Position numbers and translations under genes: made by a program
Source of the DNA: Lobosporangium transversale
Taxonomy: Eukaryota
Assembly: GCF_002105155.1 (NCBI RefSeq)
Contig: NW_019028990.1
Location: 558,001 to 622,000 of the forward strand
Direction of reading: 5' to 3'
DNA length: 64,000 nucleotides
Notes under the pieces: model-generated
Told to the model about the DNA's origin: nothing
Databases searched by the model: none
Seen by the model: the letters and a program-made list of their open reading frames with translations, nothing else
Part shown: positions 1 to 64,000 of the stretch, piece after piece
How the letters are laid out: every line of letters starts with the position of its first letter
Numbering within the stretch: position 1 is the first letter of the stretch

Positions 1-13138: not shown

Positions 13139-16100
13139 ATGAGTTCACCAGACTCCAAGACCTCCCCAACTTCGCCAACGGATGGCTCACTCAAGGAGAG
13201 CACCTCGTTGCATTCAGTTTCAAACATTTCTACAGGCAAAACTGTACCAGCTATTGTCGATCTCATTTTAGCATCAGGCAGCAAGGGCGAAGCATTAGTC
13301 TCAGTAGCTGTACGTCATAGCATAATTAATTTTTTACAAATCTAGAATCGCCCCTGTTTACTCATCAGGTTATTTCTTGAATATGCCTATCATTTAGGAT
13401 GGTAGCAGCGGACAAGTAGAGACCTCCGTTGGCGACAAAGTTGGTGGTGGTGCCTCAAAATCGCTGCAAAGTATTATCCGCAAATCTAGCAATGTATCAC
13501 TAGGAAGCACAACTGCCCGATCAGAGACGGAGACAGCCAAAGGTGTTGCTGACCAAATAATGCACTGTGAGGAGCCATCGCTCATACCCCAAAAGTCAAC
13601 AACAGTAGAATCCACTACTTCAACACCATCTTTCATAGCCGCACCACTATTCATCGGAACTGTTCTTGAAGGACATGTATTCACAGCTGTATCGCCAACA
13701 ATCACTCCAGAAAATACCTCGAAGACAGAATCGACATCCTACCAAACATCCTCATCCCCACAAGACACCCCTTTAGAGCAACCTACAAACACCAACAAAG
13801 AAAACACGAACGAGAGCCGATCATCTTTGGGTGTCTTAACCACTTGGTGGTATGGAAACACCACGAGTCCTGATGATCCTACCAATTCGAATAACTCTCC
13901 TAGCCACGAGGAAACTCACAAGGAGCTTTCTGCAACCACATCCACATCCACCGCAAGCAATACAATTCTCCCATCCTCTTTATTAGCAACTGCCTCTCCT
14001 GGTATCACCACATTATCCGGAGCTGAAGCACCTGATAGCATGGACTGGGAGCCATCTGGGCCGGAAGCAAGGCTTATTCAGGAAGCTGAGGCGCGCAAGC
14101 AAAATACGAAAAATCCATCCTCTTCATCGCTACCTTCTTCCTTTTCACCTTCGGCTACATTTCCTGCTTCCATGGTAAAACATAATAAAGCTTTGGCGTC
14201 TTCAAGAGGACGGCGTGGATCGGCTTCATCGACTCAGGGTTTACTGGCGTCCATTCTGTGGAGCAAACTAGCGGCTAATCATGATAATAAGGCTGCAACG
14301 GAACCATCAACCCCAATTAGAGATACAGATCCAAATCAAACTAGCCCCGCAACTACGCCACAGGAGCAACTACCGATGGAAACAGAAACTAGTCCAAGCT
14401 CTAGCCACGGGCTCGCCATAGCTCCCACTCATGCCGAAGACCTCGGAGGCACCAGTTCTCAGACAAATAGCAGTAAGAAACGTTGGTCTTTGTTTGGATA
14501 TGGTGCAAAAGAAGGTGGCCACGAGACTGTGCAACCCAACAAACTTCGCAAAAGCGGTGACGTTTTGATCGAGTCGGAATCGAGGCCTGCTAGCGTGAAG
14601 GAAGCACAAAAAGGGGTTCAAGATCGCGATTCGTTGGATGATGAGAAATCATCGGTTGCGGGGTCGAGCACTGTAATAGTCGGATCAGCATCTGAAGAGG
14701 CATTAGCACACACGCCGACCTCAGTCAAAACTGAGCTTGCCCACCCATCAGAGGAAAGTAAATCGGTCGCCCCGGCACTGGTTGGAACCTCAGACGTCAA
14801 CATCGTTTTTCCACCTGGAGCTGCTGTATCTGAGAGCAAAAATAAGTCTACAGGGCCTAATTCTAACGGTACTGTTTCAAGTACCTATAGTTGGCTGTCT
14901 ATCATCCCAGGTTATGGAAATAAGACAGAGGAAGCTACAACTTCTTCCGAATCACCGGACTCTAACTATCAAGAGACAGACGCTGAAGAGGATGAAAACA
15001 AAACTATGAGTATGGACGAAAAATCCACTAGACGAACATTAGCCGAGCTCGTAGAAGCTAAACGTACTAAAAAGGCATTGGCCACAAAGGAAGACTCTAT
15101 TGATAGCTATAAAGGCCCAACACTTTCTCAGTTTAAAGATCGCGATAGCTCTGATGGAGGCATCATTAAGGAAGCTGGAAAAGCAGCAGCCTCGCTCTCC
15201 AAGGTTATTTTCCGAAAGAAGAATGTGGTATTACCGGACTATTACGAACAATATCCAGATGTTCGCCAAAGCTTGCTCACGATGCCGATCGGCCACACAG
15301 ACGTTTCGATCGAGGAGCCAAAACATGAGCGGTCATCATCCATAATGAAGAGTGCCGTCAATGCTATAAGTTCATTGCTGTTCTCTAAGTCAGCAGCAGC
15401 GACGCCTTCCGATCCCGCTGCATCTAAAAATGACGCACTTCATCAAGGTGCAAACGGCATCAAGAAAGTCGCTATTATAGGAGTACATGGCTGGTTCCCT
15501 GTGAAGCTCATTCGTACAGTCATTGGTGAGCCTACGGGAACCAGCAAGAAGTTTTGTGATGAAATGGACTTGGCACTCAAGGACTACCTCAAGATGCATG
15601 ATGTCGATTTGGCGCCCGAGGATATCACGCTCATCCCATTAGAAGGCGAGGGCAAGGTCATGAGCAGAGTTGAGATACTTTATGAAAATTTGGTTAGGAA
15701 TGGAGCATGGTTAAAGGCTTTACGGGAAGCTGACGTAGTATTAATCGCAACACACTCTCAAGGGACTCCCACAAGCGCACTTCTCACGGCCCGACTCATT
15801 GATAAAGGCATGCTGCGTGTTCGAGAGGATGATCCCAAGATGCAACGTGTAGGGATTCTTGCCATGGCTGGGATCTCACATGGCCCTTTCGCTTTCTTGA
15901 AAGGCAACTTGATTGTCCGATGGTTTGAGGCAGAAGCAGCGCAAGAGCTGTTTGAATTTATGGATTCTGACTCGGAGATCGCCAAGAAATACCGTGAAGC
16001 TCTGGAGGTGATTTTGACATCTGGTGTCCGGCTTACATTGGTGGCTTCCATGGAAGATCAAGTTGTGCCACTCTACTCTGCAGTCATGACCGCAGTTCAT

Positions 16101-16670
16101 CATCCATCGATTGTGCGTGCGGTATACATTGATGGAGCCAGTTATCAGGATGACTTCCTGACAAATTTAATTTCATTTTCATTGAGGCTTCGGAACTCGG
16201 GGATGAATGATCATGGAGTATTAGTGCATTTGAGCGAGGCAGTGGCCGGAAGTATCTATGGCGAAGGACACTCCACAATTTATGAAGAGCGCGAGGTTTA
16301 CATGTATGTTTACTCATTTATCTTTTTTTTTTAAAGAAAAAAAAAAAAAAAAAAATTAACAACACTGTTTCATTTTTATCTGTCTAATAGGCTTGCTATT
16401 CGTGCATTGCTGGAGCCTCCTGAGAGTTTAACGTCAGAAATGATAAGGAGTGAACCAATTTTTTCACCCTTTCGAGCCAAACAGGGTCTAAATCCTTTTT
16501 ATCTGCCATGGGGAATGCGAGGAGTTATAGATGAGATCAGGGCAATGGATAATGAAGTTCTTAACAAGGAAGTAGAGCGGCTCAAAAAGCTTTATGACGA
16601 GTGGAATCCAGTGTCCAAGACAATGAAGGAAATCAAATTCAGGCTTGAGCCTGTGCGCTCCAAGCTCTGA
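13139..16670 (+). CDS. Conserved fungal YML020W-like protein (long Ser/Thr-rich N-terminus plus alpha/beta-hydrolase-like domain)
   Basis: KKVAIIGVHGWFP..IRTVIGEPTGTS, HSQG nucleophile-elbow motif, DQVVPLYS, GEGHSTIY and NPFYLPWGMRG. Three exons. Confidence 0.8.
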
Positions 16671-17299
16671 AGTATTATAAATCATTAAGACTGAAATAGT
16701 CCAGCTCATTATACCCATTTTCAATAAAATTGACTACTTTTCAGTCCTTTTATATATATAAAAGATGCATAATCTCACAAGTGGGGTCCGACATGAAAAC
16801 TTGGAAGTAGCTGATACACACTTTCGAAATTGCTACATTCATGTTGGTGGCAATGCAATGGATGAAAAGCTTGCCAAAGTCTTTATGTGGTCTCTCTTAA
16901 TATGTAAACTGAGCCGATATGGTTGGAATCTCAAGTTCCTTGGACACTCTTTCTTACCGATTTCCTCATTTCCAAGGCTTAAAGAAGTACTCTTACTTCT
17001 CCCGCGTTGTGTTATTTGATCGTCAATACATGGTTTATCATCGTAGGAAGCTGTGCTCTCGCTAATTAGATTAAGACGATATTCAGTATTGCAAATGGGT
17101 TTACGACAATGCTGATATGCGGGAACTTCATTGCAAGTGAGAGCAAGAGCAGACATCGAGAGATCAATAAGTGATGTCGATATGGCTGCCTTGCTGCCAT
17201 AAGCTAGCTTTTTATTTAAATCGAGCCCTTACACAACTTCAATGACCAAATCCCGGATGAGAAAAAAAAAAAAATCAAAGCTGGTATGTCAGCATTGAG

Positions 17300-17975
17300 C
17301 GTCTGTAGAAGTACTAAAGTTTCCTAAACTAATATCCAAATCCAAAATCAAGAAAGCTTCGAGCGCCTCTGACATTGCAAGAAATTCTTCAATTTCAAAC
17401 GGATTATACATCAAACTTATCTGGTCAAAGCTGTATTAATCTTGAGTGCCTCCGGCAATGCAATGGTTCCTTCATTCCCAATTAAGTTAGTCCGCAAGAC
17501 CAGTCTTCAAAGCGATGTTAACCTTGAGCGCCTCTGATAGCGTCATAGGTCTTGAGCTATTCCCTATGTTCAATTCATTAAGAGTCGTATTTAGCTTGAG
17601 TATCTCTGATAATTCAAAAACTCCCCCGTCCCCAATTGGATTGCCCCACAAGCTCACTCTGATCAAACTTGTGTTAATCCTCAGTACCTCTGATAATTCC
17701 AGAGCTCCTTCCTTCCCAAATGAGTTGCTAGCCAAGTCCAAAGCGACCAGAGTCGTATTGGCTTTGAGTACCTCTGACTGTGCAAGGATCCCTTCATCTC
17801 CGATTGAGTTGTACCCAAGTTCAAGGCAGTCAAAGCCCTGTTAGTCTTGAGTGCTTCCAACAGCACTAAAGCTCCTTCCTTCCCAGATGGGCTGATCCAT
17901 ACTTTCATATTGGCCAAAGTTCTGTTGATCTTGAGTGTCTCTGACAGCGCTACAATCCTTTCTGCTGTCAATTAC
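17300..17975 (-). pseudogene. Degraded RNI-like (NLRC3-type) leucine-rich-repeat gene fragment
   Basis: 28-aa repeats (LASNSFGKEGALELSEVLRINTSL, LWGNPIGDGGVFELSEILKLNTTL) split over several frames by frameshifts and stops. Confidence 0.8.
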
Positions 17976-18472
17976 AAAGGACTAGTTAAGTAATAGGCTT
18001 ATAATTGACAAAAACCTCCAAAGAAAGATCTTTAAAACTCGCCTGGACTAGCACTCCTGAATAGCGTGGATCCTCAAGATTTGAAAGGAAATATTTGTGA
18101 GCAGTTTGGAAGCGCTATAAAAGAACTTGGTTCCAATACGGAAACATGTGGCGAACATACTGTAGTTAATCGTGAGAGAGACGCCAAGGAACAGAAGGGT
18201 GATGAACCAAAGGGCACAAGAGTGTGAAGTAAGTACTCATACTAATATGTATTCTGGGTATAACAAGCAAGGCGCAGAACTTGGGTTGATCTTTCTTAGA
18301 AAGCACTAAATCAATGGACTGGACTTTGGTGCTAGTTATAACTCTCTTTGCATATGGTCCTTCTAGTTCTCCACTTGCTTTTTTTTTTTTTTTGTTACAA
18401 GAAAAGCTCTATTATTCAAGCATAACAAGTTAATTCGGTCCGTCATGATCAAGAAGACTGAACGCTCTACAA

Positions 18473-18590
18473 CATAGAATCGACCTTATCGCTCTTTTTG
18501 GCTAGTCCTTTTTATTTACAAGAGTTTTGTTAAGTAAACCTTTTATATTTGAAAAGGTCTACTAAAAAGAGCGACATGGTCGACCCTCTG
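18473..18590. mobile_element. Small degenerate MITE-like inverted-repeat element
   Basis: CATAGAATCGACCTTATCGCTCTTTTTGGCTAGTCCTTTT versus the reverse complement of the right end, CAGAGGGTCGACCATGTCGCTCTTTTTAGTAGACCTTTT. No clean TSD. Confidence 0.5.
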
Positions 18591-19323
18591 CTCTGCAAAC
18601 ATCTTGTTTGTCGATGCTTTAATTAATCTAGTCTAGTTTAGTCTAATGTGGCCCAAAGTGAGGACAATATGTTAACGATTGTCTTTATAGTGGTCCACTT
18701 AACTTTCAGTGGACATTCTAACAACAGTCCTGCATCGTTCTTAGGGGCTCATTTGCAATAGAAGCTTTTAAGGCTATCATAAACTGTAATCAAAGTTGTA
18801 TTATAGTAAAAGCGGAAAAAGTGATCAGTTGACATGTGGCAAATTCAAATTTATAATCCTTTTCAAATGTCCTCTTCAATGATCATTTCAGTCCTCCTGG
18901 GGAGCAGTTGTAAGCAGAGGAATGAGCAAGTAGAGTGTGAACAAACGTTTATCTGAGCACTAAGGATTGTCACGTCACAATGACCCAGAAAATGGCACGT
19001 GGCTGATTTGAAAAAAATATTTTCTCACGCAAAGCCTAACCTTGAAATAAAGGAACAAATTTATCAGTTGCTCCTTTCTTTCCTTTGCTCCACTTCATTT
19101 TCGCCACCTTTTTCATATTTCACCACTTACCTCTTTTATTCATTCCAAGCCTTCATTTATTGCCTTTCTTTTCCTTTCCTTCTTTTTTTTTTGCCTTACA
19201 CATTTTTCATTATTGTTTCCATACCGTGACCACGGGTGAAAGAGTAAGAATATACTTTTGCCTATTTAGCCATCATTCTCCCTGCATTTCAACCACACTC
19301 AGTCTCACTCATCTTAATTTTCA

Positions 19324-21806
19324 ATGGCCACCACAAGGAGCTCAACACAAAAAAACATGGCTGCAAATGATTCCACAGAGAGCCAAGCACAAAAAAACAT
19401 GGCTGCAAATAAGCCTGAGGATGCCTCCACACTCAATAAACGAAAAAGAGAAAACCAACACCCACAACGAAAAAAGCGCGCCATCCCACTGCTGCTGCAG
19501 CTGAACTGCGTTGTTGAGGGAGAAGCAACGTCGTTCCCAGTAGAGATTTTCTGCGATAAATCGGTCGGGATGCTCAAGCAAGCCATCAAAGCAGAGAAAG
19601 CCAATGCATTTAAGGATATTGACGCTGACCAGCTCACCCTCTACAAGGTCTCCATCCCTGACAAAGGTGAGGTCATCTTTGAGTCAGGAATCGAGTCAAA
19701 AGAGGCTCTCACAATCGCGTCAATGGAGCTTTGGGAGATACTTAATTCTGAACTTCCAAGGAAAACTATCCATGTTTTTGTCAAGCCACCACAGCGAGGT
19801 ATATCTTTGGCTCTTGATGGACTGATTGTTGATATTTCCAGCTGATGAAGCTTGGTTTATATCTTAAACGGCCATGTGCATGATATCACCATTTGGTTTG
19901 TGTCTTGATAACTCAACGTTCTTTCTCATTATTCGCTTTTGATACTTAGCTCAGAAAAGAAAACAAGATGGAGATTCTGGTGAGTTTGGCTGAGAACCTG
20001 GTTATTGATCAATTCAGAGTGATGTGCAGTGCAGAAATCAAAAATATTGACTTTGATCACTCTATCTCCTTTATCAGAGTCACCCTCTAAAAAAGCTCGT
20101 CCAAGTATAAGTAGAGATCCTCTTATGGATGCGATTACAGAAGCAGGGCTTGTAACGAAAGGGATAGTGAATGGTAGCCCTGCCATCTCGCGTCTAAACT
20201 CGAAAGAGAGGGTCAAGCTGCTTTTGTACATGGAGGAGGGGTTATCAGGAGATAGTATTTACTGCAGCATTATTAGCGTGGCTCGCGAGCTCCGAAATTC
20301 TGGTGGTATCAAGGATTCCAAAATATTGACTGCCCCTGAGGGTCGTATCTTCCCTGTTGCCGGAACAAGGCATCTTTATATCAGAGATGAGTATAAAGAG
20401 CTTTATGACCATATTACATCCGAATTAAGTACCCCTCATGAAGTAACTCGTTTGAACCGACTCTTTGTCACTGGAACGCCTGGAATTGGGAAGTCAGCCT
20501 TTTTGGTCTATTTTGCCATCCGCCTCCTTGCCGAACACGATGAGGAAAATCCACCGATTATTATTTTCCATGAGAAGCAGAATACCGAATGTTATGCCTA
20601 CGGAGGAACAACTTGCCAACGTTATGGGGAGAGAGTAGATTTCAAAAATTTCCTTGAGCAACGTGAAACGTGGTATTTAGTTGATAGTGGTGAAAATCCT
20701 CAACCAGGTAAAGCCAGGACGATATTTTCAGCATCGCCAAGAACTCTCTATGGGCATTACGATGAACTCACCAAGGAAAATACACCAGATAGCTACTATC
20801 ATATGTCACTCTGGAGTCTGGATGAGCTTAAGGAATGTAGAGCCAATGTAAAGTTTTTTCATGTAGTGAGTGAAGCATTTTTGGAGGAGCTTTTTTACTA
20901 CTTGGGGGGCGTGCCAAGACAGGTTCTACAGTGTCCAGCCGATGTACTATCCAAAAATCAAAAAAATACTGAGCGTGCTAAAGAGGCTGCGTTATTCCGC
21001 GTCAATAATGCCATTAAAACACTCGAGAAACCAGCAGATCTTCTAAGGCTCTTTGCACGGGGAAAAGAAGCGAGTGAATTTAGTCGTTTACTCCATAGAG
21101 TCCCCACTTCTGACCATCTCGACTTCTACCTGGTGTGGGCATCTCGTTGGGTCGAATCACAGATTATGGACAAAATAAAAGATAACACTTGGGTCGATGT
21201 GTTGGCGAGACTTGTCAAAGGCGGAGAGGATATAGATAAAGGCCCACTGTTTGAAATCTATGCTCATCACTTATTTCGACGTGGTGATATTAGATTTCCC
21301 TTTAGGGATCTCCAGTCAGGCGAAACAGGATTTCTTGATTTCCAGCAAATCCAGAAGAGGTGTTTATCCGGACTTCAGAGGGATTATCAGGGCTCACTCA
21401 AGCAGCTGGCAAGTTGTTTGTACCAGAACATTCTAAATTTCCGTGCATTGATTTTGCATTGGGACCCAACGAGCTATTTCAGGTCACAGTATCAGAGGGG
21501 CATCCGATCAAGCAAGCACCATTCAAGGAGATGATTGATTGTATTACTGGACCCTGCTTGAAGGGAGACCGATCAAAGTCGAAGGGAGACCGATCAAAGT
21601 CGAAGGGAAGTGATGATATTTTCCTCTATTTTGTGGTGCCAGGAGACGTATATAACGATTTTAAAGTTCAGAACTTTCTTACCGCCAGAAATACGGTCGT
21701 CAAGAAGCCATATAAATGCTTAAAACATGTAAGACAGCGTGTCATAAAAATCGACATCGAAGCTGCATATTCAGGAGGATCAGCCGGTACGAATCTGAAG
21801 AATTAA
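19324..21806 (+). pseudogene. Crinkler (CRN) family gene: ubiquitin-like CRN header, P-loop NTPase and REase-fold nuclease; one frameshift
   Basis: Header LNCVVEGE..SFPVEI...LKQAIK...DIDADQLTLYKV...IHVFVKPP. Exons 19324-19798, 19950-19979 and 20078 onward. Walker A VTGTPGIGKS; REase-like FPCID...LFQVTVSEGHPIK in a second frame after a 1-nt deletion at about 21340. Confidence 0.88.
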
Positions 21807-22009
21807 ATCGAATAGCAATCAAGTGGATGAAATTTTGTCTTTTTTTAAAAAAAGCATTATACCCGTTCCTTGAGAAATTTTTACAATGGTTCATTCTTTA
21901 TGAATGAAGCCATCATTATCCACTTACCTTCTAGACGAATAAATAGAGCGGTTTAATCCGTCCTCCCTTCTACTTGGGGCATTTAGAACTTTATAAAGCT
22001 GTGATCATT

Positions 22010-24200
22010 ATGCGATCTTGTGTGCAAGAAAAGGCAGGATTTTGTGATACTATTATCAAAGAGTTTTGTAAAAACGGATAGAGATGAAGAATCCTGTGGA
22101 GAACCCAGTGAGAGTCTGATGATGAGACCCAAAACCATATTATTATCACCAGGACAGCTGGCATAGGAAATTATCCTTTCTCGTATGCTTTGTCATCTGG
22201 ATGCTTGCCACTTGCGGAAGACCTATCAATTATCATCATCCAGGGCGCCAAAACGTTTACCGGGAGCTAGGATGACAGCTCCACTCTAAAGACATAAATG
22301 TCCCATGGTGCGCGTGCACGGGATGGCAACCTGTGGCCAATGAGATCATATTAGTTGTATGTTCGGCCAATTTACCCTTTTTACTTGTCCGAAGGTAGAA
22401 TGACGCCTAGCCAATGGATGCTATTGCAAGTGTGTCCACAGGTCCTTGGAGAAGTCCATTGAGGAAACTCGGTTCCATCCAGGACAGATTTATTCCTAGC
22501 GTTCTTCACAAAAGTAGCAGAATTGCTTGGTGGAGTTGGCTTTAATTGCCTTGACAAGCTCCTGCAAGATTGGTTCGACAATCTAATCAGGGTCCTTTCG
22601 GAGCGGCATCAAAGCAACTCTATGTTTTTGGTTGTTTTGAACGAGGCGCAGGATGTGGGGAGGGGAGGCTAAATACCAGTTTATTAATAACGACGACACT
22701 ATGCGACCAATATTATCAGCATTCTTTCATGGATTGGAGGGCTTATCAGAGGATTTACCACGAATTTGCATAGTTCCTTGCGGGATAGGCTTTTGTATTT
22801 ATGATCCTGCTTGGGTTAAGAGAACTGGCAAAGCTTCAAGGAATATCGAGAAATTCTCGATGACTCGAGGTTCAAGAGTGCAGTATCGTTTCCTAGATGG
22901 GATAATCAAGCAAAAGTCCGGACATACTTCAAGACACTTGTGCGATATTTGGAGAAATAAAGTCACTCAAGCTCTGCATCAAAGCGGAGAGGCCATTTTA
23001 ATGATCAAGCAATCGAGATGCTATATGCTTGGTCCTGTGGTCGTCTCCGTCCAATGATCACTATAATAGAGAGCGTCATTGGACGTGCCGATGCAGGCCT
23101 TTGGAAGCAAGAAATCAAGGGCCTGGTGTGGTCGCTCACTGATCCAGGATATAAAGAATCTGGTAACCTATGCCATGAGTAATCTAGGATTCTGAAGCGT
23201 ATTAACAAAGGGGATGCAGGAATTAAAACCACTGTCGACATCAGGGAAACCTTCGGTCGAGCCGTAAAGAATGAATAGATTACTATATAGTAAAGACTTG
23301 ATATTGGAGTACAATGAGCCTGTTCCGGTCGAGGCTTCGTTTGCTCGAATTGTCGTTAATCAAAGGAAGAAGGAGTTTACAATAATCGTTGAGCCAATAG
23401 CATTTATAGCAGCAATTAACTTGTTTGAAGTGGATGACCCTTGATTGGTTAAATTGGTTAATAGTGTGTTGCTAGACGCCCCTACGTCTGGCACAAAGGG
23501 CACACATTTTGAGTATTTCAGTCCCGCTTTGTTAATTTCAATCTTCCAGAATTATAACAATGAACGAATTATTGGATACTCACTGTAACAAAGACTCAAT
23601 ACATGAATCCAAGTTAATCTCGCTCTTTTTTGTTTCCAAAAGAGAACCCATCTGGACCAGATATCGTCTTTGTACTGGAATCGGAGGGTAAATATTATCC
23701 TGGTTCCGTACAGTCAAAAATCGGCGATAAGGTCAAGAATTAAGGATGCCCACAATACACCTTGCCATAATTGCATCAAAGAACACCTCTCATCACCGTC
23801 TTCTCTCGGCTTTTGCTCGAATGGCATATCCTTGTTGCTGTTGTTTAGGCCTTACTTATCACGTTGCCTTATCATGTTGTCTTATCACGAACAGGGTGAT
23901 TATTCGCTAGCTAAAGTCAAAGAAGTTCCTACCATCAAAGACAAACGAATATAAACGACGTACTCAATATTAGCTTGTTGAACTTCCTTGAAAGTGCAAG
24001 GGAGTCCCTCAAGAAGTCAGAATTGACTCGAGCTGTGGAGGATGAGGGAGAAGGAAGCAAGCCCAAAGAACCACAGGCAAGGAGGACATCAAAGAGAATT
24101 GCCGATAAAGCTCAAGCTATGGAGCATCGCCCTAGCTCATGGAATATGAGTCCAACGTTTTCAAGAAGTTTGGGGCTCCTCTTCCAGTTTATGTTTGCGT
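22010..24200 (+). pseudogene. Highly degraded CRN-type NTPase/REase relics
   Basis: Scattered motifs: IIITxTAGIG (about 22140), (D)EAQ...RPILSAF...CIVPCGIG (22640-22790), VEASFAR...IVEPIAF, GTHFEY, and GPDIVFVL...VQSK (about 23654-23720). Many stops and frameshifts. Confidence 0.65.
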
Positions 24201-24610
24201 AGTCTTCATCAGTCAGGTCTTCACCGGCTGCCTTTAAAACACGCCGTGTTAAGGAACCCTTGTGAAAGTTTCAATCCCTGGCTGAGATCTTCTTCATCTA
24301 CGTCAGACTGCTGCTATCTCTTCGTCTGGATTGTGCCATAGGCAAGTGGATTCAGAACAAGGCCATTGGTAGAATCGTCCCTTTGGGTTTGAACCGAGTT
24401 ATACCTTTGTCTTGTGCCTGTAGGGGTACCTTGTCTCGATAGCCATGAAACATGCGATCTCCTTCAATGTCACAAAGAGAGCCTGTATCTAGACCTCTTT
24501 TGTTCCCTGTACACATTCAAACACTGCAGCCTTGGGAGGATTGTCGAGAGGATGTCAGTTAGGACGTGTTCAGACAGATACACATACCGAGGGGGGACGT
24601 AAGGAAGTCT

Positions 24611-24642
<32 letters not shown>

Positions 24643-26051
24643 CCCACTCCATTGTTCTCTGGCAAGAAAAGCTCATCGAACAATAAAAAAAATAGAGAGC
24701 TTTAATAGAGAGCAATCGACTGCAGAATATGCATGAGGATTCTCTACACAAAGTTATATCTTTGTGCTCCTGTGGTGAATACATGGGTAGATTTGACTCG
24801 GTCTGTAGGAACTGATTTGAAACAGGTGGCTACATCCTTGTCAAAGGTAACAACAAAAGAAAAAAGTCTTCTTTCTTCTTTTTATCAGAGAATGGCCTCA
24901 TATGATGCTCTTTGCTCCAACAGCTCCAGCACTTTTGCGTTAAAGCAGAGATATTCGTTGGCTCTCGGGTTCCGGCATCATTGGTGGAGATAGGAGTGAT
25001 GTAGTTGCATGCGCTTATTGCTTGTAGTAAGAACTATCTTAGTACCTTTCCTTACTAGACGACGCCCTGTTAATGGTGATATTGTGCAGCGCCTTGTGGA
25101 AGGAGGGAGAGCAGAAGCGAGATTAATACCGACGCGTTTGATCCTCTCCTAGAAGTATTTTTGATTATGGAGTGATCGCCAAAATAAAGTTTGTTCATTT
25201 CTTCTGGAGGCATCAATGGAAAAGGCTTGTGTTTTAGCAAAATGTGTTTGTGCATGTACAGAAACAAAAGAGATGCTTCAGCTGCTTATTCGTGCACACA
25301 ATGATTGACGAACAAAAAAGGAAAAAGATTTGCCAAATAAAAAAAAAGCCCGCGATAAAAGAAGGCATATGCAGACAACAAATAAACACAGCAACTGTTT
25401 GCTCACATACATTTTTTTCACCGTTGTGTCTGTATCTCTTCTAAGCTTTCTGTCTGGCCGTTTAACACAAGGAACCCTCAGAAAAAGAAATACCTCGCAT
25501 GATTGGTGCCAGGTCTGAAAACAACAATAATGCAATGCTGTACGTGGAAGATAGGGTCTAGAAGCTATACCATTGATCACAACTGCTACTCATGCTCTCT
25601 TGCCAAGGACTTGAACAGGCATACCAACCCCTTCTTCCTTGCTCTCATAACCGCTCACATCCTTTCGATGCATTCTTTCGCCGTTTATGTCCACTACATC
25701 TGAACCACACACAGTTCATCACTCACTCCAACAGAGATATTTGTATCACCTTGGGTATGATATGTTGCTGTGGTTCCCTCTGGTTTCAACAGGCCCAACA
25801 AACTCTATTAGCAGTGATTATCAACCCAAATACATCAAGGGAACGCAAGAAGACAAGCAAATGATGCGACAAATCAAGTCTCGTCGAGCTGTACAGAAAA
25901 AGATCAAGTTAGTCAGGCTGTAGAACGAATCAACTCAGATTGCCTCAATCATACGACGAATATTATCATCACTATATCACATCAATCAATCAATAAACGA
26001 TACAATGAGGCCCCCCAAGCGGACAATGGAGTCATGCGAAAGTCTTCATGA

Positions 26052-27837
26052 GTATTATGGTCTAACCCAACAGTTCGAGAGGAGATAGTCCAATTGTTGG
26101 AACTAAACATGAGTACCAAGGGGGCTGCGGAGGACAAGATCCTTAGCCACAAGGGGATATTGTTGCAGGAGCTGTTTTCCTTGAAAGGATACAAGGACGT
26201 TGGACTGCAATCTGATGATGGCCCTAGAAGGAAACTACGGACATCGTTCTTTACAAACGGCCTTACCCTAACACTTCTTGCCTATGATACATCGAAGCAA
26301 AAAAGAGGTAGAGGTTCGCAAGCTGCCCAACCTTCGGATACTCAAAGATCTCAAGCAGTCCAGGCTTCTTCAAGTGCTCAGCAGGGATCCTCGTCTTCAG
26401 GCCATGGTGCAGGTGATGGTGGTGATGATGGAGACGACGACGGAAATGAAGATGACGATATCTTGCTGGGTATCAGCGATATTGACTTGCTCGAAGTTGA
26501 TGAACCATTCTTAGATGGCGAAGAGGGAGAAGAAGCAGCTGAAGAAGGTACATCGAGCACAAATCCACTGTTCCCGGTGAGTCCCAGTCCCCGGCGTGAG
26601 ATCAACTGGAAGCAGAGATCCCGTCTCCTCGAGAATGTAGAAGTTAAATATGACACCCAGGCAGCATGCCCTCCCCCCGAAAGTACCATTATCATTGGGA
26701 TCGATCCAGGCGAGAGGTACTCGATGACAATTGCAAAGTTGGATCCAAGGGAACCTAACGAACGTGAGATCCTCCGGATTTCTAGAGCGTACCTTTACAA
26801 ACCATCCAAGAAGTTTCAGGGCGAGCTAGAGAGGCGAAAGCTTAGAAGAGGAATTACAGAGATTGAAAGCAATATTCCGTCATTCTCAAGGCCTACTTTA
26901 ACACAGTATTCCGCTTATATGAGCTTGCGCTAAATCAAGCTCCATCAAGTACTGGAGGTAGTTTCTCTGGTAGTGGGGTTGGGGCCAGTAGAGCAGGGAC
27001 CGGTAGTAGCAGTGGAGTTGAGGCCAGTAGTAGCAGTGGATCTGGGACCAGTGACGACAATAGGGAGACTATATATAGGGCGCTTGTCGATTTCTATAAT
27101 GACGGGTGGTTTGTTCGGAATAGCTGGGATATTAGAAAAGCACAGAACGGATGCGTTGATTATGTGATCAAGGCAATTCTGAAGCTTGCGGGCGGAAGCA
27201 ATGGAAGAAGAAGAGATGCCAATACGAATGCGGTGATCTGTATTGGACTAGGATCATTCAAGACAAACCGAGGACAAGTATCGAAGCATGGGATATTGAT
27301 GAAGAAGCTTGTTGAAAAGGTAAAAAAAAAATCCCTTGATCAATGACATTCAATTTTTGAGTCTCTTTTTTAACGAGTATTAAATCTGGCTCGAACAGGC
27401 AAAATCTCTAGACTACCCCATTGTAGGTTGTCATGAATACTACACATCTGCCAAGTGTCCACGGCCTCACTGTGACAGTATATTGGAGAATGTTCCTTTT
27501 CGATCCAAGTACTGCCGAAATTGTAAAGCATACTTTGATCGAGATGCTGTTGGTGCTGAGAACATCGCAAGGGTCTGTGAGTCGCAGATAAGAGAGCAAA
27601 AACGACCTGCAAAATATATATATGCCGCCGGACGGAGGAACTCAAGGCCAAGCTTCTAGCGGTAGTGGCGGCGGTGGAGGTAGTGGTGGCAGTGGTGGCA
27701 GTGGTGGTGGTAGTAGCAGATCCACAAAAAGGAAATTTTCAGATGAAGGAGGAGGAGGAGTAGAGGGATCAAGACCACCGAAAGGGCCTTTGCTGGGTCC
27801 AGGAGGAGGGGGAGAGACAAGCCGACAACAACAGTAG
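26052..27837 (+). pseudogene. Fanzor1 (eukaryotic TnpB/Cas12-like RuvC nuclease), 5'-truncated and frameshifted, with one intron
   Basis: SFFTNGLTLTLLAYD; RuvC-I IIIGIDPGER (D at 26703); after a frameshift near 26920, LVDFYN..F.RNSWDIRKAQ...D.VIKAILKLAGGS and VICIGLGSF. GT-AG intron 27320-27398. Final exon IVGCHEYYTSAKCPRPHC...YCRNC...FDRDAVGAENI...RPAKY (E at 27435, D at 27543). Confidence 0.9.
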
Positions 27838-27854
27838 GACACAATCTACTACAA

Positions 27855-28042
27855 ACATGACTAGGTCCAGAAAGGCCTTCGTCTTAAAAAAATTGGTTTG
27901 ATAGTACTTTTTTTTCTTGGTTAATTTATTTATTTATTTATTTATTTCTGTGTTCTAATACATTTCTTCTTTTTACAATAGATGGAATGTCTCGTTTTTT
28001 AATGGGACGGACTATATTAATGCGTTTTAATAGGACGGACTA
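27855..28042 (+). ncRNA. Candidate Fanzor omegaRNA scaffold / transposon right end
   Basis: Lies directly 3' of the Fanzor ORF. Hairpin AGGTC-CAGAAA-GGCCT; CGTCTTAAAAAA can pair with TTTTTTAA(TGG)GACG; ends in two copies of TTTTAAT(G/A)GGACGGACTA. Assignment is inferred from position. Confidence 0.45.
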
Positions 28043-28463
28043 TCCCTTGAACCGTAATAAGGGCAAATATGCCCTTATAACCTTATTCTACCCACAATGT
28101 ACTGTATTTAGTTTTCTCGAAAAGTTATTAAGTCACGGTCACCCCTTTCCTAAGCCAGATCGAAAGTACGCAAAAAATTACATCGGCTTGGCAACTCATT
28201 CATTCTTTTTATCGCCATTCTCGTAAAGCAGAGCCCAATATATTCCTATTCTAAAATGATTATTGAATTGATTTTGTGGCTTTTATTTTTGATGACGGGC
28301 TTATTACAGGCAAACTTATTTAACATTTGAAAGGCGCTATTGGCTGCAAAGCCTGCAATACATTCGAAGGTTACTCAAAAAATATATAATGTACCACCAT
28401 AAATGTTACATTGGTCCACTACGGCATTTTTATAAGGGCAAATATGCCTTACGGTTTAAGGGA
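28043..28463. mobile_element. MITE (about 420 bp) with TA target-site duplication, inserted at the putative Fanzor element end
   Basis: Left TA|TCCCTTGAACCGTAATAAGGGCAAATATGCCCTTATA; reverse complement of right TA|TCCCTTAAACCGTAAGGCATATTTGCCCTTATA. Confidence 0.8.
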
Positions 28464-28465
28464 TA

Positions 28466-29168
28466 GAATTAATCTATTTGACAACCCGGGTTGTCACTCT
28501 TATTTGACAACCCCCCCCTTAATTATTTTTCTCAATTTTTTTTCTTTGCGTGACAACCCGGGGTTGCCAAATAGTAAAATATCTAATTTGACAACCCCAA
28601 GCTCACTATTATTTGACAACCCTTTTTTATTGGCAAGATTATTATGTGAAAATCGTTTCTATTGCTATCCCTCAGCAACATGAAATCCCTCCAGCAATCT
28701 AAAAGCTTCCATCAAATAACAAACTTTTTTTTTTTGGTTACGAGGTTTTTTATTACAACTGATTTCTAAAACAAGGGTTTGCTTTTATAGAAAATGTGCC
28801 TATACGGGTAACATGCACTAAGGGGTTTTTTTGGATAAATAAGCATGCATAAATTCGGAGTGGTTATGCGACGCTTGATGGCGCATGCGTAAGACGCGGA
28901 AAGGAAAAAAAAGAGAGACAGAAGAAGCTATAACCACAGTCATGATAATGGAGTGTTGCCACCATTTTAGAAATCCAGCTGAGAAAGGTCCTCCATAAGT
29001 ACAAGAGGGTGAAGACTTGTCATGTGACAGGTTGAAAAAGACAATTTTTCTTCTTTTTTTGACAACCCGGGTTGTCAAATAACAAAAAAGTGAAAATTGA
29101 AGACCTGGGTTGCCAAATAAGCCGGTGTGACTGCTAAATTAGGGGGGGGTTGTCAAATAGATTCACCC
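28466..29168. mobile_element. Non-autonomous Mutator-like (MULE) element, 703 bp
   Basis: Exact 9-bp TSD TAAGGGATA at 28457-28465 and 29169-29177. TIR core AATCTATTTGACAACCC at both ends; multiple internal TGACAACCC / GGGTTG(T/C)CA motifs. Confidence 0.85.
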
Positions 29169-29247
29169 TAAGGGATAAGAATAAAGCCAATTTTGATCTC
29201 CACGTGACACAACACAAGCCTCAAAAAAGAAAAATCATACACAAACA

Positions 29248-30360
29248 GTGGCTTGATGCTCAATTGAGATGACGGCCATTTGACCCTGGAGCATTATATT
29301 TGACATAGTTTTATTGACAGGCTAGCGCTCACAATCAGAAGCAAAAAAAAAATCATCTCTTGATTGCATTTGTTTCAAGCATCTCGTCGACGTGCTCAAA
29401 ATGACTGGTACTTTTCGAAGATCTCCTTGGGCTCTGGGCTCATGACAAAGAGCGTAGAAAGGGTATTATTCTCATCATAGGCGACGTCATAGAACCACTT
29501 GTTGGTTGCTAGGTCCTGCATCGCGCCTGGAAAAGAGCCGAAGCCCCCGCGATCTTTTCGATCTTGCAGCATAACTAGGTTCTGTATATCACAAGTAGTT
29601 AGAATACTACCCCAAGGTTGGGCCTGATATAGCTGGACAATCTCTTTGGGTTTGACGCCGTAATGATAACAATCGAGAATCCACTTATTATCTTCTTCAG
29701 GCCTTCGTTGAGCGATAAGACTGGTATGAAGATCACCGAGCGCGTGGTTGTGTACAAGCAAATGTTATTGGGCTTGAATGATTCGCCTTGCCGTGTGACA
29801 TGGATGAAAAAAGGGCAATCATTAAGTTTCGAGCCTACATTCTGACGAATCAGATCTTTACCATCAGTAATGAGGTTGGTTCGGTACTTACCACCATAGG
29901 CACATGCCAAATGTATGAACTTGGCTGAACAAGAGCGAGTCTTGAGGGCAAATCCGTACGCCAATGCGATTTGCATGTAATAATTCTTTGCCGCAATCGA
30001 GGTCTCGAATTCTTATCATTCAAAATATCTGACATATCAATTTCGATAGCTTTCAAAGATTGATTATCATTATTTTCTGTAACACCGTCGGAGTCAGCAA
30101 TAGGCTCCCATGATCAGAGCCAATAGTTGCTAAATCGACCGGATTGGGGGGCGTTGCTTCTGGGGCAGTAGCGCCTAACAGCTTGAAGCCAAGATCCGAC
30201 ACTGTTAAGTCATCGCTCAATACGCTGGTGGTGTCGAGGTCTGGCATAGCTGCAATGAAAATTACCGAAGTGGAGAAGGAATATGTAAAAAAAAAAACAA
30301 TTTGGGGCAATGTTCGTCAATTGAGATGTCTGACCACAGCCTCAAGCCACCTACACCCCT
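29248..30360 (-). mobile_element. MULE/FAR1-type transposase remnant (N-terminal WRKY-GCM1-like domain) with degenerate TIRs
   Basis: AYGFAL...LACAYGGKYR...SKLNDCPF...HNH and WFYDV...LSTLFVMSPE over several frames. GTGGCTTGA(T/G)GCT..CAATTGA is inverted at about 29248 and 30350. Confidence 0.75.
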
Positions 30361-30389
30361 TAATGTATATACAGTTTTTTTTTGTGTAC

Positions 30390-30421
<32 letters not shown>

Positions 30422-30539
30422 ATGAACCTTTCAACACAAGGGTTCATTCTTCACAGCAGCTTTGCTTTTTTTCTTTTTTTTTTCTTTTTTTTTTTTTTTT
30501 TTTGGCTTCCTACCTACCTTTTTCATATTCCAAACGGCA

Positions 30540-33025
30540 ATGGCAGACAACGACACCACTGAGTTTAGCGCTGATAACGTTGATACAAATATTACATTTG
30601 CAGACCTTGGATTGGACGACAGGCTTCTGCGAGGTCTCGCGAAACTCAACTTTACAAAACCTACACCTGTACAGGCAAAGTCTATCCCGCTTGCTTTGGC
30701 TGGCAAAGATATTTTAGCCAAAGCAAGGACAGGAAGCGGAAAAACAGCTGCCTTTATGCTGCCGCTTATTCATAAGATTTTAGCTGCCAAAGATGTATGG
30801 TTTTGTTAAATTATTTTGTCTCGTTTTTATTTGACTAATTACATCAATCAAGGGTTACTCTGCTCAAAGATCAATATTAACAATATATATTGCTATATGC
30901 AATGTAATACCTTGAGTCGTTTTTAGGCCTTACCCACCAACTCCCCTGAAACTACTGCAACTCGAGGACTGGTCCTTGTGCCTACTGTTGAATTAGCAGG
31001 ACAAGTCACAGCCTTTACCAACAACATTCTCCTCTTCTGTGGCCGTGCTGTGAATGTGCTCAACATTGCTGGAAAACAGAATGACAAAGTTCAACAGTAA
31101 GCTTCTTATTCATTTGACCACATATTGCCAATCTTTATTACATTTATCTCACAACTCAGATTCATTTTTTTTCCCTCTTTCCCCTAGGCCTCTATTGGCG
31201 ACACAGCCCGATATTATTGTTGCAACACCCTCCAGGATCCTTGCACAATTAAAGATAAATGCTGTGGATCTGAAAACACATTTCCAAACATTAGTCATTG
31301 ACGAGGCAGATCTAGTCTGCAATTACGATTATCAGGAGGATGTCAAGGAACTATTGACGTTCCTTCCAAAGATTTATCAGAGTTTTCTTATGTCAGCTAC
31401 ATTGGGAGATGATGTCGATTCACTCAAACAATTGGTTCTACGTTCACCAGCAGTCTTGAAGATGGAGGACAAAACAATGGATTCATCCTGGGACAATTTG
31501 AAACAACTCTACACGGTCTGCACAGAGACAGACAAATACTTGATTCTATATGTATTGTTGAAGCTCAAGTTACTGAAGGGCAAATGCATCATCTTTGTGA
31601 ATGACATTGAACGTTGCTACCGCCTGAAATTGTTCTTGGAGCAGTTCTCGATCCCCAGTGTAGTTTTGAACTCGGAACTTCCTTTGAACTCGCGTGTACA
31701 TATCGTGGAAGAATTCAACAAAGGAAAATATGATTACATGATTGCCACGGATGAGAGTGGACTCAAGGGCGAGAAGGAGGAAGGCGAGAAGGAGGAAGAC
31801 GAGTCTATTAAGGTAATTAAGGAAGGAGAAGAGGAGGATGGGGATGAGCAAGATGAAGGCGAAGACGATAAAGAGGAGGAGGGAGAAGAAGATAATATTC
31901 CAGAAGGTGAGATTGAGATGGAATTAGATGGACTAGACGGCGAGGATCTTGATGGAAGTGAGGATGAGATGGAGGTTATGATGAGAGCAAGTGATAATGA
32001 TGAGGATGAGGATGAAGCGACTGCGCTTGAAGAAATGGGTGAAAAGTCAACCACTAGCTCTAAGAAGCGGAAACAACCTGAAGAAGATGCAAAGTCTGAG
32101 TCAACTACAAATGCTACTGGATCAACAAAATCCAAAAAGAAGCTGGGACCCAAGAAGGATCAGGAATATGGTGTCTCGCGCGGTATTGACTTTGTGAATG
32201 TCGCTGCAGTCGTCAACTTTGATTTCCCACCAACAGCAAAATCATATACACATCGTGTGGGACGTACGGCCCGTGGTGGTCAAATGGGTACTAGCTTGAG
32301 CTTTGTAGTCACAGCAGAGCAAAAGGAAAAGGCCCTCAAGGCTAGTCAAATTGCTGGAGGTGGAGGTTGGGCTCATTTGCAAGGCAATGACGAGGCTGTC
32401 TTCAATCGGGTTATGAAGCAACAAACTGGTATGCTTGTCTATCATGAAAGTAATGTCAGCTCACAAGTAAATGATTGTTGATTGAGATGAATACTAATTG
32501 TCAATCTGCTATTTATTAATTCATTTACCTAAATGGTCAATAGCTGCAGGATGCATAATCAATCCTTATACCATTCCTATGCAACAGCTTGCAGGCTTTA
32601 GGTATCGTATGGATGATGCCATGCGCGCTATCACTAAGAGTTCGATTCGTGAAGCCCGCTTGAAGGAACTCAAGGCAGAGATGCTTAATTCTGAGAAACT
32701 TCGAGCTCATTTTGAAGACAAGCCCAAGGACTTAGAGTTTTTGCGTCATGACAAGACACTACACCCAACACGGGTACAGCCCCATATGAAGCATGTCCCC
32801 GAATATATGATGCCCAGGGTACAGGCAGTGTCTACAGAAAAGGTTGGAGAGACTTCTCTGGGTCTGGGACCAGTGACATACAAGAAGAAGCCTCAAAACT
32901 CTGTAAGGAAAGCTCGGCAGAACAAGGGCAAGGGTGCTCATGGAGGTGGTAAAAAGAACGACCCACTCAAGAAGTTCAGTTTTGGAGGTGGAAACAAGAA
33001 TGGAAAGAGACAAAAGACTGCATAG
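30540..33025 (+). CDS. DBP9: ATP-dependent DEAD-box RNA helicase DBP9/DDX56
   Basis: Q motif, [33 protein letters not shown] and LRHDK; multi-exon. Confidence 0.93.
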
Positions 33026-33034
33026 AGAAAACCA

Positions 33035-33068
<34 letters not shown>

Positions 33069-34078
33069 CATTTCTGGCATTTCATCTACTATCTAATAAA
33101 CTCTATTAAGCATATTATACTTTATTAATTTGGCTGGAGAAAGTCTTGGCCGTACTTTTGAATAGCTCGATTTGCATACTCAATGCAGCTGAAAATCCAA
33201 CTGCATCACGTCGCCGATCACGATCAATCAACCCCTAATCTTACTCCATTCTAAAAAAGATAGGTTTTTATGCCCGTATAAAATGTCTTGTCTGGTTTCT
33301 CGCAACAGGCTCGTGAAGTCTTCGATTACCTCCTTCTCCGTAGCGTTGAATCTCCTAGGAGGGTTCTGGGCGAGAATCTGAAAGCGGGCATGCGTCTCTA
33401 CCCCTGTCCTTGTCTTCTTTTTTCAATTTCCACATCAGTTTCTGACGTGCAGACAATCAACTGCACTATTTGCTTTTTAAATTCTTCTTCAACGTTGATG
33501 GCTTTCTGTATTTCAACACATTCCCCTCGGCAAATCAGGAGACAGGTCATAGGCACCATGTGTTGGGTGCCGTAAAGACGAAGCCCCAGCTGTTCGGAGT
33601 ACAGTGCCGCAATATAACCTTGATCTTATCCGAGCGCCACTTTCTTTTGTGCTCTTTTATGTCCTAAGAGTCCTACACTTGGACTCGAATGTACAGTGAA
33701 GGCCATAGAGCATTATTGTGATTGTTTAGGCATTTTGATATATCATATACGAATGGAATATGAGAAAGAGAGATTGTTTAGTGCACGCAATGACAAGTAA
33801 ATAATAATAAAAGAAACTACAAGGGCAAGGACGAGTTCGCCTAGAGACCCAAAATACGCAATATCGTTTTAATCTAAAACTATCTCTCTCAATAAACCAA
33901 CAACTACAATAATTTATAGTTATTATAATTGATGCAGATACAAGAAAAGTGGTAAGGAAACATATAGGAAAGATAAAACGTCTGCAGTTGAAGGTGCAAA
34001 TTACTGGATAGTGATGACTTCTTGGCAGTTGAAAAGAATATCTCGGCCAACGTATTATCGTTGAAGACTTTTAATTTG

Positions 34079-34109
<31 letters not shown>

Positions 34110-34191
34110 GCCAGTCTAAGACCCTGATTGATCATTCATCGTCACTATCCTTGTCTATGAGCTTTCTTTTTGCCGCTGTTTTACCCCTATC

Positions 34192-34430
34192 TCAATCCCT
34201 GTCCCTACCTCGATCTCTGTCCCTATCTCGGTCTCGGCCTCTATCTCTGTCTCTGTCCCTGTCTCTATCTCTGTCTCTGTCCTTGTCTCGATCTCTTTCC
34301 CTATCCCGCCCTCTGTCCTTATCTCGACTCCTGTCCTTGTCTCGATCTCTATCCCTATCTCGACTCCTGTCCTTATCTCGATCTCTGCCCCTATCTCGGT
34401 CTTTATCCCTTTGCTTATCCTTATCTCTGT
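34192..34430. repeat. Hexamer-based Arg-Asp dipeptide coding repeat
   Basis: Degenerate TCTCTG/TCTATC/TCTCGA units; RDRDKDRDR translation on the minus strand. Confidence 0.9.
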
Positions 34431-35275
34431 CTGAAGAGTGTGATCGAGATTTATCTGGTATCTTTCCCTTCTTTAAATCTGATAAATATTGACGGAAAAT
34501 CGATTCTCGCAAGGACCCTGGCTTTAAACCCAGGAACCGCGGGTCCACTCTGTATTTCGTCATAAAATCCAGCCAAGTGGATGTCTTTGTAGTATACTCT
34601 TCCACCAGTCGCCTATATATATCCTCAGGCTTTGTAGAACTTGACGAAGTTGTGGTCGTTGTGGAATGCGAACTGGATTGATGAGAAGATTGTCGATCTC
34701 TTCCCTTCTTTTCTCTTTCTTTTCTCTCTTCCTCCTCCTTTTCTTTCGCCTCTTTTTCCTTGGCCTCTCTGAGTTCCTTAGCCCGGATTACACAAAAACT
34801 CTCAAACAAGGCTTCACGAACCTTTCTTTCCGGAATGAGATACATGCGTGGGTCTCGTTCAATTTTAGCAGATGCCTTTTCCCACGTGTCATATGGAGTG
34901 ACCCCACGATCACGCATCATCTCCAAATAGGCCATCTCTCTTTCCTGAATATTGTCAGGCGAGATCTCCATTCTCGTATGTGCCTGCCGTTCGGACGCAG
35001 ATGGGTGTGCCGTTCCTGCTGATGACTCAGCTCCTTGCTGAAGCATACGGAGCCGCTGCTCCAAAGCTTCATCTTCTTCTTCTTCTTCATCGCCTCCTTC
35101 ATCTTGACTTGCCATATGTTGATCTGGATCACCTTCATCCATTTCGCCTTCCATCGCTGCCAACTGCCATGCTATATCATCTTCTGTCATCCTAGAAATG
35201 AACCAGAGTATTTTTGATTATAAGGAGTCAAATGGTGTTAAAACATGAAAGCCTATTTTCCCAATCAATTGTCCG

Positions 35276-35315
<40 letters not shown>

Positions 35316-36130
35316 ATACTCTGTGCCGGCTGCTGCTTGGTCATCCGCTCCGTTTTTCAACTTCTTCTCGCCTCCAGAGCCATCAACACCGCCATCATTG
35401 GGTCGCTTGAGTGTCAAAAGCCGCTGCTCCTCCTCTGCTTGCGCTTTCCGTTCTGCTTCCAACTTCTCTGTTTCGGCTTGTCCCATTTTGACGAGAATCT
35501 GCTCCAACTCAGGATTAGGCACCCATATAGAGATCTTGGTTTCCTTGTTATAGAAAAAAATGTTTTCCAGATTGGTCACAACAATGAACCATGGAGACTC
35601 CAACACCTGTGTCCTGGGAAAGAGATGAGAAAAAAAAAAAAAAAAAAAAAAAAAAAACAAGTTAGCAATACTATATAATTTGTTGTTGATCTATCGTCAA
35701 CATTCATGACAAAAAGCATTCCTTACTTTTTAATCGCCTTTTCTTTTTTGACCTTTTTGGATTTTTTTGCTTTTCCATTGCCATCGCCAGCATTAGTCTC
35801 TGCTGGTTTACTTGGTTCTATAGATGCAGGCGGGGGGGCAACGCCCGGCGGATACAATGGTTGCTGACTGTTAGGTGGATAATAAGACACACCAGGTGGG
35901 GGTGGTATTCCGGAGGGTGCTGGTCCCTGTGGTAAAGGAGGACCCATCGTAGGTCTGATCCATGAGCTCTGTCCGGAGGCCGAGTTATAGTAATATGCCA
36001 TGCCGTCAGGCGCCTTATGCTCAGTCCATCCTGGCGGCAGTAAGTTTGGAGGGGGTGGATGAAATGTTCCGGGAGGAGGAGGTGGTGGATGTCCAAACGG
36101 TCCTGCCATAGGCCCTCCACCTGACACTGG

Positions 36131-36164
<34 letters not shown>

Positions 36165-36277
36165 GACATTGGCATTGGTTGTCCTGGTAGCCCGCCAGAA
36201 GAGTAGCCACTATTGAAGTAGGGCGGCCCCGGCGGCCCCGGTGGTCCTGGTAGTCCTGGTCCTGGAGCGGAATTCAT
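34192..36277 (-). CDS. WW/FF-domain transcription-splicing factor (TCERG1/CA150-like) with Arg-Asp tail
   Basis: WW motifs LPPGWTEHKAPDGMAYYYN...SSWIRP and PWFIV...FFYN...SIW.P; MTEDDIAWQL; FF-like repeats; RD dipeptide tail. Three exons. Confidence 0.85.
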
Positions 36278-36444
36278 GGTGCAAAGAAAAAAGGCTGAGC
36301 AATTTACATGGAATACCTTTCCTTGACGGATATGTTCCGGACTGCTTTTAACATCCAAAAAAACAACCCTTTTTTTACATTTCATTCTTATTCATTTGCA
36401 ATACTCGCTACACCACCAACTCATACAGACACAAATACTTCTCT

Positions 36445-37458
36445 ATGGCAGATAGCCCAGACGCACCTTCAAGTGAACATGTTAAGCCCCGCGAGGTTCC
36501 ATACTGTGGTTTCTGCTCATTGCCACCAGAGTACTGCGAGTTTGGACCTACTCTGGAAAAGTAAATGCTGAAGGCATCATCTGCACTTTTTTTTTTTTTT
36601 TTTTTTCCAATATCTAAACAAATGTTTCGTCTCATCATGACATTGTTATTGATTTTTTTTTAACTCTCTGGAACTTTTATCTATTATCAGATGTAAAGAA
36701 TGGTTGAGCAGAAACGATAAAGTGCTGTATGCTATTTTGTATAATACTTTGGAGGATCAATTAGCGTCCACATCACTCGGCGAGAGCAAGCCAGAAGAAG
36801 ACAAGAAGAGGGCAAAAGGTAGGCAGAAGCCAATATATATACATATATTACAGCGGCTTCCTTGCTTACAAGATCGGGTCCTTATTAATCCAATTTGGCT
36901 TTGCCTATGTCTTTTTTTATTTTTTCCTTCGATCACCCGAAAATCCTAATTAACAGAGGCTGCCAAGATTGAAAAGCAATTGCAGAAGAAGATGGTATGA
37001 AAGGAAACACCTTTTTTTTTGTAGGATTATAATAGTTGTTTTATATTGACGTTTATACTTACTGAAATTTATTTTCACAGGCATCCAAGGTTCTGATCAA
37101 GAGAATTGAACGGACCAAGAGAAAATGTGTCACATGTGTTTTTGGACTGGAGAACTTTGGTAATCCTAGGTTTTCAGAATCTTCGCTCATTCTTTTCACT
37201 CTTTTGTGTCCATATCTTAACAATATGTTATCGCTTATATTAATATGAATATTAGATGTCGACCTCAAGAAAGCAGCCAAACTTTTTGCCAACAAATTTG
37301 CATGTGGAGCATCAGTTACAAAGAATAACCAGGGCAATGATGAGATTGTAGTCCAGGGCGACCTATCGGACGAAATTTTCGAACTCATTCTGGAGCACTG
37401 GCCAATTGTGCCTGAAGATAACATTGATCTGATTGAGGACAAGAAGAAGGGCAAATAG
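36445..37458 (+). CDS. TMA22: Translation machinery-associated protein 22 / DENR (SUI1 domain)
   Basis: Manual translation MADSP...YCGFCSLPPEYCEFG; later exons IKRIERTKRKCVT, VDLKKAAKLFANKFACGASVTK and EIVVQGD. Confidence 0.93.
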
Positions 37459-37800
37459 TGAAAAAAAAAAAATAAGTAGAGAAAAATAAACTTTTTCTTG
37501 ACATTTTTACGGAAGAGCAATTGTCGTGGAAAAAAAAAAAAAAAAAAAAAAAAGCTTAAACATTTTATCATTATATATAATATGCACCCTTGTGGAGTAC
37601 ATGTACTTTCCAAAAAGCGTTGGGACGATTCTTGACAGTTCATGCAGTTCCTAACCAATTGCTTCATGGCGAGATTTCATTAAGAGCATTTTATTCTGTG
37701 ACTCCATGTTTTCTCAGCCAAAGACAATTTTAACTTTCGAGCGACATTTGACATTTGACATTCCTTTTTTTTTTTTTTTTTTTTTTTTTAACAAGTCCGA

Positions 37801-39196
37801 ATGTCGCGACCCGCAAGAAGGCAAGTCGCCAAGGATAAAGTAATCGGCCCTCATCCCTCTGCAAGAGATAAACAGCAGTCGGGACAGACTTATAATATCT
37901 ACTACGACCGATGGAGTGGAGGTGATAGTCGATCTCAGGGCTTAAACAGCAAAAGCAAAGCGCAGTATCGGTGTGATCCTATTAAGGATTCTGGGACCAC
38001 CAAAGGGACCTACAACCCTAATGCATATTTTTGTGCCTTCTTTGCTAAAGGATGCTGCCCTCATGGGTAAGTAAAAAAAAAAAAAAAAAAAAAAAGGAAA
38101 AGATCTTAGTTTGCAAACAACTATAGAGTATGACTCACTCTGTCGCTTTATTGCTTTACATGACTTATGTCTTTTTTTCACCGACACCATTTATCATTAG
38201 AGAAGATTGTGCATGGCTGCATAGGCTACCGACACGTCAGGATCATGTTGAGTCTGGACTAGATGTTTTTGGACGTGAGCGATATGAAGAACATCGGGAG
38301 GATCGAGGTGGTGTGGGATCTATGCTATCCGACACCAAAACACTCTATGTGGGAAAGATACATATATCACCAGATATGCAAGCCATTGTTGAAAAACATT
38401 TCAAAGCATGGGGAGAAATTGAACGCATCAAAATTTTGAAGGATAAGGGGGTCGCATTTGTAACGTATCAGAGCCGACTGAATGCAGAGTTTGCTAAAGT
38501 GGCCATGACAGATCAATCTTTGGACCATGGAGAGGTAAGACGAGAAGAAATAATGATTGCTGATCTGCTGCAGTCGAAAGATTAGAGCAGTTAATTCTGA
38601 AGCGATATGGGCTGAACGGCTAAAATCGAGCCAATCTTCTTATATAGATCCTTAACATCAGATGGGCGACAGAAGATCCCAATCCAAGGTCACAAGCGAT
38701 AGCAAAGCGAAAAGCAGTGGAGATGGCGCGTGAAGCTATCGAGTCCAAAATATCGGGGGATTATAAGCAGGCACAACATCTTCCTGGTTCCGAAGAAGCC
38801 ATTATCGAACAATCAGAGAAACGACAACGCTATGACACCAACTTGAAAGAGACTCAACAATCGCAGCCAACATTATACATTGGAGCAGACGGTCTGTACT
38901 ATTATGACTATGGTGATTATGGGTATAATTTTGAGACACAACAATATGATCCAGGTCGCTTGAGTCATTCTCAAGAGCACAATAAAAACAGCATCCAACA
39001 AAGTCAGCTCCAGGAAGAGTCAAAAGTGCCTTCACTCCAAGAACGAATCAAAGCATCACTATTAACCTCCGCAAATGCAGCGCCAAACCCCTCATTAGCT
39101 ATAAGCGCCAAGGACAAAAAACCAGTGCCCGTAAAGTCTGCTCTAAGCGCTCTAGCCGGATATAGTTCAGATTCCGAGAGCGGAAGCGAGTCGTAA
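37801..39196 (+). CDS. CWC2: Pre-mRNA splicing factor CWC2 (CCCH zinc finger plus RRM)
   Basis: RPARRQ, YNIYYDRWSGG, FCAFFAKGCC, TLYVG, AEFAKVAMTDQSL and LNIRWATEDPNP. Confidence 0.92.
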
Positions 39197-39309
39197 TGTA
39201 ATATCAGAATAACAACGACAGCTTTAATAGTAATAAAAACAATGACATAAAATAAATAATAATGGCGGAAGAGAATGGTTTCACTGCCTTTGCCTTAATA
39301 ATGAAAAGA

Positions 39310-40684
39310 CTAATGATCATCCTCTGACTCCCCAGGACAGATTTCCTTTAGATCTGTGGGACTATCATAAAGTGCGGAGCACCAGAAGCAATAACAGTAC
39401 TCGTCTCGGAGGTATTTCACAACCCTATCAAGCTTTTCACGAACCTAAGTACAGTGGATGACAAAGGAAGTGAAGCGTAATGAGTCTCTAACCCTATCGT
39501 CATCATACAAACGAAGATCTCATCCATTAGGTACTTTACAACCCTACCTCTAACTGAGCAAATGAGGGCCGCTCTCCCCACTTGGGTGGCTCTTCGACTT
39601 CTTCTTGGACCACGTCTTCATATATTTCGGCACTTTGTAACGGATCTAGTTTTATCCGTTTCTCTACTCCGTGGCTGAGATCGTTTCCCCTTCTCTCGTC
39701 GTCACCAAGTTCTGACGTCATTAGTTCAGGTGTCACTCCTTGATCTTGCTCATTCTCTACATGAGCGCCAGGCCCCATCATTGATGTACCAAGAATTTCA
39801 TCCGATACAGAATCATCAATCCACCAGAAAGGATTAGATCGTCTCCTTTGATTATGCTCTATATCAGCAGCAGGGTCAGATTCTTCTGGAACCTTCTTTT
39901 GGTTTTCTGGCTCCATCCGCTCCGTTTTTCTTCTTGCACTGTTAGAGTCCATGCGCATACAGATGCTTCGTGCTGCTGTAAGCTGACGGGTCCATTTCGC
40001 CAGATCAAATAGATCTCGCTTCTGACCACGGAAATCTTGATCGAATGCAAGGCGTGCTTCCTCTTCATGTCGCTTTAGTTCTTCCTCTGCCTGTCTTTTT
40101 CGCTCAGAATCCATCCCCAATCCCCCACGTCCCTGTTTAATCTCAATAGCCAGCGGTACTCTTAACGCTTCCGGACGAGCGGCTACATTCTCTGCGTTGA
40201 GATTTGAAGGTGATAAGGTAGGAACAAGTTCACTGTCTGATGATTGTTTACGTGCCCCTAATGTCCCACCTTTCCTAAAAGGAGGAGAGCAGAAGATGAT
40301 AGAGGAAGGAATGTAATCAGAAAAGGTTGAACCGCTCAATGGGGAAAATAACATCGCCAAATAAAATAGGATAAAGTAAAATAAAATGAAATAAATAACA
40401 ACCTACTTGAAGCCCATTTTGAGTAACATGGCCATGCCCTTGTTATCCTCTCCAATCTCCTTTTGCAAGCCCTGAGTACGTGCCTCTTTCTCACGTACAT
40501 GGAGTGGTTTAGGGAGATTAGCAATATGTTCAAGTTGTTTTTGTCGTCGTCGCTCAGAGTAGGTCATATTGGCTTTTTTGGCCTTCACGTCCTGGTTCTC
40601 CTGCTGCACTAGGTTGTTCAGGAACGCTTCGGACATGTAGTCCTCCTCTTCAACTTCTTGTTGTGGTTGTTTTGGGTTAATCAT
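39310..40684 (-). CDS. G-patch domain protein 11-like (G-patch plus C-terminal DUF4187-type domain)
   Basis: EEDYMS; NKGMAMLLKMGFK..GGTLG...GRGGLG; C-terminal YLRDEYCYCFWC...CPGESEDDH. Confidence 0.85.
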
Positions 40685-41591
40685 TATACAAATTCAATGA
40701 ATCAGCGTTTCTTGAAGCTAAAATGAGTTGAGGATGGTCGCAATTAATTATTTTTTTCTTTTAAAGCTGCGGACGCGTTCTTTGTTCTTTAGTTTGTATT
40801 AGACCGAAAAAGGGGCCACAGTAATATTAAAAACTTTATTCTGGTTTGAGGCCAAATACATAATCTAAGCTTAATGAGCATCGCTTTCTTTCTTATAAAT
40901 ACGGTCTCTTAGCAATCACTTTGTTAGTGCTCTGGAAAGCGACAAAAGGACGAGCATAGCAGGATAAATGTCTATGATCCAACTATTGACGGATTTGCCG
41001 TTTGGTGAATGGTGATAGTCTGATAGATGAATGCAGCACACGACTAATTTAGGAGCACAAACGCGATGTTTGCCTCCAAAAGAGTAATAATGCGAACAAC
41101 AAGGATCGTTTTGATCTGTCCTTGTGAGATTTTGCCCACTCATTAAAGTTCGTTTTATACTGGAAATGTGACATTGATAAAAGAAAAGGGAGTATCTAGA
41201 ATAACACCGAACTCATGCTTCATTAATGACTGTAAACCAAATGGCCTAGCCGAGTCACGTCTCCCATGCCTGTACCAATCAGTAAAGAGGAGACAACCGT
41301 ATTCACTATGCATAAGCTACAATACCGCTCAATGCAGCTGTACCTATTGCATTTTATATAAAGAAAAGTAAGAGGTAGAAACGATACTGATAAAGAAGAT
41401 TTATTAAGCCTGCAATATGTCTATCTTTTGGAGCTTAAAGTATATGCGCTCTAAGCCCGGAAAGCTCACTCTATAGTGCTTCAAAAGCAGCACACGAACA
41501 CACCAGCTACGTGTGCCCTAATGTGATATTAGAAAACCTAACAAAGAAACCCTAGACGCCCAGCATGGGCGTCATTATTAAAATATTTATT

Positions 41592-41793
41592 TTACTTGAC
41601 CTTGTGGCGGTTCAACAACTTCATTAACATAAATACAATTAAGTTCCAGCAAAGAGCAATATAAAGCATGTACGAGATGGCTTTCTTATAGTTGTCGAAT
41701 GAAAATGTGTCCACTAACAGATGATGCTTGAGTTCATTATAGCTAAAAGGATAAATCATAATAAAAAGATGTATAAGTTAACCATAACAAATC

Positions 41794-41833
<40 letters not shown>

Positions 41834-44800
41834 TATTTTTTTTTTGGCTTGAAGAGTGATAAACTTACTCTCTGAATTCCATTTCTTTCAGATAAAATGC
41901 CTCAACTGCCCATCTTGGGGCACTAACAGTCCAAAGCCAGCGAACAGAGGCATATCTGGGGCTCGTCATGACCTTGTATAGACGAGGCGATGAACCGCTG
42001 AAGACCAGAGCCCATGTAAGAGACATACCCGTCCCTGCCAACCCAAGCATAGAGCGATTGAAGGCCGCTGAGACGAAGTAGCCCAGAGCAAACGCGTTGA
42101 TGTATATAATTAAGACAAGTGCCAACAGCTGAGTCATCTTCTGGTTATATGCAAAGAAGAATATGAATGAACTTGTATACATGCAGGCTATTGCATTGGA
42201 AATAGGAAATCAATATAAAATAAGAGTCAGGGATGTGTTTCAATAGAATTACTTTCACATCTCTATAACGAATTTAATGACTTACTAGCAACGATCATAC
42301 GAGGCACATCGGCCAGGATCTTGGCAAGATAGTACGGGAGAGTAGGCATGCCTGCGGAGGAATCACGCCAAAACACAGCTATAAAATAATTAAAATGATC
42401 GTAATTGTAATAAGTGATAAGTGATACTTTTTACTTTATTTTTATCCTTGAATCTTGGTGTCATACCTTTTTCGTCGCCGAATGTACGAGTCCCGACACT
42501 AATGCCTGCGAAAAATATTCCGAGCGTCATAAACATGCCAACATAACCAATGTCATCGAAGGGCGTTGCACATGTTAACTGCAACGCTGGGGGCGCTATC
42601 GCGCAAATCTCGGCTGGTTGACGGGCTACATTTAGCATATGTAGCAAGGCAAGCAGGTTAGGGAAAATAAAAAATAAAAGATACAGACAGATATCGATAT
42701 ATAGTTTTTTTGTTTCAAAACTTACGGATATACAACATGTCTTTAGAAGCAAATGATACACAAAGGCCACAAGCCAAATGTAAAGCCTGGTCTCCCAAGA
42801 AATCGAGTTGGGATCGATAGTTTTGTAGGCAAGCACGCCTGAAACTGTTTTTTTTTTTTTTTTTTTTTTTTACATATAAATAATAACAATCAATGAAAAA
42901 AAAATTGGCTTAGCACATTAACAATGTTAGCACATCATAATGTATAAAAGACAAGAGCTCACCAGAGGATGAAGACACTGCCGAACGATGGTGTTTCGCG
43001 GACTGGATCTTTTTCTCCTGTAAACTTGCACTTGATGCTCCAAAGCCAATGACTAAACTCGTCTGCGACATCTCTGCACCAGTATCCAATGTCCGCCCAA
43101 GTGGAGATCAAGGACATATGAACAGATGACAAAAACCCGTGCTTTTTAAGGCTCTTATTAGACTTCTCAGTGCTATCACATGAGGTATAACTGGATGAAC
43201 CTTCCAGAGTAGAAATGGGGACGCTATATGTAGGTGACTGAGGCCGAGAAGTTTGATGCAAAGCCATTGTTGAAATATGGCAATTATACTCCACAAGAGC
43301 TGCTGCTGTTGTCAGTCCGAATCGCTTCTCTTCAAGACGGTAGTCATGGTCATGGGCATCCAGGTGCATTCCAGTCTGTTTGGCCAAGTCATGCTTGATA
43401 GGAGATGCCTGATTCGAGTCATAGTTCGAAAGGTGGACAGTGGTCATGGTGTCGCTCTCGTGGATAGCATGTCTCCCTGCTTTGCTCATATCTCTGTCAT
43501 TACTGTACTGTTCCCAATGGACGAATAGCTCATTGACTCGCTCTTTTGGACTCTTGCTCCTGGGGCTTCGCCGATCATTATGAGGTCGCTCCTGGCTATT
43601 GTCGCCCCCACGCCTTCTAAAATAGCCTAACGAAGCTGATGAGGCTTTTTCCACACGCCCGGCAGCAAGGGAGATGAAGAAGTCTGCTGGACTTTCGCCG
43701 TCGGGGACAGGATATCCGATGCTTTCAAAGTAATGAGCAGCCTCCTCTCGAGGGCCAGCGTATACAACACGGCCGCCCGCACCCAAAAGTAACAAATCAT
43801 CAAATTGATTGAAAGCATGGGGCGATGGTGAGTGAACGATCGCTGCTACTGTCAAAAACTGCTCTTGAGCAATTTGCTTAAGCAGTTTACAGACTTCAAG
43901 TGAGGTAGCGGAGTCAAGGCCCGATGTTGGTTCATCCAAAAATAGGATCGAGGGAGAAGCGACAAGCTCCATGCCAATATTGACACGCTTGCGCTCACCG
44001 CCTGAAACACCGCGTGTTTCGATATCGCCGATGGGATTATCCATAATATGACCAATTCCAAGGAATTGAATTACCTCCAAGACCTTAAGGCGCTTTTCGT
44101 TATGACTCATGTGGACAGGCTGTCGCATTCTTGCTGAATGCTAAAAAGAGAGAGAAAGATACAAATACAAACAGGAACATTGTCAAGCTTGGGCAAGCAA
44201 CCAAAATTGAGGGGATAGTAGCTAGATTCTAAGCGTAGAGAGAACACTCACCATCAAAATCTCGCGAACAGTCAATTCTGATAGCATGATATCCTCCTGA
44301 GGAACGAACCCAATTAATTTCTTCCAGAGACTCAGTGTCTGTTCTTTACCATTGACTTTGATAATTCCGTCTGTCTTGGCGACCTTTCCAGCGAGGATTG
44401 ACAAGAAGGTTGTCTTCCCTGCGCCCGAGGGTCCCATAACAGCACATGTTCTACCAGCAATAAGTCTTCCGCTGATATTCTGAGCGATTTAGTTAAGTTA
44501 TGCGACATAAAGAGGAAATATTCGAGGTGATAAATATCCAGTAATAAGGTAAAATACACAGCATTCACATTGTTTGGAGCAAAAAGTTTTTCTTTCTCTC
44601 TTTTCTCCTCTCTCTTTCTCTCTTCTTTTTACCTTAATAATATCAGAACCTGTCGGCAAGGTCAACCCCAAATTTTCAAAACAGATATCAAATGAACGTT
44701 CTGCTCTGGGCAGTGTCATCGTGCTGGCATTCATATTTCCAGCAGCCGCAGCTGCAAGAGCCAGGCTACGCTGGCTGGCCGCGAAGTCATATGCACCTTC

Positions 44801-46155
44801 TAAACCGCCGCCACCGCCACCACCGCCCCGTGATCTTGACGAAGCTGCCCTAATCCTATCCTCGATTATTATAGACTGTGCAAGCTCTGCAACTTCCTTC
44901 TTACGCCTCTTCTCACTCTCTATTTCAGCACTATTGTCACCCAATTCACGAAGACGTCGAGAATAGCGAATGTGCTGTGCTCTAACGATCCTCTTTTTGA
45001 TCGCAAACATCCCCATAACAAACAATGCAAATACCAACAAGACTGCACCTAGACCATATTTCTCAATCGCAGATGTACCACGTGGGCAGAACCCTAAGAA
45101 ATTGCACGGAAGCTGGAGAAATAAGAAAGACGCAAGGTGAGTATATCCATCAAGTATAAAAGATAAAATAGATAAATGAAAGTAAATAAAAACAATAATA
45201 ATAAGTAGAAGATGACGATTACTTACAGCCCTAGTTGAAGCAAGTGGACAAAAGTATCCCTCAGGGCAAACCTCTATTGATTTGGTATCAGTGCTACATA
45301 AGTACCCTTTGCAGCAAAGGGTTGGCTGCGCTGTATTTTCTGGACAATAGAATCCAGGGAGGCATGGCACCGAAATATTGGGCGCAGCACAAAAGTTGCT
45401 GTGTTCAATCAAGTTTAAAAAAAGCAAAAATAAGTCAAACAAAATAACAAAACAAAACTTGACAAAACATTCAAAGTAAAAAATAAAATAAATAAAATAA
45501 AAAATCCAGCATACCCAGCCTCACATTCCCAGACTAGGCCTGCTGGAGTGTCATTGGGGCTCGTAGGAGTCGAGGCCACAGGGCATTCTAGCAAGTCAAC
45601 CTGAGTATAGATGAACATTAAAACATGACGAAAAGAGAAAAGAATTGAATGAAGGCAATGCTAGAGTTGAGATCTATGCTTGTGTGTTTCTCATTCCAAA
45701 GGAAAATGGCCATTTCGGGAACTTACTGTTGGATCCTTGAAGGATTTCATTGTATAGAAGAAGCTGAAGATGCTCTTTTCAGGCTCAAAGTCCAATGGTA
45801 ATTGAGTAAGGACATCGGTCCGGGTCTCATTCGCATGAAAATCACGTACAATCTGTTGAAGCTTTTCCAAGCTGAGGTCCTTTGAGGACTTCAGTCCGGT
45901 GGGCAAAAGAGCCTTTGTAACAGTCTCCAGCTGGCTATTATTCAAGCCTTCAAAGGGCCCGAACGACTTGGGGTCAAGTAGTGCTTGTAGTTCAACTAGA
46001 TTCTTTTGTTCTGGGTGAGATTGGTGAAGATCATCCCTCTTTCTGGGCTCTTTTGGCTGCTTCTTGTTATCGGCTGCATCACCACGTCGAAAAAGAGTTT
46101 CAGGCGATGAAAAATCATCTGGGGCCATGTCTGGTTCTATATAGCTCCCCATCAT
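41592..46155 (-). CDS. ABCG (white-brown complex) half transporter with a Cys-rich N-terminal region
   Basis: Walker A GPSGAGKTT, signature VSGGERKRV, LFLDEPTSGLDS and C-terminal TMD exons; CLPGFYCP/CPEGYFCP repeats. Start codon uncertain. Confidence 0.88.
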
Positions 46156-47212
46156 TTAGAGCTGATATTTATCTGGAGAATAGAGGAGACAAAGAGTACT
46201 AAAGAATATTAAAAATATTACAGGGCTATGTTAGGCTGGGCAAAGAGCGGAGTGAAAGATTATCGATGCTTTGGAGAAAGATGAACTAAAAAAGACGAAA
46301 AAAACAGGGAACTTGAAAATGACTGAAAATGAAGGGGCCAGGAAAAATCAGCGGTTCTAGAGTGATATGCAAGTTCTTACAGGAGGAAGGAAATGAAATC
46401 AGAGGAAGAAGATGAAATAGATTATGCAAAATCAGAAGATAGAAGGGTAAAATTGTGAAGAATGCTATTGCATAGAAATGATACTGGTAAAAAGTTAATA
46501 AGGAAAGAAGGATTATGATAATAGACTGTGAGTTTTTCTATATACTCCGTGCTGTAGTTGAGGATGGATTGAGTAATGCTGACAAGAGAGGATCTTTCCC
46601 TTTATCTCAGCGTCAGAGAGCATGCACTCTTTGACAAATGTACGAAGAAATACATGAAGGTCCCTTCGCGCGTGTATATAGTTTCTCATACTCGTCCTAG
46701 TCTGTCCCAGGAGTGAATTATCTAGTGTAGATTGGAGCGCCTCCGATCATGTTGGCTTTGTAACCTCCAACCCTTAAGAGGCGGATGAAGATTCGATCTT
46801 GCCAAATGTGAAAAATGACTCCCAACAGGCAATTAAGCATGGACAATTGCATTAGCATGCAGCTTGCTTCTTTTCCTCAACCATCCCTTTATCCTTCACA
46901 ACTACATCCACTTGTCATTCATTTCAACTTCTAAGTCTCTGTTTTTTCTAACGGACCGCCATTCTTGCGCTTTGCGCGTTGCATATTGTCTCTGTGTGCT
47001 CTTCAGTTCTGTCCCTCATCATCTCCAAGTTGCGATTTATTGGAGCGATTCAACTCATCACAGGCAGAAACTCAAATAAAGGCTCTCGAACAGCAGCAAC
47101 AACCACTTTTTTATTTTTATTTTTTCTTCCCTTCTTTCCTTCCTTTGTTTCCTCTTCCCGCCTTTCCTTCCTTTGTTTCCTCTTCCTGCTCTTGTGTATA
47201 TTTTTTGTGCAC

Positions 47213-50200
47213 ATGAGTTCCGACTTACGGACATCCGCCAGAGATCTGTTATCGTTGGCACAGAAAGTGAGCAGTAAGTATGATATCTAGAATTTCTCCC
47301 GAAAACGATCCTTCCATCATGAGCTCATCAATTTGTTTATTTTTTATTTTATAGCCGTATTACAACGACATAATGACAGATTACTGGCAGGAGATCACGG
47401 GCCAATTGGGCCTGAGGAAGAAGCCTCGCGGTCAGAACAATGTCAGAGAGGTACCATCGTAGTTGATGTTTTTTTTTTTTTTTTTTTTTTTTGTTTATAG
47501 CCGTTGTTGTCGGTTCATTGATTGGCGAACCTTCTCGTGGATCTACTTCCCCTTCTCCCCCTGAATTTTAGCCATTGATGTGCGTAGACAAGTGTGGGAA
47601 AGTAGTAGATCGTTGAAGAGTGCTTTGGAACACGTGGAAGACATTGAGGATGAGGACGAACCCCGGATACTACGCGAACCTATGGATGCTCTACAGATTC
47701 ACATTAGAGATGCACTCAAAAGTAACGTTATTGTTCGATAAGGAGCTCTTCCCATGTATGTGATTCAGACAATACCTCCAGAAAAATTAAGGTATGAAGC
47801 TAACTTTTTTTTTATTTTTTATTTGCTTCTGCACATGTCCATAGTCGCATCAGATGCAGAATCCAAGAGTTCGCAATCAAAAGGGGCTGTCAACGGTTCA
47901 GAAGAAGAAGAATACGGAGAGCAAAGGAGATCTTCATTTGAGATATTATCCAAGTCATCTTCAATCTCTACAGGATCTGGAGCACGTGTGGTGATCCCAG
48001 ATATGCCGGGATCTTCTCTTACTGCTTCGATGCATCGCCATCCTGTTGGTCTTTTCTCTACATCCCCTAACTTCGCTGCCCAAACACCATTTTCATCTAT
48101 AGCAAGGCGTGGATCCGTATCTTTACCACGGCTTTCGTCTGTAATAACGCCATCAGCTACATCAACACCAACAATAGCTTCATCAACACTATTATCCTCA
48201 GAAACATTAAGCCCACCTGGTCCATTAGAGCCACCAACAGAGCTGGTTACAGCTGCAGCAGATTTAAAAGATTCCACAGAGACTAGTCTGCCGTTGTCAT
48301 TCTCATCAGCAGTAACACCAACTGCAGCAATCCACAAGGTCACTTCAGCAATTGAACCTATGAACCCCCTATCGCCATTACCGTCACAGCACGAAAGAAA
48401 GTCATCATCCTCTAAGATCACAGCTGTACCTTCATCAGGATCACAGACACAACAACCATCAAAATCGACTATGGTTGCGCTTGCTGACTCCCCATTATCC
48501 ATTGCTACGGCGCCACTGCCATTGTCGCCACCAATGGTACCCAAAAAACTAAATAAAAAAACTTTTGATTCTGCAGCTACATCACCGTCATCACCATCAT
48601 CATCTTCTTCGCTTTCAGTATCCTCTGTCACTACCTTTGCAACGGCAATGACATCGGCGCCAAACACTCCACATTCACCGCCAGTCAATTCTTTAGGATC
48701 TTGTAAGCCCATAGAACAGCAACAGCTTCAGCAGCCTCAGCAGCCTCAGCAGCCTCAACAACCTCGCCAGGCTCAACAGCCTCGTAGGGTGCCTCGGGGA
48801 CTATTTTCTTCAACCTTAACGACAACGAATTCTTCAGAACCAGGACTCTACGCTCCTATAGCACAGAAGGATTTACTCAGCGTCAATGGCGGAGCCAGTT
48901 TTAGCATTCTCAATGACCAGATTAAAAGCTCGGAGGTATCAGAGGGGTCTTCTGAGCGACTAATAACAACAGGGCACAGCACCGATAGTGCAATCACTTC
49001 CATAGAGTCGTCATTACGAAAGCCTTGGACGTCACTGCCACAATCACCTCAGACCCCTCCACCGCCCAGCTCCTCGTCTCCGGTGTTATCAACGCCAAAT
49101 GGATCCAAGAGTCCAGCCTCAACATCAATATACCGATCGCAGGCCAAGCCTTCGCCCATTCAGACTGCTAGCCCCAATGGAAATCCAAAGAAACCAAATC
49201 ATCAAAATGATGATCGAGAAGAACATATATCTCAACTAGCCAGGGATCTAGAACGAGCTATGAATCCGACACCTACAGAGCCTGTTCCCCAGTCATATTT
49301 TCTTCAGGGTGAAGGTCTACTGCAACGTATCCCTAACGATGAGGGCGACGAGCATAACCACCAGTCTAGTTCCGATCAAGCAGACTCTCCCACTACTGCC
49401 GCCACTACTATGGGAGCTTCTCCAAGTCTGTCACGCAGCGGTAGTGGTGGATCTTTGCGTCGTCAGCGATCTGGAGGGAAAAGGAGGTTTAGATTTGCGC
49501 GCTCTCGATCAAGAAACCAACCTAGAGCGCAACATGAAAGTAGGAGAAGATCATCTCTTTTGCCTATTGAGGTTGGATACATGGATACGATAACACCACC
49601 ATCATCAGCGGCTCTAGCCCATGGGTGGTTTTTTGACTCACCAGTACATCTACAATCCATTCCTAGCCCTGGTACTGGTATTCATGTTGATAGTCATCAC
49701 CATCACTCTTCTTCAGCAACATCCAGTCTCTCGCTGCAGGACAAATTCTTGACCTGGGCTGTTCAGGCAAAGCGTTATTGGCACCCATTACAGGGACCTC
49801 ATATACCTTTTGCAGAATCAGTAAGCGTCGGGAACCCCATTCGGCTTGGCAAAGGCATCGGCTCGTTCACTGCCTATACAGTCACTCTCACACTCTGCAA
49901 TCCTTCCCCCTCTTCTTCTTCAATGGTCGCCACCACTGTTGTCCCCAATCCTCCTTCAACAAATTCAACCTCAGATAGGGGTAACGGCAGTGATACTCAG
50001 TATAGCTATATACAACAACAGCGACAGCAACGAGAAGAACAAGCAGGGTCTGAAGGATCAATGACAGTCATGAGGAATATTGATAATTATCAATTAGCAC
50101 CACGATCAAGTCTTGACTCGAATCGCTCTACGATTTCAAAGACACAAAATAAGGCCTCAATCCAGATGTCTCGATCAATATCTTTTCAGGGGTTGGGGAG

Positions 50201-51024
50201 CTCTGCAGAAAGGCTATTGATGGAATTACAGTCGCCAGTGGAGGAAATTTGTCCCTCCGTTCTTCCTTCTCTTCCACCATTAGAAGCGATAGAAACCCCT
50301 GCTTCCAGCTCTCCCAATACAACAGCATCTTTCCACCAAAGAGAAACGCATACAGATACGACAACAACGACAACAACGCTATCGTCGGCTCTTGAGAATT
50401 CTGCTCGGATCGTTTGTGTACGTAAACGATACTCTGATTTTGTTATTTTACGAGCACAATTGATTGAAATGCTCAGAAGCTTCAGCAGAAGGAATAGCCT
50501 TTCTGGAGAACGCGGTCGACAGCTATCGCGACAGGATCATCATCAACCTTTAGTTTCTCATTCCGTATCTCCATCCTTTGTTGGACAGCCATCTCCACCA
50601 TTATCATCACCATCCTTTGGAGCCTACTCTTCTCGGCATACTTCACAGGGGCATAATGATGGTGACAATGATGATGGTTATAGTCATGAGGACGAGGATG
50701 AGGCGGATGGGGACAATGAGAATGAGAATGGAAACGAAGGCAGACTGGCGGATGAAGATGATATATATGAATACCAATCACGGCGTTCTTTATCGGAGGC
50801 AACTTCTACAAGTACAGCCAACAGGAACGCCGCGTCATTGATATGTAACCGTGTTATCCGTGGAATCCCCAAACTTCCCCCTAAGAAAATGGTGGGTAGG
50901 TTCAAACCAGCCTTTGTGGAGAAACGACGACGGGAGTTGGAGTATTTCTTGGAATGGGTGGTAGCTCACCCAATCATTGGTGGTTGCCCTGTCGTGGTGC
51001 AATGGTTCCTTGGCCAGTCGACAC

Positions 51025-51029
<5 letters not shown>
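47213..51029 (+). CDS. Large low-complexity protein with a C-terminal PX (Ypt35-like) domain
   Basis: GSFTAYTVTL, VRKRYSDFVILR and LPPKKMVGRFKPAFVEKRRRELEYFL. 5' exons inferred from ATG 47213. Confidence 0.75.
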
Positions 51030-51063
<34 letters not shown>

Positions 51064-51281
51064 ACCATTACTGTTTACATTTACCATACACTATGACTAC
51101 TATTATAATCATCCCTATTTCTATCATTCACTTAATATTTTTCATATATATTCGTAACAACTGTTCTGTAGAAATATAATCTAATCCTGTATAATTCATG
51201 GAAGAATAGGGACAAATCGTAATGTTGGTAATTATTGATTTGCTGCTTGCTGATAATGAGTTGAAGCTTTTCTTTTTTAAT

Positions 51282-52263
51282 TCACCGACGGCCACGGCCA
51301 CGACCATTTTTCTTGCCACGATCTTCACGTCCACCTGATGATCTATTGCTTCGTGATCTATCTTTAATGGCTGTGATCTTGCGCTGCATCTTTCCTTCAT
51401 ATCCTGTTTAAGAAGAAAAGAAAAGAAAGACATGATAGGACAGGACAGGACAATGTATAAGTAGATAAAAAAAAAAAAAAAAAAAAAGGATGTGTTCATC
51501 CTTTAACCTAACAATATCTTCAATCGAATAGAAAGAGGCACTTACGGAATTTCTTCTTCTCCTTGGCATTCTTGATCTTGTTGGCACCTTTCAGCGTGGT
51601 AGCTGAGGATGAGCCGATCTTCCGCCTCTTCCTATCACTATCATTCTCACCCTCATCGTCGTCATCATTATCATTGTCCTTAGCATTTGTTCCTGATGAA
51701 GCTGATGAACCCTTTGATTTCTTCTTTTGATTCTTTTCCATCGTAGCGGTGTTATTTTTTGGTAACCCAAATAACCCATCATCCTGATTCATATCTTCGA
51801 TCACTGTTACAGTCGTAAGAGATGTCTTGGTCTTGAACTCTGATTTCTTTGGTTTTGTCTTCTGTCCTTTAACCTTTTCATCATCACTACCGCTTTCATT
51901 ACCCTCTTGTTCATCTCCAGAAAAAACACTCTTGTCTTCTTCTTCATCACTAAGCGGTTCACCATACTTGATCTTCAATTCTATTACAAAGAAATAATTC
52001 AATAGAACATTAGTTAGGAATTAGAATAAGAATAGGAATAGGAATAGGAATAGGAATGGAAATGGGAATGGGAATAGGAATAAATAGATTCTTTTTCGTT
52101 CATCAGACACTCATTCAAGAATAATAAGACGTTGACAATAATAACTAAATAAAAAATCACTTTACGTCTTCTGTATTTCTCATACTCTTTGAGCTTTTCT
52201 TCTTGCATCTCTTTCCTAGCAGCTCTTGCCTATTGAAAAAAATAAATAAATAAAGTGTGAATG

Positions 52264-52298
<35 letters not shown>

Positions 52299-52708
52299 AT
52301 AATAATAATAATAATAATAATAATACCTCTTTGCGAGCTTCCAGTTTTTCTTCATGTTCCTTCTTTTTAGCAATCTCGCGAGCAACATTCTGACGATGAA
52401 CTTTACGCTTATGGAATCCTGTCAAATACTCTCTATAAACAATAAAAAAAAAAAAAAAAAAAAAAAAAAGGACCCACTGATAAGTAATTGCTTATGAGAC
52501 AACTCTCATAGAGAGGGACAATAGATTAAACTCGAGCGATGAAAGTTTCGAGAAAGAAAGAGGACAGAAGGCGGAGGGGGGACCAATTTTTTTTTTACTT
52601 TCTAGCTTCGGTATCGAATGTCACCTCGGCAACCTGCTCCTTCCGTGCCTTGCGCTTCTTGGCATAGACTTCTGACCCACTGGATAATAACTGTGCGTTA
52701 TTACTCAT
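51282..52708 (-). CDS. RRP17: Ribosomal RNA-processing protein 17 / NOL12 (Nop25 domain)
   Basis: EVTFDTEARK spliced to EYLTGFHKRK...R, TTVTVIE and KKKFRY; multi-exon. Confidence 0.85.
52015..52085. repeat. Intronic (GGAATA/GGAATG)n microsatellite in RRP17
   Basis: Read directly from the sequence. Confidence 0.85.
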
Positions 52709-53295
52709 ATTGAAATAAATAATTGATCTGTTGGAATTTGCTCAATATCCTCTGCTTTTAAATATATAAATTCTGATAGCAAGTGTTGCTCTATTCTCTC
52801 TTTGTCTTCCTTTTCTTTTTTTCCCTTGAGTTTTAAAGGCAGCTATGCTCCTATTCCTGGAGAAGTATTGTCATGGAATGGTGTGAATGAGACGAGGTGT
52901 CTTGAAAAAAAAAAAAAAAAAAAAAGAAAAGCCAGGGTCAAGCTCTGTTGTTGTGGCTTGAGTGACTGTCCATCGCCACCAACTTTATTTTTAGTGATTA
53001 CAATGATAAATGTCAATTGAAGCCCAAATTAGACAAGTGAATTTTCACGCGCTCGATTCAATTTATTAGATAATATAATTACACTGGGATCAACTACATG
53101 CAAACAGAAAAAGCAAACTTATGGGAATACACAACATGAAACGAACTTAGAGCAAAAACAAATGATATCAGGGATTGAAGAAAAAAAAGAGAAAAAGAAA
53201 AAAAGCAAGTAGGCAAAACAGATGATATGATTTTCCAAGCGGAAAGTTAAAAACTATGTACAAGAAATAAGAACACACCAGTATGCAACTCAAAT

Positions 53296-54951
53296 CTAGC
53301 CACGGATGAATGGGGTTGAAGGAGAGGTTGAGTAGCCGGTGTAGAAATTTGAATGAGGGCTCGACTCATAAAAGCAGTAGCGATCGACAAGATCAACATA
53401 GCTTGATGATCCAACTTGAGGTCGGTCAGCTTCGGATTGAATAGATTTAATCGAAACAGACGAATCATTCTCTCGGCTGGACCACGAGTTGTAACCGTTC
53501 TTCTTGGAAACAACAGGTTGATCAAATTCGATGTGGAAATGCTCTGGAGGAGAAGCAGCCGCCAAATAAGGGTTCACGAACTTTGGCGAAGATGCATAAA
53601 GTGAATGCTGATATCCGGGAGGTGACTGGATTGGAGCGATGTATTCGCTCGGTCGATAGGCAGTTTGGCTGACGTTGGGAATATCCATTTTAGAGGAGGT
53701 ATAACGCGAGGGAATGCTAATAGGCTGGCTATAGGCCGCAGAGAGCGAAGTAGACAAATCGTAGCGGTTATTTGTCTTTTTCTTGAGAACCGGCTTGTTA
53801 TAATCAGAGATTTGTGAAGCCAGGAGGATGCTATTCATCTGCTTGGAGAGATCAGATGATGTGGGCTTGGGTGCGGTCACGACGACGCGCTTGCATTCAA
53901 CTTGATAGTTCATTCCATTGTTACTGTCCCAAAATTCCCGACCAATTACTTGGTACCGTACTGCAAAGCAGAAGGTCTTCTCCACTATGGATTTCTCCAT
54001 AGCCAGGGCAATTTTGAATGTAAACCGGTCAACAGCTACACCAGGAATGGACTCCTTGTATTCTGCATTGACTTCTGATTGAGTCTGCCAAAAGTCAGCC
54101 GTGTAACGTACAGAAACATGCTTGTGGAAAGCAATGTTTTGAATTAGGATGGTGCCAACGAGTTCTGATTGGTCCTCAGAGAGCTCCACATTTTCAACAC
54201 ATAGAGGAGTGGCACCAGCATCAATATTGCCAGGTTTGAAGGCACCCTTAGCAACAGGACTCCAGTTAGTCAAGGTAAGCTTAATATCGCTGGTAGACTG
54301 TTCCTCTTGACCAGCATCAATGATAGTCTCGCGGTCAGCAATGCAGGAGGGTGTTTCGCCTTGCAAGAACAGACGAACATGTTCGAGCTGGGTGTTAAAA
54401 TGCACGAACTTTGGACTAGACATATTAGGTGTGGAATGGAAGCGAATAGGCGAGGGTCTCGCTAAACTATTGTTGTTTGAATCTGCCACGACAGAACTCT
54501 TCAAAGCAGACTTGATGGGAAGTCCGCTTTTAAGCAAAGGAACAGCCTGCTTGTGAGTGGGAGAGGTTGGGGTAGGGGGGGTGGTGCTGATTTTTGGTGC
54601 TGGATGGTCATCGCTATTCTTAGTGATGATAGTGGCGGGAGAGGGGACAGGGGTAGTTGGAGAGGTATTGGAATCTCTGATAGCATTAGAAGACTGGAAC
54701 GAAGTTGAATCAAGTCGAGGTATATTTGGGCTTTGAGCATTGAGTGGTGCTGATCCAGGCTCAGACACTGCAAGGCTGTCTTCAGAAGCATAAGTAAAGA
54801 GGCGCTGACCAGAAGGTACAGAGGTTGTTCGTCTCAAAGAGAGGGTCACTCTCTTGTTGGTGGCAGCGAGAGGATGAGGCAAGGTCCTGAAAACAACCCG
54901 GTCGGGGCTGGCAAGGACGATGGGTTGTGTAGGAGAGGATGAGAGAGACAT
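53296..54951 (-). CDS. Glycogen-targeting protein phosphatase 1 regulatory subunit (CBM21 domain, Gac1-like)
   Basis: KSALK (SILK-like), KFVHF (RVxF), VENV.L...GTILIQNIAFHKHVSVRYTADFW and FWDSNNGMNY. Single exon from ATG 54951. Confidence 0.9.
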   Translation of the reverse strand: MSLSSSPTQPIVLASPDRVVFRTLPHPLAATNKRVTLSLRRTTSVPSGQRLFTYASEDSLAVSEPGSAPLNAQSPNIPRLDSTSFQSSNAIRDSNTSPTTPVPSPATIITKNSDDHPAPKISTTPPTPTSPTHKQAVPLLKSGLPIKSALKSSVVADSNNNSLARPSPIRFHSTPNMSSPKFVHFNTQLEHVRLFLQGETPSCIADRETIIDAGQEEQSTSDIKLTLTNWSPVAKGAFKPGNIDAGATPLCVENVELSEDQSELVGTILIQNIAFHKHVSVRYTADFWQTQSEVNAEYKESIPGVAVDRFTFKIALAMEKSIVEKTFCFAVRYQVIGREFWDSNNGMNYQVECKRVVVTAPKPTSSDLSKQMNSILLASQISDYNKPVLKKKTNNRYDLSTSLSAAYSQPISIPSRYTSSKMDIPNVSQTAYRPSEYIAPIQSPPGYQHSLYASSPKFVNPYLAAASPPEHFHIEFDQPVVSKKNGYNSWSSRENDSSVSIKSIQSEADRPQVGSSSYVDLVDRYCFYESSPHSNFYTGYSTSPSTPFIRG

Positions 54952-57906
54952 TTGGTACGAAAAGCAAAGGAAAAGAAAGATATGGTAACGAGGGAGGATA
55001 TGCTCTCGTTGAGCTTGTTTACTGATGGATGGATGAAGCAATCAATAAAAAAAAGGGCCTGGTTGTATGCCGAAGAATACAGGATGTAAGATATGAGGAG
55101 AGAAAGAGAAAGAGAAAGAGAAAAAGAGGTAAAGGAATGAGAAAGATAGAGAAAAAGAGGAGCGAGAAGGGATGGAAGGAATGAGAACAAGAGTAAGAAT
55201 AGTAAAAGTACAAGATATGAGAAACTAAGGGTATATGTGTCAAGATAGACAAAATAGGAATGAGGAAAAGAAGAAAGAAGAAAAAAAAAAGAGAGAGGAC
55301 AGGTTTAAAAAGAAAAGACCACGGTTTTAAAAAGGAGAAACAGAGAACAAAAGATATGATAAAGGCAGACAATAGGAGATAAAAAAAATGCAGGGTGAAT
55401 GATAGAGATAAAGAAAAAAAATACCAGCGAATACAGGGGGGACGGAGGTCAAAAAAAGTTCGGCGGCAAAAAAAAAAAAATTATGATAGGGCATGGACCG
55501 CAGTTGAATATGTCGAGCAAGAGATAAGAAAACGGGAAAAAGCAAAAGCAAAAGCAAAAAATACAGGCAAATAGAAAGACAGATTAGGTTGGGAGAGAGA
55601 GAAAGAGAAATGGTTAGAAAAACGATTCTGATACGAGTCCATGGAATGGGTCTTACATAAGACAAAAGTAAGCACACATCATTCCTTATTCTTTTACGAA
55701 AGAGGGATGAGGTGACATTGAAAAAAAGTAAATGGAAATACACATGTATCATCCTTTTACCCATACAGTTCCCCAATTATTTTTGATTCCCCCCCTCCGC
55801 GTGTTTGGCAATTAAATATTTCAAATTTGAAATAGTGCGTTTGTTTCCTACCTGAAAATGTTCTGTGTAGTTTCTTGACTTTTAAGACTAGACTGCTGTG
55901 ATCCAATTAGGCTGCCTATTAGGATTGTTCTATAAAAATAAAAATAACAATTAAAACAAACGAGACGTCAGTTCTTCGTGCCATGGACTGGGAAAGGTTG
56001 AAGTGGTTTTCTCTTTGCCATCTTGACAAATGGATGGTCAAAGACATATTTATGCGTACAAAAGATAGACACATCCCACAATCCCATGACCAGAGGAGAG
56101 GTCCGTTCATCAAGTCATTGTTTGATTATAAACAAGTTCATCCAATGCACACAATAATTCAGGAAAAAATAAAACTCATGGAGCAAACTAGCAAACGCGT
56201 AAACTACTAGACTGCGAATTGTGCAGAAGTAGGGGGAGAAATCAACTTTCTGTCAAAGCCCAAAATGATAATTGTCTGACCAAGTTCCTCCTTTGCGCAC
56301 GGCTTGCCTGATCCAGGGAAAGTTGTGGGGGAAAAGATGAGGATGTGGACATAAAAGAAGGCGATAATACACACAAATAAGCAGGCAAAGTTGTTGGGAA
56401 TCTATCCAGACCATTTGGAATGAACAGAAAACGGGCAACAAACAAAGCTGTTGAAGAAAAAAAAAGGGGGATAGTGGTTTGCATGATATGCATGAGATAA
56501 ATAGAAAGAAAGTAAAAAGAAGTTCCAAGTGAGAACGGGATGAGCAAGCTGTCGATTGTGCATGCATAGGATATGCACGGGACACAGACTTTCATCTGTG
56601 GCGATCACCCCGATGTCTATGCACAGTGGCCGAGGCCACAAAAAGTATAGTCTTTTAAGACTGAAAAAAATGATAACACTATGATCAAAATCCTTTTTGC
56701 AGGCGCTTGTTTGTTTTTGTTGCGAAGCTTTTTTCATTTTACAACACAAAAAGCCAAATAAACAAACAAAACAAACTAATATTTCTCCTTGTCAATGGCC
56801 TTCACAGGCAAGCCAAAAAAGGCTTGCCTTAAGGATAATCGTGATAGATGAATACAAACAAATCTCACAGATCATTACTAGCCAAATTGGCAGAAAAAGA
56901 GAGAATATGGTACAGGATCATAACTGCCTTGGGAGTAGAAGCCAATGAACTTTGGACGTTGGCATGCCAGCCAGAGCAAAAGAGAGGTGCACAAAAAAAA
57001 AGGGAGAGAAAGTTTGCGGGAACACCAAAAGTAACAAAAAAAGACACCTATTCCCATGATAAAAATACGACTGCTGGACGGGACAGATACATGCAGACTG
57101 TAGACGTATCGCTGGGAAAGGAATGCAACTAATCTACCATTTGATACTAATCCTGTATTAATGCTAGGCACAAAATAAGATGACTACAATAACTATGTGA
57201 AGGTGGAAAGGTTGAGAGAATGTGTAGAGGAATTAAAGCCCTACCTGAAGCTTTTTTTTTTTTTTTTTTTTTTTTTTTGAAAGGAAGAAAATAAACGTGT
57301 GCGTGGACAGTAAAGAACAAGTGTGCGTGGTGGTGCGTTACAAGGATGGAGAGATTAAGAGAGAGAGCAGAAAGAGGATGAAAAGCCGACTTTTTCGGAA
57401 TATAAGATGGGTGAATATGTAAAGAATAGAGAGACGCAGAGGAATGAAAAAGGCACAATAAAAGGGCGAAGAAGGGGAAAAAAAGCCGCTTTTATTTTCT
57501 TCAAGCTGAAAACGAGTTGAAGGAATGGAAGAAGCTTGAATAAATATGAAAGATTAAAAATGCATTCAATTGAATAGAACTTCTTGACCTTGTCAGCCTG
57601 CTTATCTCTAGACTGGAAAAAGAACGAAGATTCCCTATCTCACTCTCACATCCTTTGCCACTCCTCTGAGTCTTGTCCTTTACTGTGCGGTTCTCGCAGA
57701 TGTGGACTATTTTTATACTCCACCTGGTCCTCTTTCTCTTACTACCATCATCTGTTGATCTCCTTATCGTCTTTGTCTTCTATAACGCTCCATGATACCA
57801 TACGAGCACTCTTTTTGTCTAAACGGCACTATCCATCTTCTGCTCTATCAATTTGGTCTTTGTATTGGAAGCATAAGAATTTGAATAGAATGAGGTATCA
57901 CCTCAG

Positions 57907-57943
<37 letters not shown>

Positions 57944-58912
57944 CTATCATGGACGCCAAAGACTCCGTTATCTCCAACTCTTTTACGATTAAAAAAAACT
58001 GCTTGGCTTCTACAAATGGAATGTTTTATTTCTTTATTATTAATATTTTGGGTTTGTCATTCTCCGCTATGGCGTGAATAGATGGAGAAAAAGAAAATAC
58101 AATGAGGCTTGGAATATTAGTAAAATTGCTAAAACAACCTCATCGTCCTTCTCTGTGGTTTCATTTTTCTTTTTCATTTTCCTGTTGGAAAAGGGATGGA
58201 TAATGAATGCAAAAAAACATTGAATTATTGGTTAGGAAATCCACGCTAAGAAGCCAAGTTGATTTTCCAATGGAGACATGCAAGCACAGACCAATTATCT
58301 GCTGAGGAACCAGTAGATTCTCTTGCTCTCGTATTTCAGCCACATTGCAGGAAAAAAAAAAATCTTATCCAGATACAAGATTGGTCTCATAGTCAAAGAT
58401 TAGTTAGTTTAGTTAGTTTATACATGTGAACATTCTAGGACAGCATAAATTTAATTGACAGTATGGTATAGCCTGATATACTTAATTGATATCAGGCACC
58501 CACGTAGACTCAGGTGTCAAACGCTGGGGCCGAACACATCAGCCCATGCAGACACAAACTCCTCTCAGCACAGTGGACTACAGATTACCCATTTCTTAAA
58601 AAGCCTCTTTTGTAAAAGATAAGGAAAGCAAGGAACAATGAACCTGAAGAGCGTAGGAATTAGAAAAAAAAAAAAAAAAGGTGGAGATACACTAAAAAGC
58701 AAGGACATCACTTCTCTCTATCAAGCTTTTGTAGGGGTAGCCAGATCGGAGATGAAACATCTTGCTCGTCTTCATCGCTCTTTTTAATTTTTATGATAAT
58801 TTAAGCGTCGATCGAGCTATTCGGGATCTCAACTTAATAGGAACTCTAAAGTTGTTATTTTAAATCAAAATGGAAATAAATATACACAGTATGTATACAC
58901 GTTTATATAGTA

Positions 58913-59098
58913 TACTCCGTCCCATTTGGTCAGTGATTCATATATTTTTTGAATAATCTTGATTGAATTGGGAGCCAATTATATTCCTTGGCACCAGTTC
59001 GTCACAGAGGGTGAAATGTCAAAATCAGCCACCAAATCAATTCAATCATCGTTTTTTGAATAGAAAATATATGAATCACTGACCAACGAGTTGGAGGA
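58913..59098. mobile_element. Tc1/mariner-type (Stowaway-like) MITE with TA TSD
   Basis: Left TA|TACTCCGTCCCATTTGGTCAGTGATTCATATATTTT; right AAAATATATGAATCACTGACCAACGAGTTGGAGGA|TA, giving a 23-bp perfect inverted core. Confidence 0.8.
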
Positions 59099-60076
59099 TA
59101 GGACCTGTAGGCAGTACAAAATGACATTTGTTTATCAGGTCATGGATTTTAGCACAGCAGAGAAACATCAGATGCAAAATAGGAATAATTATCCGAGTTC
59201 AGGCTGCATAACTCTTCTCTCATCCTTCATTCGCCAACGGCCAATATCCAACAACTACCTGAGTGTTCCTCTGAACGCTTTTTTGACAAGACAATTTTCT
59301 AGCCAAATAGACACAACTCTACTTGCTCATTTGCTAAGCCCGGTCTATCTAAGGGGAGTGAGACTTCTTTTGCATGTGGGAAGATGACTAATAACAACGG
59401 GCAATAGTTCTGCCTCCATGCAATGGAGGATTGATTGAATCCGTTTGACTTTCTGTTTTTTTTTTTTTTGAACTGAAGGATCTGCAAGGTCGGGAATGTT
59501 GTCATTCCCTTATCCATTTTCCTCATAGCCGAAAATGGTCCACACTATCTAACTTTGTTTAAGAGCCTAGATCACGCTAAAGGTTGCTGGGTTCATGCAA
59601 TTATTCTGCGAGTTTTGTCTCATGACCTTCCTCCAACCAAATAGAATGCACTTTCCTGTGAAGGGGAACTGAATCCTGATCTTTTTACATCAATACCCAA
59701 ATCTGAATTATTATATATACCGTAAAAGCTTTTTTTTTGTCCGTGTAAACAAAATATGAAACCATGAAAGGTTTCAATATATTCCATCCATGAAGCATTT
59801 GAGGAGTGTGTCTTTTCCTTGTTCTCAGTATTTGCCGTTTCAATTGAGGCTGTTACACTTGTGCTGCCTCTTCTCCTTCGTATTTGATACTATTCGTAAA
59901 CACCCCAAACCAACATTACCAATCAAAACCTTTTTTTTTTTTTTTTTTTCCGTTTTATATAATATAAACTATCTTTAACTTGAGAATATTGTTGTTTGCA
60001 AGAGGACAGGACAAATTACTCGAATTAGACTGCCCTTTCTCTTCCTCACACACGCGTCAAAGTCACTTGGCTCTGC

Positions 60077-60264
60077 CTACGTAACACCTACTAAGCCTTC
60101 CAAATTCCTCAGTTCGCGACTTTGGAAAATAACAACATGTAATTGTTGGATGGCATATCTATAATTCGGTCTAGTTTCAAGTCTGCTTCATTCTTTGCTA
60201 CGGCCTCGATCTCCTCAATGTCTCGTACGCCCCAAGATGGGTTACGGCCCCGCAGAGTTTCATC

Positions 60265-60295
<31 letters not shown>

Positions 60296-61113
60296 CAAAA
60301 AAAAAACAAAGGAGTGTCGTCAGCAAAAAAGACAGTAACATAGTGAACAGATTTGTCATGTGTGATGTGAAGTGTCAACCTGTTCAATCATAAAACACAC
60401 CTGACGGTTACTTTCGGTATTGAATTTACCGTCCTTCTTGAATGGACCGTAGATAGCCAATCTTCCACCATTCCTAAGCACTTTCCCTGCTCCACGCACA
60501 ATAGACTGGCCGACAATCCATGGTGAGATATGGAAAACATTTGTTGTGATCAATAGATCGTAAACACCGTGAATCGTTGGCGTTGCTGCGGAGTTCACTT
60601 GCTTTTGCTGATGCTGTTGGTCCTGTGATTGAAGACCAACTTTTTGAACTCGCTCCCAGTGCTCTGAGTTAGTTGCATCAAGCTCCAATGCTGGATTGAT
60701 GTGATACCCTTCCTTGTTGAGTTCATCTGCATAGGCATCAATGCTGGTAAGGAGATTCGAATCATACTCTGTTGGTTGAAACACAACATTTGGATAGTCT
60801 TTTGAGAAGCGATAGATATGCTGTCCTGAACCAGACCCAACTTCAAGAACTATAGTTGACAAAAGGAAGGAAAAGAAAAAAACGAAAGTGAGAAAATTAT
60901 AGCCCTTTTTTTTTTTTTTTTTTTTTTTCGGTGATAGTGAACTGTCACCTTAATATGCATATTGTTATTACCAAGGCGTGATTTATCCAGGATGGGCTTT
61001 AGCTGTTCCAGGATTACATCCTTGTTTCTATCCGCTGCGGCGTAAAAGACCTTACGATTGACTTGAACAAACTCACTCATGTTTTGTCTATTTGGATCGC
61101 TTACTCCAGACAT
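60077..61113 (-). CDS. SAM-dependent methyltransferase, METTL26/DUF938 family
   Basis: AAADRNKDVIL, VLEVGSGSGQH, FQPTE, NVFHISPW, YGPF, FDETLRGRNPSWGVRD and DMPSNN. Three exons. Confidence 0.9.
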
Positions 61114-61769
61114 AGTTATGTTTTCGTTATTGTCGATATGATTGCTGATGTTCTTGTTGGTAATACTGATGAACTTGTTCGCTTGATGATAAGCGACCCT
61201 TGAATAATCCAAGAAAGCGGAAAGAAGATAAAGAGATAAGAAAATAAAAAAGTGGAAGATGAGAAAACAAGTTTTTTTTTTACCAAGCTTGGTGTTGACG
61301 TGTACACATGCGTTGTTTCAGTTTGTTTCCGCCGCCACTTGGCTCTCGAATATTTACATTTCCTGCAGGAGAGCACAAATGTGCATTCGTATTCCAAGTT
61401 GTTGTACAAAGCGTGAACATGGTAACATGCCTGGTATAAATATATCAAAACCAGGGGTGAACGCTGGAAAAATAAAAAAAAAGGAAGAGAAGAGCAGGAG
61501 GATTCCCCGCATTGTTGCTGGAAGTTTGTGATCTCGTTGTTGTGGCTAAGACATTGTTGTGGCCGATTAGAAAACTAACCTAGCAAATGACTCACTTGGA
61601 AACTACGTTGCTTCCAGTTATCAGCAGCCAACATAAAACCTTCATAGGCTCTTAGTTTTATTGTATATTGCTATAATGCTTGTCATGATGACTGTCCTAT
61701 ATGAATAGTTTTTTTTTTTTTTTTTTTTTTTTTCAGGAGGGGTGGGGTGACTCTAAAATATAAGGTTTT

Positions 61770-62445
61770 TCATTTCTTGCATTGCTTTTTATGGCGTGCT
61801 TTCCAGTCCTCAATCTGACACAAGCGCGAGCAATAATATTTCTTTTTGCATCCTCCACATCGCTGAAATTGATCCTTCTTAGTCTCTTTGTTTTCACAAT
61901 CCTTGGCTGCACAAGTCTTCAGTCCTTCTGAATCCACTTTCTGAGGCTCTCCAACTCTACCAGAAATTATTGTTCTCTTGGCACTGAGAACCTTGCATAA
62001 GAGTTCAAACGACCGTTGACTTCCATTCGAGGCCATAAAGGCCAATTCAAACAAATTCTGTGCACTATCAATGTTGTACAGACCAAAGTCCTTGCTGCCA
62101 TAAATCATTCCCAAGAATTGAAGCGACTCAACCTCAAGTAAATGGTTCGCCTGGTTGAAATATGAAATCGCTGTCTGGAAATATTCCTGAGGCTCGGAAC
62201 TATGGTACTGACTGCTCGAGGGCAACTTTTGACGGAACTCCCTATCAGTTGCTAACTGGAAGAACAATCGTCCTAGTTGTGTTCCAGATGGGCCATAGCC
62301 ATACTGCAATCCACGAGTGTAGTATTCAATCGCCTTGTCCAAATCAACCTCTAGCTTAGGAGTCACATTAGCGTTGCCCTCCTGATAGATCATACCCAGG
62401 TTGTGCGCCGAATCCGGATAACCTATCAAGATCCAAATGAGTCGT

Positions 62446-62481
<36 letters not shown>

Positions 62482-63343
62482 AACATCCTATCTTTATAAA
62501 TTATACACGGGTTCAGTTTTTGTTAATAGCAGCTAATACCCACTTACCATCATCAGCAGTCTTGTTATACCACTCGATAGCCTTGTGCCATTGACCTTTC
62601 TGGTCATAGTACCATCCCACTTTATGCATAGCCATGGGATTACCGACCTCAGCAGCTTTGAGGTAGTAATCAAATGAAATCTGTTCTGGATCTTCGCCCT
62701 CCAAACAGTGTCGACCCTGACATTCCTTATGCTCGTGGAAATAAAACGATCCCAACTGAACAGCAGCCAACGAAAAATTGAATTTATCGAACGCATAGTC
62801 GTAGTAGGCCTTGGCTTCTCTAAAGTTGGGCGCAGCCAGTGGTGACTTTGGTGCTTCGCCTCCGTTAACACCATTATCACGGAAGCCGGCCAAGAGTAAG
62901 CCCTGAGTCAACACTTCCTGAACAGTCAATTGATCCATAGGCGTCTCACGAGGCTTCATGTTGAGATATTTTTGTGCCTTTCCAAGATCCATATCATTTG
63001 CAATATAGGCTGCTGAGACCGCTTTTTGAATTTCCTGCAGATTGAGAACCTCCTGTGTGAAAACTTCAGGTCCTCGTTTGAGTTTAGAAAGGTTAGAGTT
63101 GCGTTCTTTGCGATCCTCTATAAACTTGCGAGCCATCTCTGGGAAAAGAATGGGAACCTTCGCCTCGATCGACGGATCGACCACATGATAGAGGGCAAGC
63201 AGAATTTGACACTGCTCACGAGAAAGGTTCATAAAAGGTTTGAGGCTCCCTTGCTTGCCTAATGGGGTTGAAGTGGGACCATCGGGATTCAAGAGATTAG
63301 TCTCTTCGCAAGCTTTTTCAAATATTTCTTCAATTAGCACCAT
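61770..63343 (-). CDS. Sel1-like repeat protein with C-terminal MYND zinc finger
   Basis: SLR motifs (YYLKAAEVGNPMAMHKVG, SAHNLGMIY) and C..KDC...QRCGGCKKKYYCSRLCQIEDWKARHKKQC. One intron at about 62424-62547. Confidence 0.88.
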
Positions 63344-63884
63344 GGTTGCTGTTTGATGTTTTTTTAATTCAATGAGAAAAGATCTTTTTTTAATTTTTTA
63401 ATTTAATAAACAAAAGTGACCGTTTCATTAAATTCCAGGTTTGTGGCGCGACTAGTTTCCAAGTCCTCATATAAAAACACCCTCTGTAATCGTGACTCTC
63501 AGTGCGCTGTCAATCAATGATCTTGCCAGCATGCTTACCCACCATCACCATTATCACTACTATTACTGCTGGCTCTCTAACCGTAGTGTCTACTTTTACT
63601 AGAAATTACACTTATTCTTATATTTGTCAATGTTGTTGTCACACAAGTTTATTAATGTTGACTCATTTAAGCTATATCATAAACATTGCCGGATGCTATA
63701 GTTTCTAAGTCTAGGCCACTTCGGGTTGAATAGATCTCATGATATTTGTAAGTGAGAGAAATTACCGGAAAAGGCCAGTCACCCAACAATTATAGTAATT
63801 GACTGCCTTGGATGTATCTAGTAATCCTACATTTTCCACTCATTATCCTTGGCCACAAGAGACCGAGGCTATCTCCAGAAAGTA

Positions 63885-64000
63885 TAGCCCGTTCCATTTG
63901 GTCGCGATCCCTTATATTTTTTGAATACTCTTAAATGTATTGGCAGCCAATTGACTCGCTTGTTATTGCAAGTGGTGTGACTGGTCATTAAAATTAATTT
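63885..64000. mobile_element. Second, diverged copy of the 58.9-kb MITE family (left part; cut by the window end)
   Basis: TA|TAGCCCGTTCCATTTGGTCGCGATCCCTTATATTTTTTGAATACTCTT...GCCAATT aligns colinearly with 58913-58980. Confidence 0.65.

Follow-up and report, generated by a model that had tools for sequence, protein, structure and literature searches.

The window analysed here, a 64,000-nucleotide stretch of Lobosporangium transversale DNA, carries a dead, 5'-deleted copy of a Fanzor1 gene. The full-length form of the family is predicted to be an RNA-guided two-nuclease fusion, which takes its RNA from the right end of its element, cuts DNA and then trims the break with an N-terminal 5' nuclease (hereafter the head); we give this overall reading a probability of roughly 0.6. 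The observation itself is real and far beyond chance. The features of the locus are listed in Table 1.

Table 1. Features of the Fanzor1 locus and its surroundings (positions in the window).
Feature	Position	Strand	Basis
Decayed remnant of a diverged second family within this Fanzor clade	23968..24625	-	profile iE 2.2e-6; tblastn to 2e-31 (P0105, P0074)
Multi-copy sequence; several copies have it fused to the truncated gene	24862..26051	.	contig depth
Surviving 5' coding block	26052..26927	+	tblastn with P0012, 286/292 identical
RuvC-I Asp of GIDPG	26703..26705	+	codon GAT
Frameshift 1, between RuvC-I and RuvC-II	26927	+	one base fewer than other copies
Second coding block	26928..27319	+	Gly/Ser insert, helices, IGLG strand
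Phase-0 GT..AG intron, 79 nt	27320..27398	+	paralogue proteins read across
Exon with relocated Glu (27435), C4 zinc ribbon, RuvC-III Asp (27543)	27399..27614	+	codons, Pfam, tblastn
Frameshift 2, after RuvC-III, in the tail	27615..27618	+	4-base insertion within a TA run
Gly-rich C-terminal tail, basic KRK patch, stop	27619..27837	+	tblastn
Candidate 3'-UTR intron	27895..27981	+	branch-like CTAAT, pyrimidine tract, AG
Right end: hairpin and 14-nt terminal-repeat core, then TA	27982..28014	+	fold, depth, MITE-shared core
TA and flank particular to this copy	28015..28031	+	other copies diverge from 28015/28018

Gene structure and Fanzor1 assignment

A tblastn search with the paralogue P0012 gave four collinear blocks (26052-26927, 26909-27340, 27390-27653 and 27619-27834), which correspond to its residues 268-834. 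The first block starts abruptly at residue 268 and comprises the end of REC, the second WED part, an acidic low-complexity insert and RuvC-I, while the phase-0 intron joins the second and third blocks. A sequence-only reading of this DNA had assembled the gene from an ORF at 26094, a frame entered near 26920 and an exon at 27399. The collinear blocks and the intron bear out this joining, with the corrections that 26094 is a TTG, the first ATG being at 26109, and that the frame switches at about 26927. The possibility it had raised, that the 27399 exon comes from an unrelated gene, is answered by the order of the four blocks, which place it in the same gene. On its own, this exon, with the C4 zinc ribbon described earlier, passes the Pfam Cas12f1-like_TNB cut-off (31.5 bits versus 26.3). 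Read through with X at both breaks, the gene is open over 567 amino acids and shares 97.4-98.0% identity with all 5 of the 5 paralogues compared. The public gene model of the locus (26109-27837; P0178, 482 aa) has invented introns spanning both breaks, and its zinc-ribbon exon is translated out of frame, so that RuvC-II and RuvC-III are hidden.

The catalytic codons lie where they had been placed, with GAT at 26703 (GIDPG), GAA at 27435 (HEYYTSAKC) and GAT at 27543 (DRD), and all three residues are retained despite the decay. GIDPG (26697-26711) contains the DPG of RuvC-I, which is the Fanzor fingerprint of Yoon 2023. As previously read, the first Gly of IGLG (Gly 27245) occupies the canonical RuvC-II position and, as Yoon 2023 and Jiang 2023 describe for Fanzors, it is combined with a Glu upstream of the zinc finger, in EYYTSAKC (ExxxxxxC). 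The Gly is 37 residues upstream of the catalytic Glu, a spacing that is about 45 in the accessible text of Jiang 2023 and 34 in Fanzor1 ROr-1 by our own count on the sequence given by Bao and Jurka 2013 (PMC3627910, consulted in part). The motif in the available portion of the latter paper, D-X(125,275)-[TS]-[TS]-X-X-C4-X(5,50)-RD, is found here as 217 residues from D to E, then TS, AK, C4, 5 residues and RD. The narrower regular expression in the portion of Yoon 2023 at hand (120-160, CxxC) does not match this locus because of the inserts and the Cx4C knuckle. Among the aligned relatives, the RuvC-I Asp is found in 31/36 (the other 5 are gaps), the Pro of DPG in just 19/36, the Gly of the RuvC-II site in 37/40 and the relocated Glu in 30/40, with 8 gaps.

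Single-sequence PDB searches returned low-complexity matches or none, at best the TnpB-like L79 (E 0.2). When the relative P0019 was used as query, the top profile and structure matches were SpuFz1, GtFz1 and PpFz1, in agreement with the earlier Fanzor assignment and favouring Fanzor1 over Fanzor2 or TnpB; the clade call rests on these matches and on the FZ1 label that Saito 2023 gave to a paralogue. That paralogue, the 98%-identical XP_021884711.1, appears in supplementary file 3 of Saito 2023 as row 1414, and the suggestion that the family might be uncharacterised needs amending to this extent: judged by its sequence, the locus belongs to a Fanzor1 family that is already catalogued.

Death of this copy and its paralogues

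It is virtually certain that the locus is a dead Fanzor1 copy, as had been proposed, with two frameshifts and part of the Fanzor core gone. Relative to this copy, high-depth contigs of other copies, from four public runs, carry one additional base behind 26927 and lack four bases at 27614; both breaks are absent from these deep multi-copy contigs and are therefore genuine frameshifts in the window copy, not introns. A complete ORF with WED-I and REC is absent. Residues 31-768 of P0012 align to residues 421-1180 of P0019, in which the Fanzor fold spans 435-1181, so the fold starts near residue 45 of P0012; the window sequence begins at its residue 268, and hence about 220 residues of WED-I/REC are lacking. 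The loss of the 5' part, also noted before, is thus real, and it extends beyond REC and WED, as full-length relatives begin with an EXO1/FEN1-like nuclease domain. No working nuclease is made from this copy.

The 5' truncation is not private to this locus. A contig bridging 25791-26082 has a depth of 75-87, versus about 10 for unique contigs, and the models of P0001, P0013 and P0014 begin at an identical internal Met; as contig depth is not copy number, we read the truncated form only as present in several copies. The sequence at 24862-26051 may come from the left end or the promoter of a deletion derivative. As a source of the missing exons it was ruled out, having no profile or tblastn match to any compared protein.

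There are at least 15 paralogous gene models, and this copy is 97-98% identical to L. transversale paralogues. The open paralogues that had been suggested are supported, with P0011 and P0012 as intact candidates for the core. The element is multi-copy; its copies agree at the right end and differ in their flanks. A figure of about 20 copies is a rough reading of depths of 120-340 over the gene in run X1 against about 10 for unique contigs, depth not being equal to copy number. The minus-strand remnant at 23968-24625 is multi-copy by contig depth as well, and it resembles ORZ22893.1, an FZ1 entry of the Saito 2023 table.

Several other features were seen upstream. The region 17400-17950 (minus strand) has repeats of 84-nt period coding for an LRR (RNI-like) fragment. 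A Crinkler-type gene at 19318-21803 (plus strand) has a CRN N-terminal domain (Pfam 7.9e-21) and a P-loop NTPase-like frame followed by an out-of-frame, overlapping C-terminal frame. Decayed coding-like sequence occupies 22000-23900; contig depth over the stretch covered peaks at 23500-23950, which is therefore a repeat.

Right end of the element

The sequence-only reading had stopped at 27837, which is indeed the end of the gene, while the element continues to 28014. Summed contig depth in X1 falls from 733 (27989-28021) to 16 (28022-28054); contigs end at 28014, 28015 and 28018, and two X6 contigs continue into different flanks. The last 33 nt form a hairpin (z -3.74, 0/200 shuffles as stable), a stability equalled by 29/1,939 33-mers of the window. 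The terminal 14 nt and TA recur at two TA-flanked MITE ends, at 58913-58926 (1 mismatch) and 63885-63898 (2 mismatches), where shuffled windows give expectations of 0.0 at up to 1 mismatch and 0.47 at up to 2. This sharing of core and TA with TA-flanked MITEs points to a right end of Tc1/mariner type, the type described for other Fanzor1 elements. A Helitron end, raised by the hairpin, was set aside given the match to TA-flanked MITE ends. Neither a left terminal repeat nor a Mariner transposase was seen within the 64-kb window.

The MITEs themselves, at 58911-59100 and from 63883, are TA-flanked and Stowaway-like and share the terminal core of the Fanzor element; the left end of the local MITE has 10 nt in common with a rice Stowaway end primer in the part of PMC3660474 consulted. 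A second copy of the terminal core (1 mismatch) lies at 28026-28042 (28029), 28 nt past the first, and may mark the terminus of a related element into which this one inserted.

Further downstream, a MITE-like insert at 28040-28466 has inverted ends of about 40 nt and an interior near single-copy depth. It is followed at 28471-29169 by a multi-copy MITE-like repeat with inverted ends of at least 17 nt and internal palindromes, whose left end is clipped relative to other copies and whose TAA flank we take to suggest a Harbinger/PIF type. Two overlapping frames at 29399-30012 (minus strand) presumably resemble a MULE/FAR1 transposase fragment. They were rejected as the cognate transposase, being near single-copy depth, beyond two other repeats and without a Pfam match.

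Transcription hints and candidate omega-RNA

An 87-nt skip (27894 to 27982) was present in run X6, which is RNA by our guess only, and absent from three DNA runs; loose ends were seen at 27895. The donor at 27895 reads GG in the window and GTAAGT in other copies. The depth of X6 was 0-7 over 24635-25542, versus 18-425 in the DNA runs X1 and X2, and 144-290 over the coding part. The skip and these depths hint at transcription of other copies, with splicing in their 3' UTR; X6 also contains unspliced variants at high depth.

A spliced omega-RNA is faintly indicated. The fold of 27838-28040 has a z of -0.45 and the spliced form one of -1.75 to -2.36 (27 and 7 of 500 shuffles), and a search of Rfam with the 3' region gave no match. 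The segment 27982-28014 is a candidate for the end of the omega-RNA scaffold, and 28015-28031 would be the guide if such an RNA is made.

The predicted 5' nuclease head of full-length relatives

The full-length form is likely a fusion of about 1,200 aa, in which an EXO1/FEN1-like 5' nuclease precedes Fanzor1, and we hold it highly probable that head and core are fused in this Lobosporangium family. In predicted models of full-length relatives, the head has a PIN-like core, a helical arch and an H2TH, as in Rad2/XPG 5' nucleases, and the models accordingly show two folds, head and Fanzor. Alignment of the head with FEN1 reveals seven carboxylates and the gateway Lys/Arg. The nine active-site positions of the head are kept in 47/49, 50/52, 51/52, 51/52, 47/52, 49/52, 50/52, 51/52 and 49/51 relatives, and from the alignments both active sites, that of the head and that of RuvC, appear conserved. 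Pfam XPG scores below the cut-off (best 3e-4, in 4/25 members), and a Pfam search of P0006 and P0019 did not call the head.

All 31 of 31 proteins were counted as fusions, a figure biased by a search profile that held both domains and drawn from the best 150 of 1,363 matches; head and core bit scores across these fused proteins are weakly correlated (rho 0.37). A viral donor of the head is not indicated, since viral XPG/FEN nucleases are 9-16% identical to it and no nearer than cellular ones. A metagenome scan yielded one 5'-half locus, L001, from which the terminal-repeat core is absent.

An XPG-like head start can be seen by eye in KAF9949975.1, KAF9383209.1 and KAF9574392.1 (FZ1 rows adjacent to the Lobosporangium entry in part 75 of Saito 2023 file 3), and also in PWN96948.1 from the basidiomycete Tilletiopsis (same file, consulted in part). 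Fused sequences such as KAG9072621.1 and KAI8351750.1, recognised by eye, pass unremarked in the portions of the Saito and Yoon tables that were consulted. A term search of the accessible text and supplements of Saito 2023 (PMC10432273) found no mention of a PIN, XPG, FEN1 or exonuclease domain. No description of a natural XPG/FEN1/EXO1-Fanzor fusion was found in the openly accessible papers and readable supplements searched; no paper there matched Fanzor with Mortierella or with XPG, and no biochemical work on this Fanzor1 family was found.

Proposed mechanism and alternatives

The element would be a non-autonomous transposon of Tc1/mariner type, moved in trans. Its omega-RNA would extend across the right terminal repeat and into the flank, the flank serving as guide, and RuvC would act on the vacated donor site, where the cut probably has 5' overhangs like those of SpuFz1. 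The head might then clip the overhang and resect 5' to 3', so that homologous repair from a copy carrying the element (restorative homing) is favoured rather than end joining. The dead copy could nonetheless supply guide RNA in trans.

RNA-guided cutting by intact copies is quite probable, and their TAM is predicted to end in TA. SpuFz1 uses a 75-nt scaffold over the right repeat, a flank guide of 14-15 nt and the TAM CATA, and leaves 5' overhangs (PMC10432273, in the text available); by analogy with it, and on the restorative-homing view of OMEGA systems set out in the accessible part of PMC13565253, intact copies would probably cleave the donor site once the element has left it. For action of the head on a DNA break we see even odds. 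According to their PDB titles, structures of the FEN superfamily have been solved on 5'-flap and 5'-recessed DNA, which would suit the head to clipping a 5' overhang and to resection. In the consulted part of PMC12923547, engineered exonuclease fusions reduced indel editing by MmeFz2. In our analysis this gives no support for a benefit of the head, yet indels would not be the expected readout of resection.

The best-surviving alternative, which we regard as unlikely, keeps the same fusion and lets the head act on flaps or RNA instead of resecting breaks, by trimming the 5' end of the omega-RNA from the mRNA, by cutting R-loop junctions or the displaced strand, or by processing flaps and junctions during homing repair. 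EXO1 and FEN1 are tied as closest structures in the full model, a point against the cut-and-trim reading. Against this alternative, EXO1 is ahead by 2 Z units when the Lobosporangium head is taken in isolation, and the head carries a D at the second E of the EAEA of FEN1 and XPG, which we take to be EXO1-like. The RuvC of the TnpB family is also able to process its own RNA.

It is improbable that the fusion protein is instead the engine of mobility, cutting new sites and driving copy-in repair through its 5' nuclease, so that no transposase is involved and the resemblance to MITE ends reflects inheritance or coincidence. The 97-98% identity among copies, which implies recent spread, would fit, as would the many 5'-truncated copies with a common 3' end, the failure to see a left repeat or transposase in the window, and the similar MCi-2 elements of Mucor, which are unclassified and vary in their 5' parts (Bao and Jurka, PMC3627910, consulted in part); against it, the terminal 14 nt match two TA-flanked MITE ends with 1 and 2 mismatches (chance 0.0 and 0.47 per shuffled window), and Fanzor1 in TA-flanked Mariner elements without a transposase is documented in the same source. 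That head and Fanzor are separate neighbouring proteins in Lobosporangium, the family acting as a plain Fanzor1, is very improbable: public annotation does separate the head (P0179, 341 aa) from the core (P0012, 834 aa), P0012 alone covers the whole Fanzor fold and no Lobosporangium gene model has both complete domains, but P0179 and P0003 overlap by 19 residues, P0005, P0006 and P0019 are fusions within single gene models, and three unrelated head-only records end at one shared residue, as expected at an intron.

Returning to the cut-and-trim reading, we tentatively propose that Mortierellaceae, and perhaps smut fungi, have a natural two-nuclease "cut-and-resect" Fanzor, in which an EXO1-like head would convert the enzyme's own double-strand break into an end ready for recombination, and whose guide RNA may be completed when a 3'-UTR intron beside the terminal repeat is spliced out. 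The fused 5' nuclease, with its strictly kept active site, offers a direct handle on the natural role of Fanzors in eukaryotes, and if the head does resect the break, this would argue for homing via homologous recombination. Editors biased towards HDR or deletions are currently engineered by attaching exonucleases to Cas or Fanzor proteins, and the fusion would be a natural single-chain template for them. Intact candidates are available in public databases, P0019, P0089 and KAG0303305.1 for the fusion and P0011 and P0012 for the core.

Comparison with known systems

Predicted models of the family share the whole WED-REC-RuvC-zinc ribbon fold with Fanzor1 (SpuFz1, 8GKH and 9CEU-9CEZ; PpFz1, 9CF0 and 9CF1; compared from the accessible parts of Saito 2023, PMC10432273, and Xu 2024, PMC11423790). 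Further points of likeness to known Fanzor1 are the DPG, the Gly at the canonical site, the relocated Glu and the RD, the occurrence in many copies together with partial ones, and a terminal repeat just 3' of the gene. The locus is unlike them in that its full-length relatives are about 1,200 aa long and have a basic linker after an EXO1/FEN1-like nuclease at the N-terminus, in that the gene contains introns and low-complexity inserts, and in that this copy is dead. XP_021884711.1, whose model is without the head, and ORZ22893.1, the match to the minus-strand remnant, are tree leaves only in the part of Saito 2023 supplementary file 3 consulted (PMC10432273).

Fanzor1 genes in Tc1/mariner elements with TA duplications are described in the portion of PMC3627910 consulted, and the element studied here has the same kind of TA-flanked right repeat, shared with local MITEs; in contrast to those elements, neither left end nor transposase was found within the window, and its superfamily is deduced. 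Compared with Rad2/XPG nucleases (FEN1/EXO1/XPG/GEN1), the head of the relatives has the same fold and catalytic positions, but it is just 15-17% identical to them and is fused to an RNA-guided nuclease within a mobile element. There is nothing unusual in a dead Fanzor1 from a catalogued family, whereas the architecture of this family is out of the ordinary: the Fanzor1 remnant was known at the family level, and what appears new is the conserved two-nuclease Fanzor1 to which it points.

Follow-up and report, generated by a model that had tools for sequence, protein, structure and literature searches.

Introduction

The guide RNAs (omegaRNAs) of Fanzor nucleases arise from the 3' non-coding part of the carrier element that adjoins its right end, and extend into the non-conserved flank, as stated in the pertinent parts of a recent OMEGA review (PMC13565253) and of Jiang et al. 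(2023, PMC10530073). Guides of 150, 90 and 75 nt are listed for GtFz1 (Guillardia Fanzor1), SpuFz1 (Spizellomyces punctatus) and PpFz1 (Parasitella parasitica), respectively (Xu et al., 2024, PMC11423790, Table S3), and the portions of that study on scaffold architecture describe a conserved 7-bp hairpin (SL1), followed in SpuFz1 and PpFz1 by a single variable SL2 and then by the guide, with little constraint past SL1. In Chlamydomonas, where the Fanzor gene contains introns, small RNAs match the 3'UTR of its mRNA, and the genome also carries copies of the guide alone (PMC10530073, sections on native small RNAs and copies). In bacterial IStrons (IS605/IS607 elements with TnpB, an omegaRNA and a group I intron), one transposon RNA holds both intron and guide sequence; there the intron is self-splicing and comprises the entire element, and splicing rules out guide maturation and vice versa (Zedaveinyte et al., PMC10690162, in the parts relevant here).

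Here we analysed a 64-kb stretch of Lobosporangium transversale DNA (the window), in which the remnant of a Fanzor1-type nuclease gene is followed by an AT-rich, intron-like segment that a preliminary description, drawn from the sequence alone, had proposed to be an intron within the guide scaffold. Ordinary 3'UTR introns of Pol II genes are short, of the GT..AG type, and follow the stop codon; the present candidate differs from these in lying 34 nt from a transposon end, between presumed scaffold hairpins. As with SpuFz1 and PpFz1, in the portions of PMC10432273 and PMC11423790 that set out their layout, the putative scaffold would be encoded in 3' non-coding sequence, abut the right end and be compact, with a predicted order of SL1, SL2 and guide. 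Unlike in those two systems, however, the hairpins are separated in the DNA by an intron-like segment of 86-87 nt, and the RNAs share no sequence similarity by eye. CrFNuc-1 of Chlamydomonas reinhardtii likewise has a Fanzor gene with introns and guide-only copies, but the introns reported in the relevant parts of that paper are in the coding gene, with none within the guide region, and the element is a Helitron2 (Jiang et al., 2023, PMC10530073). Compared with the introns of IStrons, the candidate is small, spliceosomal in type and contained within the scaffold region, where it may be required for a compact scaffold instead of working against it.

Among the papers listed by full-text searches of the Fanzor literature, none describes a spliceosomal intron inside a Fanzor guide. 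The word "intron" is absent from the main text of Saito et al. (2023, PMC10432273) and the string "spliceosom" from the searchable text of the 2026 review (PMC13565253); in their searched text, Jiang et al. (PMC10530073) mention introns in coding genes only, Xu et al. (PMC11423790) mention splicing once and in another context, and the IStron preprint (PMC10690162) refers to spliceosomal introns in passing.

Results

The Fanzor1-type gene remnant lies at 26053..27837 on the + strand and ends in the stop codon TAG at 27835-27837. The Pfam model PF07282 (Cas12f1-like TNB) matches 27384-27656 at an E-value of 2e-7, above the curated cut-off, as it does for P0001 (E 4e-8), a 551-aa L. transversale paralogue with which the largest exon of the window copy shares 97% identity. 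Besides P0001, the related proteins include four further L. transversale paralogues and one Benniella protein (37% identical), and a library-wide search returned 454 relatives at E <= 0.001. A profile built from 25 relatives matches SpuFz1, the solved Fanzor1 of Spizellomyces punctatus (8gkh), at E 2.6e-9 and, more weakly, mimivirus L79, Cas12f, LaTranC and GtFz1; P0001 on its own (phmmer against the PDB) retrieved only low-complexity Gly/Ser-linker matches. When metagenomes were scanned for the 144 C-terminal residues of P0001, there were 112 pattern matches and 0 relatives.

The catalytic residues of the RuvC domain are well kept among the 25 aligned relatives (D199 and E420 in 23/25 each, D456 in 18/25, with 4 gaps), and so are the zinc-finger cysteines, such that the D/E/D triad and the cysteines are retained in 18-23 of the 25. 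E420 sits 7 residues before C427, the first zinc-finger cysteine, which corresponds to the rearranged RuvC described for Fanzors, in which the glutamate has moved to a position just a few residues ahead of the zinc finger (review PMC13565253, in its part on the nuclease domain). By the profile match to SpuFz1 and this conservation, the protein family looks functional. The annotated L. transversale models measure 551-675 aa and the relatives up to 1008-1160 aa, and no added N-terminal domain was detected in the long relatives (Pfam, E up to 0.001).

The window copy itself is in poorer shape. Its tblastn pieces are spread over three frames, with two frame shifts relative to P0001 and to the contigs of X1 (the public run introduced below), near 26927 and near 27614-27620; the X1 contigs restore the frame by an added C behind 26927 and by the loss of 4 nt at 27614. 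The gene is also 5'-truncated: the N-terminal ~176 residues of paralogue P0002 have no counterpart in it, and tblastn found no match to the N-terminal part of the Fanzor gene anywhere in the 64-kb window. The intact open reading frame of a Fanzor1 is thus absent, and the copy, which has no left end of the carrier transposon, is a pseudogene unless the assembly contains indel errors. Neither a blastn self-comparison nor tblastn with 6 paralogues revealed a second Fanzor copy in the window. The evidence on splicing given below derives from paralogous copies, the window copy itself being dead.

The right end of the element could be located with contigs of X1, the single public run that matches this stretch; that X1 is RNA is a guess, its library type not being on record. 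Two X1 contigs covering 27957-28015/28018 extend a further 103 and 252 nt, with sequences that resemble neither each other nor the window. Together with the window itself, this makes three different continuations after 28015-28018 and places the right end of the element there, and the contig with the joined form described below stops at 28015. The segment under study hence falls within the last ~170 nt, where published Fanzor1 guide scaffolds lie, which bears out its earlier placement at the right end. By the Fanzor/TnpB layout, the flank at 28016..28035 (+ strand) would hold the position of the guide segment for the window copy. A partial second copy of the right-end tip (AATG..CGTTTTAATAGGACGGACTAT), without the 5' strand of the hairpin, occupies 28019..28043 (+ strand) and forms a direct repeat (D17, 27997-28015 against 28025-28043, 95%). 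GGACGGACTAT occurs exactly twice in the window, and with 1 mismatch there are 3 matches, a number reached by 0 of 100 shuffles.

One 678-nt X1 contig matches from 27846 on only and has unrelated sequence before, which suggests that the module from 27846 to the right end may exist also apart from the nuclease gene. A metagenome scan with the right-end motif gave three loci, all chance, with similarity over 19-22 nt only. Searching 24000-30000 against Rfam (E up to 1) revealed no family or ribozyme in the region, including the group I fold that defines an IStron, and three weak miRNA-model matches elsewhere.

The candidate intron (27895/27896..27981, + strand) begins 57 nt past the stop codon and ends 34 nt ahead of the right end of the element. 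Every motif cited in the preliminary description was read at its site, i.e., the possible donors GTTTGA (27896) and GTACTT (27904), the branch-like CTAAT (27955), the pyrimidine tract and CAATAG (ending 27981), as well as the two supposedly bracketing arms CGTCTTAAAAAA (27880-27891) and TTTTTTAATGGGACG (27995-28009). From the GT at 27896 the segment measures 86 nt. The branch-like motif (27955-27959) stands 23 nt ahead of the acceptor AG, the pyrimidine tract spans 27963-27975 (about 12 nt), and an (ATTT)6 microsatellite is included. The G+C content of the candidate is 18.6%, against 38% in both flanking pieces.

For comparison, four host introns were available. Three belong to the helicase neighbour P0007 (100% identity over the aligned 87% of the query exon in a spliced alignment): one of 258 nt (GTACAG..TAG), one of 91 nt (GTAAGC..TAG), and one of 115 nt (GTATGC..CAATAG) whose acceptor is identical to that of the candidate. 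The fourth is the coding intron of the Fanzor gene itself (27320..27398, + strand, 79 nt, GT..AG, donor GTAAAA). Two further P0007 "introns" (33020-33308 and 33309-33552) were discarded as alignment artefacts beyond the protein end. The candidate thus shows the branch motif and pyrimidine tract of a U2-type intron and, at 86-87 nt, a length within the host range of 79-258 nt, whereas its donor GTTTGA has a T at +3, a position held by A in 4/4 host donors. A scan for GTNNG, a length of 60-120 nt, a CTRAY placed 12-40 nt ahead of YAG and a pyrimidine share of 70% or more between them, criteria that are ad hoc, were set after the candidate had been seen and are failed by the Fanzor coding intron, returned 12 segments over the two strands of the window (128 kb in all), 8 of them on +. 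This intron-like signal set is rare in the window, and 27896-27981 is the sole such segment between 27000 and 28500.

The joined form of this region appears in one X1 contig of 519 nt, which follows 27397-27894 (4 base differences), passes directly to 27982 and ends at 28015. The joint 27894>27982 skips 87 nt (27895-27981), has no microhomology (both=0) and is followed by 34 nt; a narrower alignment at 80% likeness returned the same joint. A junction search at 27981/27982 had been advised, and this contig indeed joins into 27982, although in a run that is only probably RNA and with the donor a base off. The acceptor of the proposed intron 27896-27981 is hence matched to the base; the skipped piece as aligned reads GG..AG on the window copy with GT one base further (27896), and the alternative donor GTACTT (27904) is not that of the joint. 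The joined contig carries one G fewer at 27895-27896 than the window, and all indels between the window and X1 contigs are homopolymer or microsatellite length differences. The simplest reading of such indels throughout is that the expressed copy is one G shorter, ATT/GTTTGA, giving a GT..AG intron.

Over 25400-28700, X1 yielded two joints, both at intron-like segments. The second, 27317>27397 (cut +2, one contig), corresponds to the coding intron 27320-27398 with GT..AG; P0001 reads LVEK/AKSLDYP across it, the paralogous proteins require its removal, and a neighbouring X1 contig keeps it. This coding intron is an internal positive control for splicing in X1, and its presence in both forms is the picture expected for RNA. 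X1 cover is absent at 27904-27951 (27908-27956 being repeat-masked) and at 28064-28396, and the contigs show the presence of forms only, from which ratios are not measurable.

Could the joint reflect DNA rather than splicing? The AT-rich piece might be a hypervariable, indel-prone spacer between two conserved hairpins, and the joined contig might come from a copy lacking the piece in its DNA, with X1 being a DNA run or the RNA of such a copy. We consider this improbable. What speaks for it, and weakens the case for a real intron, is that the nature of X1 is guessed, that the skipped piece reads GG..AG on the window copy, and that the interval varies among copies: among the listed X1 contigs covering 27845-27895, one of five has the joint and the other four depart from the window sequence at 27890-27895, one with a shorter insert without donor (CCTGCTAATG...) and two continuing with AAAGTATTAGC.... 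This variation, seen on paralogue ends of 30 nt, makes a copy with a clean deletion conceivable. Every indel between window and contig falls in a homopolymer or microsatellite, which would fit an indel-prone spacer too, and the contig crosses the joint unbranched, where branching might be seen if one copy gave both spliced and unspliced RNA. The case for an intron is weakened further by the T at donor +3, by the retention of the intron's last 25 nt in contigs that reach the flank, and by there being no contig in which the same copy is both spliced and unspliced there.

Against a deletion in the DNA, the skip ends on its right side directly behind an AG that had been predicted from sequence beforehand, and on its left side it starts within one base of the predicted GT, with no microhomology at 27894>27982. 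The only other joint in these 3.3 kb is a bona fide GT..AG coding intron with both forms present, and for the DNA reading to hold, a DNA transposon would have to possess processed genomic copies devoid of introns. Together with the intron-like length, branch motif, pyrimidine tract and CAATAG acceptor, these points argue for a real intron. We therefore favour the reading that 27895/27896-27981 is a spliceosomal intron in the 3'UTR of a multi-copy Fanzor1-type gene, with a probability of roughly 0.7-0.8.

The two parts of the 3'UTR that this intron would separate are each predicted to form a hairpin. The first part (27838..27895, + strand) contains the predicted SL1 at 27859-27884 and an A7 run; the core of SL1 is the hairpin AGGTC/CAGAAA/GGCCT at 27863-27878, already pointed out in the preliminary description. 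The second exon (27982..28015, + strand) contains the predicted terminal hairpin SL2, in which 27988-27996 pair with 28001-28009 and an outer 4 bp join 27982-27985 with 28012-28015, and a T6 run. The spliced RNA (27858-27894 joined to 27982-28015, 71 nt) was folded, and the MFE structure, identical to the centroid (-19.5 kcal/mol), consists of SL1, a 10-nt A-rich linker and SL2, with 5+3 bp in SL1, against the 7 bp of known Fz1 guides, and 9+4 bp in SL2. An anticipated compact scaffold is thereby borne out in the model: SL1 through to the right end measures 66-71 nt, and counting from the stop codon gives 91 nt.

The SL2 sequence (27982-28015) folds at -10.7 kcal/mol, with 2 of 1000 shuffles equally good, and the SL1 region (27858-27885) at -8.6 kcal/mol against -3.8 +/- 2.1 for shuffles, 28 of 1000 being equally good; in these folding models, SL2 is significant and SL1 moderately so. 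Eight of the nine inner pairs of SL2 have probabilities of 0.87-0.99 in both the spliced and the unspliced form (the outermost has 0.27 unspliced), whereas those of SL1 are 0.78-0.97 spliced and about 0.15 unspliced, so that a stable SL1 is predicted for the spliced form only.

The contrast between spliced and unspliced folds suggested earlier thus favours two hairpins after splicing, but not the complementary arms thought to frame the intron. The duplex of these arms (-11.7 kcal/mol) equals the mononucleotide-shuffle mean, with 449 of 1000 shuffles as good, its pair probabilities are <= 0.003, and enforcing it costs 8.4 kcal/mol in the spliced and 6.3 kcal/mol in the unspliced form. The 3' arm pairs instead within the local hairpin contained wholly in 27982-28015. 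We rejected the arms as a favoured structure; they form the best (MFE) stem only in a modelled variant without 27990-27991, a form represented by one X1 contig.

Discussion

If the intron is real, what would it do to the guide? We consider it about an even bet that the omegaRNA guide is made from the spliced transcript, taken in the sense that splicing contributes to guide production at all. Transcription by RNA polymerase II would cover the gene, its 3'UTR and the right end and continue into the flank; runs of T favour Pol II over Pol III transcription, and with T6 and T8 runs present in the region, a Pol III product is unlikely. For expression from U6, poly-U stretches had to be taken out by Jiang et al. 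(PMC10530073, part on heterologous expression). The spliceosome would then remove the 86-87-nt intron, as in the joined form of one X1 contig, and would bring SL1 (27859-27884) to within ~10 nt of SL2 in the second exon (27982-28015). The product would be a two-hairpin scaffold of 66-71 nt followed by the copy-specific flank as guide, and the mature guide would be cut from this spliced, messenger-type RNA. It is tempting to go one step further and to speculate that splicing is required, in order to join two protein-binding scaffold hairpins that are each carried by a separate exon; this stronger version we regard as rather doubtful.

An alternative that keeps the intron but separates it from the guide is that the working guide is unspliced, or that splicing competes with guide production, which appears unlikely to us. 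Splicing would then serve the messenger: by the 50-55-nt rule of nonsense-mediated decay, a junction 57-58 nt past the stop codon could trigger this decay, or splicing could tune the nuclease level in another way. Intron-retaining transcripts would carry SL2 and flank and feed the guides. Such a system would be the eukaryotic counterpart of the intron-versus-guide conflict in bacterial IStrons, where the antagonism between splicing and omegaRNA provides a precedent (PMC10690162, in its part on this antagonism). Of the intron, the last 25 nt (27957-27981) are retained in both listed X1 contigs that run from exon 2 into the flank, which means that there is RNA or DNA that keeps the intron and has the flank attached. 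SL2 is predicted in both forms (inner pairs mostly 0.87-0.97 unspliced), and the unspliced length of 157 nt is close to the 150 nt of the GtFz1 guide, in a region past SL1 that is little constrained (PMC11423790, passages on guide length and scaffold). Against an unspliced guide, however, SL1 would be largely lost (predicted pair probabilities of about 0.15 vs. 0.78-0.97), and it is the spliced contig that continues from the coding exon and reaches the right end.

Least probable is that this family has no guide RNA at this position (being domesticated or decayed, or with its omegaRNA elsewhere) and that the segment is an ordinary 3'UTR intron, as the dead window copy and the short L. transversale models (551-675 aa vs. 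1008-1160 aa in relatives) might suggest. Against this stand the conservation of both zinc finger and catalytic residues, the presence of many copies whose flanks differ past a sharp right end, the significant terminal hairpin, and the module from 27846 to the end, which seems to occur detached from the gene, like the guide-only copies of Chlamydomonas (PMC10530073, part on these copies).

The preferred reading, a spliceosomal intron in the 3'UTR that may lie within the guide scaffold, bears on how Fanzor guide RNAs are made in the native host; published guides come mostly from heterologous expression or co-purification. If the scaffold is interrupted by an intron, guides would come from Pol II messenger-type transcripts rather than from dedicated small-RNA genes, and genomic sequence alone would mis-predict the scaffold, such that mining pipelines that fold DNA would miss or mis-size guides. 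Splicing might then also serve as a point of control at which nuclease mRNA and guide are coupled or traded off against each other (cf. IStrons). The candidate offers a directly testable case, in which spliced and unspliced RNA can be compared on one nuclease. If splicing is needed, the nuclear splicing of a Pol II transcript would act as a gate on both guide production and nuclease activity, and this would, if true, be the first RNA-guided nuclease with a guide scaffold assembled by spliceosomal splicing.

Nuclease Protein

Fanzor-related proteins recovered from other genomes (P0006, P0129, P0134 and P0136) are 1008-1160 amino acids long and carry the TNB zinc-finger domain at their extreme C-terminus, so the Lobosporangium transversale Fanzor models, which span 551-675 amino acids, may be incomplete. 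A Pfam search (E-values up to 0.001) found no domain in the long N-terminal parts of these relatives. The nuclease encoded in the window closes with a Gly/Ser-rich low-complexity tail (27650-27834), within which a KRKF motif looks like a nuclear localization signal. Matches in the PDB to artificial GS linkers were discarded as spurious, being caused by this same tail.

Sequences Around the Element

Upstream, the window encodes a Crinkler effector N-terminal domain on the plus strand (19318-19842; PF20147, E-value 7.9e-21). After it comes a long open frame (20023-21531) to which no Pfam family matches. Poly-T and poly-A tracts of 25-40 nt (e.g., 24606-24646) are dispersed over the window on both strands.

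Downstream, the tip of the right end (27985-28015) is repeated in tandem at 28019-28043 (AATG..CGTTTT..AATRGGACGGACTAT), with the 5′ strand of the terminal hairpin missing from this second copy. The second tip could have been left behind by an earlier insertion into this site, or could have arisen as a repair by-product; the duplication is absent from both flanks available in X1 (a public sequencing run, presumably of RNA, kept as contigs), i.e., from the contigs that continue past the right end. Within the second tip lies the start of a MITE-like unit of ~427 nt (28040-28466), bounded by terminal inverted repeats of ~41 nt (CTATCCCTTGAACCGTAATAAGGGCAAATATGCC...). The palindrome TTTGACAACCCGGGTTGTCAAA recurs several times in a second MITE-like structure with inverted ends (28464-29170), for example at 28475-28496 and 29058-29081, and it is on these palindromes that weak matches to Rfam miRNA models are located.

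Apparent Guide Module Without the Nuclease Gene

One X1 contig of 678 nt matches the window only across 27846-27895, and its interval corresponding to the candidate intron (27895-27981) is unlike that of the window (AAAGTATTAGC...). Because the contig sequence before the position equivalent to 27846 is unrelated to the Fanzor gene, the guide/right-end module (i.e., the presumed omegaRNA-coding part, from 27846 to the right end) seems to occur also independently of that gene, in the form of a ghost copy or a deletion derivative.
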